Source: an uncultured candidate division Zixibacteria bacterium (lineage in GTDB: Bacteria; Zixibacteria; MSB-5A5; UBA10806; 4484-95). Taken from it: a stretch of 64,000 nt of DNA. The translations under genes and the position numbers were made by a program. The notes under the pieces were generated by a model. The model was not told where the DNA came from. It saw only the letters and a list, made by a program, of their open reading frames with translations, and searched no databases. This document shows positions 1-64,000 of the stretch, in pieces. The DNA lies in contig CAXXKA010000006.1 in NCBI GenBank assembly GCA_963668625.2, positions 1-64,000 of the forward strand, given 5' to 3'. Numbering within the stretch: the stretch's first letter is position 1; each line of letters starts with the position of its first letter.

Positions 1-102
1 TGTCAAACGCATTTTGGTCAAATATAATGGGTGTAAAGAATTCTGATTAAATAAAACGGAACATAGACGATTATAATACGGTAGTATATAGAGCGAATAT
101 CA

Positions 103-131
103 TTGACCATGCTGGTTATAATTTGTATATT
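103..131 (+). promoter_or_regulatory. Putative sigma70 promoter of tmRNA (left copy)
   Basis: TTGACC (103-108), 17-nt spacer, TATATT (126-131), upstream of tmRNA 5' end at 155. Confidence 0.55.
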
Positions 132-154
132 CGCGATTAGTTCTTTGATAACAT

Positions 155-508
155 GGGGGCGACAGGCTTCGACGGGTCTAGTTGGTTAGGGTCTGCGTGT
201 CGATGTCCCGAGCATCGTTAAAAACGGGAACCAAAATATTAAATGGCGACGATTATTCGTATGCTATGGCTGCCTAGTTAATGGCGCCCATCCTGGTTAG
301 CGCGCTTTCCGGCTTAGCACAGGGTGACGATTAGGGAAGCTGGCGATTGAGAGAGTGCTTCTGCTCGATATCGCGAGAAATGAGTGAGGCTGGCCCGGCT
401 GAGAGCATGGTTTCCGGCGCTCATCGGGCGAGATTAACAGGAAACCTACACATGTAGACGGCCCGTACCGGGTATTCTCGGACGGGGGTTCGATTCCCCC
501 CGCCTCCA
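155..508 (+). ncRNA. ssrA: tmRNA (left-arm copy)
   Basis: 5' GGGGGCG pairs with 3' CGCCTCC-A including G3-U alanine identity pair; T-arm GGGGGTTCGATTCCCCC; tag reading frame GDDYSYAMAA* at 245-277; CCA not encoded. Confidence 0.95.
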
Positions 509-615
509 TTTTACTTTTTCCTCATTTTCTAACTTTTTACTTGACAACAGATTACAGAAAATTATATTCTTAGCAGAAAGGGCTTGTGCCATGTTTGTGC
601 CAAGCAAATTCAATT

Positions 616-1715
616 ATGGCGAGAATTTATCAAAGAGGAAAAATCTGGTATCTGGACCTAACCTATAAAGGACGGCGAGTCCGGAAAAGATTGGTACGTC
701 CAAGAAAATGGCGGAACTTGCCTTAAAAGATGCCGAGATCAAGATAATCAAAGACGAATACGGTTTTTCCAAAAGCGATATTACAATCGAATCGCTGGTT
801 GAAAAGTTTTTGGAATATAATCGGACTAATCATAGAGCCACAACAATGAAACGGTATAAAGCAGTTACAGATCATTTCAGAAGATTCCTCACTGAAAAAC
901 GAAAGATATTGTAATGCTATCTCAAATTACACCTGAGATTTTAGAGGAGTATAAAACATTTCGAAGAGATGAATGGGTTAATCCCAACGGAAAATCACCC
1001 AATTCTGAAAATGCTCGAAAAGGTGCAAGAACGCGCACGGTCAATTTAGAATTGGATGGTCTGAAAACGATGTTTAACCTTGCTATCAAATGGGGCTATC
1101 TAAAAGAGAATCCCAGGAAGCACGTTAAGCTATTTAAGATGACGATAAAAAACCGCTTAGATTCTTGACCGAGGAAGAATGTTCGAGATTTCTAGCGGCG
1201 ACGCCCAAAAACCTCTACCCTGTTTACTTCACTTTTCTAAGTACCGGAATGCGAAAAGCTGAACTGGAACATCTTCGCTGGAGTGATATTGACCTGGCAA
1301 ATCGAAAATATTTATCCAGAAAAAACCCGACTGGCAACCTAAGACAGGTGAACGCGAAATTCCGATTAGCGATGATTTATTCCAAATCCTTTCCGAGCAT
1401 AAGAAAAAGAACAGAAAAGCCGGTAAAGGTGATTACGTATTTCATGTAATCGAAAGCGACAAATCACATAACATGCTCCGCAACGAGCTTATTAAAATAG
1501 CCCAGGGCGCTGAAATACCAGATTTTACAAAAGTCCATACTCTACGCCACACCTTTGCCAGCCATTTGGTAATGCAAGGCGTCGATCTACCGACCATTCA
1601 AAAGTTAATGGGACATTCCGACATAGAAACGACCATGATTTACGCCCATTTAGCCCCAGATCACTTATCAAAAGCTGTAAACAAATTGCCAATAAAAGTA
1701 TCTAAGAATAATTAA
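616..1715 (+). pseudogene. Phage-type tyrosine integrase, frameshifted copy (likely sequencing errors)
   Basis: Mirror of intact 16848..17951; four 1-nt deletions in A-runs split it into ORF fragments 708-914, 914-1168, 1165-1449 and 1473-1715. Confidence 0.9.
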
Positions 1716-2042
1716 AGAAATGTTATGACATTCGGGTTATGAGCTTGCTTTAGTGTCCGAACACCAGAAAGCACCAGACACTAACCTGTAATATTAGCAA
1801 TAAGTTACAGGGAATACGGTTTCTGGTGTTTTCTCTTATTTTCTGCCGTAAGGCTTTTACATATACTTTTTGAAAAGGATTATATTCATATTCTCAAACA
1901 TATTATTCTTATCATTTGCATATGATCGTCTTACTGTAAATATAGGACGGAACCTCTTGGGTTCTACCGTAAAAACCTGCGGTGCCGATGTACCTATGCA
2001 TTCAAGATTGACGGCGTCCGAGCGTGATCTTATATAGATAAA

Positions 2043-2294
2043 ATGGAACCTAGCATAAAAGGTGGATTGATTATTGCCCATGATCTAAAGGTTGAAGGTA
2101 TTGCTGGAAAGGTAACTGTAGAACCCTACGACGCATATGTGCTCGTTAGTGTCACGGGTGACGCGCTGTCATCTCAGGCTATCAAGTCCACACTGTCGAA
2201 GGCAGTGGAGAAGTCAGTCAAGGTTGATCTTGGTATCGTGATCCATCAAGCTACACTGTTAACACTAACTTCCAACAAGAATAAAATGTTTTGA
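2043..2294 (+). CDS. Small hypothetical protein (left copy)
   Basis: 83-aa ORF identical to 16268..16519; no recognised motif. Confidence 0.4.
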   Translation: MEPSIKGGLIIAHDLKVEGIAGKVTVEPYDAYVLVSVTGDALSSQAIKSTLSKAVEKSVKVDLGIVIHQATLLTLTSNKNKMF

Positions 2295-2376
2295 AAAGAT
2301 GTTGTATTGTGCTATATTAAAGTTTTAAATAAGTCACATAGGCTGGCATAAAAGTATTCAAACCTTGTGAGTCGAA

Positions 2377-3187
2377 ATGAGCAAATATCTAATATTCGCC
2401 GTTGATGCAAACAATAGAAAATCAGCTATAAAATATTGCCTAAAATTACTAAAAGAAAAAATATGGTTGATGATGTTTATGCGGTTAAGGTAGGAATCTT
2501 GAATATTATAGACGATGTTTATCAATTATCAAAGAAATCAAGAAAAAAACGGGTTTATCAGTTATATGTGATTTAAAATTAGCTGAAATCCCTACTATCG
2601 CTGTAGATATCGCAAAAAAAGTCTATCTGGCAGGTGCTCAAGGAATTGTGGTACAGGGATTCGTTGGAAAATCTGTTATTTCAGCCATAAAAGAAGGAGT
2701 GCCTGATCTTGATATTTATGTGGTTTCAGAGATGACTCATAATGATGGAGGTTTTACTCATAGTCACCTGGAAGATATTGTAAAAATGGCAATGGAACAA
2801 GGTGTTGCAGGAATTATTGGGCCAGGAAATAGGCCTAATAGATTGAGAAAGATGCGAAAGCTATTGCCTTCTAAATACAAAATTATTGCGGCAGGAGTAT
2901 CTAAACGTCAACATGGGGATAAAAAAGAAGCTTTGGCCGCTGGTGCTGATTTTATTATAGAAGGAAGCGATATCCGCGCGCTATTAGATGCAGATGATGA
3001 CAAAAGAGATTTTATCCGAACAGTAATGGTATATTTACTGGTTGGGATTATTTTGGCGGTATTCCTAAGTATAGCAAGCAAGACTGCTAATCTAAATTTT
3101 ATGGCAGATAAACCGATTCTAAATGTTATTGTCCTTTCGTTTTGGCAATTGCCGGGGCAGTTGTTGGCCTATTTAAGAAGGCGGTGA
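2377..3187 (+). pseudogene. OMP decarboxylase-like protein with C-terminal TM helices, frameshifted copy
   Basis: Mirror of 15373..16185 with three 1-nt deletions and one insertion. Confidence 0.85.
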
Positions 3188-3948
3188 TTAATATGTTAGA
3201 TTCAGCAGGAATAATTTTCGCAGCAGATATAAGTAAGAAAGAATTTCTTTTAAATACGATTAGGGCAGTCTCTCCTTTTGTGGAAGCAATAAAAATAGGC
3301 AATCTTGTATTATTAGAGTATGGATTAGAAATTATTAAAATCATTAAGGATAATACTAACAAACCTTTGCTAGTCGATATTAAATTTATGGATATTCAAT
3401 ATATTGCCGAACAAATAGTAACCAAAATTATATCTGAGGGCGGCGATGGAATTATGATTTCAGGAGTTGTCGGGGGAGATGTTATCTCATCCTGTAGGAA
3501 GATTATGTCAAATGAAATGCTTTTCATTTTTACGCAATTTACTCATATGACGGGATTAATTAGCGATGAAATAGCAGACGAGTGTATTGATTTATCGATT
3601 GCGCTAAAATGTGATGGTGTACAAATTCCAGCGACCATTCCACATAGAATATTGAATGTAAGAGAAAAGGTAGGCGATAAGTTAACTATAATCTCATGTG
3701 GTATTGGTGCACAAGGCGCAAATATTGGAAGTGCTATAGCTTCCGGCGCAAATTATGAAATCATTGGAAGAAGTATTTATCAGCCTATTGCTCCAAATCA
3801 TTCACCAGCAGAAGCTGCGGAAAGTATTAGAAGGGATATAGAAAAAATATTATTATTAAAAGATAGAAAACTTTCTTTAAATAAAAAAAATATAAATTGG
3901 TTACCACTTAATAAGGCTGATTTAATACTTCGCCCTAAAACCTCATAA
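3184..3948 (+). CDS. OMP decarboxylase-like TIM-barrel protein (left copy)
   Basis: DIKFMDI motif, GIGAQG and IIGRSIY; mirror of 14612..15376. Confidence 0.85.
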   Translation: MINMLDSAGIIFAADISKKEFLLNTIRAVSPFVEAIKIGNLVLLEYGLEIIKIIKDNTNKPLLVDIKFMDIQYIAEQIVTKIISEGGDGIMISGVVGGDVISSCRKIMSNEMLFIFTQFTHMTGLISDEIADECIDLSIALKCDGVQIPATIPHRILNVREKVGDKLTIISCGIGAQGANIGSAIASGANYEIIGRSIYQPIAPNHSPAEAAESIRRDIEKILLLKDRKLSLNKKNINWLPLNKADLILRPKTS

Positions 3949-4683
3949 CGGCCCTCAAATTGTCAATAAGTACATTAATATGTTCTCCATGTATTATTAC
4001 AGCTATAAATAAAATATATAATATCTCTGCTAAGAAACTTAATGATCATCATTTATAGCATTCCTAACAATAATAAGTGCAGGAATTTGGGACTGTAATT
4101 ACGGAAGATACAGCAGCGATATTTAAACGGACCGTCGAAAAGAGCTAATGAAGATTCCTTTGGTCGGTAAAGTAGCAGAAGTTGCAGTTGGAACAGCAGT
4201 CCATCAAACTATCATTAAAGAATCGGGTACTAAAAAAAGCTTGAATGGATTGGAATAAGGTGAAATAAAAACGACTTATTCTGACACTTGCGACAAATAA
4301 ATTAAATTGAATCGATACCTGTAATTTCCACAGATAAAAAGCTTCCTGCTGTTTTAACGATTTCCATTTCCAGGCCTTATTATATCCTCTTCCTACACCC
4401 ATCTTATTAAAATATAACAACTTAACCCAAGAAATAGAAAAACCAAGATTATGCTGGTTTACAGCCTATCCCCGCTATACTATTATTTATTCTTTATATC
4501 AATTACCTCATCTTTATCATTCATCTCTTACCTCAAACCTCAATAACTATTCACTATTCATATTCCTTTCCCCGCGCGAAGCGCGGGGCAGTACCAATAA
4601 CCGTCCGAAGGACGGCAATTTTCCATTTATTCTTCATAATAGAATTTATAGAGAGTTACTGTTCTACATTAAGCAACTTAATT

Positions 4684-5841
4684 CTATAATACAAAATCAA
4701 ATTTTTTCCCCGAAACTTCATCTAGATTATTAAACATACTCTGATTCTTTTTAGCTAACGATGATAATACAGCCATGAAATGTTTCCCATTCATTAATGA
4801 GTTTATCTTATCCTTAAGCTCAGCAATTTCCTGTTCAAGCCGCTCAACCTTACTTGACTCAATTGCTTTTACGACCTTTTGAGCGCCAATATCCCCGCTA
4901 TATAAATATGTCTTTATATATGTCAAGGCTTCCTTGCTCCCGAATTTCCACCCATACCGATAATAAAATCCCCCGATGTTTTCTGCGCCAAATCCACCAT
5001 ATTGAATATAGTGTGTGGCTGAACTATGTCTTAACTCATGGGGTTTGATGTTAAAACCCAATATACGGTATGACATCTGCTTGATTATCTTCCTGGCATT
5101 ATCATATCTAATTGGAAACAAGTAATCATCTTTATATCCAGTAGGATGTTCCTTTAACCATTGAAAAGTTATCTTCTGAGAAATGGGAATTGGGATTGTC
5201 CTATCAGCCTCTTCTGTCTTTTGGCCTCGTAAATGGACTTTTAAAAATCCAACTTCGCTATTATTAGCATTTAGTAAATCCTTAATCCTGACATTCAAAG
5301 CTTCCTCAATTCTGGCACCAGAATCGAATAAAAATAAAAACAGACATTTGTTTCTTAAATATGGTTCTCTCTTAATAATCTGCTCCGCCTCTTTTAGAGT
5401 AATTGCTTTCTTATCTGATTTTTTATAATCCTCTTTCATCCAGGATATTGTTTTCCGATACCTGATAGATGACCTTCCCCAGAGCCATCCTAAATACCTT
5501 TTTAAGGTTTTAACAAATTCATCTTTTGAAGCCTGAGCGTAAGGCATACCATTTACTTTAGCAATTCTATTGTCCTGTAAATCCATATAGCAATCAGTGG
5601 CTTCCTTTTCAGATATATTATCCAAGTCTTTCATAAAGTAGCAATGAAGTTTAATCATAAATTGCAAGTAATTATTCAATCTTCTATCTTTTACTTTACT
5701 ACCAGCCTTACCAATTCTTAAATCAATAACAAATCTTCTGATATTTTCTTTTTGTTTGTCGCTCATAGAAGAGGCTAATATTCTTCTCGTAAAAACTTCA
5801 TTGTTTTGTTTTGAATTGTGTATGTCTCTATAGTCCTGCAT
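4684..5841 (-). CDS. Tyrosine recombinase/integrase (left copy)
   Basis: Identical translation to 12719..13876. Confidence 0.9.
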   Translation of the reverse strand: MQDYRDIHNSKQNNEVFTRRILASSMSDKQKENIRRFVIDLRIGKAGSKVKDRRLNNYLQFMIKLHCYFMKDLDNISEKEATDCYMDLQDNRIAKVNGMPYAQASKDEFVKTLKRYLGWLWGRSSIRYRKTISWMKEDYKKSDKKAITLKEAEQIIKREPYLRNKCLFLFLFDSGARIEEALNVRIKDLLNANNSEVGFLKVHLRGQKTEEADRTIPIPISQKITFQWLKEHPTGYKDDYLFPIRYDNARKIIKQMSYRILGFNIKPHELRHSSATHYIQYGGFGAENIGGFYYRYGWKFGSKEALTYIKTYLYSGDIGAQKVVKAIESSKVERLEQEIAELKDKINSLMNGKHFMAVLSSLAKKNQSMFNNLDEVSGKKFDFVL

Positions 5842-6509
5842 TGTTAAGTTTTAAAGAGACATCAATATATATGCGTTATTCTGATTTTTAGGGGATAAAT
5901 ATATATCCCTCCACCCTGATATAGATTTATCCGGTGGTTTTCAGAATCAATGCAAATTTATTCTGATATACCAATTATATCAATGTCTCATTGATTTAAT
6001 GATTGCCCCATTTTTGTAATAGATAGATTTATAATCCACTTGATTGATAATCAAGACCATTACAACCTAAGGGCAATCAATCAACTTTTTAGTTCGTCAA
6101 TAATTCTAATTCTGTGAAGTATTTATATTTTTCGTTTCCCATAGAATTTCCCGTCGATGTACTAATAATCAGCACAAAGAATACATAACACTTCAGTCAT
6201 TTTCAATGCATTTGTCGGAGTATAAAAAGAAGTTGCTCCAAAACCTCTTAAAGTTGAATCCAATATTGATATTTGTGAAAATTATTTGAGTGTTGAGAAG
6301 GATGGGGGGCTCTTGAGAAAAACGATTAAAACATACACCCCCAGGACTATGAATCACTTCTTTTACTTCCCGAAATGTATATAAATATGACGACGTAATA
6401 CTGCAGTTACAATAATAATAATGAATCTTCGTAAATAAAGGAAGTGCTTACAAATTTGTTGATGATTTGAGAGAAAAATACTTAAATCTTCAGGGCGTTA
6501 TGATTTCTG

Positions 6510-7351
6510 ATGGATAATATTATATTTACATTAAATAAACTTTGTGATGCTCAGCCTTTTAAGGTGGGATGGTACATTATAAATCTTCGAACCGGCTCGG
6601 AATTCAATAGAAACGGGTCTGATATATTTCTGCAGCTAGCGTACGAAAGATTGCTATCCTAATGGCAGCTTTAAATGCAATATGCGAAAATAAAGTTTCT
6701 CTGAATAGGAAAATAACTATAATGAGAAAATTTCAAAAAAATAATTCAGGTCCAATAAGATTATTGAGGCCAGGTTTCACAATAACATTAAAGGATGCTC
6801 TAATTCTCATGATTATAGTCAGCGATTGTACTTGCACTGGCCATATAGTCGACTTAATTGGAGTTAATAGGATTAATTATTATTGTAAATCTATTGGATT
6901 GGTTAATACAAAAATTAAAAAAGGATTTCCGCCCTTAGGGAAAGAATCACTACATAAATATATGGATATAACATCGCCAAAAGATATAGCTAATTTACTG
7001 AAATTAATTTTAAAAGGATCGAAAAAAATAAGAGATGCTAGAAAAATCGGGTGCACTCCTAAATTATGTAAGTTAGCCTTAAATATTCTCAATAAGCAAG
7101 AGCTCAATACAAGGTTGCCCCTGTTACTTCCAGATAAAGCCAAAGCGGCGCACAAGACGGGCACTAGAAAAGGCGTAACAAATGATGCAGGGATTATATA
7201 CTTTAAAAACAAACCATTATTCATAATAACAGTTTTTACAAAAAACAAAATTAATTCGCCTACTCAAAGATCCTCCATTAATTTATTTACTGCAAAATTG
7301 TGCAAATATTGTTTTAATAGCTTCTTAAAGTACAAATACAAGCAATCATGA
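6510..7351 (+). pseudogene. Class A beta-lactamase-like serine hydrolase with frameshift near 6629 (left copy)
   Basis: Frame from ATG 6510 gives MDNIIFTLNKLCDAQPFKVGWYIINLRTG...SDIF; the -1 frame continues SAASVRK (SxxK)...SDC...HKTG. Confidence 0.75.
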
Positions 7352-7566
7352 TTTGATAATAACCGATCTCGTCTGATTCAGAATAATGTTTTGTGTCATG
7401 CCTTCGCGACAGGCGATAACAATACGGGCCGTACGCTTATCATGATTTCTTAAAAAATCAATAGAGTAAAAAGGGACTTAAACTAATAAATTCTTGACAG
7501 CCATAATCTTTTATGATTAATTAGAGAAAATATTTAAGTATAACTACAGATAATTAGAAGTTATCT

Positions 7567-8577
7567 ATGATTCCTAAACCATTAACTCTATCAAAATATG
7601 AGAGAGACAACCTAAAAGTATTATATTTAGCAAAATATGCTGGTAATTTTGATTTAGAACTTGCGAGAATTGAAAAATTCGATGGTATAGCACCCAAATA
7701 TCACAGGGAGATAAGGGAGATAATTACCAACTTAGATCTCTCGATTTGTTCATCAAACGATTTCGACTATCTCATATCTCAAGGAGTCAATTATAATTAT
7801 ATATTTTCAGTTTATAATCGTGCTCCATTTAGAAACAGCGAAATATTATGCTCAGCAATTTGCGAATATCTAAAAATAGCATACTTAGGAGCGGCTCCAC
7901 ATATCAGAAGTCTAGCTGAAGATAAACATTTAGCCAAAATATTCATAAGGAATTTAGGAATTTTGACGCCAAAGTGGCGAATATATAAAGCAAGGAATTC
8001 CTTATTTGAACCACCTGATTTTTGTGGACCATATTTTATTAAACCTAGATTTGGGGCATCTTCAGAAGGGATAGATGAAAATTCGATCCAAATTTCATGG
8101 CATAAAGCTAAATGTCGCGTTGAAGAATTAATCACTAAAGGAATTGATGTAATGGTCGAAGAATTTATTCCTGGCAAAAATATTACAATGCCGGTCATTG
8201 GCCACATCCAACCTTGGATTTTGCCTTGTATGGAAAATATCTCAAATATCAAAGGAAATATATTATCTTTTCGAATTAAGCGCCTTTTAGATGGAGGATT
8301 ATCAAGGATGAGATTTTATAATAATGAAATTGAATCAATTTGTAATAAAATCGGCATGGTGATGTATAAAAGTATAGAACCAGTTGATTATTTTAGAGTC
8401 GATTTTCGATATAATGATTTAAAACGCTCTCTGTACTTTTTAGAATTCAACATCTGCTCGAACTTGGGATCGCATTCCACAATTTCTTCATCAGCAAGGG
8501 AAATAGATGTCCAGCAAAAACAATTGTTAGAACATATTATAACCTTCAGCATTAGAAGGCAAAAAGTATTCGGATAA
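7567..8577 (+). CDS. ATP-grasp ligase, D-Ala-D-Ala ligase-like (divergent)
   Basis: EDKHLAK, FIKPRFGASSEGI, MVEEFIPG, RVDFR and FLEFN motifs; lacks the canonical N-terminal GGxSxEHEVS of Ddl. Confidence 0.8.
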   Translation: MIPKPLTLSKYERDNLKVLYLAKYAGNFDLELARIEKFDGIAPKYHREIREIITNLDLSICSSNDFDYLISQGVNYNYIFSVYNRAPFRNSEILCSAICEYLKIAYLGAAPHIRSLAEDKHLAKIFIRNLGILTPKWRIYKARNSLFEPPDFCGPYFIKPRFGASSEGIDENSIQISWHKAKCRVEELITKGIDVMVEEFIPGKNITMPVIGHIQPWILPCMENISNIKGNILSFRIKRLLDGGLSRMRFYNNEIESICNKIGMVMYKSIEPVDYFRVDFRYNDLKRSLYFLEFNICSNLGSHSTISSSAREIDVQQKQLLEHIITFSIRRQKVFG

Positions 8578-10941
8578 TAGTTCATAGGGATCTTGGTACC
8601 AATATTGGAGTAAGCAGTAGGAATATAGTTGTATTAAGTTTTCCTTCGTTAATTGCGTTTGAGATGCTATAGCCCTTTCTATAGCTTTGACCGTTCGTAA
8701 AGTAGCTGATTTGTTTTTTCTATCGGGATTTAATAAAGCTATCGATACTAACCTTTCGATCTCTTTATCTTTTATATCTAAATGAGTCCTAATTAGCGCA
8801 GCATTAATATAGTATTTTTGTGCCATTCTTGAAAAAGTAGAGTTTTCTACTTTTTGCAGTATTTGTTCTAGTATTTCAATTGCCATTTTAGCCTTATTCT
8901 CCATAATCATGCTTAAGGCTTTATTTAATTTTGTATATACTTCAGGCATAATAGAATTATTATTAAACAAGAGAGATCTTTTGAAATGGATATTTGCTCT
9001 TTTTATGTCTCCCGCATTTAGGGCTACAACCCCCAGATTGTTTTCAATTATGTGTAAATGATGAACTCCATATATTTCAAGCCCCTTAAAAGCTTTTTCA
9101 AAATACCTCTGTGATTTTTTATAATAATTACATGAATGCACAACCGTGCCCAAATTATTAACTGTTGTAAATAAACCAAATTTATTATCGTTTTGCTTAA
9201 ACAGCTTCACAGCATTGCCTAACATGTCAGAAGCTTGTTTCTCTGGAAAAGCCGAAGAGGCATTTCTTAAAAAATAGGGGAAATTTTTTGCATTCTTTAA
9301 TTTATTTTTATTATCGTGGTATAATTCTCGAGCAGCTTTAACACAATTCTCATGTAATAACCCACTTATTTTGAAGGATAAAAGTAGAGCGTTCTGTTCG
9401 ACTGGCATTCTGTTTTCGAGTAGCCGGTTTACTAATTGCTCCGCCTCTTTGTGTCGTCTACAACGATTTAGACAAAAAGCAAGTAATATCCTACAGGTAC
9501 TATAGTCAGCCCATATTTTATATAAAGGATTTTGTAAAAGCGATAAGGCTTTAGTATATTTTCTTAAAGACATTAATGATACTACTCTAAGCAAAAAATC
9601 TTCAATGCAGGCTATATTGTCAGCGGGAATCGCTTCGTCAATATACTCTTGCGCGTTAGCAATGCTACATACGCTTAATGATGAAGATAAAATATTGTAA
9701 GCATGGTATTTTAAACTTGAATTATCTACTTTTTTAGCAAGTCGGTAAAGCAAAGGGGATATCTCTGCTTTCGAATGGAAATAATTATTTTTCTCTAATA
9801 AGTCCATATAATACCTATATAGCTGTTCAGTTATTACAAGTGATTCGGCGCCTGATCTATCAAGGTCGGGTATTTCCGGACTTGAATATGCTTGTAGCTC
9901 TACTAAAGTATCTCCCCCCGGGAGCTTTATTGTTTGGATAATATTTCTCCGTTTAAATTCAAGAATTACATCCTCTAATTCGCTAATACTCTTGTAAAAC
10001 AACTCCGGACTTTTCGCACAAAGAGCAATTAAGTCGGATTTTCTCAAACCCTGTTGAGCAACATTAAGGAATAATAATAATTTTTTATTTAACTGATGTC
10101 CTTTGGATAAGTTATTTTGTCTGTCTATTTCGGAAAGACTATTTGACTTATAAAAATACTTCAGTATTCTATATATATTTCCTTCCGTTGAAGCCACAAT
10201 ATCCATAATTTCAACCGGGGCTAAAGGATAACTGAAATACTTGGCCAATGACATTATAAATTGTTGATTGGGAGGATTAAATTTAAGTTTTTGTATATTA
10301 TATCCTAGACTGATTATGCGATCATCAAAATCCGAGTAGGAGAGGTTCTTACTTTCCCTATCTATATAGCCAAATACATAAGTTAAATTATGATAAATTT
10401 TTGAAGATGTAGTTCTAATTAAATCCATTGATGATAAATCTAAATCTTGAGCATTATCCATAAATATTAATACTCGATGTTCACTAGCTATTTCCACTAG
10501 ACACTCACATATTAGTTCTGAGGTAAGAGAGGGGAAGGCTGTATAATCATATCCCGCCAATGATATATTTCTGTCTGTCAATTCCTCTAGGAGAGGGCCA
10601 GCATAAGGTATACCTGCCAAAGCTTTTGATAGTATCCTTAATCCCCTAGATTTTCCAGATTTTTTATTTACATAGCTTTGCCAGTGCCGCCTATATGATG
10701 AATTTAATTGGATTAGTATTTGGGCAAAAACACTGTTATTTATCTTATTAGAGCCATTTAGGAAAAAAGTATAGGGTTCATCTGAATATTGATTTAAATA
10801 GTGTTTTATAAAATGCGTAAAACCAGTCGCAGGATTTGAAGAATATAAAACAGCTTTTACTTCACCATAAAAATCATGCTTTATTATTTTTGTCAAATCA
10901 CGAATTTCAGAAGTTCTATTTAAGAAAAGACTATTATCCAT
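8527..10941 (-). CDS. 804-aa protein: N-terminal degenerate P-loop NTPase-like region plus C-terminal TPR repeats
   Basis: FLNRTSEI start, SNPATGFT at the Walker A position, LIFMDNAQ Walker B; NNLG-type TPR helices (VNNLGTV, ENNLGVV); GAGGT RBS. Confidence 0.7.
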   Translation of the reverse strand: MDNSLFLNRTSEIRDLTKIIKHDFYGEVKAVLYSSNPATGFTHFIKHYLNQYSDEPYTFFLNGSNKINNSVFAQILIQLNSSYRRHWQSYVNKKSGKSRGLRILSKALAGIPYAGPLLEELTDRNISLAGYDYTAFPSLTSELICECLVEIASEHRVLIFMDNAQDLDLSSMDLIRTTSSKIYHNLTYVFGYIDRESKNLSYSDFDDRIISLGYNIQKLKFNPPNQQFIMSLAKYFSYPLAPVEIMDIVASTEGNIYRILKYFYKSNSLSEIDRQNNLSKGHQLNKKLLLFLNVAQQGLRKSDLIALCAKSPELFYKSISELEDVILEFKRRNIIQTIKLPGGDTLVELQAYSSPEIPDLDRSGAESLVITEQLYRYYMDLLEKNNYFHSKAEISPLLYRLAKKVDNSSLKYHAYNILSSSLSVCSIANAQEYIDEAIPADNIACIEDFLLRVVSLMSLRKYTKALSLLQNPLYKIWADYSTCRILLAFCLNRCRRHKEAEQLVNRLLENRMPVEQNALLLSFKISGLLHENCVKAARELYHDNKNKLKNAKNFPYFLRNASSAFPEKQASDMLGNAVKLFKQNDNKFGLFTTVNNLGTVVHSCNYYKKSQRYFEKAFKGLEIYGVHHLHIIENNLGVVALNAGDIKRANIHFKRSLLFNNNSIMPEVYTKLNKALSMIMENKAKMAIEILEQILQKVENSTFSRMAQKYYINAALIRTHLDIKDKEIERLVSIALLNPDRKNKSATLRTVKAIERAIASQTQLTKENLIQLYSYCLLQYWYQDPYELLSEYFLPSNAEGYNMF

Positions 10942-11208
10942 AACCTCAAGATCTAGATATTAATTTACGATTATCGTTACTAATCGAAATCATAGATAAC
11001 TTCTAATTATCTGTAGTTATACTTAAATATTTTCTCTAATTAATCATAAAAGATTATGGCTGTCAAGAATTTATTAGTTTAAGTCCCTTTTTACTCTATT
11101 GATTTTTTAAGAAATCATGATAAGCGTACGGCCCGTATTGTTATCGCCTGTCGCGAAGGCATGACACAAAACATTATTCTGAATCAGACGAGATCGGTTA
11201 TTATCAAA

Positions 11209-12050
11209 TCATGATTGCTTGTATTTGTACTTTAAGAAGCTATTAAAACAATATTTGCACAATTTTGCAGTAAATAAATTAATGGAGGATCTTTGAGTAG
11301 GCGAATTAATTTTGTTTTTTGTAAAAACTGTTATTATGAATAATGGTTTGTTTTTAAAGTATATAATCCCTGCATCATTTGTTACGCCTTTTCTAGTGCC
11401 CGTCTTGTGCGCCGCTTTGGCTTTATCTGGAAGTAACAGGGGCAACCTTGTATTGAGCTCTTGCTTATTGAGAATATTTAAGGCTAACTTACATAATTTA
11501 GGAGTGCACCCGATTTTTCTAGCATCTCTTATTTTTTTCGATCCTTTTAAAATTAATTTCAGTAAATTAGCTATATCTTTTGGCGATGTTATATCCATAT
11601 ATTTATGTAGTGATTCTTTCCCTAAGGGCGGAAATCCTTTTTTAATTTTTGTATTAACCAATCCAATAGATTTACAATAATAATTAATCCTATTAACTCC
11701 AATTAAGTCGACTATATGGCCAGTGCAAGTACAATCGCTGACTATAATCATGAGAATTAGAGCATCCTTTAATGTTATTGTGAAACCTGGCCTCAATAAT
11801 CTTATTGGACCTGAATTATTTTTTTGAAATTTTCTCATTATAGTTATTTTCCTATTCAGAGAAACTTTATTTTCGCATATTGCATTTAAAGCTGCCATTA
11901 GGATAGCAATCTTTCGTACGCTAGCTGCAGAAATATATCAGACCCGTTTCTATTGAATTCCGAGCCGGTTCGAAGATTTATAATGTACCATCCCACCTTA
12001 AAAGGCTGAGCATCACAAAGTTTATTTAATGTAAATATAATATTATCCAT
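11209..12050 (-). pseudogene. Class A beta-lactamase-like serine hydrolase with frameshift near 11931 (right copy)
   Basis: Same frameshift as the left copy; the listed ORF 11209..11898 lacks the SxxK serine, which lies just upstream of its Met. Confidence 0.75.
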
Positions 12051-12718
12051 CAGAAATCATAACGCCCTGAAGATTTAAGTATTTTTCTCTCAAATCATCA
12101 ACAAATTTGTAAGCACTTCCTTTATTTACGAAGATTCATTATTATTATTGTAACTGCAGTATTACGTCGTCATATTTATATACATTTCGGGAAGTAAAAG
12201 AAGTGATTCATAGTCCTGGGGGTGTATGTTTTAATCGTTTTTCTCAAGAGCCCCCCATCCTTCTCAACACTCAAATAATTTTCACAAATATCAATATTGG
12301 ATTCAACTTTAAGAGGTTTTGGAGCAACTTCTTTTTATACTCCGACAAATGCATTGAAAATGACTGAAGTGTTATGTATTCTTTGTGCTGATTATTAGTA
12401 CATCGACGGGAAATTCTATGGGAAACGAAAAATATAAATACTTCACAGAATTAGAATTATTGACGAACTAAAAAGTTGATTGATTGCCCTTAGGTTGTAA
12501 TGGTCTTGATTATCAATCAAGTGGATTATAAATCTATCTATTACAAAAATGGGGCAATCATTAAATCAATGAGACATTGATATAATTGGTATATCAGAAT
12601 AAATTTGCATTGATTCTGAAAACCACCGGATAAATCTATATCAGGGTGGAGGGATATATATTTATCCCCTAAAAATCAGAATAACGCATATATATTGATG
12701 TCTCTTTAAAACTTAACA

Positions 12719-13876
12719 ATGCAGGACTATAGAGACATACACAATTCAAAACAAAACAATGAAGTTTTTACGAGAAGAATATTAGCCTCTTCTATGAGCG
12801 ACAAACAAAAAGAAAATATCAGAAGATTTGTTATTGATTTAAGAATTGGTAAGGCTGGTAGTAAAGTAAAAGATAGAAGATTGAATAATTACTTGCAATT
12901 TATGATTAAACTTCATTGCTACTTTATGAAAGACTTGGATAATATATCTGAAAAGGAAGCCACTGATTGCTATATGGATTTACAGGACAATAGAATTGCT
13001 AAAGTAAATGGTATGCCTTACGCTCAGGCTTCAAAAGATGAATTTGTTAAAACCTTAAAAAGGTATTTAGGATGGCTCTGGGGAAGGTCATCTATCAGGT
13101 ATCGGAAAACAATATCCTGGATGAAAGAGGATTATAAAAAATCAGATAAGAAAGCAATTACTCTAAAAGAGGCGGAGCAGATTATTAAGAGAGAACCATA
13201 TTTAAGAAACAAATGTCTGTTTTTATTTTTATTCGATTCTGGTGCCAGAATTGAGGAAGCTTTGAATGTCAGGATTAAGGATTTACTAAATGCTAATAAT
13301 AGCGAAGTTGGATTTTTAAAAGTCCATTTACGAGGCCAAAAGACAGAAGAGGCTGATAGGACAATCCCAATTCCCATTTCTCAGAAGATAACTTTTCAAT
13401 GGTTAAAGGAACATCCTACTGGATATAAAGATGATTACTTGTTTCCAATTAGATATGATAATGCCAGGAAGATAATCAAGCAGATGTCATACCGTATATT
13501 GGGTTTTAACATCAAACCCCATGAGTTAAGACATAGTTCAGCCACACACTATATTCAATATGGTGGATTTGGCGCAGAAAACATCGGGGGATTTTATTAT
13601 CGGTATGGGTGGAAATTCGGGAGCAAGGAAGCCTTGACATATATAAAGACATATTTATATAGCGGGGATATTGGCGCTCAAAAGGTCGTAAAAGCAATTG
13701 AGTCAAGTAAGGTTGAGCGGCTTGAACAGGAAATTGCTGAGCTTAAGGATAAGATAAACTCATTAATGAATGGGAAACATTTCATGGCTGTATTATCATC
13801 GTTAGCTAAAAAGAATCAGAGTATGTTTAATAATCTAGATGAAGTTTCGGGGAAAAAATTTGATTTTGTATTATAG
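12719..13876 (+). CDS. Tyrosine recombinase/integrase (Xer-like catalytic domain, C-terminal coiled coil)
   Basis: DSGARIEE (R), HELRH (HxxR), YGW and downstream Tyr (TYI); coiled-coil VERLEQEIAELKDKI. Confidence 0.9.
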   Translation: MQDYRDIHNSKQNNEVFTRRILASSMSDKQKENIRRFVIDLRIGKAGSKVKDRRLNNYLQFMIKLHCYFMKDLDNISEKEATDCYMDLQDNRIAKVNGMPYAQASKDEFVKTLKRYLGWLWGRSSIRYRKTISWMKEDYKKSDKKAITLKEAEQIIKREPYLRNKCLFLFLFDSGARIEEALNVRIKDLLNANNSEVGFLKVHLRGQKTEEADRTIPIPISQKITFQWLKEHPTGYKDDYLFPIRYDNARKIIKQMSYRILGFNIKPHELRHSSATHYIQYGGFGAENIGGFYYRYGWKFGSKEALTYIKTYLYSGDIGAQKVVKAIESSKVERLEQEIAELKDKINSLMNGKHFMAVLSSLAKKNQSMFNNLDEVSGKKFDFVL

Positions 13877-13944
13877 AATTAAGTTGCTTAATGTAGAACA
13901 GTAACTCTCTATAAATTCTATTATGAAGAATAAATGGAAAATTG

Positions 13945-13990
13945 CCGTCCTTCGGACGGTTATTGGTACTGCCCCGCGCTTCGCGCGGGG
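13945..13990. other. Two perfect GC-rich hairpins with GAA/TTC 3-nt loops (mirror 4570..4615)
   Basis: ccgtcc-ttc-ggacgg and ccccgcgc-ttc-gcgcgggg embedded in AT-rich DNA. Confidence 0.85.
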
Positions 13991-14611
13991 AAAGGAATAT
14001 GAATAGTGAATAGTTATTGAGGTTTGAGGTAAGAGATGAATGATAAAGATGAGGTAATTGATATAAAGAATAAATAATAGTATAGCGGGGATAGGCTGTA
14101 AACCAGCATAATCTTGGTTTTTCTATTTCTTGGGTTAAGTTGTTATATTTTAATAAGATGGGTGTAGGAAGAGGATATAATAAGGCCTGGAAATGGAAAT
14201 CGTTAAAACAGCAGGAAGCTTTTTATCTGTGGAAATTACAGGTATCGATTCAATTTAATTTATTTGTCGCAAGTGTCAGAATAAGTCGTTTTTATTTCAC
14301 CTTATTCCAATCCATTCAAGCTTTTTTTAGTACCCGATTCTTTAATGATAGTTTGATGGACTGCTGTTCCAACTGCAACTTCTGCTACTTTACCGACCAA
14401 AGGAATCTTCATTAGCTCTTTTCGACGGTCCGTTTAAATATCGCTGCTGTATCTTCCGTAATTACAGTCCCAAATTCCTGCACTTATTATTGTTAGGAAT
14501 GCTATAAATGATGATCATTAAGTTTCTTAGCAGAGATATTATATATTTTATTTATAGCTGTAATAATACATGGAGAACATATTAATGTACTTATTGACAA
14601 TTTGAGGGCCG

Positions 14612-15376
14612 TTATGAGGTTTTAGGGCGAAGTATTAAATCAGCCTTATTAAGTGGTAACCAATTTATATTTTTTTTATTTAAAGAAAGTTTTCTATCTT
14701 TTAATAATAATATTTTTTCTATATCCCTTCTAATACTTTCCGCAGCTTCTGCTGGTGAATGATTTGGAGCAATAGGCTGATAAATACTTCTTCCAATGAT
14801 TTCATAATTTGCGCCGGAAGCTATAGCACTTCCAATATTTGCGCCTTGTGCACCAATACCACATGAGATTATAGTTAACTTATCGCCTACCTTTTCTCTT
14901 ACATTCAATATTCTATGTGGAATGGTCGCTGGAATTTGTACACCATCACATTTTAGCGCAATCGATAAATCAATACACTCGTCTGCTATTTCATCGCTAA
15001 TTAATCCCGTCATATGAGTAAATTGCGTAAAAATGAAAAGCATTTCATTTGACATAATCTTCCTACAGGATGAGATAACATCTCCCCCGACAACTCCTGA
15101 AATCATAATTCCATCGCCGCCCTCAGATATAATTTTGGTTACTATTTGTTCGGCAATATATTGAATATCCATAAATTTAATATCGACTAGCAAAGGTTTG
15201 TTAGTATTATCCTTAATGATTTTAATAATTTCTAATCCATACTCTAATAATACAAGATTGCCTATTTTTATTGCTTCCACAAAAGGAGAGACTGCCCTAA
15301 TCGTATTTAAAAGAAATTCTTTCTTACTTATATCTGCTGCGAAAATTATTCCTGCTGAATCTAACATATTAATCAC
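14612..15376 (-). CDS. OMP decarboxylase-like TIM-barrel protein
   Basis: IFAAD, AIKIG, VDIKFMDI (DxKxxD), CGIGAQG, IIGRSIY; start overlaps upstream stop (GTGA). Confidence 0.85.
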   Translation of the reverse strand: MINMLDSAGIIFAADISKKEFLLNTIRAVSPFVEAIKIGNLVLLEYGLEIIKIIKDNTNKPLLVDIKFMDIQYIAEQIVTKIISEGGDGIMISGVVGGDVISSCRKIMSNEMLFIFTQFTHMTGLISDEIADECIDLSIALKCDGVQIPATIPHRILNVREKVGDKLTIISCGIGAQGANIGSAIASGANYEIIGRSIYQPIAPNHSPAEAAESIRRDIEKILLLKDRKLSLNKKNINWLPLNKADLILRPKTS

Positions 15377-16185
15377 CGCCTTCTTAAATAGGCAACAACT
15401 GCCCCGGCAATTGCCAAAACGAAAAGGACAATAACATTTAGAATCGGTTTATCTGCCATAAAATTTAGATTAGCAGTCTTGCTTGCTATACTTAGGAATA
15501 CCGCCAAAATAATCCCAACCAGTAAATATACCATTACTGTTCGGATAAAATCTCTTTTGTCATCATCTGCATCTAATAGCGCGCGGATATCGCTTCCTTC
15601 TATAATAAAATCAGCACCAGCGGCCAAAGCTTCTTTTTTATCCCCATGTTGACGTTTAGATACTCCTGCCGCAATAATTTTGTATTTAGAAGGCAATAGC
15701 TTTCGCATCTTTCTCAATCTATTAGGCCTATTTCCTGGCCCAATAATTCCTGCAACACCTTGTTCCATTGCCATTTTTACAATATCTTCCAGGTGACTAT
15801 GAGTAAAACCTCCATCATTATGAGTCATCTCTGAAACCACATAAATATCAAGATCAGGCACTCCTTCTTTTATGGCTGAAATAACAGATTTTCCAACGAA
15901 TCCCTGTACCACAATTCCTTGAGCACCTGCCAGATAGACTTTTTTTGCGATATCTACAGCGATAGTAGGGATTTCAGCTAATTTTAAATCACATATAACT
16001 GATAAACCCGTTTTTTTCTTGATTTCTTTGATAATTGATAAACCATCGTCTATAATATTCAAGATTCCTACCTTAACCGCATAAACATCATCAACCATAT
16101 TTTTTCTTTTTAGTAATTTTAGGCAATATTTTATAGCTGATTTTCTATTGTTTGCATCAACGGCGAATATTAGATATTTGCTCAT
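15373..16185 (-). CDS. OMP decarboxylase-like protein with two C-terminal hydrophobic helices
   Basis: IFAVD, VKVG, CDLKLAEIP (DxKxxE), GADFIIEGS; C-terminal VMVYLLVGIILAVFL and VIVLFVLAIAGAVVAYL. Confidence 0.85.
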   Translation of the reverse strand: MSKYLIFAVDANNRKSAIKYCLKLLKRKNMVDDVYAVKVGILNIIDDGLSIIKEIKKKTGLSVICDLKLAEIPTIAVDIAKKVYLAGAQGIVVQGFVGKSVISAIKEGVPDLDIYVVSEMTHNDGGFTHSHLEDIVKMAMEQGVAGIIGPGNRPNRLRKMRKLLPSKYKIIAAGVSKRQHGDKKEALAAGADFIIEGSDIRALLDADDDKRDFIRTVMVYLLVGIILAVFLSIASKTANLNFMADKPILNVIVLFVLAIAGAVVAYLRRR

Positions 16186-16267
16186 TTCGACTCACAAGGT
16201 TTGAATACTTTTATGCCAGCCTATGTGACTTATTTAAAACTTTAATATAGCACAATACAACATCTTT

Positions 16268-16519
16268 TCAAAACATTTTATTCTTGTTGGAAGTTAGTGT
16301 TAACAGTGTAGCTTGATGGATCACGATACCAAGATCAACCTTGACTGACTTCTCCACTGCCTTCGACAGTGTGGACTTGATAGCCTGAGATGACAGCGCG
16401 TCACCCGTGACACTAACGAGCACATATGCGTCGTAGGGTTCTACAGTTACCTTTCCAGCAATACCTTCAACCTTTAGATCATGGGCAATAATCAATCCAC
16501 CTTTTATGCTAGGTTCCAT
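16268..16519 (-). CDS. Small hypothetical protein
   Basis: 83-aa ORF; no recognised motif. Confidence 0.4.
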   Translation of the reverse strand: MEPSIKGGLIIAHDLKVEGIAGKVTVEPYDAYVLVSVTGDALSSQAIKSTLSKAVEKSVKVDLGIVIHQATLLTLTSNKNKMF

Positions 16520-16732
16520 TTTATCTATATAAGATCACGCTCGGACGCCGTCAATCTTGAATGCATAGGTACATCGGCACCGCAGGTTTTTACGGTAGAA
16601 CCCAAAGAGGTTCCGTCCTATATTTACAGTAAGACGATCATATGCAAATGATAAGAATAATATGTTTGAGAATATGAATATAATCCTTTTCAAAAAGTAT
16701 ATGTAAAAGCCTTACGGCAGAAAATAAGAGAA

Positions 16733-16803
16733 AACACCAGAAACCGTATTCCCTGTAACTTATTGCTAATATTACAGGTTAGTGTCTGGTGCTTTCTGGT
16801 GTT
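16733..16803. repeat. Nested inverted repeat downstream of the integrase (mirror ~1760..1830)
   Basis: aacaccagaaa...cctgtaa...ttacagg...tctggtg-c-tttctggtgtt. Confidence 0.6.
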
Positions 16804-16847
16804 CGGACACTAAAGCAAGCTCATAACCCGAATGTCATAACATTTCT

Positions 16848-17951
16848 TTAATTATTCTTAGATACTTTTATTGGCAATTTGTTTACAGCTTTTGATAAGT
16901 GATCTGGGGCTAAATGGGCGTAAATCATGGTCGTTTCTATGTCGGAATGTCCCATTAACTTTTGAATGGTCGGTAGATCGACGCCTTGCATTACCAAATG
17001 GCTGGCAAAGGTGTGGCGTAGAGTATGGACTTTTGTAAAATCTGGTATTTCAGCGCCCTGGGCTATTTTAATAAGCTCGTTGCGGAGCATGTTATGTGAT
17101 TTGTCGCTTTCGATTACATGAAATACGTAATCACCTTTACCGGCTTTTCTGTTCTTTTTCTTATGCTCGGAAAGGATTTGGAATAAATCATCGCTAATCG
17201 GAATTTCGCGTTCACCTGTCTTAGGTTGCCAGTCGGGTTTTTTCTGGATAAATATTTTTCGATTTGCCAGGTCAATATCACTCCAGCGAAGATGTTCCAG
17301 TTCAGCTTTTCGCATTCCGGTACTTAGAAAAGTGAAGTAAACAGGGTAGAGGTTTTTGGGCGTCGCCGCTAGAAATCTCGAACATTCTTCCTCGGTCAAG
17401 AATCTAAGCGGTTTTTTATCGTCATCTTTAAATAGCTTAACGTGCTTCCTGGGATTCTCTTTTAGATAGCCCCATTTGATAGCAAGGTTAAACATCGTTT
17501 TCAGACCATCCAATTCTAAATTGACCGTGCGCGTTCTTGCACCTTTTCGAGCATTTTCAGAATTGGGTGATTTTCCGTTGGGATTAACCCATTCATCTCT
17601 TCGAAATGTTTTATACTCCTCTAAAATCTCAGGTGTAATTTGAGATAGCATTACAATATCTTTTCGTTTTTCAGTGAGGAATCTTCTGAAATGATCTGTA
17701 ACTGCTTTATACCGTTTCATTGTTGTGGCTCTATGATTAGTCCGATTATATTCCAAAAACTTTTCAACCAGCGATTCGATTGTAATATCGCTTTTGGAAA
17801 AACCGTATTCGTCTTTGATTATCTTGATCTCGGCATCTTTTAAGGCAAGTTCCGCCATTTTCTTGGACGTACCAATCTTTTTCCGGACTCGCCGTCCTTT
17901 ATAGGTTAGGTCCAGATACCAGATTTTTCCTCTTTGATAAATTCTCGCCAT
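16848..17951 (-). CDS. Phage/genomic-island tyrosine integrase adjacent to tmRNA 3' end
   Basis: N-terminal WYLDLTYKGRRVRK arm-binding segment; TGMRKAEL, HTLRHTFASHL, LMGHSDIETTMIY catalytic motifs; likely start MARIY at 17951. Confidence 0.95.
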   Translation of the reverse strand: MARIYQRGKIWYLDLTYKGRRVRKKIGTSKKMAELALKDAEIKIIKDEYGFSKSDITIESLVEKFLEYNRTNHRATTMKRYKAVTDHFRRFLTEKRKDIVMLSQITPEILEEYKTFRRDEWVNPNGKSPNSENARKGARTRTVNLELDGLKTMFNLAIKWGYLKENPRKHVKLFKDDDKKPLRFLTEEECSRFLAATPKNLYPVYFTFLSTGMRKAELEHLRWSDIDLANRKIFIQKKPDWQPKTGEREIPISDDLFQILSEHKKKNRKAGKGDYVFHVIESDKSHNMLRNELIKIAQGAEIPDFTKVHTLRHTFASHLVMQGVDLPTIQKLMGHSDIETTMIYAHLAPDHLSKAVNKLPIKVSKNN

Positions 17952-17996
17952 AATTGAATTTGCTTGGCACAAACATGGCACAAGCCCTTTCTGCTA

Positions 17997-18026
17997 AGAA
18001 TATAATTTTCTGTAATCTGTTGTCAA
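17997..18026 (-). promoter_or_regulatory. Putative sigma70 promoter of the integrase (mirror 541..570)
   Basis: TTGACA followed after 16-18 nt by TATATT/TATTCT. Confidence 0.55.
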
Positions 18027-18058
18027 GTAAAAAGTTAGAAAATGAGGAAAAAGTAAAA

Positions 18059-18413
18059 TGGAGGCGGGGGGAATCGAACCCCCGTCCGAGAATACCCGGT
18101 ACGGGCCGTCTACATGTGTAGGTTTCCTGTTAATCTCGCCCGATGAGCGCCGGAAACCATGCTCTCAGCCGGGCCAGCCTCACTCATTTCTCGCGATATC
18201 GAGCAGAAGCACTCTCTCAATCGCCAGCTTCCCTAATCGTCACCCTGTGCTAAGCCGGAAAGCGCGCTAAACCAGGATGGGCGCCATTAACTAGGCAGCC
18301 ATAGCATACGAATAATCGTCGCCATTTAATATTTTGGTTCCCGTTTTTAACGATGCTCGGGACATCGACACGCAGACCCTAACCAACTAGACCCGTCGAA
18401 GCCTGTCGCCCCC
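18059..18413 (-). ncRNA. ssrA: tmRNA (right-arm copy)
   Basis: Same tRNA-like ends and GDDYSYAMAA tag as 155..508; one base longer. Confidence 0.95.
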
Positions 18414-18561
18414 ATGTTATCAAAGAACTAATCGCGAATATACAAATTATAACCAGCATGGTCAATGATATTCGCTCTATATACTACCGTATTATAATCG
18501 TCTATGTTCCGTTTTATTTAATCAGAATTCTTTACACCCATTATATTTGACCAAAATGCGT

Positions 18562-18589
18562 TTGACATTTATATCAAGTATCCTATAAT
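18562..18589 (+). promoter_or_regulatory. Consensus sigma70 promoter for the 18658 operon
   Basis: TTGACA (18562-18567), 16 nt, TATAAT (18584-18589); GGAGGT RBS before 18658. Confidence 0.7.
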
Positions 18590-18657
18590 TAATGAAAGAG
18601 CCGTAATGATATATTTAACAATTAATTCTATACATAAGTAATTACCCCGGAGGTGAT

Positions 18658-19608
18658 ATGGCGAAAATAATCAGCCGCGGAGATAAAGGGCCGATTGTCG
18701 AATCTATCCAAAAAATGATATTTTATTTAGGCTATAGGGCAAGGCACATGGATGATGATACGGGCAAGTTCGAATACAAAACGCTGTCTATAGATGGTGT
18801 TTTCGGAGCTCATACCGAATCTGCGGTACTGTCTTTCCAAAGCGCCAACGGGCTTTTACGGGATGGCATGGTTGGACCATCCACCATGCAGGCCCTGCAG
18901 GAGATGTATTCTGAGAGGTTCATGGAAGTATCCATGCCTAATGTTGATGCCACCGACGGCATGCCTGACCGTATGGTATTCGTAAGAGCGCCGGCCGACC
19001 GGTACGGTGAGGGATATGATCAGCTATCGCTCAGAAACGATGCCGCCTCCGATTATCACAAGGTGTATGAAATCGTAAAAAGTAAAGGCGGCGTGATGAC
19101 CTCCTCGGGAGCAATCCGCAGTTTGAAATCACCTGCCAACAGGAGCAGGAGCACTACATCATTTCACTATCTCGGCCTGGCATTCGACCTGTTCATATAC
19201 AGTGGCATGGTCGATCCTGCAACCGATCCCTATGTTATTGATCGTGTAAACCCGAGGGAGTATGTAGTTTACGCCCGATGCGATAAAAATCATGCGGAGA
19301 CTGATAAAGTCGAAAACGCCATAACTTATGTCAGCAAGAAAAAAGGTACCCAGGTCGAGGGAAGCTTTATCAATTTGACCGAGCTTCTAAAAAAACATGG
19401 TTTTTCGAGTATCAGGGCGAGGGTTTTTTTCGAGGATAGTCGCTCCATTATGGGCGCCGAGTGGTGGCATTTCCAATACGAGAAGAACCTGACACCGCAA
19501 TTCAGTACGTTCGGTATGGAACTTCAGAAGGTCTATTCGGAAAAAACTCTGGAGAAAACCCTGCCTTGGGAGTTCAGAGATAGAATATTTAAATTAAACT
19601 GGTTTTAA
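18658..19608 (+). CDS. Peptidoglycan-binding domain plus M15-like Zn peptidase
   Basis: IDGVFGAHTESAVLSFQSANGLLRDGMVGPST (PG_binding_1); SFHYLGLAFD and EWWHFQ M15-type motifs. Confidence 0.8.
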   Translation: MAKIISRGDKGPIVESIQKMIFYLGYRARHMDDDTGKFEYKTLSIDGVFGAHTESAVLSFQSANGLLRDGMVGPSTMQALQEMYSERFMEVSMPNVDATDGMPDRMVFVRAPADRYGEGYDQLSLRNDAASDYHKVYEIVKSKGGVMTSSGAIRSLKSPANRSRSTTSFHYLGLAFDLFIYSGMVDPATDPYVIDRVNPREYVVYARCDKNHAETDKVENAITYVSKKKGTQVEGSFINLTELLKKHGFSSIRARVFFEDSRSIMGAEWWHFQYEKNLTPQFSTFGMELQKVYSEKTLEKTLPWEFRDRIFKLNWF

Positions 19609-19622
19609 TAAAGGAGAGAAAG

Positions 19623-20018
19623 ATGCCCCCGAAAAAAACTATTCCGGAAAATCAAAACCAAGAAACTACCGGTGTAAAAGCGTTGATGGATAAAATCAAC
19701 AATATCGCTAATGACCTGGCGACATTGGATGTTATCACCCTTACCGGGGATATTAATCTGGAGAAAGTGGCAAATCAGGATACAGTCGATTTCGAGAAGC
19801 TTTATAAAAACATTGGCGAAAATGTAAAAAACAGTGTTAATGTCGATGTCGTAGCTTTTACTCATATCGAGCTCGATTGCGATTCGGTCATGTTCGTTAA
19901 GAGGGGAATCGGTGAGTCGGAAAAAGTGCTTCTGGAGGTTCATAACGAGACAATCAAAACTGCCCAGGAAACTCGTCTGGGAGTTGTCCGTCTGGTTAAG
20001 GATATAATCGGTATTTAA
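19623..20018 (+). CDS. Hypothetical protein (131 aa)
   Basis: AAGGAG RBS, operonic spacing; shares a DCDS-centred segment with the next gene. Confidence 0.8.
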   Translation: MPPKKTIPENQNQETTGVKALMDKINNIANDLATLDVITLTGDINLEKVANQDTVDFEKLYKNIGENVKNSVNVDVVAFTHIELDCDSVMFVKRGIGESEKVLLEVHNETIKTAQETRLGVVRLVKDIIGI

Positions 20019-20019
20019 T

Positions 20020-21753
20020 ATGAACTCACTGGATGCCGAACTGGTATCGGCTTTAAACGAGGCTGTTGAAAATACAAGCAGGAGCATGAGTGAACATATA
20101 GCGCCTAACCTCGAAATCATACTCGAGAAAAAATCCATTAAGGATTTAAAGCCTAAAAGTCCTCTGGAAATAAACCAGCTCGAAACATGGAAAATGAATC
20201 TTATCGATTTAGGTTATTTAAAACCCGAACATGCCGAGGATGATTACTTCTCGGAGAAAATCGTAAATGCTTACATCCGGTATATCAGGGATGATCCTGC
20301 GCTTGATAATGAATCGCCTGCAGGTGCCAATGACAATCCTACACAAGCTCCTATTTCTGCTACCGAAGCGCCGGGGCCGGTAGAGGATTACCGTATCAAC
20401 GAGCTGATGTCGTTTGACGGCGATAAGCTCGATATCGATCTGCCTGTAGAGGGGCAATCGGGATTGTATACGAGGGTGCTTCACTATAAGCTGAGAGTGC
20501 TGGGATTGTATAACGGGGGAATCGCCGACCCGGTTAATCAAGGTACACTGGCCGCCATAAAGGAAATAAAGCGGTTGTTACCGGATGAAGATGCCGAGAA
20601 GAAGCTGTTCGATATTATTGGCGATGCTCGGATGATGTCGAGTCTGTTTTTAGGACGAAAAGATTTCATTCCCCTGATCATCCATTCCTGTGGCGAGATA
20701 GTAAAAGCCGAGACAGATTTAAAAGATATTGCTATAATTGATGGGAAATTTCTGAAAGAACATCACGAATGGCATTATCTTTTACGATCCGATAAGGATT
20801 TCTATGAACATGTCAAACGTACCATGAGATCGCTTGTAGCTCCGGCGAGACTAATGCAACAATCTCTAAACCTCTTCGGTATTCAACTGATTCAGCTTCG
20901 CCTGTGGATGCATGGTTTTTATGACGGCAATGTCGATGGTTGGTGGGGGCCCCTTAGCTATCGAGCATTATTGAAGGCGTTCGAATTCGCAAAGATTAAC
21001 CGTAAGGATGCCATGAGAAGCCTGGGCGGAGGTTACTGGGCATTGAATCCGTATTACCTGGAGGAGGCTTTATTCGGTGTACTGGAAAGAGCCGATATCA
21101 GCCTCGAAGCATGCCAGGAGGGTATAATAAATGAATCGATTTATCTTAAAGATAATCATACGGAGAAAAAAGCGGGAGGAATAACAGCGGTATTTTCGAA
21201 AATTGGCAAAGGCATTCTAAAATGTATTAACGATGCAATTGCCGTGGGCAAGAAAATATATAGCGGCGTTAAAACGCTCGTAAAATCGGCTGCCTCGGCT
21301 ATTGCAAATGGTTATAACTGGATGAAAGGAAAACTGGAGGAACTGGCCGCGCCTGTCGTGAATTTCATCCGGGCGTTTTATTTCAAGGCCCGGGATGGTA
21401 TAAAGATGGCGTTCGAAGGCATGAAAAGGTTCGTTCATTTCATACTGGGGAAGCCTATTGTCACGAGCGATGAGCAAGCTGTGGTTTTAACGAAGTTAGC
21501 AATAGATTGCGATTCGCACGCATTCGTTTCCTCGAATGCGAAACCGGCGCTGGTGAAGAAGCACATTGCCCACTGTCGGGAGCTTCGTGCGAATTTAGCA
21601 TTATTCCTCAAAATTACAGGTAGAGTGCTGGGCTTAGCGATCGATTTTGCATCAGGACGATTATGGGTGAGTGCAGCTTATAAAATCGGCGTTATTGTAT
21701 TTAACGCGCTAAAAGGAATAACGGTTAAACCATTGTATGCTCTTGCAGGCTAA
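20020..21753 (+). CDS. Hypothetical protein with degenerate peptidoglycan-binding repeats and amphipathic C-terminus
   Basis: LIDLGYL, LRVLGLYNGGIADP and LWMHGFYDGNVDGWWGPLS PG-binding-like segments. Confidence 0.7.
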   Translation: MNSLDAELVSALNEAVENTSRSMSEHIAPNLEIILEKKSIKDLKPKSPLEINQLETWKMNLIDLGYLKPEHAEDDYFSEKIVNAYIRYIRDDPALDNESPAGANDNPTQAPISATEAPGPVEDYRINELMSFDGDKLDIDLPVEGQSGLYTRVLHYKLRVLGLYNGGIADPVNQGTLAAIKEIKRLLPDEDAEKKLFDIIGDARMMSSLFLGRKDFIPLIIHSCGEIVKAETDLKDIAIIDGKFLKEHHEWHYLLRSDKDFYEHVKRTMRSLVAPARLMQQSLNLFGIQLIQLRLWMHGFYDGNVDGWWGPLSYRALLKAFEFAKINRKDAMRSLGGGYWALNPYYLEEALFGVLERADISLEACQEGIINESIYLKDNHTEKKAGGITAVFSKIGKGILKCINDAIAVGKKIYSGVKTLVKSAASAIANGYNWMKGKLEELAAPVVNFIRAFYFKARDGIKMAFEGMKRFVHFILGKPIVTSDEQAVVLTKLAIDCDSHAFVSSNAKPALVKKHIAHCRELRANLALFLKITGRVLGLAIDFASGRLWVSAAYKIGVIVFNALKGITVKPLYALAG

Positions 21754-21754
21754 A

Positions 21755-22828
21755 TCACTCCCCGATATACTCGTGAAGAGTTTCCTGCCAAAAATCGGAA
21801 TGAATGATTTCTAACATAGCCCGGTTGAGGGGCTCGCGCAATTGACTTCCATTGGGTAAACCGATACCGTAATCCTGGCTTTCGAAAGTGCTTGGCAAAA
21901 CCCGAAGATTACCTTTGATTTTAGTTTTTACGAGATATTTAAGAATTGGCTCGTCATAAACCATGGCCTCTATCTCGCCGTCCTTAACAGCTTGCAGGCC
22001 CTCCTGCGCGGTAGTATAGCCGATAAACGCTATCCGCTTGCTTTTCAGATATTGGGCTGCGGTTGAATTCGCGACCGTACCGACCCGGACATTCGGTAAA
22101 TCCTCGGGGCCGTTTACCGGAGATTCGAGTTGCGATACGGTCAGTACCGAGGTTATGGTAGCTGTGAAACTCGATATGATTATGATAGCGGCAAACATCC
22201 AGACTAAACCGATTAACCGTCCTCCCAGAGTACGCGGAGACTTATCACCATAACCGACGGTTGTCATTGTTACCGCCGACCACCAGAAACTGTTGGCCAC
22301 ACCGCTTAAGAAACCGCCGCCGAATTGTTCATCATTATGTTTGTGTTCGAATATCCAAACCAGAAATCCTATAGCGAAGAGCAAGCCGATCAGCGCCAGT
22401 ATTACTTTCAAAAACTGAAGCGATAGCACTTTCGATAAAGCTTTGAATAAGCTTCCCTCTCCTTTAATAATCGTTGCTATACTCAAACCGGTGTTGTAAA
22501 AGGGATGCGTGAAATCGAAATTCGTTTCGCGCTCGGCGGTGATAGTCAGGGCGGCCGCGGCGGCATCGAGCGAACGATTCGCTAAACCCTCTACCAGCCC
22601 CTTTAAGTCTCGCTCCTCTAACCTGTATTGCAGATCGAGATCATCCGCCAGTTTGCGCCACATATCTATCGTGATGCCGCTCCAGGAGCCATCACCGTTT
22701 TTAATCGCGAAGGGCGGCGCGTGTTTGGTACCGACAACCAGTGTCGAGTCAGGATTTGCGTATAGCGGTTGATGAGCCGATAGAAGAATGAGCAACACTA
22801 TTGAAATTAACGGAAGTATCTTTTTCAT
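21755..22828 (-). CDS. GluR0-like ligand-gated K+ channel (split substrate-binding domain plus pore)
   Basis: Signal peptide, SBP_bac_3 halves flanking TM-FWWSAVTMTTVGYGD-TM. Confidence 0.9.
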   Translation of the reverse strand: MKKILPLISIVLLILLSAHQPLYANPDSTLVVGTKHAPPFAIKNGDGSWSGITIDMWRKLADDLDLQYRLEERDLKGLVEGLANRSLDAAAAALTITAERETNFDFTHPFYNTGLSIATIIKGEGSLFKALSKVLSLQFLKVILALIGLLFAIGFLVWIFEHKHNDEQFGGGFLSGVANSFWWSAVTMTTVGYGDKSPRTLGGRLIGLVWMFAAIIIISSFTATITSVLTVSQLESPVNGPEDLPNVRVGTVANSTAAQYLKSKRIAFIGYTTAQEGLQAVKDGEIEAMVYDEPILKYLVKTKIKGNLRVLPSTFESQDYGIGLPNGSQLREPLNRAMLEIIHSDFWQETLHEYIGE

Positions 22829-22843
22829 TCAAACCCTCCTTAA

Positions 22844-24310
22844 TTACATTATACGGCGTTTACCGAACAATTCCACGACCAGCAGGGCGAATACGTAGAT
22901 GCCTATGGCAGCCTCGATGCCGACGAATACCCTCGACCATCTGACAGGCCGGAACTCGACATGCTCGAACCTGAACAATTCCAGCCATTGACGGGGTTTG
23001 ACCGCGCCATAGCCGAATGTCGCGAAAGAAAGTATACTGAAATACAGGCAGTCCAGCAGCAACTTGCCTTTGTTCCATGGTAATAGATCCTCGCGAATGA
23101 CGCCGCTGTACTGGGTGGCCGTAAGCCCTGAGCTTGACCATTTGAAATTTTTAGCGGTTATCGTTTGAAGGGCGTAGAAAATACCGAACAAGAAAATAAC
23201 CGCGACAGAATAAAACATCAGCCATTCGGGATTGGTACCATAACCGTATGGCCATTTCAAAAACAGAAGCCTCAAAAACCCAAGTCCCTTGTTAGTTATC
23301 AGCATCCGAGCCGTTCGTACCTCGTTTTCCCGGTAATGGAATTCACTGGCCGTCTCGGTCATCAGCTCTTTGCTGTACAGGGTTTTTAACTCCAGGTAAA
23401 TCAGTTCGACGTTGCGGTAATCCTCCTCGGTTATCAGGTATTGCTCCTCGCCGATGACGTACCTCTGGTTGAATTCATCCCCCCATATAATATACCTGAG
23501 ATTAGCCGCCTGACCGATTTTGGTATTCCACACGAACGTAGAATCGAATCTGGCTTCCTCCAGGTCGGTCGACTGTATATTGGCGCCTACCAGGCTGGCT
23601 TTTTTCAGGTCCGCGCGCGCCAGGCTCGCGTTTTTCAAATTAGCGTTATACAGGCTGGCCTCGATGAAAGAGGTTTCCTCCATAGAGGAATTCCGAAGAT
23701 CGGCCTCGGAAAGATTGGCTTTTTCCAGATTGCAGTTGACTACGAATGAGTTTTTCAGGTTGATACTTTCGAGGCTGCCGTTTACCAGTATGGTGCTATC
23801 GAGCGTGGAGCATTCCATGTTTGCCCCGGTCAGGAAACAATAGGAGAGATCGCAATTGGCGATGAATATATTCTGGAGATGTGATTCCTCGAGATTGGCC
23901 CCCTCGAGGTTGCAGGAGATCAAATGCGCTCCCTCCAGATGAACGTATGCCAGTCCGGCATATTTGAGATCCAGATTTTGCAGAGTAATGCCGCGAAGAT
24001 CATATCTAAGATAGTCGAATTCCTCATCGATATCGAAGCCGAACTCTTTCAGGTTTTCCTTTTTCTGAAATTCCTCGGGAGTAAGTTGAAGTCTGTTGAC
24101 GAAAAGAGGCAGCGGTCGACTCTCCTGAATCGCTGTTATAACCTGTTCTACCAGGTCATCGGTCCACCTGTTACGAAGACTGTCTTTTTGCTCGTTACTG
24201 TATTCTGTCCAGGGCATGAATTCTTGTAGAACGATATCATCGTATCCCGCATAGGCGAATTCTGAAAAATGTATGAGTGATATGAAAATCAGGCAAATTC
24301 GCTTAAGCAT
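22844..24310 (-). CDS. Pentapeptide-repeat protein with C-terminal ion-channel-like membrane domain
   Basis: ANLEE/ADLRN/ASLYN/ANLKN repeats; YFSILSFATFGYG pore-like motif between TM helices. Confidence 0.85.
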   Translation of the reverse strand: MLKRICLIFISLIHFSEFAYAGYDDIVLQEFMPWTEYSNEQKDSLRNRWTDDLVEQVITAIQESRPLPLFVNRLQLTPEEFQKKENLKEFGFDIDEEFDYLRYDLRGITLQNLDLKYAGLAYVHLEGAHLISCNLEGANLEESHLQNIFIANCDLSYCFLTGANMECSTLDSTILVNGSLESINLKNSFVVNCNLEKANLSEADLRNSSMEETSFIEASLYNANLKNASLARADLKKASLVGANIQSTDLEEARFDSTFVWNTKIGQAANLRYIIWGDEFNQRYVIGEEQYLITEEDYRNVELIYLELKTLYSKELMTETASEFHYRENEVRTARMLITNKGLGFLRLLFLKWPYGYGTNPEWLMFYSVAVIFLFGIFYALQTITAKNFKWSSSGLTATQYSGVIREDLLPWNKGKLLLDCLYFSILSFATFGYGAVKPRQWLELFRFEHVEFRPVRWSRVFVGIEAAIGIYVFALLVVELFGKRRIM

Positions 24311-24358
24311 AAGCCACCCGTTTTAAATACATTATCGATACAGTGAAACGAAACACCG

Positions 24359-25021
24359 CTATCTTAGTGAATCGATAGCCTTCTCGTAATCTTTAGCATG
24401 AAAAACAAAACTACCTGCCACCAGGATATCCGCGCCCGCCTCGACACATTGTTTGCCCGTTGATTCGTTTATACCGCCGTCAACCTCTATTACGCAATCG
24501 TATTCGTAATCATCGATTATATCCCTGACCGCGTTGATTTTCGATAAGGTTTGCTCGATAAATTTCTGTCCACCGAAACCCGGATTAACGCTCATCAACA
24601 AGACCATATCGAGATCACAGATGATCGGGTCTAGAAGAAACGGCGGATTATGCGGGTTAAGACTTACACCTGCTTTTACGTTAAGGTCTTTAATCGCTTG
24701 TATCGTTCCATGCAGATGGTTCGAGGCCTCAAGGTGCACGGTTATATAGTCAGCGCCAGATTCCGCGAACTGCTTCAAATATCGCTCTGGATTTTCGATC
24801 ATCAGGTGAACATCGAAAGGCAGCTTGGTAACTTTGCGCAGAGCTTTTACGATTATAGGGCCGAAAGTGATATTAGGTACGAAATGACCATCCATGACAT
24901 CGAGGTGAATCAAATCAGCCCCGGCTTTCTCGGCTTTTTTCACATCCTCGGCAAGGTTGGCGAAATCCGCCGATAATATAGATGGCGCTACGAGGACTTT
25001 ATTTCTTTTCCCTTTGATCAT
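24359..25021 (-). CDS. rpe: Ribulose-phosphate 3-epimerase
   Basis: APSILSADF, HLDVMDGHFVPN, MSVNPGFGGQ, EVDGG; likely start at 25021. Confidence 0.97.
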   Translation of the reverse strand: MIKGKRNKVLVAPSILSADFANLAEDVKKAEKAGADLIHLDVMDGHFVPNITFGPIIVKALRKVTKLPFDVHLMIENPERYLKQFAESGADYITVHLEASNHLHGTIQAIKDLNVKAGVSLNPHNPPFLLDPIICDLDMVLLMSVNPGFGGQKFIEQTLSKINAVRDIIDDYEYDCVIEVDGGINESTGKQCVEAGADILVAGSFVFHAKDYEKAIDSLR

Positions 25022-25023
25022 AG

Positions 25024-25776
25024 TTACTCCAATTGCGAGATTGTCAGGTTCACTATCGACCATTTCGAAACCTCCGTGCCTGGCGGCACAGATTGATAGA
25101 GTATGGTCTCGGGAAGCATTCTGTCATCTACCTTATAGCTAATATCACCAATGATAAGATAATGCTCCTCGGCAAGCTGTTCGGCCTCGGAATAATCAAG
25201 CCCGACAAAATCGGGAACCGCGATTTTAATATCCGTCTGCTTACGATTGACCACGAGTTGCACCTCGGCGTTCAATTTCATGACCGTACCGTTTTCCGGC
25301 CGCGATTCTATGATAACGCCGTCGGGTAATACATCATCAGTGTACCATAGAAGATCTCCCATGACAAGACCTTCCTGTTCGAGCATGAGTTTAGCCTCCC
25401 TGAGACTAACGCCGCGCAGCTTTGGTACTGTGGCCGAGGCCGCTCCCTTGGAGATCGTAACCCTTATTTTCATGCCACGCTTGACCATCGCGCCCGATTC
25501 CGGTAACTGGGCTATCACCGTGCCTTTAGGATTGTCGGCGTTGTACTCCTCCAGCGCCACGGTAATATCGAGATCGGATTCCTCGAGCTTTATCATGGCC
25601 GCCTGCTGTGACATCAAAGTAATATCGGGTACCTGTACCTCGTCACCGTGACGGACGATAATCGGCATTACGATTCTGTCTAAAACCACGGCTATTATAA
25701 TCAACGTGAGGGAGCAAATAACCAGCATCAGTAGCAGTTGTTTCCACTTTTCTTGAACTAACTCCAGAATTTTCAT
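25024..25776 (-). CDS. PASTA domain-containing membrane protein
   Basis: N-terminal TM followed by three VPD/VPK-starting PASTA repeats. Confidence 0.92.
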   Translation of the reverse strand: MKILELVQEKWKQLLLMLVICSLTLIIIAVVLDRIVMPIIVRHGDEVQVPDITLMSQQAAMIKLEESDLDITVALEEYNADNPKGTVIAQLPESGAMVKRGMKIRVTISKGAASATVPKLRGVSLREAKLMLEQEGLVMGDLLWYTDDVLPDGVIIESRPENGTVMKLNAEVQLVVNRKQTDIKIAVPDFVGLDYSEAEQLAEEHYLIIGDISYKVDDRMLPETILYQSVPPGTEVSKWSIVNLTISQLE

Positions 25777-25778
25777 AT

Positions 25779-27104
25779 CTATTTCCTCGACCTTCTTTCT
25801 ATAACCGCCACGAATGCTCCATCGGAATGATGCTTTACCGGAGAAACCGAGTACAATCCCGGCTCTATCTCGAATTCGTTTAAAACATCAACACCTTTAA
25901 GTTTATAATCGGGGTTTTGTTTCATAAATTTACCGATGATCTCCGTGTTCTCCTCCGGTTCCAGGCTGCAAGTTGAATAAACCATAACTCCGCCATCAGC
26001 CAGCAAGGCGGCTGCCCCCACGATCAACTCACTTTGATTGGCGGCCAACCTGCTGATATCATCAGGCTGAAGTTTCCATCGTAAATCAGGGTTTCGCCTC
26101 ATCGTTCCGGTACCGCTACATGGCACATCAGCTAAAATATATTTAAAATTCCTCGAGCCTGCAAATTTTAATGCGTCAGAACAGATTAAAAGTACGTTAT
26201 CCAGTTGCCAGCGTTTTATATTCGAGGCTGCCAGTTTTAGCCTGTTCAAGCTGTTATCCGAGGCGATGACCGTGCCTTCAGTGTCAACCGCTGCCGCCAG
26301 GCTGGCCGATTTACCACCGGGAGCTGCGAATAAATCGAGTACTGTTTCTCCCCGTGATGGATTCAATGCCCGGGGTGATAAGCTCTGCGCCGGATCGGCG
26401 ATTATAATGTGACCATCTTTGAAGATATCTGATTTTATTAGTTGTGCCGGCTGCGAACACTCGTAATACTTCTTAAAGACTCTGTTTTCGCGAATGTCAA
26501 TTCCTTGCTTGCCGAGTTTTTCGATTACATCCGAGTGATTATCTAGAGGGCCATTAATATGGAACCATAACTCCGGCGGCTTATTGCACCAGTCCAGGAG
26601 TTCTTCTGCATGCTCGTTTCCGTATCTATCGATATATCGTTTAACCAGCCAATCCGGATATGAATGCTTTATACCCAGGTACTCGACAGGATTGGCATCG
26701 AGTTCGGGTAATTTTACCTGACCGGGATCGCGGAGGTAATTTCTCAGCACCGCATTGATGAATCCCGCTTGTTTCTTCACGCAATGTTTCCGTGCCAGCT
26801 CGACCGCCTCCGATACGACCGCGTATTCCGGGATATTGCCAGCGTGTATGAATTGATAAAATGCAGTACGTAAAATCTGTTGAAGCTTGCGATCCAGTTT
26901 CTTCGCTTTTTGAAAATGAGAGATATAGAAATCCAACTGCCGCCTGTATTTTATCGAACCGAAGAACAATTCGCGGGCAAAACCATCATCCTCGGGTTTA
27001 ACATCGGAGGGGAGATAATGTTCTATTATCCTGTGGGGATCGCGTTTACTGAGCGCCCATGTCAACAACGATTTGAATGCTATTTCCCTGGAGATCGATA
27101 TCAT
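25779..27104 (-). CDS. rsmB: 16S rRNA m5C967 methyltransferase
   Basis: NusB-like N-terminus, AAPGGKS, DVPCSGTG, YSTCS. Confidence 0.93.
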   Translation of the reverse strand: MISISREIAFKSLLTWALSKRDPHRIIEHYLPSDVKPEDDGFARELFFGSIKYRRQLDFYISHFQKAKKLDRKLQQILRTAFYQFIHAGNIPEYAVVSEAVELARKHCVKKQAGFINAVLRNYLRDPGQVKLPELDANPVEYLGIKHSYPDWLVKRYIDRYGNEHAEELLDWCNKPPELWFHINGPLDNHSDVIEKLGKQGIDIRENRVFKKYYECSQPAQLIKSDIFKDGHIIIADPAQSLSPRALNPSRGETVLDLFAAPGGKSASLAAAVDTEGTVIASDNSLNRLKLAASNIKRWQLDNVLLICSDALKFAGSRNFKYILADVPCSGTGTMRRNPDLRWKLQPDDISRLAANQSELIVGAAALLADGGVMVYSTCSLEPEENTEIIGKFMKQNPDYKLKGVDVLNEFEIEPGLYSVSPVKHHSDGAFVAVIERRSRK

Positions 27105-27105
27105 C

Positions 27106-29646
27106 TTACACCAGGTCGAACGGTTCGGCTTTGCGTACTCCCTGCAGGAAATACTGACCGGCGCGATGGTAAACCAGTTTCATCGATTCCTCGGGAGACA
27201 GCCCCAGACCGAACACTATAATCTCACCCGGGCGCACGTAACCATCGGGAGTGACGCCCAGAAGCATCTCGATAACGCCATCGCTATAAGATAAATCATG
27301 CAGAAGATGTCCGACCTCTATCTGTTTTTCCTGCTCTTTTTTCACACGGGTAACGGTTATCTCTCTGGATGAAAGTAAATTTTCGATCTTGCTCTCTATC
27401 TCCGGTATCCCGGAGTTAATCTTTATTCGATACTGCGCGCAATTTATCGATTTGCTGAGCGATTCCACTTTAGAATACACCAGTTTTGAACCGTTAATAG
27501 TTACACCCTTCGGCAGGCAGTCATTTAATTTCTGGAGATGCCATTTCTCGAACGATGTATCGAGCTGTATATCGAGATATTCGGCCTCGGATGAGAATCC
27601 CAGCGGTAATGGCGGCCCGAACGCTAATTTCATATGGGGGTGATACCCCTGCGAGTAGCTCACCGGCAGCCCGGCGCGCCTGATCGCCCGGTTGAACATT
27701 CGGATCATATCCAGATGAGAATAGAAACGTATACTCTCATCCCGGCCGTATCTCATCCTGATTCTGGATTTGGTAGGAATGGCTGATTGAATAATTTTCT
27801 TCTTGGTAGATCGACCATATTCCATTCCATCACCCTGAACGCCGCTTTTCTTGAGATCAGCTCCTGGAGGTAACTCCCCGGCCAATGACCTGTCTCTCTC
27901 AGCGAGAAGGAACTTCCTGGATATACCTTTATCGATATGCTCCCAGGGTAGCGGGTTGTGCAGGAATTTCACTTCAAGTAAATCCTCTAAGTCGAATCCG
28001 CAATCGCTGAAAGCTTTGCACCATCTCTCATAATCGAAATATTCCGACCAACCATCCAGACGAGTGCCGTATTGATATGCTTTTTCCACCACTTCGGCAA
28101 ATCGCCTGTCACCGCGACCGAGTATGCCCTCTATTTCGGAAAGCTTCGGGTTGTGAAGTTTCAGGTTCACGTTACGGTTGCGAACATGATCGGCTATCAT
28201 GTCAAATGCCTCGAATACCTTCTCATGGCTTAGTTGATGTTCCCATTGCCATGGGGTACCTGGTTTGGGACAAAATGGTGATATAGTGACATTGATATTT
28301 TTCTTGCCGCCTTTAGAGCGAGCGATACGCGAAGCCTCTTTTATACTGTTGATAATTCCATAGATATCTTCCTCGGTCTCACCGGGAATGCCGATCATGA
28401 AATATAGCTTGACCAGTGTCCAGTCATTATCGAAAGCTTTGCGGATGCCGTCATATATCTCCTCGGCGGTGATATTCTTACCCATCACGTTGCGCATTCT
28501 CTGTGTTCCACCCTCAGGAGCGAACGTGATACCTGATTTGCGCTGGTGTTTCAGATGGTTCAGCATCGTTGTTGATAACGAACCGGGGCGCAGCGAGGGT
28601 AGCGACAGGGAGATATGGTTCTGCCTCATGAACGGCATCATTGCAGTTATCGCTTTCTCCAGTTCGGGGTAGTCGGTGGAGGAAAGCGACAGCAGCGTAA
28701 CATCATCGAAACCGGTTGCCCAGTAACCGGCCTGTATCTGGGCGTAGATATCCTCCTGCTTGCGCGGCCGCTGAGGGCGGTACTGGTAGCCTGCCTGACA
28801 GAATCGGCAACCGTTAACACAGCCTCGCATTATCTCCACCGCCAGGCGGTCATGGGTCGTCTCGATAAACGGCACGATCGGTTTCGAGGGGTAGTAGTCA
28901 CGTTTAAGCTCCATGCAGGAGCGCACTTTTACCGTCTCGGGGATATCCTCGGCAACCGGCGTGATCGATTTGAACAAACCGTTTTCGTATCCAGGCTCGT
29001 AAAGCGAGGGAACGTAAACGCCTTTGAGATTTGCCAGTTCTTTTAACGCCTTCTCTCTAGGTTGTTCTCTATGTTCTTTTATTATATCGATAATTTCAGT
29101 GACAAGCTCTTCGCCATCCCCGATCACCATGGCATCGAAAAAATCCGCCACCGGTTCGGGGTTGATAATAGCCGGACCGCCACCGATTATCAACGGATAG
29201 GATTCGTCGCGATCTTTTGCTCTAAATGGTACGCCCGCCAGATCGAGCAGGCTTAGCACACCGGGCGCATGCATCTCGTAGGTGACAGAGATACCGATGA
29301 TATCGAATTGGGCAAGCGGCGTGCAAGTCTCCAGTGAAAACAGCGGAACCTCGTTTTCCCGCATCAGCTTTTCCATGTCCGGCCAAACCTGGAAGGCGCG
29401 CTCGGCCACACAATCCGATCGCTTGTTTATGATATTATACAATATATGCATTCCCAGGTAACTCATCCCGATCTCGTAAATGTCGGGGAAGGTGAGCGCT
29501 ATTTTCAATTTCCCTGAATGGTCTTTAACAACCGAGTTTAATTCATTACCGACATACCGTCCCGGTTTTATAGCAAACGGTAGAAGGTCTTTCTCGATTT
29601 TTCTCCAGAGCGGATTTTTATGGGCAAAGCTGCTATTTTCGATCAA
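27106..29646 (-). CDS. TIGR03960-type B12-binding radical SAM protein fused to TIGR03936-type domain
   Basis: KPGRYVGNE, RGCVNGCRFCQAG (CxxxCxxC), C-terminal SHLD...GYHPH. Confidence 0.9.
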   Translation of the reverse strand: MIENSSFAHKNPLWRKIEKDLLPFAIKPGRYVGNELNSVVKDHSGKLKIALTFPDIYEIGMSYLGMHILYNIINKRSDCVAERAFQVWPDMEKLMRENEVPLFSLETCTPLAQFDIIGISVTYEMHAPGVLSLLDLAGVPFRAKDRDESYPLIIGGGPAIINPEPVADFFDAMVIGDGEELVTEIIDIIKEHREQPREKALKELANLKGVYVPSLYEPGYENGLFKSITPVAEDIPETVKVRSCMELKRDYYPSKPIVPFIETTHDRLAVEIMRGCVNGCRFCQAGYQYRPQRPRKQEDIYAQIQAGYWATGFDDVTLLSLSSTDYPELEKAITAMMPFMRQNHISLSLPSLRPGSLSTTMLNHLKHQRKSGITFAPEGGTQRMRNVMGKNITAEEIYDGIRKAFDNDWTLVKLYFMIGIPGETEEDIYGIINSIKEASRIARSKGGKKNINVTISPFCPKPGTPWQWEHQLSHEKVFEAFDMIADHVRNRNVNLKLHNPKLSEIEGILGRGDRRFAEVVEKAYQYGTRLDGWSEYFDYERWCKAFSDCGFDLEDLLEVKFLHNPLPWEHIDKGISRKFLLAERDRSLAGELPPGADLKKSGVQGDGMEYGRSTKKKIIQSAIPTKSRIRMRYGRDESIRFYSHLDMIRMFNRAIRRAGLPVSYSQGYHPHMKLAFGPPLPLGFSSEAEYLDIQLDTSFEKWHLQKLNDCLPKGVTINGSKLVYSKVESLSKSINCAQYRIKINSGIPEIESKIENLLSSREITVTRVKKEQEKQIEVGHLLHDLSYSDGVIEMLLGVTPDGYVRPGEIIVFGLGLSPEESMKLVYHRAGQYFLQGVRKAEPFDLV

Positions 29647-29743
29647 ATCGTTCCTCCTGTCAACGCGGCAAGATAGGGATTGAATAAATGAGTGTCAAAC
29701 GGAATTAGTATAATATGGATTTAGGATTTATTGTTTTAATATG

Positions 29744-30592
29744 CTAGTCCCAGCCACGTTTGTTCGCCCGATAGACGGCATCCCCGAAATTACGCATATA
29801 AGCCATCTCGTCCTCGGTTAATGGCCCTTTTGATATCGCCAGTATATTATCCTGTAACTGCCGGGGATTGGCCGGCGCGGTCAGGGTAAGATCGACATTC
29901 GGATTGGATAGCACGAACCGGTAAGCCATGCCGGCTGTGGGTATTTCCCCATCTACCTGCCAATCGCGCGGGCGTTTCATCATCTGACGCCACCGGGTGG
30001 CGGTATAACTCACAAGCCCGGGATTATGCTTTTTGAGATAGGGAAAGATATCGGTTTCTGCCCCGCGATGGGCAGCATTGTAGCGAATCATTAGTATGTC
30101 AATCGCTCCCTCATCGGCTAACTTGCCTGCCAGCTTGCGATTGTGTGTCGATATACCCGAGAATCTTATTTTACCCTCAGTTTTGAGGCGATCGAGTTGT
30201 CGCAGCATATCTTCACCTATATCAGCCTGAGATTTTATACCTAAAACATATAGGATATCGAGGCAGTCGATTTTCAACTGTTTCAAGCGACGTTCGGCTA
30301 CTTTGATTAAATTAGGTTTCCACCAGGGGAATTTATATGCCCCCGAGGCTAACACCAGCTTATCCCGCCTGCCTTCCAGCGATTGTTTCAGCGCTTTGAT
30401 CATGTGGCTGTCGAAATTGTAGTAAAATATATAATTGATGCCCTTATCGAGAGCCTCGTTGATTGCTTGTACTCCGGGGCGATATACCGCTGAAAGGCCG
30501 AGCCGGAAAACGTTAAGGCCGGTGTTTCCAAGAGTTGTATGCGTAAATGAATTTTCCATACGATTATTATCACTACTGTCCGGCCTTTCCAT
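29744..30592 (-). CDS. Aldo/keto reductase
   Basis: LGNTGLNVFRLGL, GKIRFSGISTH, RYNAAH; start may be the internal MENSF. Confidence 0.85.
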   Translation of the reverse strand: MERPDSSDNNRMENSFTHTTLGNTGLNVFRLGLSAVYRPGVQAINEALDKGINYIFYYNFDSHMIKALKQSLEGRRDKLVLASGAYKFPWWKPNLIKVAERRLKQLKIDCLDILYVLGIKSQADIGEDMLRQLDRLKTEGKIRFSGISTHNRKLAGKLADEGAIDILMIRYNAAHRGAETDIFPYLKKHNPGLVSYTATRWRQMMKRPRDWQVDGEIPTAGMAYRFVLSNPNVDLTLTAPANPRQLQDNILAISKGPLTEDEMAYMRNFGDAVYRANKRGWD

Positions 30593-30856
30593 CTCGTTGC
30601 GAAGCGCTGCTTCGCAACGTGGCTTGTTTGCCGGCAGAATGCTTATTCTACATGACTCAAGAAGGTTTCCAAGCAGCGCTTGGAAACCAGGAAACTAAGC
30701 CTGACATCGACAGGACATATCAGAATGTATGATACGGTGAATGTTTAATTACATCGAAAAATATCTTTAGCTAACAATTCTAAGGAAAAATTTAAAATTT
30801 ATCGAAAAACACCGGACACTAGTGGATTATTATATTAATTAAAGGTAGTTATGTAA

Positions 30857-31192
30857 TTATCTTTTTATGATAATTTTTGTTATTTTACCGTCTTTAGCCT
30901 GAAGTTGAATGCTGCCCAACCGAGTCATCGGGGATATATCGTCGCCGTAGTCAGCTATGGCGGCGGTATTTGTTTCTCGCACCTTGATCAACGACAAGCT
31001 GGAATCCGGTTGTTGAAGGTTGAACATGCGGGAGATACTGTCTTTGCCTACGAAAGAGCCAATGCGAGGATCCTCGAATTCATATACGGCATCCTGAGTA
31101 AACAGTTCGAGCATCGGCTCGAAATCACCCTGCTCGGCGCCGTAATTATATAACGAAACGTATTTTTCCAGAAGATCGCTATTGTACATCAC
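30857..31192 (-). CDS. SnoaL/NTF2-like protein
   Basis: GDFEPMLELFTQDAVY...G...I, DGKITKI pattern. Confidence 0.75.
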   Translation of the reverse strand: MMYNSDLLEKYVSLYNYGAEQGDFEPMLELFTQDAVYEFEDPRIGSFVGKDSISRMFNLQQPDSSLSLIKVRETNTAAIADYGDDISPMTRLGSIQLQAKDGKITKIIIKR

Positions 31193-31257
31193 GCACGGCC
31201 CTTTTGTATCAGTTGATTTAACTGATTTAACTATCTATATGACAGTATCGGTTTCGA

Positions 31258-31773
31258 TCAATTCTTGTTTAAGTTGTCCATTATGTCATCTATTTTGCCC
31301 TCGAACCAATCTTTTATCACCTTATCGATCTGGTCAGTGGCTTCAGGTATTACGATTTGTGGGGCATTGATGAGCTTTTTGGCCCGTCCCTCCAGATCGC
31401 GTTCCAGCTCCGATTTGTCGTCCCAATTGGTTAATACGATCTCCTGGATTTTCAAGAAACTGGCCACTACCAGATAAGAATCATCAAGGTAACCAAACAA
31501 GCCGTGCTCATCATCGGAGATTAAGTCATTGGGATGGTAGACGTAGGTTATGATCAATCCCGCCAGCGTTTTAGCCTGATGAGGTGTGTTTTTATCGTTC
31601 CAATAACGGCTTAATACTTTAAGCGTGGGGGGCATGAGAAATACGAAGTCCTTGAGAGTCTGTATCTGCTCCTCGGTGGCTTTCGAGTCGATACGTTTGG
31701 ATATCTCCCTGCCGAATTGATCCATCGAATTATCTGCAAGTAACCGCAATTGTTCCTGTAAAGCTTTTAACAT
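31258..31773 (-). CDS. DUF1232/YkvA-like protein
   Basis: YVYHPNDLISD..GLFGYLDD motif. Confidence 0.75.
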   Translation of the reverse strand: MLKALQEQLRLLADNSMDQFGREISKRIDSKATEEQIQTLKDFVFLMPPTLKVLSRYWNDKNTPHQAKTLAGLIITYVYHPNDLISDDEHGLFGYLDDSYLVVASFLKIQEIVLTNWDDKSELERDLEGRAKKLINAPQIVIPEATDQIDKVIKDWFEGKIDDIMDNLNKN

Positions 31774-31916
31774 CAGGAGGCCTCCTTTATCAATCTACTT
31801 GTATTAACTTTCGCCGGTTAATCTTCGTGTTAACCAATTATTACCCCGTATGAGGCTTCATCGCTTGCCCGCATGTTTCGAGGTAATATATTTAACGATT
31901 ATAAGGCCCGTATTGT

Positions 31917-32453
31917 TTACAGATTCTTAAACGGTTCGAAACTCATGAAATCGGCGTGATGCACTATGAACGCCTCGGTCGAGCGTTTTACCATATTGCC
32001 CTCGCCTGCATGAGCGGCTATTATGTGAAGTACTTTATCGGGCACGCCGCACTCCATCGCCAGGCCGACCCCGGAGAACGGATGACGTACGAATTTTCCA
32101 TATGTGCTAACCACGGCTTTGCCATCCTGCTTGTCGTATTCCAGAAGTTTGCCGACATCAGCCAAGATAGCGCCGGAGATAACTACATCCATATCGATCG
32201 GCAGATTATCGCCGAAAAAACCGGCCATATCTTCAGCGGAATGACGGGAGATATGGACGACAGCGCGTTTATGCTCCATGAACGTAACCGGGCAGTCTTT
32301 CACCAGAAGCGTAAACGGTATTTCATTGAGATCGGCGGCGTTGAGTTTGGATCGTTCCAGGGCGATCTCCCAGGTCTTGGCGGTTTGTTCACGAAGAATT
32401 TTATCTGATATCCATTCCAGTTCGGGCCAGAGTTTATAAACATCATCTGCCAT
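31917..32453 (-). CDS. HD-superfamily (HDIG-like) protein
   Basis: EH...GAILADVGK, RHPFSG, IAAH, HHAD; AAGGAG RBS before MADDV. Confidence 0.8.
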   Translation of the reverse strand: MADDVYKLWPELEWISDKILREQTAKTWEIALERSKLNAADLNEIPFTLLVKDCPVTFMEHKRAVVHISRHSAEDMAGFFGDNLPIDMDVVISGAILADVGKLLEYDKQDGKAVVSTYGKFVRHPFSGVGLAMECGVPDKVLHIIAAHAGEGNMVKRSTEAFIVHHADFMSFEPFKNL

Positions 32454-32634
32454 TAATGTCGCTCCTTTATCAGGTTGCCGGGGGATGATTGCGCTAAAGA
32501 GGTACGGCATGCCGAGCCCCTGCGGCTATATCCAAACGGCATTAAATTAAAATCTACACTTATGGATGGTAAGGTAATGATTTTGTGATTTGGTGTCAAT
32601 GTGAAAGGGCAGGGGGATGGCTACCCCACCAGTA

Positions 32635-32907
32635 GGGCTTGTTGAAAAAGTCTTTTTTGGATGACGGTGGTGTCAGGAATCCATTCCTGACACCTGATTT
32701 CATGCGGCATGTCGCCGGTCTATTCTGTTACCTATGTGACAGTACATTCACTCATGGCTGATGGCATCTAATGGAAAGGCACTGAGACTATATTTGGATG
32801 AGCATTCTTATAGGATAATTTTATTGACACCTGATTTCATGCGGCATATCGCAGGGAAAGGATGAACAAAGGACTTCGTCCGCCCAGCGACTCACGGACC
32901 TGGCTTC
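32635..32907. mobile_element. Disrupted copy of 148-bp MITE
   Basis: Left TIR gggcttgttgaaaaag and body match 49664..49811; interrupted by ~105 nt flanked by a duplicated tgacacctgatttcatgcggcat; right TIR truncated by the 142-bp repeat. Confidence 0.75.
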
Positions 32908-33049
32908 TTCTCTGGTTTTAAAACTCAGATTTTGAAATCCACTGTATTCAAAAAACTTCGTTTTGATTTTTTGTAGCCTGCAAAGCAAAATCGAAACAGA
33001 GTTTCTCAAACACGATCATTCCCAAATCGGAGTTTGGCAACGAGCTGAA
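32908..33049. repeat. 142-bp palindromic REP-like element, copy 1
   Basis: Direct repeat of 34467..34608 with few substitutions; imperfect terminal inverted repeats. Confidence 0.9.
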
Positions 33050-33147
33050 AAAACATTTATACTATAATGCAAAACTTTTTTCACTTCATATTACTAGAGG
33101 TCCATATTGCAAAAGCATTCAAGAACTGCTAAACCTAGTATTGTAAC

Positions 33148-33663
33148 TTAAAACTCCTTATAGTCCATTACTTTACCGTGATGAAGTAAACTGCATATTT
33201 TAAAATAGTCATCATTAGTAAGCGGTTTTCCATAAATATAGAATATTTTATTAGTTTGAGGATGAATAATATATGCTTTTTCAAAATCATTATCTGCCTG
33301 TATATGGTTCACAATAACCAAAGAATCTTGATCACTCCTCCATCTAGAAATATGCTTTTCGAAACCTTCCTCATCTTCCATTAATTTGTATAGATACTCT
33401 TTAATATTAGCGAATGGAATTCTAAGTTCACCCGTTAAAATATAATTATCATTTGCATAATACTCATTTAGAGTATCGCCACTAATAACGATTGATTTCA
33501 ATAAATATATATCCCCGACACTAGTATTACTGGCGACCACTGAGTATTTATTTCCTATTTTTGTAGCAACTAATAAGCGCAAATTTTTTGATGTTGAAGG
33601 AATAACATGCAAAATAAAAAGTGTTACCGATAAAATAATCAGGGAATAAATGAGCTTTTTCAT
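33148..33663 (-). CDS. AT-rich hypothetical protein with N-terminal signal/TM
   Basis: 171-aa ORF, MKKLIYSLIILS...; start overlaps upstream stop. Confidence 0.7.
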   Translation of the reverse strand: MKKLIYSLIILSVTLFILHVIPSTSKNLRLLVATKIGNKYSVVASNTSVGDIYLLKSIVISGDTLNEYYANDNYILTGELRIPFANIKEYLYKLMEDEEGFEKHISRWRSDQDSLVIVNHIQADNDFEKAYIIHPQTNKIFYIYGKPLTNDDYFKICSLLHHGKVMDYKEF

Positions 33664-34328
33664 TTAGAATCCGCTCCCCATTGTACTTTTTTTATTGAAT
33701 AGGATAGATCCTGATTGTTTCCAAGCAAATCGTTAACCAAGTATAATATATCTTTTAAATCAGCATTATTACTTAGTATAAGTACTTCTATATTTCGTTT
33801 TGGCAATGAAACATTCCATATTAAGGTAAATCCATCGTCAATATCAAATTCACAGATGTTACTATAAATAATTATTTCTTCATCAAACATATCAATTGTT
33901 ATTAATACATTGTAAATATCATCATGTGTACCACCTTCAAACTGAGCATTAAATAATTTAGTATTATCAATCGATAATGTATCTGAAAAATAATGTGCTA
34001 TTGATAAATGCATACTTCCTTTCCGCATATCGTAGTTTTCAGACTCACTATTAATATCATATTTCAATATTTGAACCGGTTGTTTTAGAAATATTTTTTC
34101 AGTTCCGAGAGCAATTGTTTTATCCGGCATAAAATACGAAATAACTTTTAAATAATTATAATAAATATTATCTGTAGAAATATCTATATAAACTAATACA
34201 AATAAACTCAAAGAAATAACAAATGTGAGAAACGCTATGAAAACTAGTAACCATTTTTTTAACATCCCCCTGTTTGTTTGAATAGTTTTCATAGAACCTA
34301 TATTAAACTCAATATCATTATTATTCAA
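33660..34328 (-). CDS. AT-rich hypothetical membrane-anchored protein
   Basis: 222-aa ORF with one hydrophobic helix near the N-terminus; start uncertain. Confidence 0.65.
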   Translation of the reverse strand: MNNNDIEFNIGSMKTIQTNRGMLKKWLLVFIAFLTFVISLSLFVLVYIDISTDNIYYNYLKVISYFMPDKTIALGTEKIFLKQPVQILKYDINSESENYDMRKGSMHLSIAHYFSDTLSIDNTKLFNAQFEGGTHDDIYNVLITIDMFDEEIIIYSNICEFDIDDGFTLIWNVSLPKRNIEVLILSNNADLKDILYLVNDLLGNNQDLSYSIKKVQWGADSK

Positions 34329-34466
34329 GTTTTAAAACGAAATATTCCTAATTCATTCTTATTTTCTTGGTATCAGTTTAAATCCAGGAACCACCTTTTA
34401 AGTGCCAAAAGGGATTAACTTGAATTAAATATATCCATAGTAGATCTTTTAATTCCAACTACTTGT

Positions 34467-34608
34467 TTCTCTGGTTTTAAAACTCAGATTTTGAAACCCA
34501 CTGTATTCAAAAAACTTTGTTTTGATTTTTTATAGCCTGCAAAGTAAAATCGAAATAGAGTTTCTCAAACACGATCATTTTCAAATCGGAGTTTGGGAAC
34601 GAGTTGAA
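34467..34608. repeat. 142-bp palindromic REP-like element, copy 2
   Basis: Direct repeat of 32908..33049. Confidence 0.9.
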
Positions 34609-34698
34609 TAATGAGATGTTTAGTCAATTTTAATTTACACTAATTAATGTTGTATTATTGAGTAGACTTATATGGTTGTAATTTTCTTGATCTGTATA

Positions 34699-35334
34699 TC
34701 ACCTGTTAAACATAACCTCGGTTAAGCCGGTCGAGGCCCAGAAATCCAGCTCTATTGCCTGTTTCTCATCCAGCTTGAGTACGAGAAATTTTGGCCGTTT
34801 GATCTCGTGATCCGCCAGGTAAACATCGAAGAAAGCATGAACGTGAATGCTCTGGCCGGGAAGTTTCTCCGGGCAGGCGCTTTGCTCGGCGAAATATTGT
34901 ACCGTGGTTTTGATCTCGGTTGGTTTGGTGACTCCGTGGCAGGTAAAATCGCCTTTGAGTGTAATCTCATGGGGTTGGCCGTCACTGATATCCGGAGTAT
35001 CGCTTACTACCTCGTTTAGAACGAACTCGGCCTCGGGATAGGTGTCGGTTTCCAGGTGGTTATCACGCATGTGGTTATCGCGAAGATCGATGCCGGTCTT
35101 GAGGCCGGCTAAATCTACAACGAACCTGGCCTCGGCGGAGATTATGTTATCGGGGGAGACATTAAGATAGCCTTTGATCATAGAGGTTGTTCCCTCGACG
35201 GTTTCCATCGGGGCTTTCGAGGTGAATTTCACCATATCCCGGCCATCCTTGCCATTGACGAAAAATGAATTCGTTTGAGCAAAAAGGAGCAGCGGTGATA
35301 TTAAAACCATAATCAAGGTCAGCGATTTTCTCAT
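34699..35334 (-). CDS. YceI family protein
   Basis: Signal peptide; LKTGIDLRDNHMR, YPEAEF, GDFTCHGVTK. Confidence 0.9.
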   Translation of the reverse strand: MRKSLTLIMVLISPLLLFAQTNSFFVNGKDGRDMVKFTSKAPMETVEGTTSMIKGYLNVSPDNIISAEARFVVDLAGLKTGIDLRDNHMRDNHLETDTYPEAEFVLNEVVSDTPDISDGQPHEITLKGDFTCHGVTKPTEIKTTVQYFAEQSACPEKLPGQSIHVHAFFDVYLADHEIKRPKFLVLKLDEKQAIELDFWASTGLTEVMFNR

Positions 35335-35478
35335 GATACACTCCGGATTTAATGCGGTTTGGTACTTTTATTTACATTGAAAAACTTTTCTTAGTAAGAT
35401 GTAGTTCCTTTAGTTACGAGCAAAATGCTATATACGGATAAGAAAGTAGTATTTAATTTTGATAAGGAAAAATATGGT

Positions 35479-36561
35479 ATGAAATCCAATCATGTCCTGG
35501 CAATCGGGGTTGCCATTGCCCTGACAGTCTCATCGCTTTCTTTCAGCTTACCGAAATTCACCGCCTCCTCGGAGCAGAAATGTAACCTTTGCCATGTAAG
35601 CCCCTCGGGCGGCGGTATGAGAAACGATTTCGGGGCGCAGTTTTTCGCTATGACAGAGCTGCCGGTTCATAAAACCGAGTTCGAGCAGATCGAGAAGTTC
35701 CAAACCCGAATATCCGATATTATCTCACTTGGCGCGGATATGCGCACATTATTCAACTATGATGAGGCAACCGATCAAGCCTCGTTCTTTCAGATGGAAG
35801 GGAACCTTCATGTATCGGCTCAACTTGATGACAAGTTCTCGCTGACAATGAGCAAAGGTATCTATGATGGTTTCGAGATTTACGGCATGGGGTACGTTTT
35901 ACCGATGCAGGGTAATTTCCGGGTAGGCAAGTTTCAACCATCCTATGGCTGGCGTTTTGCCGATCATACCTCATTCGTACGGGAGAAAATGCTGTGGTCG
36001 CCCGGCGCTACCGATACCGGTTTCGAACTGGGATTATTCCCGCACAAATTTTCGATTAACGTAGGTTTGTATAACGGAACCAGTGGTACTTTCGATAACG
36101 AGAACAGCAAAGCGCTGTCATCACGAGTTTCATTCCGTCATAAGATAGCCGGTATCGGTTTCGGAATCGGTGGATCTTATTGGATAAATAATCATGATAG
36201 CGGCGATGTTACGATGTTCGGTCCTTTCGGGTATATCAATCTGCTTCAAGGCAAGCTTATCTACATGGGAGAAATCGATTGGTTGAAGGATGAGAACGTT
36301 ATCGGCAAGCCTACCCGGGAGGCTACCACCAACAAATTAAGTTTCAAACTCAGGCAGGGGATATGGTTGAATGCCGGTTACGATTTTTACGATCCGGATA
36401 TTGACCTGGTTACCGGGCGAGTTAATCGTTATGGTATCGGAATCGAGTATTTCCCCTATGGTTTCTTGGAAATACAGCCGAATCTCTGGTATTATGAGGA
36501 TGATTTCGCCAGTGATGATAAATATATATTATTCAACACGCAGATGCATTTCTTCTTTTAA
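35479..36561 (+). CDS. Outer-membrane beta-barrel with N-terminal CxxCH heme motif
   Basis: Signal peptide, CNLCHVSPSGGG, alternating beta-strands, terminal Phe (MHFFF). Confidence 0.8.
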   Translation: MKSNHVLAIGVAIALTVSSLSFSLPKFTASSEQKCNLCHVSPSGGGMRNDFGAQFFAMTELPVHKTEFEQIEKFQTRISDIISLGADMRTLFNYDEATDQASFFQMEGNLHVSAQLDDKFSLTMSKGIYDGFEIYGMGYVLPMQGNFRVGKFQPSYGWRFADHTSFVREKMLWSPGATDTGFELGLFPHKFSINVGLYNGTSGTFDNENSKALSSRVSFRHKIAGIGFGIGGSYWINNHDSGDVTMFGPFGYINLLQGKLIYMGEIDWLKDENVIGKPTREATTNKLSFKLRQGIWLNAGYDFYDPDIDLVTGRVNRYGIGIEYFPYGFLEIQPNLWYYEDDFASDDKYILFNTQMHFFF

Positions 36562-36581
36562 AGGAGATGGTACGATAAAAG

Positions 36582-36800
36582 CATCTTGCTAATCTATTCT
36601 GTTGGTGTTAGAGCTTCGGTAATGAATTTCTAACTGGAGCGGATAGGTTATAGGCTGAACTGAATGCTTGAGGCCAGACCTCGTAAAGGAGATTAATCAG
36701 ACCTGTAACCGAATTGCCACCATAAGGCAAAGACCTTGAATAGGAGTTTGGTAGGCGCCGACAGAGAGTCTGCTCCAGTGATAACCATAGAATGGAGCAA
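36582..36800 (+). ncRNA. Predicted IS110 bridge RNA (ends approximate)
   Basis: Stem ggttatagg/cctgtaacc encloses a loop with TAAAGGAG (target match); second loop carries ACCAT and ATAGGAG (donor-junction matches) around inner hairpin aagg/cctt. Confidence 0.7.
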
Positions 36801-36804
36801 GAAG

Positions 36805-37818
36805 ATGAGGTACTTAGGAGTAGACCTTCACACAAACAGTTTGACCGTGTGTTGCCTGACAGCCGGTGGTCGGGAGAGGATCAAGGAGTATCGGCTAAAG
36901 GATCTAAAGGAATTTAAACGAGGATTAAAAAAGACGGATTGTGTAGCGGTTGAGGCCACTGGCAACACTCGTTATTTCGTTGATGAGATATCGCATTTGG
37001 TCAAGCGAGTTGTTGTCGTCGATCCGAACAAATTTGAGATAATCAAATCATCAGTCAGTAAGACGGATGAAAACGATGCCAGGAACTTAGCCTATTTTAT
37101 GAGCAAAGACATGTTGCCGAAAGCCCGATTAAAGACGAAAGATAAAGCGCAGATCAGTTCACTTGTTGGGACACGGGACAAGCTGGTCAAGTTACGTACA
37201 GCTTTGAAGAATAAAATACACAACATACTCAATCATCATGGTATCAAGAGTAAAAAGGAGGCCTACTCCAGCAACAAGAGTTTGGAGCGGGTTCTAAAGA
37301 TGAATTTTGATGAGGTTGTTTCTGTTGAGCTTGAGGTATTGGTTGATCAGATTCGCAGTTTGAATGAGGGGATAAAAAAGCTGGACAAACAGATAGAGGA
37401 TCAGGGTCGCAAGTTGAACGGGCATAAGAACCTGACCAGCATCAAAGGAATCGGCAGCAAATCAGCTACAGTGTTGCTTTCGGTAATTGGTGATGTTGCT
37501 GATTTTTCGGACAAAGATAAATTGGCCTCATATTTTGGCGTAGTGCCGCGAGTTTCCAATTCAAACGAGATTCAGCATCATGGTCGGATTACCAAGCGTG
37601 GTTCTAAGATTGGTCGGACTACACTGGTGCAGTGTACGCTTGTTGCCATACGATATAACCATTACTTGAGTAAATATTACAATCGTATAAAAAACCGTCG
37701 TGGCAGCGGTAAGGCTATCATTGCCACAGCCAGAAAATTACTGGGAATAATCTATGACACCTTGAAAAATAATTGGGTGTTTGAAGATTTCCCTAACTTT
37801 GTGTTAGCAAACAGATAA
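36805..37818 (+). CDS. IS110 family DEDD recombinase/transposase
   Basis: GVDLH, VEATG, KTDENDA (DEDD); C-terminal GIG...LASYFGVVPRVSNS...GRITKRG, ATARKL. Confidence 0.96.
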   Translation: MRYLGVDLHTNSLTVCCLTAGGRERIKEYRLKDLKEFKRGLKKTDCVAVEATGNTRYFVDEISHLVKRVVVVDPNKFEIIKSSVSKTDENDARNLAYFMSKDMLPKARLKTKDKAQISSLVGTRDKLVKLRTALKNKIHNILNHHGIKSKKEAYSSNKSLERVLKMNFDEVVSVELEVLVDQIRSLNEGIKKLDKQIEDQGRKLNGHKNLTSIKGIGSKSATVLLSVIGDVADFSDKDKLASYFGVVPRVSNSNEIQHHGRITKRGSKIGRTTLVQCTLVAIRYNHYLSKYYNRIKNRRGSGKAIIATARKLLGIIYDTLKNNWVFEDFPNFVLANR

Positions 37819-37856
37819 CTGAAATTTGGAGTAGACTTTTATCATAGGAGTAAATA

Positions 37857-38510
37857 ATGAATACGAAATATCATTTCAATATCGGTGTAGTCGCGCTAGG
37901 CGCAATCATACTTATGATGGCCTGCTCCGATAAAGGCAGCGACCCGGAGAACAGGGCGCCCGAAATCACCTCGGCTTCATTAGTGGAAGCTTATATCGAC
38001 TCATCATTTTCGTATACCGCTACTGCCGGCGACCCGGACGGCACCACGCCAGTATTGCATTTCGAGAATATTCCGAGTTGGCTCGATACCTCCGCTAACG
38101 TGATCTCCGGGACAGTCGCCGGTAACGCTTCCGATACCTCGTTCACGGTGATAGCCTCGGATGACTTTCTGGCGGATACGCTGGGAGTCATAGTCGATAT
38201 CACCACACCGGCGGTGGTTATTTCCTATACCTCATCAGTGCAGCCGATATTTAATGCTCGTTGTGCTAACTCTGGTTGCCACTTGAATGGAGATAACAGC
38301 GGAGGACTGAGGCTGGACAGCTATACGCTTCTGATGCAGGGTGGTGGTTCCGGCAGCGTAATCACACCGGGAAATTCCAATAACAGTTTACTTGTCAGCC
38401 GTATCGAGGGGACGGTCGGCCAGAGAATGCCGCTCGGCCAGTCGGCGCTGTCTTCTCAGCAGATCGAAACTATTCGCACCTGGATAGAGCAGGGCGCTGA
38501 AAATAATTAG
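37857..38510 (+). CDS. Lipoprotein with Ig-like domain and c-type cytochrome domain
   Basis: Lipobox MMAC; DPDG Ig-like domain; VQPIFNARCANSGCH, RMP and WIEQGA (Planctomycete cytochrome C-like). Confidence 0.82.
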   Translation: MNTKYHFNIGVVALGAIILMMACSDKGSDPENRAPEITSASLVEAYIDSSFSYTATAGDPDGTTPVLHFENIPSWLDTSANVISGTVAGNASDTSFTVIASDDFLADTLGVIVDITTPAVVISYTSSVQPIFNARCANSGCHLNGDNSGGLRLDSYTLLMQGGGSGSVITPGNSNNSLLVSRIEGTVGQRMPLGQSALSSQQIETIRTWIEQGAENN

Positions 38511-38537
38511 ATAGCGATTCATATTATTGATTTGTAT

Positions 38538-38563
38538 GCCATCCCGAGCACGGGATGGCTTTT
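38538..38563 (+). terminator. Intrinsic terminator
   Basis: gccatcccg-agca-cgggatggc followed by tttt. Confidence 0.75.
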
Positions 38564-38631
38564 GTGTTGATATCGTATGGGTTTTCTTATTATCATATGT
38601 GAAACATGAATCGATCTGATCCGGAGGAAAA

Positions 38632-40323
38632 ATGCGAAAAATAGCCAGTATTATTTTAATAGCGATTTTTATGATTACCGTTGCGGTGTATTCGGCCTCT
38701 CCCAGACCGCAGGTTAGCGAAAACGGTATGGTGGTAGCGGCAGAAAAAAACGCCGCTGAAGTTGGCGCGGGTATTCTCAGTGATGGCGGTAATGCCATCG
38801 ATGCCGCAATAGCAGTCGCAGCCGCCTTGAATGTAACTGAGGGCTACAGCTCGGGGATGGGTGGTGGATGTTTCATACTGGTGTACCGGGCGGAAGATGA
38901 AAAAGTGTATGTCATAGACGGTCGCGAGGAGGCCCCCGCGAAAGCACATCGCGATATGTATGTCAATAAAGACGGTACGATTAAAGAGGGGCAGTCGACT
39001 ACGGGAGTCACGGCCTCGGGCGTACCGGGCGAACCGGCGGCTCTTCGGATGATATACGAACGCTGGGGAAGTAAACCCTGGCGGGAGTTGTTCGAGCCCG
39101 CAATAGCGTTAGCCGATACCGGTTTTCCTCTGACTTTAACTTATGCCGAACGTTTAATGTATTTGAAAGACAAACTGGCGCTATTCGAGTCGACCCGAAA
39201 GGTGTTCTTCCCGGAAAACGATAGCTTACCCTTTGGCCTAAACGATAGATTGGTGCAGAAAGACCTGGCCAATTTTCTGACAATTCTGGCCGATAGCGGC
39301 GCGGGCTGGTTTTACGACAGCAAATTCACCGAGGATTTCGCGAATTTCGTTAAGCGCAATGATGGTTACATTCGCGAGGATGATTTCGCCAGGTATCAAC
39401 CCGTGATGCGTGAGCCCGTTCACGGAGAGTTCCGGGGATACGATATCTACTCGATGCCGCCGCCATCCTCCGGAGGCGTGCATGTTATCCAGATGCTCGA
39501 GATGCTGGAGCCTTTCAATCTCAGCTACTGGGGAGCCGGTTCCTCGGAGACCGTGCATATTTTAGCCGAGACGATGAAACGCGCTTTTGCCGACAGAGCC
39601 TATTACCTGGGAGATCCGGATTTCGTGGATGTACCGGTTGAGGGATTGCTCGATTCCGTTTATCTCGAAAACCATCGAAACACGATGACTCCTTATATGG
39701 CCTCGAATATATCCGGGCCGGGAACGGTACCGGGTTACGAAAGCGATCAGACAACGCATTTCTCCATTATCGATTCCGACGGCAATATGGTGGCGATGAC
39801 CGCTACGATAAACACCAGTTTCGGCTCGGGAGTCGTGCTTCCGGGTTGGGGGCTGCTATTAAACAACCAGATGGATGATTTCTCCTCCCAGCCGGGCGTG
39901 CCTAATTTCTACGGGCTGGTAGGTTCCGAGGCTAACTCGATTCAACCGGGCAAGCGGCCGTTGTCCTCCATGACTCCTACTATCGTATTGAAAGATGGTA
40001 AACCAGCAGGCGTATTCGGCTCGCCGGGCGGACCGCGAATCATCACAACCGTGCTGCAGGCGTTTCTCAACGTTGTCGAGTTCGATATGGATATACAACA
40101 GGCCGTGGATGCTCCCAGGGTGCATCATCAGTGGAAACCGGACGTCGTTTTCGTCGAGCCGGAGCTTGCCTCGGATGTGATAACCAACCTGATAGCTAAA
40201 GGTCATCAGGTATATCAATCGGGGCATTGGTCCTCGGCGCAATGTATCTGGGTGGATCAGGAAAGCGGCTTGATATTCGGCGGTACCGATAGTAGATCAC
40301 AGGGTGCGGCTGCTGGTTATTGA
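38632..40323 (+). CDS. ggt: Gamma-glutamyltransferase
   Basis: GGNAIDAA, DGREEAP, QTTHFS (catalytic Thr), NNQMDDF, PGKRPLSSMTP, GSPGG. Confidence 0.97.
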   Translation: MRKIASIILIAIFMITVAVYSASPRPQVSENGMVVAAEKNAAEVGAGILSDGGNAIDAAIAVAAALNVTEGYSSGMGGGCFILVYRAEDEKVYVIDGREEAPAKAHRDMYVNKDGTIKEGQSTTGVTASGVPGEPAALRMIYERWGSKPWRELFEPAIALADTGFPLTLTYAERLMYLKDKLALFESTRKVFFPENDSLPFGLNDRLVQKDLANFLTILADSGAGWFYDSKFTEDFANFVKRNDGYIREDDFARYQPVMREPVHGEFRGYDIYSMPPPSSGGVHVIQMLEMLEPFNLSYWGAGSSETVHILAETMKRAFADRAYYLGDPDFVDVPVEGLLDSVYLENHRNTMTPYMASNISGPGTVPGYESDQTTHFSIIDSDGNMVAMTATINTSFGSGVVLPGWGLLLNNQMDDFSSQPGVPNFYGLVGSEANSIQPGKRPLSSMTPTIVLKDGKPAGVFGSPGGPRIITTVLQAFLNVVEFDMDIQQAVDAPRVHHQWKPDVVFVEPELASDVITNLIAKGHQVYQSGHWSSAQCIWVDQESGLIFGGTDSRSQGAAAGY

Positions 40324-40359
40324 TATATGGAGTTGTAAGAAAATCGAAAATACTTTTAT

Positions 40360-40725
40360 CTAATTAACTAGCTGTTCGAATTTCTCTCTGAGCGGATTTA
40401 ATGCAACCAAACCGACTTGTATATCTCGCGGGCGATGGTTCTTGAAAAACACGCTAGCAGGTACGCTTCTGATTTGATACATACGAGCCGTTTCGGGGTT
40501 GTTGTTGGCGTTTAGTCTGAACACGTTCACTTTCCCGGCGTATTCCGGCCCCAACTCGTTCAGAAGTCCGGTCATTACCTGGCAATGCGGGCATGATGAG
40601 TTGAAGAAGCTGACTACCGCCGGGGTATCGGAGGCAAGTACCAATTGCTCGAAATCCTCATCCCCTATCTCGATCGGTTTGCCGGGTTTGGGCTCACGGC
40701 TGAAAAGGTTCGATAAAAATCCCAT
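40360..40725 (-). CDS. Thioredoxin-family protein
   Basis: CPHC motif, IRSVP cis-Pro loop. Confidence 0.9.
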   Translation of the reverse strand: MGFLSNLFSREPKPGKPIEIGDEDFEQLVLASDTPAVVSFFNSSCPHCQVMTGLLNELGPEYAGKVNVFRLNANNNPETARMYQIRSVPASVFFKNHRPRDIQVGLVALNPLREKFEQLVN

Positions 40726-40767
40726 ATAGATAATATACCAATGCCGGAGGATAATACAAGTTAGAAC

Positions 40768-41643
40768 TTATTGCGGCTTACGATAAACCTTCCATTGCGC
40801 AATCCACACGCCTGAAAGCACCATCGCCCCACCTGTTGCTGAATATATTCCGAACGATTCATTGAGGTATGGCACAGCTAGCATGGTTGTTGCTATTGGC
40901 TCGAGATACAGGAATATCCCCGCGCGGGCCGCTCCCAGACGAGCGACACCCTCCTGCCAGAACCAGTGAGCTAAAGCCGTGCCGAATATCCCCAGGTATA
41001 AAAACGCTATCACAACCTCGATAGTGAATTGTTTGATTACCGAGGTATCAAATGTAAATATGATAAAGGCCGTACCGATTATCGTTGGCGTGATTAAAAC
41101 CGTGAATGTCGTGATGAGCGGATCGCAGTCGCGTGAGAGATCACGGGTGAATACCGTGTAGAATCCCCAGGTGAAACACGAGCCGAGCACCAGCCAGTCG
41201 CCGACCGAGGACAGCCAGTTGAGATCGGTGATATCGCCTTTAGATATGAGCAATACTATACCGGCCGTAGCGATTATAATACCGATAGCTGCATACCGGG
41301 TGATACGCTCTTTCAATATGAAATAAGCCAGCACAGCTGTTACCAGTGGCACCGCACCGATAAGCCAGCCCGTGTTTGTGGCCGAGGTGTATTTTATGCC
41401 GGTAAACTGTATAGCAAAATGAGCGGTGATAAATATCGAGCCTAAAATTAATCCGCGTCGATGTCCCTTGAAATCGAATTTCTTTCCTCGCCATCTTATC
41501 AGGGTGTACATCAGGGGAAGACCGATTAGCAGCCGGAAACCCATCAGGTTTATAGGCGAGACATGCTCTAATACGATTTTCGAGGCGACGAAGTTCCAGC
41601 CCCAGATTATCACCGCTAACAGTAAAAATATTGATGCTGCCAT
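40768..41643 (-). CDS. DMT/EamA family transporter
   Basis: IIWGWNF, ~10 TM helices, YLEP motif. Confidence 0.92.
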   Translation of the reverse strand: MAASIFLLLAVIIWGWNFVASKIVLEHVSPINLMGFRLLIGLPLMYTLIRWRGKKFDFKGHRRGLILGSIFITAHFAIQFTGIKYTSATNTGWLIGAVPLVTAVLAYFILKERITRYAAIGIIIATAGIVLLISKGDITDLNWLSSVGDWLVLGSCFTWGFYTVFTRDLSRDCDPLITTFTVLITPTIIGTAFIIFTFDTSVIKQFTIEVVIAFLYLGIFGTALAHWFWQEGVARLGAARAGIFLYLEPIATTMLAVPYLNESFGIYSATGGAMVLSGVWIAQWKVYRKPQ

Positions 41644-41680
41644 GGCGGGATGATATGATTTTTTCGATACTTATGCAATG

Positions 41681-42343
41681 CTAAAGATCGGATGATATCT
41701 TAGGCGGGATTTTCTCTATCACCACTCCTATACTTAATGCGAAAACAGTCGGTTCATCGCTAAATGATGCTCCGAAACCGATAACTAACGCAAAAGCCGA
41801 TGCTTCTCTTATCCTGAAGTCAATTCCAGTAAGGAAACAGCTATCATCATACTTTTTAGTTCGGTTATCGGATATATCTTTCGTAATATTCGCTAAAGAA
41901 TAACCTATAGATGGATAGCAGGAGATTCTATTGTTTATATCTATTTTTCTGTGAGCGAAACAACTATAAGTGATAATAGTATATCGGTGTGAATTCGTTT
42001 CACTAAGGAGATTAATATTAAAAGAAGCACCCAGTGAAATACCTATAGGAATAGATCCTTTCTGCTTGAGTGGATGCAGCATAGCTGACGGGCCGAAAAA
42101 GGTGGTATATTTCCTTGAGGCAGTGGATTTGTTTCTACTGGCTCCTAACCCGAAATCGAAATACGATTGAAGCGATGCGCTGAAATCAAACGCGAATGAT
42201 TCGGCGCCCTCCTGCTTGCCAATACCTCCTGAAAAGCCATAGCCCGCTTTACCGGTATCTAAAAACTGCCCCTGGGCAAAACATGCGGCAGAAATAGCTA
42301 AAATAAAAATGATTGATTTCGATAGTGTTTTAATAGTGTTCAT
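41681..42343 (-). CDS. Hypothetical secreted/outer-membrane protein
   Basis: Signal peptide, beta-strand-rich sequence. Confidence 0.65.
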   Translation of the reverse strand: MNTIKTLSKSIIFILAISAACFAQGQFLDTGKAGYGFSGGIGKQEGAESFAFDFSASLQSYFDFGLGASRNKSTASRKYTTFFGPSAMLHPLKQKGSIPIGISLGASFNINLLSETNSHRYTIITYSCFAHRKIDINNRISCYPSIGYSLANITKDISDNRTKKYDDSCFLTGIDFRIREASAFALVIGFGASFSDEPTVFALSIGVVIEKIPPKISSDL

Positions 42344-42483
42344 AAAATATCCCTTCTTATATTATCCCTTTAGCTCAATATAATGATCCTGAGTATTTTA
42401 ATGCAATTAAATCTTGAGCTTTCGAGTAATATTTTGTATTGTTCGTATGAGTTTGGGTATTAAAATTCAATAGGGAGAACAAT

Positions 42484-43014
42484 ATGAAAACGAAAGCAGC
42501 TATCCTGGTAGTAGTGGTGCTGGTAATTTCAACTGCCGTTATTTTCGCGGCTGGCAAATCCTGGTTCGATAGAGCTAATTGCGACTATTGCAAAAACTTT
42601 CTCGATGAGAAAGGATTGATGGAGCATATATCGAAATGGGAGCATCACAATGTGAAAAACGGCGCGGTTACGATAACGGTTATCGATCCTGAATACATTC
42701 CAGCTTTCAAGCGCGCCATGGGTAAAATGCAGGATGTTGCCAGTAAAGAGATGGCCGGAGAGGAAGTAAAAACCTGCGGTATGTGCGATGCCTACAGCTC
42801 GATATATGCTCATGGCGCCGAGTGGGATGTGGTAGAGTCAGGTGACATGATAATCTCGCTTTTGTGGTCAAGCAATCCCGAGGTGGTCGCCGAGATTCAT
42901 GCCGCTGTTGACCGCACCAACAAAGAGCTGGCTTTGATATCAAAGATGAACGAGACCGGTGAGATGAATAAAGCGAAGATGCAGGAACATCATAAGGAGA
43001 AGGATCATAAATAA
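42484..43014 (+). CDS. Secreted hypothetical protein with two CxxC motifs
   Basis: GGGAG RBS, signal peptide, CDYC and CGMC. Confidence 0.75.
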   Translation: MKTKAAILVVVVLVISTAVIFAAGKSWFDRANCDYCKNFLDEKGLMEHISKWEHHNVKNGAVTITVIDPEYIPAFKRAMGKMQDVASKEMAGEEVKTCGMCDAYSSIYAHGAEWDVVESGDMIISLLWSSNPEVVAEIHAAVDRTNKELALISKMNETGEMNKAKMQEHHKEKDHK

Positions 43015-43118
43015 ACTTTGTGTTTGATCTCACCTGTCATCGCGAGGAAGTTCGCCGCAGCGGACGGACGAGGCAATCCGTTGAATTTTAGTAGAGCATT
43101 CTGCAACAGCAATAAAAT

Positions 43119-43152
43119 GACAAAGGGCGTATCAAACGATACGCCCTTTGTC
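43119..43152. terminator. Hairpin between convergent genes (probable bidirectional terminator)
   Basis: gacaaagggcgtatc-aaac-gatacgccctttgtc perfect 15-bp stem. Confidence 0.8.
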
Positions 43153-44165
43153 TATTTCCCTAATCTCTCTTTCAACCACTCGACCTGTTTCTCAGGCCCC
43201 TTTATTTTCTTGTCCCACTCGGGATCGGGATCGCGGAAGTAGATATCGTAGCGAAGAGTCTTGATACCCTCGATAGAACCGAACTCGCGATTTGCACCGA
43301 ACATCTGCTCGAAAAACAACGGGTAGTTGTATTCCTCATCCAACTCGATCATCTCAGAGCGCGAGAGAGTATTAAGCGCCGCGCCAACTAAAGCTGTCTG
43401 ATGAATGAATATCTTGTTGGTGATATCCTCCTGGCACATCCTGACCAGAGTTGAATCTGTATAGAGCTTTTCGAAATCCTCGCTCCATTTTTGAAGAATG
43501 CCCTTTTGCGGTCGAACTACGAGTAAACCGGCGTTGAAATAAGCGTTGACCTTCTGCTGGTCGGCGGGCGTAGTCATCTCGAAAAGCGACTCGGATTTGA
43601 TATCGAGCACCTCGTAAATCCTGGCCCAGAACGGATTGGGCGGCTTGCCGTAAAGCGTACCGGAGCGGTTATGCATGACAGGTCGATAAGCGAAACTGAT
43701 ATTCGGATCGAGTAAAAACTCTGTCGGTTCCTGCAGCACGATGGTATCATCATCCATCCACACCAGGTAGTCGTACTCATTCTCGGCTCGCTTCTCGCAT
43801 AAACCGGAGGCGAACACCTTACCGGCGAAATAGAATTTCAGCGCCTCATCAGGAGCGGAGCTCGAGAACACTTCAACATTCAGCGATTTGAAACGCTCCC
43901 GGGTTTGCTCCAGATCGAGATTGTTATAGTCGGCTAAGTACAGCCATATCGGCGCGTTTTTAGCTTTACCGCCAAACTCACGGATGCTTTCGGCGAGATA
44001 GTATATGTGATCGAGTTGTTCTTCATCCTCGGCAAACGAGGCGAACACCAGCGGTTTTTTCTGCGGAGCTTGCGGCATCTCATTCTCCTCCGTTAACTGG
44101 CAATAGCCGATTGAAAAGATTAAGGGTATAAGTAAGAGGTATATAATCGTGATTTTGTTAATCAT
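43152..44165 (-). CDS. Secreted GT-A fold (GT8-like) protein
   Basis: Signal peptide; WMDDDTIV (DxD), YFNAGLLVV, Q..L, YNYP. Confidence 0.6.
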   Translation of the reverse strand: MINKITIIYLLLIPLIFSIGYCQLTEENEMPQAPQKKPLVFASFAEDEEQLDHIYYLAESIREFGGKAKNAPIWLYLADYNNLDLEQTRERFKSLNVEVFSSSAPDEALKFYFAGKVFASGLCEKRAENEYDYLVWMDDDTIVLQEPTEFLLDPNISFAYRPVMHNRSGTLYGKPPNPFWARIYEVLDIKSESLFEMTTPADQQKVNAYFNAGLLVVRPQKGILQKWSEDFEKLYTDSTLVRMCQEDITNKIFIHQTALVGAALNTLSRSEMIELDEEYNYPLFFEQMFGANREFGSIEGIKTLRYDIYFRDPDPEWDKKIKGPEKQVEWLKERLGK

Positions 44166-44274
44166 CTTTACACCTTCGTACTCAGGTTACGGTAGATGGC
44201 GGTTGGTTGTTGCGTTTTGGTGTTCTCAATCTAATAAATGATTGAAATATTGTTTGTCGGATATAGAAGGCCAT

Positions 44275-44721
44275 TCAAGTAAGCATAGAATTATCAATAT
44301 TATTTGAAGGATCAGAAATGATATTGATTGTATTTAATAGATCATTAGCTATAATAAATGCCGAATCTGCAGCTGTTTTAAAACCATTATCAATTTTCTC
44401 AAAATTAGACATTCTATAATCAGAATCTTCTCTCATTTCTTTCAATTCTTCCAAACCTGCGCCAATATACCTTACATTCTTGCTATTAGATGAATAGAGT
44501 AAATCAATAATCAACCTATGACTGCCTTTTAATGCTCTACTATAAATCGATAAGTCTTTTTGGAGTTTCTTATCTAATTCAATTTTAATAAGATTATGTA
44601 ATGAATAATAAAACCGGCTAATAGCACATCTATACCTCGTTTCCTCTAAAGAAATATCAATTGCGCTATTATTCTTTAAGCAGGTAGCGATTCTGAAATA
44701 ATTATTCCAATCATAACTCAT
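44275..44721 (-). CDS. HEPN domain protein
   Basis: RCAISRFYYSLHN, SH, LKEMREDSDY pattern. Confidence 0.75.
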   Translation of the reverse strand: MSYDWNNYFRIATCLKNNSAIDISLEETRYRCAISRFYYSLHNLIKIELDKKLQKDLSIYSRALKGSHRLIIDLLYSSNSKNVRYIGAGLEELKEMREDSDYRMSNFEKIDNGFKTAADSAFIIANDLLNTINIISDPSNNIDNSMLT

Positions 44722-45440
44722 TGAATAGCCACACTAAAAACGATTCTTACATCCAAAGGATCGTAATACTCCAAAAACCAATCCAGTTTAAACTTCTTTA
44801 ATCTTTTATGAGATTCCAATAAATCAAAATTAGTTGAAATTACAATTCTTAACTTGGGTGGTTCAGGCTCTTCGAAATCTTCGAGTAATTCTATAGTTAA
44901 ACTAATTTCATTGTTAAAATAATATGAAGCGTTTGTATGTATATCATTAAGTATCTCTAGGTAATGTGAATTTTCTTTTAAAAACTTCAACAAAGATTTG
45001 TTATTTGTGAAATTGTATTTAAGATAAATATCAGCAATAGAATATTGTTCATGTGCCTTTTTAAGAACACAGTACCAATTTAAGTCTAAGTTAGTAGAAA
45101 ATGAAATCCCCATATTATCAAAAAGATGTTTCCCGAAATTATAAGCCCAACTAAAATTCCTTACATTTACTGTACTTCTATTTTCAACAATGTCATCAAT
45201 GCTAAAAGGATTAATAACTTGTACGTTTCCATTAATACGAGGTAGTATTTCTTGATTAGAATTAATATGAGAATTCCTGAGAAGGAAAACAGAATTTGCT
45301 ATAGCTTCGCATGACGATGGAGTAATAGAAATTCTTGGAGAACGCTTAACTTGAACGTCTTTGCTTAGCTTGGTAAAAGTTAGCAAATCCTCGTTATATG
45401 GAGGATTGGTAAAATCACCTACGGTTAAGTGTGTTCCCAT
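44718..45440 (-). CDS. Hypothetical protein
   Basis: 240-aa AT-rich ORF coupled to both neighbours; C-terminal LKKFKLDWF segment. Confidence 0.7.
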   Translation of the reverse strand: MGTHLTVGDFTNPPYNEDLLTFTKLSKDVQVKRSPRISITPSSCEAIANSVFLLRNSHINSNQEILPRINGNVQVINPFSIDDIVENRSTVNVRNFSWAYNFGKHLFDNMGISFSTNLDLNWYCVLKKAHEQYSIADIYLKYNFTNNKSLLKFLKENSHYLEILNDIHTNASYYFNNEISLTIELLEDFEEPEPPKLRIVISTNFDLLESHKRLKKFKLDWFLEYYDPLDVRIVFSVAIQ

Positions 45441-45442
45441 TA

Positions 45443-46171
45443 TTAGTTAAACTCCTGAAGTAATTTTTCTGCTATACATAATCCAAATGCTTTGTTTAAA
45501 TGGTCATGAGCTATATCTAGCCATTTCGTCGTAGAATCGATGGAAATAGATTCAGGATTTACCGAAAAGTATTCAAGATGAAGGGATATAAAATGCTTTT
45601 TATCCCTAGGTGGCTCTTTTGAAAATAAGGTTATTCTTAAAAAATCATTATCGCTGTTTTTGGGAAATGATGCACCTGCTATCATTGGCCCAGCTGCTGA
45701 TCCAAGTTCAGATGTAAATTCCGGCCTAAAATGAAAGTAGTCTTCCATGTCTAAAACATCTTGTTCAAAATAAATATGATTCTTGTATTCTAATTTAATA
45801 CGGCTTAATTCTTTTAACTCAGTAATTTCAATATAATGCTTAAAAGCAGTATTAATGATTGGTGAGAAATCATTCCAATTGCTATATGGTTTTTTTTGGT
45901 GAATTGAAATCTGATTACTGCCAACATCTAAATAAGTATTGTTTGTATTATTTAGAAATTGTTGGATGTTAATTTCAATAGGTTTAGGGATAACTTTGCT
46001 ATCAATTTCTTCATATATAAAATCATTGAAAACGGTTTTAGTTTTTTGCGGGAATAGCTTTTTAATTTTTTCGTGCAGTAATCCGTAAAATGTTAAATCC
46101 TCACAAGAATCATTAAAAACAAAACTACATACAACTTCTTCTAACGGAGGATTCTTTAATTTTTCTACCAT
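45443..46171 (-). CDS. TIGR04255 family protein
   Basis: LKNPPLEEVVC, YSNWNDF, RIKLEYKNHI, WLDIAH motifs. Confidence 0.8.
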   Translation of the reverse strand: MVEKLKNPPLEEVVCSFVFNDSCEDLTFYGLLHEKIKKLFPQKTKTVFNDFIYEEIDSKVIPKPIEINIQQFLNNTNNTYLDVGSNQISIHQKKPYSNWNDFSPIINTAFKHYIEITELKELSRIKLEYKNHIYFEQDVLDMEDYFHFRPEFTSELGSAAGPMIAGASFPKNSDNDFLRITLFSKEPPRDKKHFISLHLEYFSVNPESISIDSTTKWLDIAHDHLNKAFGLCIAEKLLQEFN

Positions 46172-46236
46172 ATTTCAACCTTTGAAAATCTACAATTACA
46201 TAATACAGTTTTCGGCCTAAATTGGCAAGTATTTAA

Positions 46237-47238
46237 TCATTCCTTCACATCCGCCAGCAGCTTATCCACGATATCCAGCGAGGTTACGCTTTCGGCCTCG
46301 GCGGCGAATGAGGTCACTATGCGATGACGAAGCACCGGGCGGGCGACCGCCTGCACATCCTCTATCGAGGGGGTAGTACGGCCCTGGAGAATGGCTCGGG
46401 TCTTGGCGCCTAATATCAGGTACTGCGAGGCACGCGGGCCTGCTCCCCAGCTTACCCATTTCTGCACGTAATCGGGAGCTTCGGAGCCCTCGCCGATACG
46501 GGTGGCACGAGCCAGTTTTACCGCATAAGCTATTACATGATCGGATACCGGCACGCGGCGTACCAGGTCCTGCAATGTTACGATCTCCTCGGCTTTCATG
46601 ATCACATCGACCTCGGAGGTGTAGGCCGAGGTGGTAGTACGCACGATCTCGTTTTCCTCCTCCTGCGAGGGGTAGTCGACATAAATATTGAACATGAAAC
46701 GGTCAAGCTGCGCCTCGGGCAGGGGATAGGTACCCTCCAGCTCGATCGGATTCTGGGTTGCCAGTACGAAAAACGGCTCCTCCAGCTTGAACGTGTTCGA
46801 TCCGGCTGTCACCTCGTGCTCCTGCATAGCCTGAAGAAGCGCTGCCTGGGTTTTAGGCGGGGTACGGTTTATCTCATCAGCTAACACGATATTGGCGAAC
46901 ACGGGGCCGCGCACGAATTTAAACTCGCGTGAACCGGTGGTTTTGTTCTCCTCAATTATCTCGGTGCCGGTGATATCGGAGGGCATGAGATCGGGGGTGA
47001 ACTGTATGCGGGAGAAATCCAGGTCGAGCGTTTTTGAAAGCGAGGATATCATCAGGGTTTTAGCCAGGCCGGGTACGCCTACCAGAAGGCAGTGACCGCG
47101 AGCGAGTATCGCTATCAGAAGTTCCTCTATTACTCTATCCTGCCCGACAATTACTTTGCCCAGTTCTTTTTTTATGCGACTGAAACCATCATTTAACCGT
47201 TCAACTGCTGCCAGATCGCCTTTTTCTGATGCCATCAT
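46237..47238 (-). CDS. MoxR family AAA+ ATPase
   Basis: GVPGLAKT, RIQFTPDLMPSD, DEINR, ATQNPIE, LPEAQLDRF. Confidence 0.96.
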   Translation of the reverse strand: MMASEKGDLAAVERLNDGFSRIKKELGKVIVGQDRVIEELLIAILARGHCLLVGVPGLAKTLMISSLSKTLDLDFSRIQFTPDLMPSDITGTEIIEENKTTGSREFKFVRGPVFANIVLADEINRTPPKTQAALLQAMQEHEVTAGSNTFKLEEPFFVLATQNPIELEGTYPLPEAQLDRFMFNIYVDYPSQEEENEIVRTTTSAYTSEVDVIMKAEEIVTLQDLVRRVPVSDHVIAYAVKLARATRIGEGSEAPDYVQKWVSWGAGPRASQYLILGAKTRAILQGRTTPSIEDVQAVARPVLRHRIVTSFAAEAESVTSLDIVDKLLADVKE

Positions 47239-47509
47239 TCCTCCAGAGTTTATTCGAGATTAGGAGATTAGTCGATTTATTTGGGCTTAACTTCCGTTGA
47301 TTGCGAGGTTCCCGTACGGTAAAGCATCCCTTTCGGGACTTTTACGGGAATAATACGCGCTTTTAGGATAAAATGAATAAATCCCAATGTATTCTCTCCG
47401 TTTTGCCCATATTTTATATCATCTATATTATACGCATTTGAAACTCGATATGGTATTTTTTTGTTGATTTTTATGGCAGTTGAGAATAAAACCACAATCC
47501 GGTGAATAT

Positions 47510-48079
47510 ATGGATATTCTTGATTTTATTAAATCCCGACGGTCTATACGAAAATTCCTCGATAAACCTGTCGACAAAGAACATCTCGATAAAATACTCG
47601 AGGCGGCCAGGTGGGCGCCCTCGGCTGGTAATTGCCAACCCTGGCGGTTTATCGTGGTAACCAACCGCAAGAAGATAAAGAAATTCGACCCGTTCTTTCA
47701 TCAACCGTGGGTGATGAATGCTCCTACGATCATCGTGGTTCTTTCGGCGCCGGAGGATAGCCGTAAGCGCTACGGCCCGACCAGCGAGTGGTACATCCAG
47801 GATTGCGCCGCGGCTACCCAGAACATCTTGCTTATGTCTCACGGGCTTGGCCTGGGGGCTGTCTGGATAGGCGCTTTCAGCAAAGAGGATGTCAGGAAGG
47901 AACTCGGGATACCGTCTCAATACGAGGTTTTCGGCCTGGTTTGTCTGGGACATTATAAGCATGAGGCAGAAATTTCCCTGGATGGATACGTGTTCTCGAA
48001 CAATGAACGTCGCCGACGTAAAAGCCTGGAAATGATAGCATTTCGGGAAAACCTGGATCGATCCTGGAACAGCGAATAA
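47510..48079 (+). CDS. Nitroreductase family protein
   Basis: RRSIRKF, APSAGNCQPW, GLGAVWIG. Confidence 0.93.
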   Translation: MDILDFIKSRRSIRKFLDKPVDKEHLDKILEAARWAPSAGNCQPWRFIVVTNRKKIKKFDPFFHQPWVMNAPTIIVVLSAPEDSRKRYGPTSEWYIQDCAAATQNILLMSHGLGLGAVWIGAFSKEDVRKELGIPSQYEVFGLVCLGHYKHEAEISLDGYVFSNNERRRRKSLEMIAFRENLDRSWNSE

Positions 48080-48178
48080 AGCTCTTTGATTAAAAGCGAA
48101 TTCTTGTTATATTATAGCCGGAGTAATTGAGGATTGAGAAACATATAGTCTGGCTTTCTTGATCGGAGGTATAATAGT

Positions 48179-49459
48179 ATGAATTCTTTGAAATTTATCC
48201 TGATTGCCATTGTTATCTTTATTGCGAGCCAATACGTGATGGCATTCGAGTGGGAACATATCGGTTTGGGTGGCAGCACGGTTATCTCATTAGCAGTCGA
48301 TCCTGATGATAGTGAGCGCATATTGGCCGGCACAGAGACCGGTCTATATTTAACCTCCAATAGCGGAAGTCTCTGGTCGATGAAAATAGCAGCGAACCTG
48401 TTGTTCCCCGATGTCGCCTGGGCGCCTCTGGCAACCGATTCGATATTATGTCTGGCCGGCGGCGGTTCTTACAGTGATGGTATCTATATCTCGGAGAATG
48501 GCGGTATAGGCTGGTCGGTAATCGGTTACTATGTTGACCCCCGTCAATTCGGTTTCGATATGGCAAATCCCGGTTTGATGTATTTTTGTTTCGATAACGG
48601 CATTTTGAAATCCGAGAATTACGGCTCGACTTTCGCTACGGCTAATAATGGTTTACCGGCCACTGATATCAGCGATGTTATGGGGGATGGCAGGAACGGT
48701 CTGGAGGCTTACGCCGCGGGCACTAATTTCCTGGTTCACACCGATAATTTCGCCAATACCTGGAGCGTAATGACAGGCGCGTTTAACGAACAAGGTCATT
48801 TTCCTAATCGCATCGCTTATGAGCCCAGCGCTTCAGAAACGTTGTATGTTAGCTGTAGCCAATCCGTAGCTGTTTCCTATAACGGCGGAGTAAGTTGGTC
48901 ATTTACGGAATTATCGGAATCCGATATCACTCCTATAGCCTGCAACTCGTCGATTCCCGGAGAGCTTTATATCGGCTCCGCTGCCGGTGGCGGTGTATTA
49001 AAATCAGAGGATTATGCGGTATCGTTTTATCCGATTAACTCCGATTTAGCTAACCTGAATGTTCACAGCCTGGCGATCACCCCTGATAATTACCTTCTGG
49101 CGGGTACCGCAAATGGCGTTTATAAAGTCAACCTGGCAACTGTAGGCGCCGGGGGAGATCATGCGATTCTGCCTCCGAGAACATATAAAATTAGCCAGAA
49201 TTATCCAAATCCGTTTAACGCTTCGACCACTTTCAATTTGAACCTCGATCCAGCCGAACACGTTAGGCTTGAGGTGTTCGATATCACCGGCAGGCTGGTT
49301 AAAACCCTGTATGATCACTATAGTGAGGACTATGGCTCGGTTAGTATAGTTTGGGATGGCACGGATAATAGCGGGGCTAATGTAGCCACCGGCGTATATT
49401 TCTACCGTCTGATAACCGATGATGAGAAAATTTGCAAACGGATGACGTTTATAAAATAG
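48179..49459 (+). CDS. Secreted beta-propeller protein with C-terminal sorting (T9SS type A/FlgD-like) domain
   Basis: Signal peptide, SxxGGxxW BNR-like repeats, QNYPNPFN...WDG...GVYFYRL. Confidence 0.85.
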   Translation: MNSLKFILIAIVIFIASQYVMAFEWEHIGLGGSTVISLAVDPDDSERILAGTETGLYLTSNSGSLWSMKIAANLLFPDVAWAPLATDSILCLAGGGSYSDGIYISENGGIGWSVIGYYVDPRQFGFDMANPGLMYFCFDNGILKSENYGSTFATANNGLPATDISDVMGDGRNGLEAYAAGTNFLVHTDNFANTWSVMTGAFNEQGHFPNRIAYEPSASETLYVSCSQSVAVSYNGGVSWSFTELSESDITPIACNSSIPGELYIGSAAGGGVLKSEDYAVSFYPINSDLANLNVHSLAITPDNYLLAGTANGVYKVNLATVGAGGDHAILPPRTYKISQNYPNPFNASTTFNLNLDPAEHVRLEVFDITGRLVKTLYDHYSEDYGSVSIVWDGTDNSGANVATGVYFYRLITDDEKICKRMTFIK

Positions 49460-49501
49460 TGCCTGCGGATTAATCTAGAAAAACTAATAAGTTATTGTTA
49501 G

Positions 49502-49533
49502 CAGGGTCGTTCAACCGAACGTCCCTGTTTTTT
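49502..49533 (+). terminator. Intrinsic terminator
   Basis: cagggtcgttc-aacc-gaacgtccctg followed by a T run. Confidence 0.7.
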
Positions 49534-50053
49534 GATCCTAAAAACCACCGGTTTATCCAGTGTGTTAGTTTGAGGCGAAGCATTTGCAGAAAATTGTATT
49601 ATCAACAGCTACGACTGATTCTCTCAATATTGTCACTATCCTATATCTGTCCTTACCTCGGAGGAGCTTGTTGAAAAAGTACTTGTTGGATGACGGTGGT
49701 GTCAGGAATCCATTCCTGACACCTGATTTCATGCGGCATGTCGCCGGGAAAGGATGAACAAAGGACTTCGTCCACCCAGCGACTCATGCAAATGGCTTTT
49801 TCAACAACCCCGGAGTATGTAATCCAGTATGGCCTTTTCTTTTTATAACACTAGACTCTATTTCTCTTTAGTTAGCTTATATATAGGGGAGACAGAACGA
49901 AGTTTTTAGAATACGGCGGGTTACAAAATCGGAGTTTTGTAACCAGTACAGCCCTTCCCCACCCCTGGATCCTGAATCAAGTTCAGGATGACACAGCCGG
50001 CTTAAGCCGGCAGGATAAAAGCCACCAACCCTGCGGCCGGCGGTAGTTTACTT
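49532..50053. repeat. Composite intergenic repeat homologous to 54282..54531, with nested insertions
   Basis: Shared blocks ttgatcct.aaaaccaccgg...ccttacctcggag and aaccagtac...ggatcctgaa...aggataaaagccac...gtagtttactt. Confidence 0.8.
49664..49811. mobile_element. 148-bp MITE with 16-bp imperfect TIRs and GGAG target duplication
   Basis: gagcttgttgaaaaag / ctttttcaacaacccc, flanked by GGAG (49660-63, 49812-15); the homologous site near 54410 has a single GGAG. Confidence 0.82.
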
Positions 50054-50129
50054 CGAGCAGTTTAGAGTTGATTTTATTTAGTGATTAAAATATTTGCTAA
50101 CTTGACTTTTAAGCTAAATAGTCATTATC

Positions 50130-51416
50130 TTGAACCTCATGGAAAAAAGACGAAATAATCACAGGGGTAAGCGAAAGCTGTACTGGGCTAATCTGCTTCA
50201 TTTTTACCAGCCGCCCGATCAGGACAGGGCCATTCTCGAGCGAGTGGTAAACGAATCTTATCATCCCGTGCTAAGGATATTCGAACAATTGCCCTCGGCC
50301 AAGGCCACTATCAATATTCAGGCATGCCTTATAGAGTTGTTGATTAAGACGGGATTCGGCAAAATAGTCAGTCGCATGAAAGACCTGGCCGATAAGGGAC
50401 AGATTGAGTTCATGATTACGCCCCGGTTTCATCCGTTTTTGCCGTATATACACGAGGAGGAGGCTGACCGGCAGATATTGCAACATATTAAAATCTGCAA
50501 AAAATACTTCGGCCTCAATTTCAATCCTAAAGGCCTGTATTCGCCGGAGATGGCGTATACCACTAATATAGGCAAATATGCCGCGCGTTATGGATGTCGT
50601 TGGATGCCGGTGGATGAAATTACTATCGATGGTAGTTTAAATAAAATCCAGTACGATCGCTTGTATATGGACAAAGGCGCCGGCGGCTTGGTGCTGGTTC
50701 CTCGTCACCGGGCGTTATCGGAGGCGATTGCCGGTAGTATTTTTGCCCGTGAACAGGTAAAAAACACCAATGACTTTATCGGCAAAATATCCGGAGGACA
50801 TCGCAAGTACGTGTTTACTGCCAATGATGTCGAGCATTTCGGGCATCACCATAAAGGCGGGCAAACGTTACTTCGCCTGCTATACCGCGATACCCGCTTG
50901 ACATCGGTTACGGTCTCGAAACTCCTCAATCATGTTCGCAAGAAAGAATATTGTAAAGCGCTACAATCGGATTGGACGAGCATGCCTGATGAGGTTCGCA
51001 AGCGCAATGTCCATTATACCTGGAAAGACCCGAACAATAAAATACACAAAGCCCTGTGGGAGCTGTATAAGCTGGCATTCACCGAGATAAAGAACGCCGG
51101 TCAATCCGGAGATATCCTGCATAACCGGGCTCGCGATATGCTGGGGGCCGCTGCACCGTCATGCAGTTTCTTCTGGTCATCATGCAAACCCTGGTGGTAT
51201 GGCGTATATCCGGAGGAAGCCGCGACAGGTATCTGCCTGGCTCTTTACTCTCTTCTGGCGCCGCCGCCGAAAATCAAGGATAGGGCTTTCAAACTCAGGC
51301 AGCAGATATTCGACCAGGTCAAGCAGATGAATAATTCGGGTGAGGCAAAAAAACTCCAACTGAAATATTTAAAATCGCGCAATATCGATCAGAAAAAGTT
51401 TTATAAGAAAAGTTAA
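50130..51416 (+). CDS. Glycoside hydrolase family 57 protein
   Basis: HFYQP, FHPFLP, SPEMAY (nucleophile Glu), NDVEHFGHH, FFW. Confidence 0.85.
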   Translation: MNLMEKRRNNHRGKRKLYWANLLHFYQPPDQDRAILERVVNESYHPVLRIFEQLPSAKATINIQACLIELLIKTGFGKIVSRMKDLADKGQIEFMITPRFHPFLPYIHEEEADRQILQHIKICKKYFGLNFNPKGLYSPEMAYTTNIGKYAARYGCRWMPVDEITIDGSLNKIQYDRLYMDKGAGGLVLVPRHRALSEAIAGSIFAREQVKNTNDFIGKISGGHRKYVFTANDVEHFGHHHKGGQTLLRLLYRDTRLTSVTVSKLLNHVRKKEYCKALQSDWTSMPDEVRKRNVHYTWKDPNNKIHKALWELYKLAFTEIKNAGQSGDILHNRARDMLGAAAPSCSFFWSSCKPWWYGVYPEEAATGICLALYSLLAPPPKIKDRAFKLRQQIFDQVKQMNNSGEAKKLQLKYLKSRNIDQKKFYKKS

Positions 51417-51633
51417 TAGTTATTCGATTCGATTGCTGATCTCGGTCGAAGGGAAATCCGTCATCACTATTCGTGTTTGGTAATACCGACACTCGTTCAT
51501 ATACGACCGCTTTATTCGCTTTAACTTAATGGACCGCTGGTTTCCGGCATTTGGTTAAGGTACGCCTCAGGATATCGTACCTTCCATCCCGACACGCTGA
51601 CTATATGATTTTATCGAAGAATAATTTTTATCA

Positions 51634-51668
51634 AAACGATTCCCGGAGGAGTTAAACGATTCCCGGAG
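51634..51668. repeat. 15-bp direct repeat, period 20
   Basis: aaacgattcccggag at 51634-51648 and 51654-51668. Confidence 0.8.
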
Positions 51669-51821
51669 AAATATGGGACACTAGTGTTAATGAGCTTTTG
51701 TTATTTTTCATACTGAGGATTAAAAACATGGCGTAATTCAAAAAGGGCTCCGTCTCCGAAACCCTTTTTTTCTCACCCCTGATCTATTAAAGAAACCGCG
51801 ATGGTTCCTCGTATGCGATAG

Positions 51822-53681
51822 TTATTTCAGAAGGGTCATATTGCCTTTTAAAATCTCATCCTCGAAACGAATGACATAATAATATACTCCTGAGGCTTTA
51901 TCGCTGCCATTCCATTGTATGCTGTGATTACCGGCATCGAGGTAAGCTTGCTTCTCGGTCACCGCCCTGCCTAAAACATCGTATACGGTAAGGTTGACAT
52001 TCGCAGGCCTGTCTATACCGAACGATATCGTCGTGTACGGGTTAAACGGATTAGGATAATTCACCGGCAGACTAATCATGGAAGGAGTCTCCGGATTGTC
52101 ATCGACATCCACGCTAAACGGGTAATAGTCCGAGGATAGAAGCACATCCTCAGGATCGTAATCGAGCGAGTCGGCATCCGGGTCCTGAGACGGATCGGCT
52201 TGTCCCATATATATATCGCTGTAACCGACATAATCGCCGAGTTGTACGCGTAATTCGAGGATGTTGGTAATGTTGTCCTCGGCCACTGATGGCTGCCAGT
52301 CGAGCAGGTAGAGTTTGATTCTATCCCGGTTATGTTGATAAGTTAGCACCATCGTCGAGCCATCCACATAAGTTGCGTAGATAGATCTGTTACCCCAATC
52401 CCAAATACAAATGAAATCCTCGAAATGAGTCATCCAGGAGTAAACCTCGCCGTTATCCGAGGTTAATATGGCCGACACGGTATCAGAATTAACCAGGTCA
52501 ACCTCCGGTTCCAGATTGCTTCTTAGCCAAACAACGTTATTCCGACGGGGTTCGCGCAAGAATATTTTCAGTTTTTGAACATCCACGAAAAGTGAATCAT
52601 ACTCCGGCTCGGGTTCTTGTTCGATCGCTACCTGACGGGAGGCTATGCCGCCTCCGAAAGTGGAAACCCAGACATTGCCGGAGGAATCGAATGCAATATC
52701 GGAATAATAGTCGCCCCAGACTAATCCCGAATCAGGAGGTAAGTAGGCCTGCCAATTGCTGTCAGCCTGAAGAACATTAATCGCATAGTTGGTGCCTATC
52801 CAGAGATGGTTTGAGTCCGGGCGGGTGGCCAACGAATAAATATAGTCGGAAAGCAATGATGAGTTCGAGGTATTGTAGACATGCCATTTATCATCTGACT
52901 TAGCCGCCAGACCGAATCCGAACGTGCCAAAATATACGGTGCCGGAAACAGGATCGGTTTCGATTGTCTGTATTCTATTGGATGGCAGCCCGCTATTTTC
53001 GATATTAAACGTAACCCAATCGTTACCGTCGTAAGAAACCGCGCCACCGTTTAGCGTTCCTATCCAGAGTATGTTGTAGTTAGCGTCATAATCGATACTC
53101 TTTATATAGTCGGAGGGAATATAAGTACCTGGGTCGACCTTGAATACCTGTTGCTGTGAATCGGCATATGTAAATTCGGTCCGGAAATCTTTCTGGTATC
53201 GTATCCAGCCATCATCGGTAAAAAGAGATATACCCCCGCCATAAGTCGATACTATTCGACCCTCCGGGGTACCGGCTATTCCGGTGATAATCTGGTTAAT
53301 TTGAAGACCATCATTAGCCTCCGCCCAGAGCGAGTCGCTTAAAGTCATGTACGATAAACCCTCGCCTATAGGCTGTGTATCGAGGTTGCCCGAGGCGGAA
53401 CCTATAAATAGCGAATCTCCGCAAAATTCTGCAGAGTTTGCGTAATTTATGTATACGCTGGTTGAGTCCTCATTGAACGCATCCCAGCCGGTACTATCGA
53501 TCGTATATAATCCTCGACCGTTACTACCAATTAGTACTCTGCCATCAGGACTGACATTTATACTTGATATGTAATTCGTTTCGAGGGGGCTATTTAACTG
53601 TGTATATGGCGTCCACTCGGCGAAAATTATGGGGGCCGCCAATATCACAATTAGCCCAATTAATAAAGTTTTTTCTCTCAT
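51822..53681 (-). CDS. Secreted Reg_prop-type beta-propeller protein with C-terminal sorting domain
   Basis: Signal peptide from MREKTL; WIGT..GG and NSGLPSN repeats; NYPNPFN...WNG...SGVYYY. Confidence 0.85.
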   Translation of the reverse strand: MREKTLLIGLIVILAAPIIFAEWTPYTQLNSPLETNYISSINVSPDGRVLIGSNGRGLYTIDSTGWDAFNEDSTSVYINYANSAEFCGDSLFIGSASGNLDTQPIGEGLSYMTLSDSLWAEANDGLQINQIITGIAGTPEGRIVSTYGGGISLFTDDGWIRYQKDFRTEFTYADSQQQVFKVDPGTYIPSDYIKSIDYDANYNILWIGTLNGGAVSYDGNDWVTFNIENSGLPSNRIQTIETDPVSGTVYFGTFGFGLAAKSDDKWHVYNTSNSSLLSDYIYSLATRPDSNHLWIGTNYAINVLQADSNWQAYLPPDSGLVWGDYYSDIAFDSSGNVWVSTFGGGIASRQVAIEQEPEPEYDSLFVDVQKLKIFLREPRRNNVVWLRSNLEPEVDLVNSDTVSAILTSDNGEVYSWMTHFEDFICIWDWGNRSIYATYVDGSTMVLTYQHNRDRIKLYLLDWQPSVAEDNITNILELRVQLGDYVGYSDIYMGQADPSQDPDADSLDYDPEDVLLSSDYYPFSVDVDDNPETPSMISLPVNYPNPFNPYTTISFGIDRPANVNLTVYDVLGRAVTEKQAYLDAGNHSIQWNGSDKASGVYYYVIRFEDEILKGNMTLLK

Positions 53682-54199
53682 TGCATCCCTCTTTTTTAAG
53701 TAATCATCCCATCTCAACCCCTATTATACTGGCAAAATACGGGCCTTCTCAATATTTAACTGCAACGCCCTGACATATGTTTCTAATGTATTATGCAATA
53801 AGGCCTTAATGATAGAGCCGCAAATGCTATTTTATTGAGACTAATCTCATTGTTTGGATAGTATTCATTTCATTGCACAGTCTGTTCAATAATTAAACAG
53901 CTCAACTATTCAATTTTTGAACAGCTCGTTGGATTTGCTGTTGTTATCATGAAATTAAACTGATTATACATTTTTTAATATTCATTAGTTGGATACGCCG
54001 AGCTGAAATATTAACCGAATTTTTTAAAATTACTTTTAGAAGTATATCGAGTATTGATTTTCAGAGTATCTTGTATATTTATAATAATTATATCAGTATC
54101 ATTCAAAATATTAAAAAATGATTAGTTTAGGCTTGATTTCCGGATAATAACCGTATATTATTGATTTCTGCTGTTATTGAAAAATACAGTGGTTTTTAT

Positions 54200-54273
<74 letters not shown>

Positions 54274-54281
54274 TTTTTTTA

Positions 54282-54531
54282 TTGATCCTGAAAACCACCG
54301 GTTTACCCGGTGCGTACGTTTAAAGCGAAGCATTTGTAGAAAAGTATAGTTATCCACCGCGAGGACTGATTCTCTCAATAGCGTCACTATCCTATATCTT
54401 TCCTTACCTCGGAGGGGGTAAACCAGTACCGCCCTTTCCTAATCCCTGGATCCTGAATTAAGTTCAGGATGATATCAACGGCTTAAGCCTTCAGGATAAA
54501 AGCCACAGCTGTGGTCTGTAGTAGTTTACTT
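54282..54531. repeat. Intergenic repeat (uninterrupted version of 49532..50053)
   Basis: Same blocks without the MITE; contains palindrome atcctgaattaagttcaggat. Confidence 0.8.
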
Positions 54532-54683
54532 TAATAGCTTAATCAGCTTTCTATCTTTCACTCTAAATCGTTTCTTATTACGGAGTATATTATTGTTAAT
54601 TTTTCTGCTATAATAGAATGTGTGGTGTATTAAGATAGTATTTCAGAATTGTATAAAAATGTTGTATATGGAGAAAGATTATT

Positions 54684-55334
54684 ATGATTATTAGTAGATT
54701 TAACCGCTTTAATGATAATATTTATTATAATCAAAAGTGCAAAAGAGTAATTAAATACTTTTCAAGCAGCTACCCCAATAGATCAAGATTTATAAGCAGT
54801 TTTTTCAGATCAGGAGAACGCGAAAGAATATCCTTTGTAAAAAAAATGATTATGCAAAACTCATATTCGAGAGTTTTGGATATTGGCTGTGGAGATGGAT
54901 ATTTTCTTTCTCAAGTCTTAGAAACTGGTATTGAGTTACTTAGAATAGAGGATATTAATCCTAAAAATATTGAATCGGCTGAAAACCGATTACATTCTTA
55001 TGCAGTCAATCTTGATTCCCAAACTATTGACTCTCTTAAAAACTGCGAACAAACAAAATATGATCTAGTTATGGCAATCGGATTATTAGACTATTACCCG
55101 AATTGGGAGATGTTATTAACTTTCTTATTACAAAAAACCGAGAAAACTTTGATTCTTGATTTCCCTAGAGCATATACTTTCCAATGGTTCTTGAGGTGTA
55201 TTTGGCTTATGCTTCATCGAATCGAGCTGAATTTCGCAGTTAAAAAGACAATAATAAAATTATTGGATTCAATAAATTATAATTTTGAGATAGAAAAATT
55301 ATCTTATAGTTGGCTGGTTAAAATCGATAAATAA
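54684..55334 (+). CDS. Class I SAM-dependent methyltransferase
   Basis: VLDIGCGDG, YDLVMAIGLLDY. Confidence 0.88.
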   Translation: MIISRFNRFNDNIYYNQKCKRVIKYFSSSYPNRSRFISSFFRSGERERISFVKKMIMQNSYSRVLDIGCGDGYFLSQVLETGIELLRIEDINPKNIESAENRLHSYAVNLDSQTIDSLKNCEQTKYDLVMAIGLLDYYPNWEMLLTFLLQKTEKTLILDFPRAYTFQWFLRCIWLMLHRIELNFAVKKTIIKLLDSINYNFEIEKLSYSWLVKIDK

Positions 55335-55601
55335 CTTGATGTGGAAAATGATATTTTCAAAAACATATAGAAAGGATTCGGATAAGCAATTTCGGAGGAT
55401 CAGGCAAAAAGTATTACTAAGTGTAGACTGGAAATAAGTATTTTTTGTAATAATTGTTACTCGATTATTGGATTAATCTATGTTAGTGGGATTGCCTGAT
55501 AATAGTTGCAGACCGGGCAGCTCGTAGTTTTCGGCTATATGGATGCGCCCTGGTTGAACGAGATTTTAATAATACGGAATTAGTAAGATAAACGAGGCAT
55601 A

Positions 55602-56969
55602 ATGACAGAGTTATTACTTATAAGGCCAGGTATAGCAAAAAAAACAGATAAGCGCTGGAGTGTTGTGCCCCCTCTGGGGATAGGTTACCTGGCAGCCGTT
55701 GCCAGGAAAAACGGTATTGGAGTACAAGTAATCGATAGTAAACAAATGGGGCATACCTCCATTGATATGACAATAGATGAAATAATAAAAATCAAGCCGA
55801 AATTCATAGGTATCTCTGCCTTGACCGAGGAATATCCTCAAGCTAAATCAATTGCATGCAAAGCAAAAGAGTTCGTGGATAAGCCAATAACTATTCTGGG
55901 AGGCGCTCATGCTAATGCTCTTCCCATCGAGACTATAAAAGAGTCGCCGGAGTTCGATTATGTATTTGCCGGTGATGGCGAATTGTTATTCAACAGGGAA
56001 AATCTCGCTTGTCTCGAGGAGCAAAGAGAGATAAATGATATACCCGGATTATTTGGAAGAACCGGCGACTTCAGCCCGAATCGGAATCAGACGCCGGTTT
56101 ATAAAAGTGAATTAGCCGATGGCATTTTCCCGGCTTGGGACCTTTTCCCCAAAGCTAAAATTTACCCTATCTTGACCGAACGGGGTTGTCCATTTAAGTG
56201 CGTTTTTTGCAGCAGGAACTCCTCTTTCAAAATAAGGAAAAGGCCTATCAAGAGCGTCATAGAAGAAATCGAATGGCTGGATCATGAGTTTCAACCCGAG
56301 CAAATACACTTCGAGGATGAAACTTTCGGATTGAATAAACAAAGAATCATCAGCTTATTAGAATGGCTTATCGAATACAACAGGAAATCAAGAATCACTT
56401 TTAAAGCTCAAACACGCGTTGATAAAATATCGTATGATATGTTGATACTGATGAAAAGGGCGGGATTCGAATTCGTCGAATACGGTGTAGAATCGGGCGA
56501 TCCCGAAGTTTTACGGCAATCCGGAAAAATGATTTGCCGGGAACAGGTTTCAAATGCCGTTGAGCTGGCTAAGAAGGCCGGTATAAAAGTATGGCTTAAA
56601 TTCATAATCGGATTGCCGGGAGAGTCAAGGAACTCCATACGAAATACTATAGATTTTGCGGTTAAACTAAATCCACATCGGTTGTCGGTAGCCGTTATCG
56701 TAGCTTATCCCGGATGCGATATATACAGATGGGCTTTAGCCGGTAAAAAGGGGTACAGGTTTACCTCCAGGGAGTGGAATAAATTCGACAAGTATTTTTC
56801 TAATTCGATCGAATTGGACGGATTACCGGCAAAGCTTATGCGACGATATCAGATACAAATGTATCTGGAGACTTATATGAGGAATTACAGGTTTTTAGAT
56901 TTAATAAAGATGGTTAAAAACAATTCGTATATTATCAAACCTGTTTTATTAAATTTACTCAAAAGATAA
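55602..56969 (+). CDS. B12-binding radical SAM protein
   Basis: PPLGIGYLAA, GGAHA, RGCPFKCVFC, GVESG, IIGLPGE. Confidence 0.93.
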   Translation: MTELLLIRPGIAKKTDKRWSVVPPLGIGYLAAVARKNGIGVQVIDSKQMGHTSIDMTIDEIIKIKPKFIGISALTEEYPQAKSIACKAKEFVDKPITILGGAHANALPIETIKESPEFDYVFAGDGELLFNRENLACLEEQREINDIPGLFGRTGDFSPNRNQTPVYKSELADGIFPAWDLFPKAKIYPILTERGCPFKCVFCSRNSSFKIRKRPIKSVIEEIEWLDHEFQPEQIHFEDETFGLNKQRIISLLEWLIEYNRKSRITFKAQTRVDKISYDMLILMKRAGFEFVEYGVESGDPEVLRQSGKMICREQVSNAVELAKKAGIKVWLKFIIGLPGESRNSIRNTIDFAVKLNPHRLSVAVIVAYPGCDIYRWALAGKKGYRFTSREWNKFDKYFSNSIELDGLPAKLMRRYQIQMYLETYMRNYRFLDLIKMVKNNSYIIKPVLLNLLKR

Positions 56970-56989
56970 TAATATAACGAGGTTTTTCA

Positions 56990-58222
56990 TTGAGATTACT
57001 TTTCATCAGGCAAAATTATCCACCCGAACGCGGTCCATTCAGATATATTTATAATCTCGCCGGCGATTTGGCGTTGAGGGGGCATGAGGTCACTGTCGTA
57101 ACCGGCATACCTCATTACCCTTATGGAGTTCCTTATGATGGCTATAAGAGATATAATTATAAAATCCAGTATGAAAATGGGGTAAAAGTAATCAGGTTGC
57201 CCTTACTAATGGCATCCAACACCCAACCTCTCAAGCGTATAGCGGGTTTTTTTTCATTCGCCATCTCATCTCTCTGCGCTTTAATGTTGGTAGAGAAGCC
57301 ACAAATAATCATATGCTCTGTTCCTCCGCTAACCGTTTCTTTGACCGTTTCGATTATTTCTATAATGAGGAAGATTCCGCAGGTATTAATGCTGCATGAT
57401 TTTGAACCTTTGCGATCACTGGAGTTAAGAGGTAAAATCGATAATCCTTTCGCTCGCTGGATGGTAGCGAAATTCGCGAGCTTATACGGTAATGCCGATA
57501 AAATAATCGTGCCTATCTACGACGAATATCAAGCATTGATGGAATATGGTATTGATAAAAATAAGGTTGATATAATACCTCATGGCGTTGACCCGATTAA
57601 ATTCGATGAATTATCTAGATTTGATATTCCTTTCAAGCTGACCGGTAATCCAGGCAGGAGAAAAGCCTTATATTTAGGCACAATCGGTATGGCGCATGAT
57701 GTTGAGACAACAATAAAAGCATTTGCCGATAGCAGAATACGCGAAATGCCGATAGATCTATTCGTTGTCGGGGATGGCGAATGCTTGCCTGAATGCAGAG
57801 CGATCGTTAATGATTATAATCTGGATAATGTATTTTTGTTACCGCCGGTAGATTTTACATGGGTTCCTAATGTGCTGAGTCAGGCCGATATACTTATAAT
57901 GTCACAAAAACCGCAACCGTTCAGCCTGGGCTCGAAGTTTTGCGAATATCTGGCCGCCGGGATACCTCTTATGGTAAATAGCACCGGTATACTGGCAAGG
58001 ACTATAAAAAAAATCGGTAATGGTTGGATATTCGATGCTTATAAACCTGACAGCTTGGTTAAAGCTCTGGATGAGTACCTGAGTTTATCTCAGTGTTCTC
58101 TCGATATGCTGAAATTCAATAGCCGCCATGCCGCTGAAGAAATTTACAACTCCAGAGCTTACCATGATAAATGGGAAAAAATATTACAGTTATTATCGGA
58201 TAAGCATAGTCAAATTGCTTAG
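56990..58222 (+). CDS. Glycosyltransferase family 4
   Basis: YPPE, GHEVTVVT, YLGTIGMAH, SKFCEYLAAGIP. Confidence 0.9.
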   Translation: MRLLFIRQNYPPERGPFRYIYNLAGDLALRGHEVTVVTGIPHYPYGVPYDGYKRYNYKIQYENGVKVIRLPLLMASNTQPLKRIAGFFSFAISSLCALMLVEKPQIIICSVPPLTVSLTVSIISIMRKIPQVLMLHDFEPLRSLELRGKIDNPFARWMVAKFASLYGNADKIIVPIYDEYQALMEYGIDKNKVDIIPHGVDPIKFDELSRFDIPFKLTGNPGRRKALYLGTIGMAHDVETTIKAFADSRIREMPIDLFVVGDGECLPECRAIVNDYNLDNVFLLPPVDFTWVPNVLSQADILIMSQKPQPFSLGSKFCEYLAAGIPLMVNSTGILARTIKKIGNGWIFDAYKPDSLVKALDEYLSLSQCSLDMLKFNSRHAAEEIYNSRAYHDKWEKILQLLSDKHSQIA

Positions 58223-58234
58223 TCGATGGCCTGT

Positions 58235-61200
58235 TTATTTGGCTTCTAGTCCTATTTTGCCGATAATCATCCCGCCTTCACAATCGCCCCTAAACGGCGG
58301 CTGACCCACACCCCGGAAATATTGCACCAGGTAGGTGACATCCGAGCCGATAACCGCACAATCGCCGTTGGAGTCTCCGGCTAAAAGAGGATTCGAGGGG
58401 GGCGTGATTCCCCGGAAATAACTGACCAGGTAACTGACATCCGCGCCTACCACTAAACCATCACAGTTGGCATCCCCGGGAGGCAGAATGGTTAACTTGC
58501 GCACCTGGGGTTCGGGCATGCCGCCCTGCCTGACCAGCGAAAAATCATCGATTGCTTCGACACGCCAATATATGACACCGCCGCCTATAGCCAGGAGATC
58601 GGTGGTTAAAACCAGGCTGGTATCAATCAGTTCAGGATATGAGATCACATAATCGTTAAACAGGCTGTCAGGGGAGAGGTAAAGCGTATAGTCGAAACGG
58701 GACATAGGATCGATATCGTAGGATTGCCCCCAGATGAAATAGGTGTAGTAATCCACCCGGTTGATATCGTTTTCGGGATTGTACAAAGCGAACGGTTCCG
58801 GCGGATTGCTTTCCGGGTTGTAATAAAATTCTCTGCTTTGAGTATGACCCGATTGATCGCCGAACCTGTTTAAGGCGTTTACTCTCCAGAAATAACGGGT
58901 GTTATCCTCGAGTAAGCCTAACGTATCGATTAGGTTAATAGCCACCTGAACGGTATCTGACAATCCCGAGGCCAAGCTGTCGGCATCTATCTCTGCAGAT
59001 AAAAACAACGAGTCATCATCAATTTGGATAGCGTAGAAAACGGTGTCGAGTTGATACGGATTCGGTACTTTCAGCCAACTCAAGAACCCCAGAGAATCAA
59101 TCATTTCCTCACTACCCGGTAATACAAGCTCAGTCATAAGTGGAGTGCCATGGAGAAACGGGTAGATACCCATATCAGCTCTGGAGTTGTCAGCATCCAG
59201 AACCGAAAGCGGATCGCCGGTATCGATACAGGGTGAGCCAAGCTGGAAATGGTAGTCGTAAGGCTCACCGCCGATAAACAGCGGATCGGTAGAGATATTG
59301 CCGTTTATACCGGTTTGATCGGGTATGCCGACATAGTTGCCGCCGCTATTATTGCTAAGATTGGAATATTGAATCTGGTATTCAAACAATGATGAGTCGC
59401 CATTGAGAGTCAAGCATTCGCCATCATTATCACTGAGTACGGAGTTGTTCATGAACAAATAACAGGAAAGCGTATCTTGAGGGTAAATCAACACGGTTGT
59501 TCCAACGTTGTTCGCTATTATGCATTTATTCAGATTGATATCCGAACGATCATTACAAATCGCGCTTCCCCCGATTCCGAAAGTGGTATTGCCATAAAAC
59601 ATACTCTTCTCAATCGATACATCACTCATCGAGGCATACAGGCCACCGCCAACCCCGGCATTCTTTTCGAAAATACAATCCTCGATCGTGATATCAGCCA
59701 GGCCACTCATTATTGCGCCTCCGGCGGCGGAATAGTTGGACAGGAAAAACGAATGTTTTATCGTCACGTCAGCGTTCAGGCAGAAAACCGCGCCGCCATC
59801 GTTGAAAGCGTTGTTGTTCACGAAAACGCAATTGTCAATGCTCAAATCAACCGAGTTGGTTTGAATCGCGCCGCCATTGCCGCCGATGATTTCGTTATAG
59901 CTATTAACTATGGATAAACCCGTAATCGAATTCGATGAATTTTCCGAACCGATGAATTTAAAACCGAAATGTTCCTCTGTATGCTCTGAGGCTTCGCAGT
60001 CGATAATAGTTCCCGAGGCTCCGGATATGGAATTAATAACCAGGTTTCTATCATTAACGATTATATCTCGGTTTCCGTCCCCCGTATATGTCCCCGGCAT
60101 CAACATCACCGTATCACTATCAACAGCTCGGGTTATGCCTTTTCGTATGGTAGCGTAGGGTAAATCATACGAGCCATCCCCGGTGATATCATTCCCGGTT
60201 GTCGAGACATATATGATCCTGTTTTCATATATACAGTCGGTTCCATACCTTCCGATTAACTTGTTACAATCGTTATTGGATGGCGAGCAGGGGGAGATAT
60301 CATGAAGATAATAATTGCCGGTATCGGGGAAACAGAACCTAGGATCGATGGAGATATTGCCATTCGTTCCTACTTGATCTGCGATACCGATGAAATTGCC
60401 CGCCTGGTTATCATAAAAATCATTACAGGTGATAGTGTAGTTGATCATAGTCGTATCACTCAAGCATATATAACCCGCGCCGGCGTTGTTGGCGATTATA
60501 CAATTTCCTATGAATGGCGATATAGCAAAACCGCTTACGATTGGCGTCGTATAATTTTCTACCAGAGTCGAATGATTTATCGAAAAGCTTCCCCAGGCTA
60601 CCTCTATATAAATAGAGCCGGTGTTGCGAGCATACAGGCAACTATCCAGGCGAATGGAGGCCTCCGTGCCGGCGCCCTCGATGCCACCGACATTATCGAA
60701 AATCAGGCAGTTTTCGAAATTGAGCATCGCCTCGGATTCGCTGGATCCGCCCACGTGACCGATCTGATAAGTGCAGCCCTCGATAGTGGAATTGCTGATC
60801 ACGACATGATCCAATGATCTCAGGTAAAAAACCGTACCGTTATTTTCCAACATGCAGTTATCGACCATGCAACCGGCATCGAATACCAGGTAATTACCTT
60901 CGATCCGGCAATTTTCGAAAAATCTTTCGTAGTGTGGGAAATACCCCTCATCGGTATATACCAGGGAGTTATTCAAAATCTGGCTGTTGCTTACCGAGAA
61001 CGATACATCCCTGTCCAGCCGGATATCCTCATCGGTTAACCTGCTATCGTACTCATTGAGCATCGCGCCGTTGCCTGATATCATGCACGAGTCGACCAGC
61101 AGAATGGGGCTGCCTTTGGGCCAGTCGAACACGGTGGAATTGCCGCTGAACCGACAATTGTTACAGCTTATAGTTCTATACGGGGCTAGATAAGGAATCG

Positions 61201-62290
61201 CGGATATAGCCCTGGTACAATTTATCATGATGATATTCTCGATAGTCAGGAAACCAACGGAGTAATTATGATAATTGAGATTTATACCGTTGTAAGCGCC
61301 AGTTCCATCGATTATCGTACTATCCGTATCGAACGTACCTATTATAGTCAGGCCTTTACCGAACGTGGCGATATCACGGTTGCCCTCTCCGGTATATAGC
61401 CCGGTCGCGATCATTATCGAATCATAATCAACCGCCAGATCGATGCCTTTTTGGATAGTTGCCAGCGGATTAAGCTCCGAACCATCACCCGTCTGATCAT
61501 TACCTGTTGTCGATATATACCATCTCTGCGCCTTAACGGGAGCGGCCGAGCTTGTCCAGCCCGGATCGGCAATGTCGGGACCGACTATGGAACCGAGGTT
61601 TGCCATATGCCCATAAGGTGAAAGATCGTATGCAGTGTCGCCCGTGCCCTCATCCAAACGCCAGTAACCTATAAGTCCGGTTTCGTTACCGCTTAACTTA
61701 TAGTTCATTGACTGCTCTATATCATCATTCGATCTGGATGTTTCCCACAGTCTGATCTCATCGATTCGGTTATTCCAGATATGATCCTGAACCGTATCCT
61801 CGTCATCATCATCCGCCCCGATATACAGATTTCCACCCGAGAAATACTCTATTTCGCCTGAAACCGGCAGCGAATCGACCAGAACTCCGTTAACATATAA
61901 TTTCATATTTTCGTCATCGTAAGTTCCGGCTATATGATTCCATTGGTCGAGGTAGGGGGTGATATCAACGCTCAAATCGTATCTCGTGTGAATCGAGTCA
62001 CCGGATATTGAGATTGAGAAAACTATGGCGTTTTGGGTCGAACTGGCATAAAGGCTATAGGGATTATCGGTATTACCGAGTTTGCTGATTACCGAATGCT
62101 CGGCGTATAAGGTATCGAGAAAAACCCAGGCCTCGAGCGTGAGGGCGTCGATTGGCTCGTAAATCGAATCCGAGTCGCAATCCAGAAAATCATCAAGGCC
62201 GTCGAAATTGAGCGAGTAGTTAATATCAGCGATGCATACGAGCGGCAGCCATAAAATGATTATCGAAATTATTACGATTAAGTTTCTCAT
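58235..62290 (-). CDS. Large secreted protein: LamG, two beta-helix modules, dockerin-like C-terminus
   Basis: WNHIAGTYD LamG; two TGDGS..P.ATI.KGI module starts; GDANCDG...DVSYLVSY / GDSNGDC...DVTYLVQY duplicated repeat. Confidence 0.88.
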   Translation of the reverse strand: MRNLIVIISIIILWLPLVCIADINYSLNFDGLDDFLDCDSDSIYEPIDALTLEAWVFLDTLYAEHSVISKLGNTDNPYSLYASSTQNAIVFSISISGDSIHTRYDLSVDITPYLDQWNHIAGTYDDENMKLYVNGVLVDSLPVSGEIEYFSGGNLYIGADDDDEDTVQDHIWNNRIDEIRLWETSRSNDDIEQSMNYKLSGNETGLIGYWRLDEGTGDTAYDLSPYGHMANLGSIVGPDIADPGWTSSAAPVKAQRWYISTTGNDQTGDGSELNPLATIQKGIDLAVDYDSIMIATGLYTGEGNRDIATFGKGLTIIGTFDTDSTIIDGTGAYNGINLNYHNYSVGFLTIENIIMINCTRAISAIPYLAPYRTISCNNCRFSGNSTVFDWPKGSPILLVDSCMISGNGAMLNEYDSRLTDEDIRLDRDVSFSVSNSQILNNSLVYTDEGYFPHYERFFENCRIEGNYLVFDAGCMVDNCMLENNGTVFYLRSLDHVVISNSTIEGCTYQIGHVGGSSESEAMLNFENCLIFDNVGGIEGAGTEASIRLDSCLYARNTGSIYIEVAWGSFSINHSTLVENYTTPIVSGFAISPFIGNCIIANNAGAGYICLSDTTMINYTITCNDFYDNQAGNFIGIADQVGTNGNISIDPRFCFPDTGNYYLHDISPCSPSNNDCNKLIGRYGTDCIYENRIIYVSTTGNDITGDGSYDLPYATIRKGITRAVDSDTVMLMPGTYTGDGNRDIIVNDRNLVINSISGASGTIIDCEASEHTEEHFGFKFIGSENSSNSITGLSIVNSYNEIIGGNGGAIQTNSVDLSIDNCVFVNNNAFNDGGAVFCLNADVTIKHSFFLSNYSAAGGAIMSGLADITIEDCIFEKNAGVGGGLYASMSDVSIEKSMFYGNTTFGIGGSAICNDRSDINLNKCIIANNVGTTVLIYPQDTLSCYLFMNNSVLSDNDGECLTLNGDSSLFEYQIQYSNLSNNSGGNYVGIPDQTGINGNISTDPLFIGGEPYDYHFQLGSPCIDTGDPLSVLDADNSRADMGIYPFLHGTPLMTELVLPGSEEMIDSLGFLSWLKVPNPYQLDTVFYAIQIDDDSLFLSAEIDADSLASGLSDTVQVAINLIDTLGLLEDNTRYFWRVNALNRFGDQSGHTQSREFYYNPESNPPEPFALYNPENDINRVDYYTYFIWGQSYDIDPMSRFDYTLYLSPDSLFNDYVISYPELIDTSLVLTTDLLAIGGGVIYWRVEAIDDFSLVRQGGMPEPQVRKLTILPPGDANCDGLVVGADVSYLVSYFRGITPPSNPLLAGDSNGDCAVIGSDVTYLVQYFRGVGQPPFRGDCEGGMIIGKIGLEAK

Positions 62291-62539
62291 TCTAATTCCA
62301 CGCCTGTTGCTAATGACTTCATTTTATAAATAAAAAAAACGAAGCTTCGCTTCCGGGACATCCACCCATCCTAATGATACTTAGAATTATTAATTTGTCA
62401 AGAAAAATGTAGATACGGTACAACCTGTTTAAGGCCGGGTGTATGAAAACATCCCAATGCGTTTTTTATTGACGATTGCCGGTCTATGATGTTAATTATA
62501 TATAACAGCTTATCAAAATTCTATCAATGGGGGTGCTAT

Positions 62540-63238
62540 ATGAAAGCTATTGAATCGCTGGTCGATCAGCAGATCAAGCGTTGGGAATTGGAGCGCAGGC
62601 GAATACCGGCATCCGAAAAAAGGTCAACAGTTTCGGTCGAGCCAGGCCCGGTAATAACCATTTCCCGACAACGAGGCTCGGGCGGAAGCCTGGTAGCTTT
62701 ACGGATGGCGGAGTTAACGGGATTCGATCATTTCAACCGGGAGATAATCGATGATATCTCGCATGAGATAGGAATCCAGAAACGCCTGGTCGAGTCTTTG
62801 GATGAGTCGGTTCGTTCGGGATTTCAGTTATGGGTGGATGGTATAATACGAGGGCGAATCATCGATTCCTCGGATTATATGCAAAGCCTGGTAAAAATAA
62901 CCGGAGCTATCATGAAACATGGTAAGGCGATTATTGTCGGTCGTGGCGCGAATTTTATTGCCGAGCCGAAGCTGGCGTTTAATGTCAGAATAGTGGCCAA
63001 TCCTGATTTCAGGGTCGAATCGCTGGTTGCCCGGCGTAAAATGACCCATGAGGAGGCAAAGCAAGAAGTAAAAAGTAATGATGAACTGCGTCAGAAATTC
63101 ATCAAAAACAATTTTGGCAAGGATATAAATGATCCCCTGGTTTACGATATGCTGATAAACAGTACTTATTTTACCGTGGACCAGATAGCAGGTATCATAC
63201 TGGCGAATTACCCGGTGAAATTATCGAATATGAGGTAA
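62540..63238 (+). CDS. Cytidylate kinase-like family protein
   Basis: VITISRQRGSGG, IIVGRGANF, YDMLINS; likely start MKAIE. Confidence 0.88.
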   Translation: MKAIESLVDQQIKRWELERRRIPASEKRSTVSVEPGPVITISRQRGSGGSLVALRMAELTGFDHFNREIIDDISHEIGIQKRLVESLDESVRSGFQLWVDGIIRGRIIDSSDYMQSLVKITGAIMKHGKAIIVGRGANFIAEPKLAFNVRIVANPDFRVESLVARRKMTHEEAKQEVKSNDELRQKFIKNNFGKDINDPLVYDMLINSTYFTVDQIAGIILANYPVKLSNMR

Positions 63239-63240
63239 TA

Positions 63241-63270
63241 AAAAAAGGGTTTAGTAAATTACTAAACCCT
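63241..63270 (-). terminator. Intrinsic terminator (U-tract on minus strand)
   Basis: agggtttagtaa-a-ttactaaaccct inverted repeat preceded by an A run on +. Confidence 0.7.
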
Positions 63271-63322
63271 GATCGTGCTGCAGCTAAGAATCGCGCTGAA
63301 TTCAGCGATATATCGTTGATCC

Positions 63323-63433
63323 TTAACGAGCGACTTTTCTGGTGTAACCTTTCACTCTGATTCTCTTGCCATTGGGAAGAGTACGAGTGTAGCCTTTTAC
63401 ACGCTGTCTTTTGGCGGCTTTTCTGCGAGGCAT
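63323..63433 (-). CDS. 36-aa highly basic small protein (not in ORF track)
   Basis: AGGAGG RBS 5 nt before ATG; MPRRKAAKRQRVKGYTRTLPNGKRIRVKGYTRKVAR*; terminator downstream. Confidence 0.8.
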   Translation of the reverse strand: MPRRKAAKRQRVKGYTRTLPNGKRIRVKGYTRKVAR

Positions 63434-63640
63434 TTAGACCTCCTGATTTAGATTAAGTGTTAGGTTTAGTAATTCACATTAATCTTATCGGACGGATTAG
63501 TATCAATATTAGTTTACATTAGCAATTTATTTAATATTTGTTACGCCTGATATTTAGCGAAATCAGAAACGAAAACATGCTGAATTTAGTTTACTAGGGA
63601 AAGATATTTAACACCGGTATCAGTAATAGAGGAGAGAATA

Positions 63641-64000
63641 ATGAAAGTATCAGACCTGTTGAAAAAGAAAGGCTCCGGAGTTTATACGATCGAAAGCCAC
63701 AGCACCATGAATGAAACACTGAAATACATGCTCGATAATAAGGTCGGTTCACTGGTTGTCATAGATTCCGTCCACAGCCCGATTGGGATTATCACAGAAC
63801 GTGATATCCTGAGAATCGTGCAGACCCGGGCGGGAGAGGAGTGGCGTAAGATGGCTGTCAGTGAATTTATGACCAAAGATATCCTAATCGGCGTGCCCTC
63901 GGATGATATCGATTATATCATGGCTATGATGACAGAAAACCGATTCCGTCACGTACCGATAATGTCGGAGGCCAAGCTGGTCGGTTTAATCTCGATCGGT
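63641..64000 (+). CDS. CBS domain protein (runs off window end)
   Basis: GAGGAG RBS; MKVSDLLKKKG...VGSLVV...GIITERD...MTENRFRHVPI...LVGLISIG. Confidence 0.9.
   Translation, partial: MKVSDLLKKKGSGVYTIESHSTMNETLKYMLDNKVGSLVVIDSVHSPIGIITERDILRIVQTRAGEEWRKMAVSEFMTKDILIGVPSDDIDYIMAMMTENRFRHVPIMSEAKLVGLISIG

What the first reader, a model, noticed from the sequence alone, without database searches (positions are those of the whole stretch)
36559..37859. IS110 element inserted in a Shine-Dalgarno sequence, with a bridge-RNA target loop spelling TAAAGGAG
Seen: AGGAG flanks both ends of the IS; removing it gives stop-RBS-start (TAA AGGAG TAAATA ATG), restoring a tight operon. In the ~240-nt 5' non-coding region, stem ggttatagg/cctgtaacc (36646-36710) encloses an internal loop split by hairpin gagg/cctc. 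Its 3' strand reads TAAAGGAG (36684-91), identical to the target flank; its 5' strand ends TGCT, a wobble complement of the other flank AGTA. Established: IS110 recombinases (IS621 paradigm) use a bridge RNA with target- and donor-binding loops around a CT core, and AG here is CT on the other strand. Inference: this element is programmed to target ribosome-binding sites, a ubiquitous intergenic target, and its right end regenerates the RBS of the downstream gene.
Basis: partly seen in the sequence, partly recalled or inferred. Interest (0 to 1): 0.88.

Follow-up and report, generated by a model that had tools for sequence, protein, structure and literature searches.

The report
Insertion sequence targeting ribosome-binding sites
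A small jumping gene of the IS110 family carries a guide RNA that spells the ribosome-binding motif AAAGGAG, so it lands just in front of genes and leaves a fresh ribosome-binding site behind; many relatives across bacterial phyla do the same.

Summary
The element (window 36567-37850, 1284 nt) is an IS110-family insertion sequence. It has 11 identical copies in this genome. All 11 sit directly after (A/T)AAGGAG, 5-7 nt upstream of an ATG, with the transposase gene co-oriented with the downstream gene.

The 238-nt leader folds into a two-loop bridge-RNA-like structure supported by covariation in 40 relatives. The 3' strand of loop 1 (AAAGGAG, 36685-91) tracks the left target flank across relatives with variant targets. 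It carries AUAGGAG (36740-46), which equals the right end, and GCCA (36716-19), which is complementary to the left end. Both covary with the ends.

Relative to IS621 the guide geometry is mirrored: long guides lie on the 3' strands and the CT core lies on the strand opposite the transposase. The second target guide is weak at best.

The right end always regenerates an SD. IS110-family insertion between SD and start codon was reported for IS900 and IS901. I found no paper linking bridge RNAs to SD targets. Verdict: real, a new variant of a known kind.

The parts
36562..36566 (+). Left AGGAG: Shine-Dalgarno core of the target (left target half plus the crossover region). Together with 36560-61 it reads AAAGGAG.
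   Evidence: (A/T)AAGGAG precedes all 11 own copies
36567..37850 (+). IS110-family insertion sequence, 1284 nt when one AGGAG copy is counted with it.
   Evidence: 11 copies at 100% identity; length 1284 in all 11; a contig of run X1 spans exactly 36561-37850
36572..36581 (+). Left arm of a subterminal inverted repeat (ACGATAAAAG). It also carries a -10-like TACGAT at 36571-76.
   Evidence: LE +6..+17 against the reverse complement of RE matches at a mean 8.3 of 12 in 43 end pairs; shuffled partners give 6.4, maximum 7.0. The -10 reading is by eye.
36636..36776 (+). Bridge-RNA-like core, closed by outer stem P0 (36636-43 with 36769-76).
   Evidence: 95.6% of cells paired; 20 of 34 pairs changed on both sides; 0 of 500 shuffles as high
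36646..36710 (+). Target-binding loop: stem P1 (36646-57 with 36698-710), hypervariable 5' strand (36658-68), inner hairpin (36669-83).
   Evidence: (helices 2-4)
36685..36693 (+). Target guide AAAGGAG (36685-91), identical to the left target flank, followed by AU (36692-93), identical to the first two bases of the left end (handshake-like).
   Evidence: identity 0.83, 0.97, 1.00 at -7, -6, -5; 58 of 72 copies 7/7; 39 of 40 and 40 of 40
36716..36719 (+). Donor guide GCCA, complementary to left-end bases +5..+2 (TGGT). It partly overlaps stem P3 (36718-21 with 36750-53).
   Evidence: 152 of 160 cells pair; 0 of 2000 shuffles reach that. (helix 5).
36740..36748 (+). Donor guide AUAGGAG (36740-46), identical to the right end, followed by UU (36747-48).
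   Evidence: right-end position -5 (A or G) matches window 36742 with identity 1.00 in 68 copies
36805..37818 (+). Transposase/recombinase gene, 337 aa, DEDD RuvC-like plus Tnp domains. Its own SD is UGGAG at 36793-97.
37828..37845 (+). Right subterminal region: GGAGTAGAC (37828-36, a copy of the P0 5' strand type), -35-like TAGACT (37832-37), and the right arm of the inverted repeat CTTTTATCAT (37836-45).
   Evidence: The promoter reading is by eye and inferred.
37846..37850 (+). Right AGGAG: the regenerated SD of the downstream gene. TAAATA follows, then ATG at 37857.

Best explanation
This is an active or recently active IS110-family (DEDD recombinase) insertion sequence. Its 5' leader encodes a two-loop bridge RNA.

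Target loop. [quoted passage not shown] Its last two bases match the element's own left end, as a handshake guide would.

Donor loop. It holds the circular RE-LE junction through AUAGGAG, which equals the right end, and GCCA, which is complementary to left-end bases +2..+5.

Crossover. Recombination occurs inside the shared AGGAG, which is a CT core on the strand opposite the transposase. The right end itself terminates in (A/G)GGAG, so insertion recreates an SD in front of the downstream gene. The transposase gene is always co-directional with that gene, so the IS becomes an extra cistron.

Shown: the anatomy, the 11 of 11 flanks, and the covariation of guides with flanks and ends.
Inferred: that the RNA is made and is required, the exact cleavage positions, and the junction promoter (TAGACT-17 nt-TACGAT).

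The guide specifies essentially a 7-nt half-site. Whether occupancy of RBS-type sites only is due to targeting, to loss of gene-disrupting insertions, or to both is unresolved.
For: 1. Protein family. Pfam DEDD_Tnp_IS110 and Transposase_20. NCBIfam NF033542 'IS110 family RNA-guided transposase', 243 bits against a cutoff of 140. Distant match to the IS621 and ISCro4 structures, E about 1e-12.

2. Own copies. 11 copies at 100% identity. All follow (A/T)AAGGAG and are followed by 5-7 nt and an ATG.

3. Relatives. Of 80 related loci (52-64% aa identity, many phyla), 70 were analysed. 68 of the 81 copies analysed (11 own plus 70 foreign) had both ends located. Nearly all have ..AAGGAG | A(T/C)G.. 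on the left and ..CAT(A/G)GGAG plus a short spacer and ATG on the right. 54 of 71 distinct right flanks have a start codon 3-14 nt away that opens an ORF.

4. Target guide. Guide against left flank: 58 of 72 copies 7/7, 13 with one mismatch, 1 with two. Variant guides follow variant flanks:
- GAAGGAG: 3 of 5
- UAAGGAG: 6 of 6
- AGAGGAG: 2 of 2
- UGAGGAG: 1 of 1
- CACGGAG: 3 of 3
- AAUGGAG: 1 of 1
A plasmid copy has GAAGGAG|CTGG with guide GUGAAGGAGCU.

5. Donor guides. Right-end position -5 against 36742 has identity 1.00. GCCA against the left end pairs in 152 of 160 cells, with 0 of 2000 shuffles as high.

6. Fold covariation.

7. Empty-site architecture at orthologous loci, 5 of 5.

8. A second, unrelated IS110 element in the same genome (5 copies) sits in hairpin loops, not at SDs. 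Location is therefore element-specific.
Against: - No RNA data. No RNA run was listed, so nothing can be said either way.
- Rfam has no match. It may simply hold no bridge-RNA model.
- The ends in relatives were located with patterns that require GGAG. The invariance of GGAG is therefore partly by construction. Covariation at -7..-5, at right-end -5 and at left-end +2/+4 is not by construction.
- Related sequences are not independent, so shuffle counts overstate significance.
- The second target guide expected from IS621 is barely detectable.
- The DBL handshake positions do not track the right flank: 28 of 66 overall, 19 of 55 without the own copies.
- One relative (L067) has guide CAAGGAG but flank AAAGGAG. 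L045 has GUAG in the guide.
- About two thirds of free AAAGGAG sites are not RBS-like, yet none of those is occupied. The guide alone does not explain this.
Confidence: 0.85

Rival explanations
1. Survivorship rather than RBS targeting. The bridge RNA only specifies the 7-mer AAAGGAG anywhere. Insertions inside genes or on the wrong strand are lost by selection, so only SD-site copies are seen. This is compatible with the RNA-guided mechanism. It rivals only the claim that the element is 'aimed at' RBSs.
For: - 335 of 490 free AAAGGAG sites are not RBS-like by the rule.
- No convincing guide for the spacer or start codon was found.
- Right flanks vary freely among copies of one element.
Against: - In SD-using genomes the motif is itself concentrated at RBSs.
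- All 11 copies are 100% identical, so they are recent, and still 11 of 11 lie before an ATG.
- T at +1 in 9 of 11 copies against 35 of 155 available sites (P = 5.3e-5) hints at extra sequence preference.
- The regenerating right end and the fixed co-orientation look like adaptation to this niche.
Confidence: 0.4
2. Classical protein-mediated site-specific recombination driven by similarity between the circle junction (ATAGGAG) and the target (AAAGGAG). The leader motifs would be incidental copies of the ends.
For: - Donor and target half-sites differ at one base only.
- Older literature noted that IS117 and IS900 targets resemble their circle junctions (passage in PMC1525189).
Against: - The loop-1 guide changes with the target while the donor end stays ATAGGAG or ATGGGAG.
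- Two separate loops track two separate DNAs.
- The fold is conserved by compensatory changes.
Confidence: 0.05
3. The AAAGGAG and AUAGGAG loops are SD mimics that bind ribosomes or regulate transposase translation. They would not be DNA guides.
For: Both loops are perfect or near-perfect SD sequences exposed in internal loops.
Against: - Guide variants such as CACGGAG and AAUGGAG are poor SDs, yet they match their own flanks.
- The two bases after GGAG track the left end: 40 of 40 at +2.
Confidence: 0.03

Closest known systems
IS621 / ISCro4 bridge recombinase systems (IS110 group; Durrant et al. 2024 PMC11208160 and Hiraizumi et al. 2024 PMC11208158, passages read)
   Same: - DEDD plus Tnp recombinase.
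- Structured RNA in the long left end with a target loop and a donor loop, each an internal loop split by a hairpin.
- Guides that pair with opposite strands on either side of a shared core.
- CT core, here on the antisense strand.
- Two bases next to the core in the target loop that match the donor (handshake).
- A likely promoter across the RE-LE junction.
   Different: - Only about 1e-12 sequence similarity.
- In the recombinase-sense frame the long guides identical to the sense strand are on the 3' strands of the loops, not the 5' strands. The element is therefore flipped relative to core polarity.
- 7-nt target half-site, with the second target guide nearly absent.
- The donor 5' guide is 4 nt and does not cover the core.
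- Subterminal inverted repeat of about 10 bp, against the 2-3 bp stated for the IS110 group.
- The target is an SD, not a REP element.
IS900 / IS901 of Mycobacterium avium (IS110 family)
   Same: Reported to insert upstream of genes between the Shine-Dalgarno sequence and the start codon. This is the statement in PMC2942039 citing Doran 1997 and Inglis 2003. The primary papers are not held.
   Different: - From recall only, not from any call: IS900 is said to be oriented so that an ORF on the strand opposite the transposase is expressed from host signals. Here the transposase is co-directional with the target gene and the SD is rebuilt by the right end.
- Relatedness to IS900 was not tested.
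- No held paper links IS900 with bridge RNA.
IS1111 group / seekRNA elements (Siddiquee et al. 2024, PMC11187229; one passage seen)
   Same: RNA-guided target choice by a DEDD transposase. Subterminal inverted repeats in the 7-17 bp range (range as stated).
   Different: Their guide RNA lies in the right end, downstream of the transposase. Here it is upstream, in the left end.

Membership tests
IS110 family transposase | DEDD RuvC-like N-terminal domain plus Transposase_20 C-terminal domain | tested here: met
   PF01548 51.4 bits, PF02371 78.4 bits. NF033542 243 bits against a cutoff of 140.
IS110 family transposase | Catalytic D-E-D-D residues and a Tnp-domain serine (IS621 D11, E60, D102, D105, S241 as named) | tested here: inconclusive
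   D7, E50, D88 and D91 stand in GVDLH, VEATG and KTDENDA and align with ISCro4, but that N-terminal stretch is weak (i-Evalue 9.5). A serine-rich PRVSNSN is near the expected place, and the exact equivalent is ambiguous.
IS110 family transposase | No terminal inverted repeats and no target duplication beyond the short core | tested here: met
   the ends are ATGGTACG.. and ..TTATCAT, and only AGGAG is shared by both junctions. A subterminal inverted repeat does exist.
Bridge RNA (IS621 type) | Structured non-coding RNA in the long end with two internal loops | tested here: met
   Expression of the RNA was not tested.
Bridge RNA (IS621 type) | Target-loop guide covaries with the target flank (one half) | tested here: met
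Bridge RNA (IS621 type) | Second target guide on the other loop strand, pairing with core plus the other flank | tested here: inconclusive
   the best register gives 0.85 at G(-1) and 0.64 at +1. This is not significant after correction, and nothing is seen beyond +1.
Bridge RNA (IS621 type) | Donor-loop guides covary with both element ends | tested here: met
   (right-end -5, identity 1.00). (152 of 160 cells, 0 of 2000 shuffles).
Bridge RNA (IS621 type) | [quoted passage not shown] | tested here: not met
   Here the 3' strands are identical to the sense strand of the left target and of the right end. The rule is met only after flipping the DNA. The IS621 frame was taken from passages.
Bridge RNA (IS621 type) | Handshake guides next to the core that match the non-cognate DNA | tested here: met
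   Target loop: 39 of 40 and 40 of 40 identical to left-end +1 and +2. Donor loop against the right flank is not convincing: 28 of 66.
Bridge RNA (IS621 type) | Core dinucleotide shared by donor and target | tested here: inconclusive
   AGGAG is shared at both junctions, so the crossover lies within it. AG (= CT antisense) next to the handshake bases fits, but the cleavage sites cannot be read from sequence.
IS1111 group | Guide RNA in the right end; subterminal inverted repeats of 7-17 bp | tested here: not met
   The RNA is in the left end. Only the repeat length fits.
IS900/IS901-type SD-start insertion | Insertion between SD and start codon of host genes | tested here: met
   Insertion is at the 3' edge of GGAG. 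Sequence kinship with IS900 was not tested.

The most novel reading that the evidence does not exclude
A cosmopolitan IS110 clade uses a mirrored, 3'-strand-dominated bridge RNA that needs only a 7-nt half-site, the Shine-Dalgarno consensus. The element's own end mimics that site. It can therefore slip in as an extra, co-transcribed cistron before almost any gene and hand the gene a new SD. This would be a natural 'minimal-guide, minimal-harm' bridge recombinase with hundreds of potential sites per genome.
Probability: 0.55. Interest if true: 0.75.

Novelty: new variant of a known kind. Interest (0 to 1): 0.62.

Why it matters
Bridge recombinases are being engineered as programmable genome-writing tools, and their natural target logic is known mainly from REP-targeting IS621.

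- This clade shows a natural system whose guide is set to the most widespread short motif in bacterial intergenic DNA.
- Target recognition appears to rest on about 7 nt of one loop strand.
- The loop-strand roles are swapped relative to IS621.
- The donor end is shaped so that the interrupted gene keeps its ribosome-binding site.

This gives a testable case for three questions: how short a bridge guide can be, how orientation relative to the core can flip, and how a mobile element limits harm to the host. It would also give a molecular rationale for the old IS900/IS901 observation of SD-start insertion, if those elements carry an analogous guide.

Tried and rejected
- Rfam, all families, permissive threshold, on 36000-38500: no match.
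- Sequencing runs: no RNA holder listed. Contigs of four runs were laid. They showed no contig joining across the element (empty site) and no back-joint (circle). Contigs cannot show rare forms, so this says nothing either way. Depths were not used as copy number.
- Donor-guide register 2 (ACCAU 36719-23 pairing with left-end +5..+1): no better than shuffles (163 of 200; 1137 of 2000 shuffles as high). Rejected in favour of GCCA 36716-19.
- Donor-loop handshake bases as determinant of the right flank: 28 of 66 at +1 (88 of 2000 shuffles as high), 19 of 55 without the own copies. Not supported.
- Idea that a target followed by AT is immune because it would pair with the target-loop handshake bases: one of 11 own copies has AT at +1/+2, against 18 of 155 available sites. 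No support; dropped.
- Column-by-column covariation of the leader with right-flank positions +1..+12: nothing convincing.
- RNAalifold also proposed pairs 137-138 with 194-195 (UC with the GG of AUAGGAG). I replaced them with stem P3 for the count. P3 has only 1 of 4 pairs with changes on both sides.
- 4 of 9 relatives' loci were mis-oriented by my script and were left out.
- Before any count, 10 of the 80 loci were left out because the protein match was truncated, interrupted, frameshifted or at a contig edge: L054, L057, L069, L071, L080, L085, L087, L089, L090, L091.
- For alignment A1, 40 of 58 unique leaders were kept (below 93% similarity to each other).
- In one search, 9 copies did not fit the extraction pattern and were left out.
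- The census counts the 11 guide-encoding AAAGGAG sites inside the IS copies among the 'free' sites.
- Literature searches found no held paper connecting bridge RNA with Shine-Dalgarno or RBS targets or with IS900. Supplements were closed. Durrant 2024 Supplementary Data 2 (target motifs per guide bin) may already list an AAGGAG-type motif.
- Doran 1997 is not held.
Full report
**1. What is in the window**

The upstream ORF (35425-36561) ends in TAA at 36559-61. AGGAG follows at 36562-66. A 1284-nt element runs from 36567 to 37850 and itself ends in AGGAG (37846-50). TAAATA and the ATG of the next ORF (37857-38510) follow.

The element has three parts:
- a 238-nt leader;
- one ORF, 36805-37818, 337 aa;
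- a 32-nt tail.

The protein matches the family models:
- Pfam DEDD_Tnp_IS110 and Transposase_20;
- NCBIfam NF033542 'IS110 family RNA-guided transposase', 243 bits against a cutoff of 140;
- a distant match to the solved IS621 and ISCro4 recombinases, E about 1e-12.

**2. Copies and flanks in the same genome**

The window's genome (4.30 Mb, 10 contigs) holds 11 copies at 100% identity.
- In all 11 the left flank ends in (A/T)AAGGAG: 9 AAAGGAG and 2 TAAGGAG.
- In all 11 the right AGGAG is followed by 5-7 nt and an ATG on the transposase strand.
- The ORFs opened have 34 to 758 codons, and 9 of 11 have at least 80.

A genome census found 499 AAAGGAG sites on both strands.
- 9 are left junctions.
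- Of the 490 others, 155 (32%) have a start codon 3-13 nt downstream opening at least 80 codons. Those 490 include the 11 guide-encoding copies inside the IS.
- Nine or more of 11 at that rate has P = 8.9e-4.

T follows the site in 9 of 11 copies, against 35 of 155 available RBS-like sites (P = 5.3e-5).

In relatives of the host, the orthologous gene pair is uninterrupted, with stop, SD and start within about 20 nt. This holds in 5 of 5 loci that my script read correctly; 4 others were not evaluated.

**3. A whole clade does this**

A protein-based scan of one genome per species returned 160 related stretches, of which the best 80 were kept. They have 52-64% aa identity and come from many groups, by record title:
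- Acidobacteriota
- Omnitrophota
- Spirochaetota
- Nitrospira
- Alphaproteobacteria
- Planctomycetota
- KSB1
- and others

I analysed 70 of them. Ten were dropped for truncated or interrupted matches.
- Both ends were located in 68 of the 81 copies analysed (11 own plus 70 foreign).
- The anatomy repeats..AAGGAG | A(T/C)G(G/A)N A(T/C)GA.. on the left and ..CAT(A/G)GGAG on the right, then a short spacer and usually ATG.
- 54 of 71 distinct right flanks have a start codon 3-14 nt downstream opening an ORF by my rule.
- The 17 misses include short ORFs, truncated loci, three copies in a different repeat, and one duplicated end fragment.

A copy on a conjugative plasmid of a cultured Tardibacter strain has the same layout.

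The ends were found with patterns that demand GGAG. The constancy of GGAG is therefore partly built in. The features below are not.

**4. The RNA**

The leader's minimum-free-energy fold is more stable than all 200 shuffles (z = -3.77).

On 40 non-redundant relatives RNAalifold predicts four helices:
- an outer stem;
- a long stem enclosing an internal loop that is split by a hairpin;
- that inner hairpin;
- a second hairpin.

With a short extra stem added, the counts are as follows:
- 95.6% of cells pair.
- 20 of 34 pairs show changes on both sides.
- No shuffle of 500 reaches any of the five measures.
- Sliding the partners by 1-3 columns drops pairing to 32-51%.

**5. Guides**

*Target loop, 3' strand.*
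- Columns at window 36685, 36686 and 36687 are the best partners of target positions -7, -6 and -5, by identity 0.83, 0.97 and 1.00.
- Position -8 has no partner, so the guide is AAAGGAG.
- Per copy, the guide equals the flank in 58 of 72. There is one mismatch in 13 and two in 1.
- Guides that depart from the consensus are matched by their flanks. Six such guide types are itemised with their counts in the For line.
- The two bases after GGAG (AU, 36692-93) equal the first two bases of the element's left end in 39 of 40 and 40 of 40 relatives. This includes 8 with AC.
- The plasmid copy has CU with left end CT.

*Donor loop.*
- AUAGGAG (36740-46) equals the right end.
- The A/G polymorphism before GGAG matches in 68 of 68 copies.
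- GCCA (36716-19) can pair with left-end +5..+2 in 152 of 160 cells. Shuffled ends give a mean of 137 and a maximum of 144, with 0 of 2000 as high.
- The signal comes from real switches at +2 and +4.

*Target loop, 5' strand.*
- This strand (36658-68) is hypervariable.
- The next base can pair with +1 in 64%. For that cell 0 of 500 shuffles reach this.
- The 95th percentile of the maximum over all cells is 0.69, so the result is only suggestive.

**6. Geometry compared with IS621**

By the passages I read:
[quoted passage not shown] - The core is included in all four pairings.
- The handshake bases lie beside the 3'-strand guides.
- The donor reads RE, core CT, LE with the bridge RNA in sense.

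Here, in the same recombinase-sense frame, the strands are swapped and the core reads AG.

Turning the DNA over restores the IS621 rule exactly. The 3' strand becomes the reverse complement of [2 donor bases][CT][CCTTT]. Three differences remain:
- The long guides are then the 'right' guides.
- The donor 'left' guide is 4 nt and skips the core.
- The target 'left' guide is almost absent.

The element also has a covarying subterminal inverted repeat. It matches at a mean 8.3 of 12 positions, against 6.4 for shuffled partners. That is longer than the 2-3 bp the paper gives for the IS110 group.

**7. How it most likely works**

*Shown.* The anatomy, the site choice and the covariation are shown.

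*Inferred.*
- An excised circle joins RE to LE.
- Across that joint TAGACT (37832-37), 17 nt and TACGAT (36571-76) would form a promoter for the RNA and the recombinase. This was read by eye. One relative has TTGACA-17-TATGAT at the same place.
- The RNA holds the joint by loop 2 and an SD by loop 1.
- Exchange within AGGAG puts the element after the SD, and its AGGAG end serves the displaced gene.

No terminator-like site lies on the + strand of the element, so read-through may keep the operon expressed.

Targeting and survivorship cannot be separated with these data.

A second IS110-family element in the same genome supports element-specific placement. It has 5 copies at 28% aa identity, and these sit inside the loops of inverted repeats, not at SDs.

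**8. What is known**

- Insertion of the IS110-family elements IS900 and IS901 between SD and start codon is cited in PMC2942039 (passage read). The primary papers are not held.
- In the held library no paper combines bridge RNA with Shine-Dalgarno, RBS or IS900. The one paper with all three terms uses 'Shine-Dalgarno' for a riboswitch.
- Durrant 2024 states that diverse bridge RNA structures exist. Its supplementary motif tables, which I could not open, may already contain this target.

**9. Verdict**

The mechanism class is known, and the target class has a precedent in the family. The following appear new:
- the explicit guide-SD match;
- the clade's breadth;
- the SD-regenerating end;
- the mirrored and one-sided guide layout.

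Classification: new variant of a known kind. Interest 0.62.

Noticed in passing
own genome, outside the window: G000 C1:622956-623924, C4:59228-60196, C5:24615-25583, C6:580870-581838, C8:130664-131632 (L114-L118): A second IS110-family element of about 1.45 kb, 5 identical copies, 28% aa identity to this one. Its flanks on the two sides are reverse complements of each other (for example ..GGTGTCAGG / CCTGACACC..), so it sits in the loop of hairpin-forming repeats, not at SD sites.
   Followed up: partly
L068, L070, L073 (relatives in Acidobacteriaceae MAGs): Relatives with target guide ACACGGAG and right end ATGGGAG sit after TTCACCACGGAG and are followed by one or two further NCACGGAG octamers. 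This looks like natural retargeting from SDs to a short tandem repeat.
   Followed up: partly
window 37828-37836 and 36636-36643: The right end carries GGAGTAGAC, the same word type as the 5' strand of the RNA's outer stem (GGAGCGGA here, GGAGTAGAC in most relatives). It could pair with the stem's 3' strand (36769-76). Function unknown. It overlaps the -35-like TAGACT.
   Followed up: no
window 36567-36578 and the same place in relatives: The left end begins with a start-like codon directly abutting the SD and has an in-frame stop 3-4 codons on (ATG GTA CGA TAA here; ATG GCA TGA and ACG GTA TGA in relatives). The conserved A(T/C)GA is also part of the subterminal inverted repeat.
   Followed up: no
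right flanks of the 11 own copies, and of 66 copies overall: T at +1 in 9 of 11 own copies (P = 5.3e-5 against available sites). Across the clade C at +1 is rare: 3 of 66. Neither is explained. G36666 could wobble-pair with T, and the donor-loop handshake base is U.
   Followed up: partly
L026, right junction: The right end fragment ACAAACATCATAGGAG occurs twice in tandem. This may be a footprint of an earlier insertion or excision at the regenerated site.
   Followed up: no
window 35425-36561 and 37857-38510: The interrupted pair is a 378-aa protein with no Pfam match and a 217-aa lipoprotein-like protein with a PSCyt1 (Planctomycete cytochrome c) domain. The 378-aa gene matched in 11 of 20 related genomes searched, and in the 5 loci read it is followed by stop, SD and start, so the pair appears conserved.
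   Followed up: partly
runs X4, X5, X6 (coded; wetland and rhizosphere metagenomes of other studies): Contigs 99-100% identical to parts of the element occur in other environmental samples. One X5 contig continues past 37850 into a different flank that again has an ATG a few bases on.
   Followed up: no

Follow-up and report, generated by a model that had tools for sequence, protein, structure and literature searches.

An insertion sequence of a Zixibacteria bacterium with a candidate bridge RNA that probably guides it to Shine-Dalgarno sequences

The strand rule by which the IS621 guide RNA reads DNA and the promoter formed across its circle junction have been described (Durrant 2024, PMC11208160), as have its handshake guides (Hiraizumi 2024, PMC11208158). 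In IS1111-type elements the seekRNA has a reversed guide order (Siddiquee 2024, PMC11187229). An RNA upstream of the gene is a rare exception among these elements, e.g., in ISMtsp17 (PMC11187229), and many IS1111 members carry the donor-binding bases in a multiloop (Durrant, PMC11208160). IS900, an IS110-family element found in Mycobacterium avium subsp. paratuberculosis, inserts at a motif published as CATGNNNNNNTCTCCTT (PMC8141618); the complementary strand reads AAGGAGA-N6-CATG, a Shine-Dalgarno (SD) sequence with a start codon behind it. An element that homes to translation start signals is thus not without precedent in this family. IS900 runs antisense to the gene it targets, and its hed ORF relies on signals of the host. 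In the parts of the IS900 literature consulted we found no guide-RNA link described, and the consulted parts of the IS110 and bridge RNA literature, including PMC11208160 and preprint 10.64898/2026.10.21.760802, describe no SD-targeting bridge RNA, although supplementary target-motif tables may contain one.

Here we describe an element in a window of 64,000 nucleotides from an uncultured Zixibacteria bacterium (GCA_963668625.2, contig CAXXKA010000006.1, positions 1-64,000; all coordinates are window positions). The stretch 36567-37850 is a real, intact IS110-family element, and its features are collected in Table 1. The genome holds 11 full-length copies with 99.9-100% identity, each with different flanks, which fixes the boundaries. 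Since AGGAG is common to the left flank and the right end, the flanks alone locate the crossover only within those 5 nt; guide geometry points to AG as the crossover core. Beyond AGGAG, flank sequence is not repeated at any of the 11 copies, i.e., insertion is site-specific and without target duplication. Neither solo ends nor mini-elements were found in the element's own genome.

Because the 11 full-length copies are identical but for a single G/A site, it is supported that the 1284-bp element is complete and recently active, as the earlier note had considered likely. That the copies are relics of an element no longer mobile would agree with the lack of a right-end/left-end joint in contigs of four sequencing runs, where assembled contigs cannot show rare forms, and with the failure to find a polymorphic empty site in 30 relatives (right-flank DNA gave no usable orthologous empty site there, the best match having 69% identity over 261 nt). 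We consider this very improbable, as the ORF is intact and the non-coding region identical in all copies, which differ by at most one base, and as the element protein was not found in the 30 related genomes at E <= 1e-40, pointing to recent gain and spread. In the contigs, compared with 36300-38100, the element is collapsed into one unitig of 1290/1291 nt at about 10-16 times flank depth. A related element of that sample accounts for one contig joint (36752 to 36809) and for some loose ends.

Table 1. Features of the insertion sequence and its flanks (window coordinates).
Feature	Position	Strand	Remark
Insertion sequence	36567..37850	+	1284 bp, right-hand AG core copy counted in; 11 full-length copies
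Left flank AAAGGAG	36560..36566	+	original SD of downstream gene, left target half; AG 36565-36566 is the putative core copy
Extended -10 TG	36568-36569	+	read in sequence
Left subterminal inverted repeat TACGATAAAAG	36571..36581	+	bases 36571-36576, TACGAT, are the predicted junction-promoter -10
Predicted guide-RNA 5' stem-loop	36609..36632	+	single-sequence fold
Candidate bridge/seek RNA core	36636..36776	+	RNAalifold consensus, 40 relatives
Helix P1	36636-36643/36769-36776	+	
Helix P2	36646-36654/36702-36710	+	
Helix P2b	36655-36657/36694-36696	+	
Target-loop 5' strand AACTGAATGCT	36658..36668	+	hypervariable among relatives; weak guide for top strand of spacer downstream of SD
Helix P3	36669-36673/36679-36683	+	
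Target-loop 3' strand T-AAAGGAG-AT	36684..36693	+	7-nt guide 36685-36691, same sense as SD, pairs with SD bottom strand
Handshake bases AU	36692-36693	+	match left-end bases 1-2
Donor-loop 5' strand GAATTGCCACCA	36711..36722	+	guide GCCA 36716-36719, against left-end bases 2-5
Helix P5	36723-36727/36734-36738	+	
Donor-loop 3' strand A-ATAGGAG-TT-TGGT	36739..36752	+	7-nt guide 36740-36746, same sense as right end
UU	36747-36748	+	handshake position of donor loop
Recombinase gene	36805..37818	+	337 aa; DEDD RuvC-like domain and Tnp domain
TAGACT, predicted -35	37832..37837	+	promoter formed only by joining right end to left end
Right subterminal inverted repeat CTTTTATCATA	37836..37846	+	
Right terminus ATAGGAG	37844..37850	+	left donor half and AG core at 37849-37850

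The recombinase combines an N-terminal DEDD RuvC-like domain (PF01548, E 1.4e-13) with a C-terminal Tnp domain (PF02371, E 5.4e-22). In an alignment with IS621 and ISCro4, residues D7, E50, D88 and D91 fall on the IS621 motifs IGID, EATG and KTDxxDA, and together with S253 they are the putative catalytic residues. The serine motif, GVVPRVSNSN, matches the pattern G--P----S(G), with N instead of G after S253 in both clade members checked (the window element and relative L059). Pairwise phmmer scores were 50-51 bits with IS621 and ISCro4 and 57-94 bits with ISEc11, IS4321 and ISKpn2, whereas the latter three score 206-248 bits among themselves. E. coli K-12 provided no labelled IS110-group reference. 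For comparison we used 80 relatives, making 81 loci with the window element. The same end and flank pattern is present in 70 of these; a contig end truncates 6 others, and one end is missing from 5. A match on a Mycobacterium plasmid (H2, 30.6% identity) was discarded, having no SD-type ends on inspection.

Joining the right end to the left end would create a promoter, with 13 nt from TAGACT to the right end at 37850 and 4 nt of left end (36567-36570) giving a 17-nt spacing to TACGAT. This promoter, with its extended TG, had been proposed in the earlier note; the letters are present and its sequence is kept across the clade. Among 51 distinct end pairs, 50 have the -10 beginning at left-end base 5, and in 50 it is preceded at a distance of 16-18 nt by a -35-like hexamer; in 49, the two hexamers together agree with the consensus at 7 or more of 12 positions. 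The 8-bp subterminal inverted repeats reported in the same note, GATAAAAG (36574-36581) and CTTTTATC (37837-37844), are exact and extend to 11 nt with one mismatch (36571-36581/37836-37846). The repeats are symmetric about the junction, their sequence varies among relatives and they covary; 33/51 end pairs have an exact run of 7 bp or more.

The long non-coding region does lie 5' of the recombinase, covering 238 nt upstream of the ORF at 36805-37818, and only 32 nt separate the stop codon from the right end. Comparative folding supports the view that this region encodes a bridge/seek RNA. The single-sequence fold has a minimum free energy of -81 kcal/mol (z -4.68), and a hairpin, variable in sequence, recurs among relatives at the position corresponding to 36609-36632. 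In the consensus fold of 40 relatives 96.7% of cells are paired and 20 of 30 pairs show compensatory changes, a result reached by 0 of 500 shuffles. Five helices carry compensatory changes among relatives. The hairpin AAGG(36724-36727)-caaaga-CCTT(36734-36737), already pointed out between ACCAT and ATAGGAG, is present and has such changes. An optional CACCA/UGGUG helix is 82% paired, with little covariation.

A search of 36300-38100 against Rfam 15 gave no match at E <= 1, which would suit a non-coding region that is no more than a regulatory leader or 5' UTR for the recombinase gene, with the protein choosing the target. This is hardly credible in view of the loop bases, whose changes in several lineages go along with changes in the flanking DNA and in both ends, and of the layout, in which the 7+2 guide/handshake geometry known from IS621 recurs on the opposite strand. 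Furthermore, the homologous region is required as RNA in ISEc21 (PMC11187229) and IS621 (PMC11208160).

Guide-DNA covariation, computed on 57 distinct non-coding regions, identifies the donor guides of this putative RNA. The assignment of ATAGGAG (36740-36746) as a donor guide, made in the earlier note, holds: the 3' guide equals the right end at all 7 positions in 57/57 relatives, 13 of which read ATGGGAG in guide and right end alike (A/G covariation at -5). The window has 6 occurrences of ATAGGAG, counting both strands, so that about 0.01 are expected within a 238-nt stretch. The ACCAT/ATGGT pairing proposed for the left end was in the wrong register, the covarying guide being GCCA, two bases upstream; an ACCAT-type 5-mer is expected about 0.2 times in 238 nt and is not significant by itself. 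With G-U allowed, GCCA is complementary to left-end bases 5, 4, 3 and 2 in 47, 57, 57 and 53 of 57 relatives, respectively. Left-end base 4 takes four different bases, and the donor 5' strand follows in 57/57. C36721 is able to pair with the core G in 56/57 relatives; opposite left-end base 1 and the core A the strand is mismatched in most relatives (12/57 and 6/57). For the donor-loop handshake bases, agreement with right-flank bases 1-2 was about chance (21/56 and 18/56).

A simple internal loop in which ACCAT (36719-36723) pairs with left-end bases 1-5 and ATAGGAG with the right end draws on the perfect complementarity of ACCAT to ATGGT in the window element, on its confirmed ATAGGAG half, and on a possible ACCA/UGGU helix that could close a loop (UGGU of the donor-loop 3' strand may pair with ACCA 36719-36722). 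However, across the 57 relatives the ACCAT register gives 57, 45, 56, 41 and 25 matches and does not track changes at left-end bases 4 and 5, whereas the GCCA register does, with 57/57 at base 4. The consensus fold moreover places the donor-binding strands around the hairpin inside a three-way junction, contrary to the internal loop of the earlier note. We therefore consider this arrangement improbable and retain the GCCA register within a three-way junction.

All 11 copies sit directly after an AAGGAG SD sequence, oriented as the downstream gene, and nearly all relatives likewise. Base -7 of the left flank is A in 9/11 copies. An ATG lies 5-7 nt past the right end in 11/11 copies and opens an ORF of at least 116 aa in 9/11; in the window, the right terminus ATAGGAG stands as the SD of a gene starting at ATG 37857. 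Of 1563 unoccupied AAGGAG sites in the genome, only 401 have an ATG 4-10 nt downstream. Judged from these positions and the guide sequences, the target of the element is Shine-Dalgarno sites. The SD target was absent from the earlier note.

The target-loop 3' strand agrees with the left junction at -7 to -3 in 46/54, 55/56, 56/56, 57/57 and 56/57 relatives and at -2 to +2 in 57/57, 57/57, 56/57 and 57/57, where only the varying positions carry weight, since the end search required GGAG followed across the junction by A[TC]G..A[TC]G, and CAT[AG]GGAG, so that invariant positions were fixed by construction, in the target and donor comparisons alike. The covarying positions are -7, -6, -5 and +2; the relatives do not count as independent cases, and for some covariations the events are few (at -5, C once and T once). 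Variant target guides with a matching flank are TAGAGGAG, TTAAGGAG, AATGGAG, ATTAGGAG and ACACGGAG, and the handshake base matches left-end base 2 in 57/57. A retargeted subclade (4 loci in 2 genomes) has CACGGAG followed across the junction by RCACGG, with both target strands changed accordingly.

On the target 5' strand, G36666 stands opposite right-flank base 1, and CU 36667-36668 can pair with the AG core. In this register, the best of 8 across the family, 224 of 426 possible pairs are formed, compared with 190 +/- 9.7 when guides are permuted among elements. Loss of harmful insertions, and not targeting, may account in part for the presence of 11/11 copies at true SD sites. Taken further, selection could be the main source of the SD association: the guide would specify AAAGGAG anywhere, copies inside genes would be lost and those at SD sites, where translation would be restored by the right end, would persist. 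The well-supported guide of only 7 nt plus 2, the unconserved 5' target strand and the 490 free AAAGGAG sites, 139 of which are SD-like, favour such filtering. On the other hand, the right flanks of the 11 copies pair better with the 5' strand than do the 401 free SD-like sites (3.8 versus 2.54 of 6, P = 0.0004), and 9/11 copies have T at right-flank base 1, compared with 21%. Selection as the main source is a serious contender that we nevertheless rate as unlikely, and it complements RNA guidance instead of replacing it.

We conclude that the locus is probably an insertion sequence, active and RNA-guided, which belongs to the IS110/IS1111 superfamily and homes to SD sequences. By analogy with IS621 and ISEc21, joining of right and left end in a circular copy would create the sigma-70 promoter TAGACT-17-TACGAT with TG, from which the left-end non-coding region would be transcribed; in the resulting structured RNA, helix P1 would close a target-binding arm and a donor-binding hairpin. 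The predicted circle junction has a single AGGAG between ...TATCAT and ATGGTACG. AAAGGAG of the target 3' strand would pair with the SD bottom strand, its next bases AU being the first two of the element; AUAGGAG of the donor 3' strand would match the right end, and GCCA would pair with left-end bases 2-5, all three contacts as shown by covariation. Strand exchange by the DEDD/Ser recombinase would take place at the AG core, which reads CT on the complementary strand like the IS621 core, and insertion would therefore occur directly after GGAG, co-oriented with the downstream gene. The ATAGGAG end would then take over as SD of that gene at the original spacing, and the gene and the element would be transcribed jointly, or transcription would pass through the element into the gene. 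The spacer before ATG makes up the other half of the target; the hypervariable 5' strand probably reads it weakly, which would let one guide RNA use many SD sites.

The mixed architecture recognized earlier is real and goes beyond what had been claimed, as the guide order too is IS1111-like: the element has the guide order and inverted repeats of IS1111 with the RNA upstream as in the IS110 group. It resembles IS621 and the IS110 group in its DEDD and Ser recombinase, in the guide RNA upstream of the gene in the left end, and in two guide-bearing regions that each read one strand either side of a 2-nt core. Further likenesses to IS621 are the CT core (AG here when the gene strand is read), a top-strand-type guide of 7 nt with 2 handshake bases behind it that match the other DNA, and a promoter across the circle junction, here predicted from sequence. 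In contrast to IS621, the 5' strand pairs with the written top strand and the 3' strand with the bottom strand, so that the guide order is opposite to that of the IS110 group in both loops. The donor strands form part of a multiloop, one half of the target is hardly specified, the proteins score just 50 bits against each other and N, not G, follows the catalytic Ser; the inverted repeats have 8-11 bp, as against none or 2-3 bp in the IS110 group. With the IS1111 group (ISEc11, IS4321/IS5075, ISKpn2) the element shares subterminal inverted repeats (7-17 bp), a recombinase of 330-350 aa and the reversed guide order. It differs in having the RNA upstream of the recombinase gene instead of downstream, and, judged by the phmmer scores, its protein seems to fall outside the tight IS1111 cluster. 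RNA location and guide order, jointly used to split IS110 from IS1111, come apart here. The difference from IS900 is that the recombinase is co-oriented with the gene and that an element end replaces the SD.

These sequences suggest a natural bridge/seek RNA programmed against a sequence that precedes hundreds of genes in almost any bacterium, with the interrupted site probably repaired by the element's own end. Together, SD targeting and such repair would explain the spread of the clade across many phyla at little host cost. More broadly, and tentatively, since we hold it at rather less than even confidence, a phylum-spanning bridge-RNA clade may have made the SD a universal safe harbour: a fixed guide would read one half-site only (7 nt and 2 handshake bases), the other strand would drift, and the SD mimic at the element's own end would keep the gene translatable. 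Since both RNA loops display SD-like sequences, the anti-SD of 16S rRNA might even bind the RNA, and transposition would then depend on the state of the ribosome pool; this last part is pure conjecture.

For engineering, the element is of interest for its compact recombinase (337 aa), its defined 7+2 guide layout and a second half-site that seems to be relaxed; the 7+2 layout is useful for studying how much pairing such recombinases need. For annotation, copies of the clade are to be expected exactly between SD and start codon; among the 69 relatives with enough right flank, a start codon lies 3-12 nt past the end and opens an ORF in 53.

The 1284-bp element (window 36567-37850, plus strand) encodes a recombinase whose residues D7, E50, D88 and D91 align to the DEDD motifs of IS621 and ISCro4, and whose serine motif is GVVPRVSNSN (S253). 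In the window's genome (10 contigs, 4.3 Mb) the element is present in 11 full-length copies, and there are no solo ends. The sole polymorphism among the copies, at window-equivalent 36854 (G in three, as in the window; A in eight), changes Cys17 of the recombinase to Tyr, and the non-coding region is identical in all 11. The protein was not found in 30 related genomes (protein search, E ≤ 1e-40), among which no empty site was recovered either. Eleven near-identical full-length copies and no match in these relatives make the element look recently gained and recently active.

The element occupies Shine-Dalgarno (SD) sites, in every case in the same orientation as the gene, and a GGAG at the original spacing is provided by the element's end. 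This follows from the flanks: the left one ends in AAGGAG in 11/11 copies, with A at -7 (counted from the left junction) in nine, and an ATG lies 5-7 nt past the terminal ATAGGAG in all 11, nine of which open ORFs of 116-758 aa. AAGGAG occurs 1574 times on both strands of this genome, and only 401 of the 1563 unoccupied sites have an ATG 4-10 nt downstream. Loss of harmful insertions may explain part of the complete association with true SD sites. The genes on either side of the window copy point the same way, and the stop codon TAA of the upstream one (36559-36561) overlaps AAAGGAG; in the integrated state, no promoter-like site was found within the left end. The split operon encodes a 378-aa protein (35425-36561) with CxxCH near the N-terminus and no Pfam match, and a 217-aa lipoprotein-like protein (37857-38510) with PSCyt1 (Planctomycete cytochrome c, E 1e-9).

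The IS900 insertion motif is CATGNNNNNNTCTCCTT (PMC8141618); on the other strand it reads as an SD plus a start codon, so there is family precedent for homing to translation start signals. A literature search at the level of article text returned no paper tying an SD-type target to bridge or seek RNA and none on an SD-restoring element end.

A protein search at E ≤ 1e-3 gave 4827 homologues; identity to the query is 64-100% in the best 120, nearly all of them 337 aa long, 100% being the window's own protein. Scanning species-representative genomes yielded 80 loci at 52-64% identity, in Acidobacteriota, Omnitrophota, Planctomycetota, Spirochaetota, Nitrospira, Alphaproteobacteria and others. 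Among 81 loci (the window and the 80 relatives), both ends were located in 63 with the default windows of the motif search and in 70 with wider ones; six loci were cut by contig ends and five were without one end. Because the end motifs GGAG|A[TC]G..A[TC]G and CAT[AG]GGAG were fixed by search design, only varying positions count as evidence. Of 69 relatives whose right flank is 200 nt or longer, 53 have an ORF opened by a start codon 3-12 nt past the end. At locus L023 a repeat of the right end's terminal 16 nt directly follows the element, and L047 has a left flank (TCATAGGAG) that resembles a clade member's right end; both cases suggest insertion beside a remnant of an earlier copy. Five other relatives (L010, L011, L014, L016, L045) carry additional sequence past the recombinase gene, giving a right end of about 340-358 nt against the usual 30-90 nt or so, with the terminal CATCATAGGAG unchanged.

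Guides were matched to DNA in 57 distinct non-coding regions. The target-loop 3' strand agrees with the left junction at positions -7 to +2 in 46/54, 55/56, 56/56, 57/57, 56/57, 57/57, 57/57, 56/57 and 57/57, and in each of the RNA variants TAGAGGAG, TTGAGGAG, TTAAGGAG, ATTAGGAG, AATGGAG and ACACGGAG the flank is changed to match. The base past GGAGA is U where the element starts AT and C where it starts AC (57/57). In the donor loop, ACCAT (36719-36723) and ATAGGAG (36740-36746) do flank an AAGG/CCTT hairpin, as the earlier note described. ATAGGAG, with six matches on both strands of the 64 kb, is rare enough to carry meaning, and the proposed donor guide equals the right end in 57/57 regions, including 13 with ATGGGAG in both. 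ACCAT, a 5-mer, is not rare enough, and its suggested pairing with left-end bases 1-5 (57, 45, 56, 41 and 25 of 57) gives way to a better register two bases upstream. There, G36716-A36719 pair with left-end bases 5-2 in 47, 57, 57 and 53 of 57, and left-end base 4 is tracked through all four of its states (G, A, C and T). The core G has a possible partner in C36721 in 56/57; left-end base 1 and core A have one in just 12/57 and 6/57.

IS621 has a CT core, and its 7-nt right-hand guide is followed by two handshake guide bases directed at positions 7 and 6 of the other DNA (PMC11208160; PMC11208158). Taken on its opposite strand, the DNA here shows this scheme base for base. The partner of the 3' strand is CT + CCTTT in the target and CT + CCTAT in the donor, and the donor's positions 7 and 6 are the partners of the AU past the 3' strand guide. 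The match points to AG on the gene strand, at 36565-36566 and 37849-37850, as the probable core. The guide layout is that of IS621, with its direction reversed with respect to the recombinase gene. The same reversal distinguishes IS1111-type from IS110-type seekRNAs according to Siddiquee et al. (PMC11187229), who also mention rare IS1111 relatives whose non-coding region lies upstream; here, the long 5' region noted earlier spans 238 nt before the recombinase gene.

For the target-loop 5' strand, the register was borrowed from the donor loop, placing G36666 opposite right-flank base 1. Over 71 insertion sites, 224 of 426 possible pairs form; permuting guides among elements gave a mean of 190 ± 9.7, reaching 224 in 2 of 2000 permutations, and this register was the best of eight. 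The score is 3.8 of 6 for the right flanks of the 11 copies and 2.54 for the 401 free SD-like sites (P = 0.0004), and T stands at right-flank base 1 in 9/11 copies versus 21% of free sites. Four loci in two Acidobacteriaceae MAGs (L065, L067, L070, L077) form a subclade that moved from SD to CACGGAG|RCACGGAG. Their sites read CACGGAG|RCACGG without a downstream start codon, both target-loop strands are altered to match, and the 5' strand pairs with 4-6 of 6 flank bases. Above-permutation pairing, the copies' own-site scores and this subclade suggest that the 5' strand can guide, yet is loosely matched in SD-homing members.

Compared with shuffles, the fold of the window's non-coding region is more stable (-81 kcal/mol, z -4.68). 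RNAalifold, applied to 40 of 54 distinct core sequences (14 near-identical to kept ones omitted), gave a consensus of five helices. On this 40-sequence alignment, 96.7% of helix cells pair and 20 of 30 pairs are compensatory; none of 500 shuffles was as good, and slid controls showed 30-50% pairing. A CACCA/UGGUG helix beside P5 is 82% paired with almost no covariation and is a possible extra helix. Donor-binding bases lie in a multiloop in many IS1111 members (Durrant et al., PMC11208160).

Coordinates of the predicted guide RNA helices, guide strands, recombinase gene and second IS110-family element
Feature	Position	Strand	Remark
P1	36636-36643/36769-36776	+	predicted; closes three-way junction
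Target arm			predicted; in three-way junction: P2, P2b, internal loop 11 x 10 nt, then P3
Target-loop 5' strand	36658-36668	+	most variable RNA part
Target-loop 3' strand, AAAGGAGAU	36685-36693	+	same sense as left junction, -7 to +2
P5, donor hairpin	36723-36727/36734-36738	+	predicted; in three-way junction
Recombinase ORF	36805-37818	+	337 aa; PF01548 (DEDD_Tnp_IS110, E 1.4e-13), PF02371 (Transposase_20, E 5.4e-22)
Second IS110-family element, copies	C1:~622825-624267, C4:59231, C5:25155, C6:580873, C8:130667		contigs of the window's genome (G000), outside window

The junction hexamers proposed in the earlier note are present: TAGACT (37832-37837) and, 17 nt away over the joined ends, TACGAT (36571-36576) after TG. 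Among 51 distinct end pairs, the best -10 begins at left-end base 5 in 50, and in those same 50 a -35 lies in the right end, 16-18 nt upstream. At least 7 of 12 consensus positions match in 49/51, TG precedes the -10 in 42/51, and two Spirochaetota end pairs reach TTGACA-17-TATGAT. Promoter rebuilding on excision is established for IS621 (PMC11208160) and ISEc21 (PMC11187229), and excision would likewise rebuild a promoter here, judging from the ends. No circle joint (right end to left end) was seen in contigs of four runs, which cannot show rare forms. The 8-bp inverted repeat reported earlier reaches 11 bp if one mismatch is allowed (36571-36581 / 37836-37846). Such repeats are symmetric about the junction and vary in sequence between lineages; in 33/51 end pairs the exact run is 7 bp or longer.

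In phmmer comparisons with IS1111-type references, the recombinase scored 71-74 bits (ISEc11), 57-61 (IS4321) and 90-94 (ISKpn2), and 50-51 with IS621 and ISCro4. The three IS1111-type references score 206-248 bits among themselves, and ISEc11 scores 35-38 with IS621/ISCro4. With scores well below that mutual range, the element's clade is, on protein similarity, a deep branch beyond the tight IS1111 cluster.

At window 36732 and 36752-36809, same-sample contigs of sequencing runs X1 and X2 show a relative of the element that is distinct from it: its donor-loop region differs, and it produces a 56-nt 'skip' joint. Also present in the window's genome, in five identical copies with a 352-aa ORF, is a second IS110-family element, unrelated to the first and about 1.45 kb long. 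Its short 5' and ~290-nt 3' non-coding regions and subterminal inverted repeats correspond to the canonical IS1111 layout, and its flanks (...CAGGAA| and |TTCCT...) show that it has another target than the 1284-bp element.
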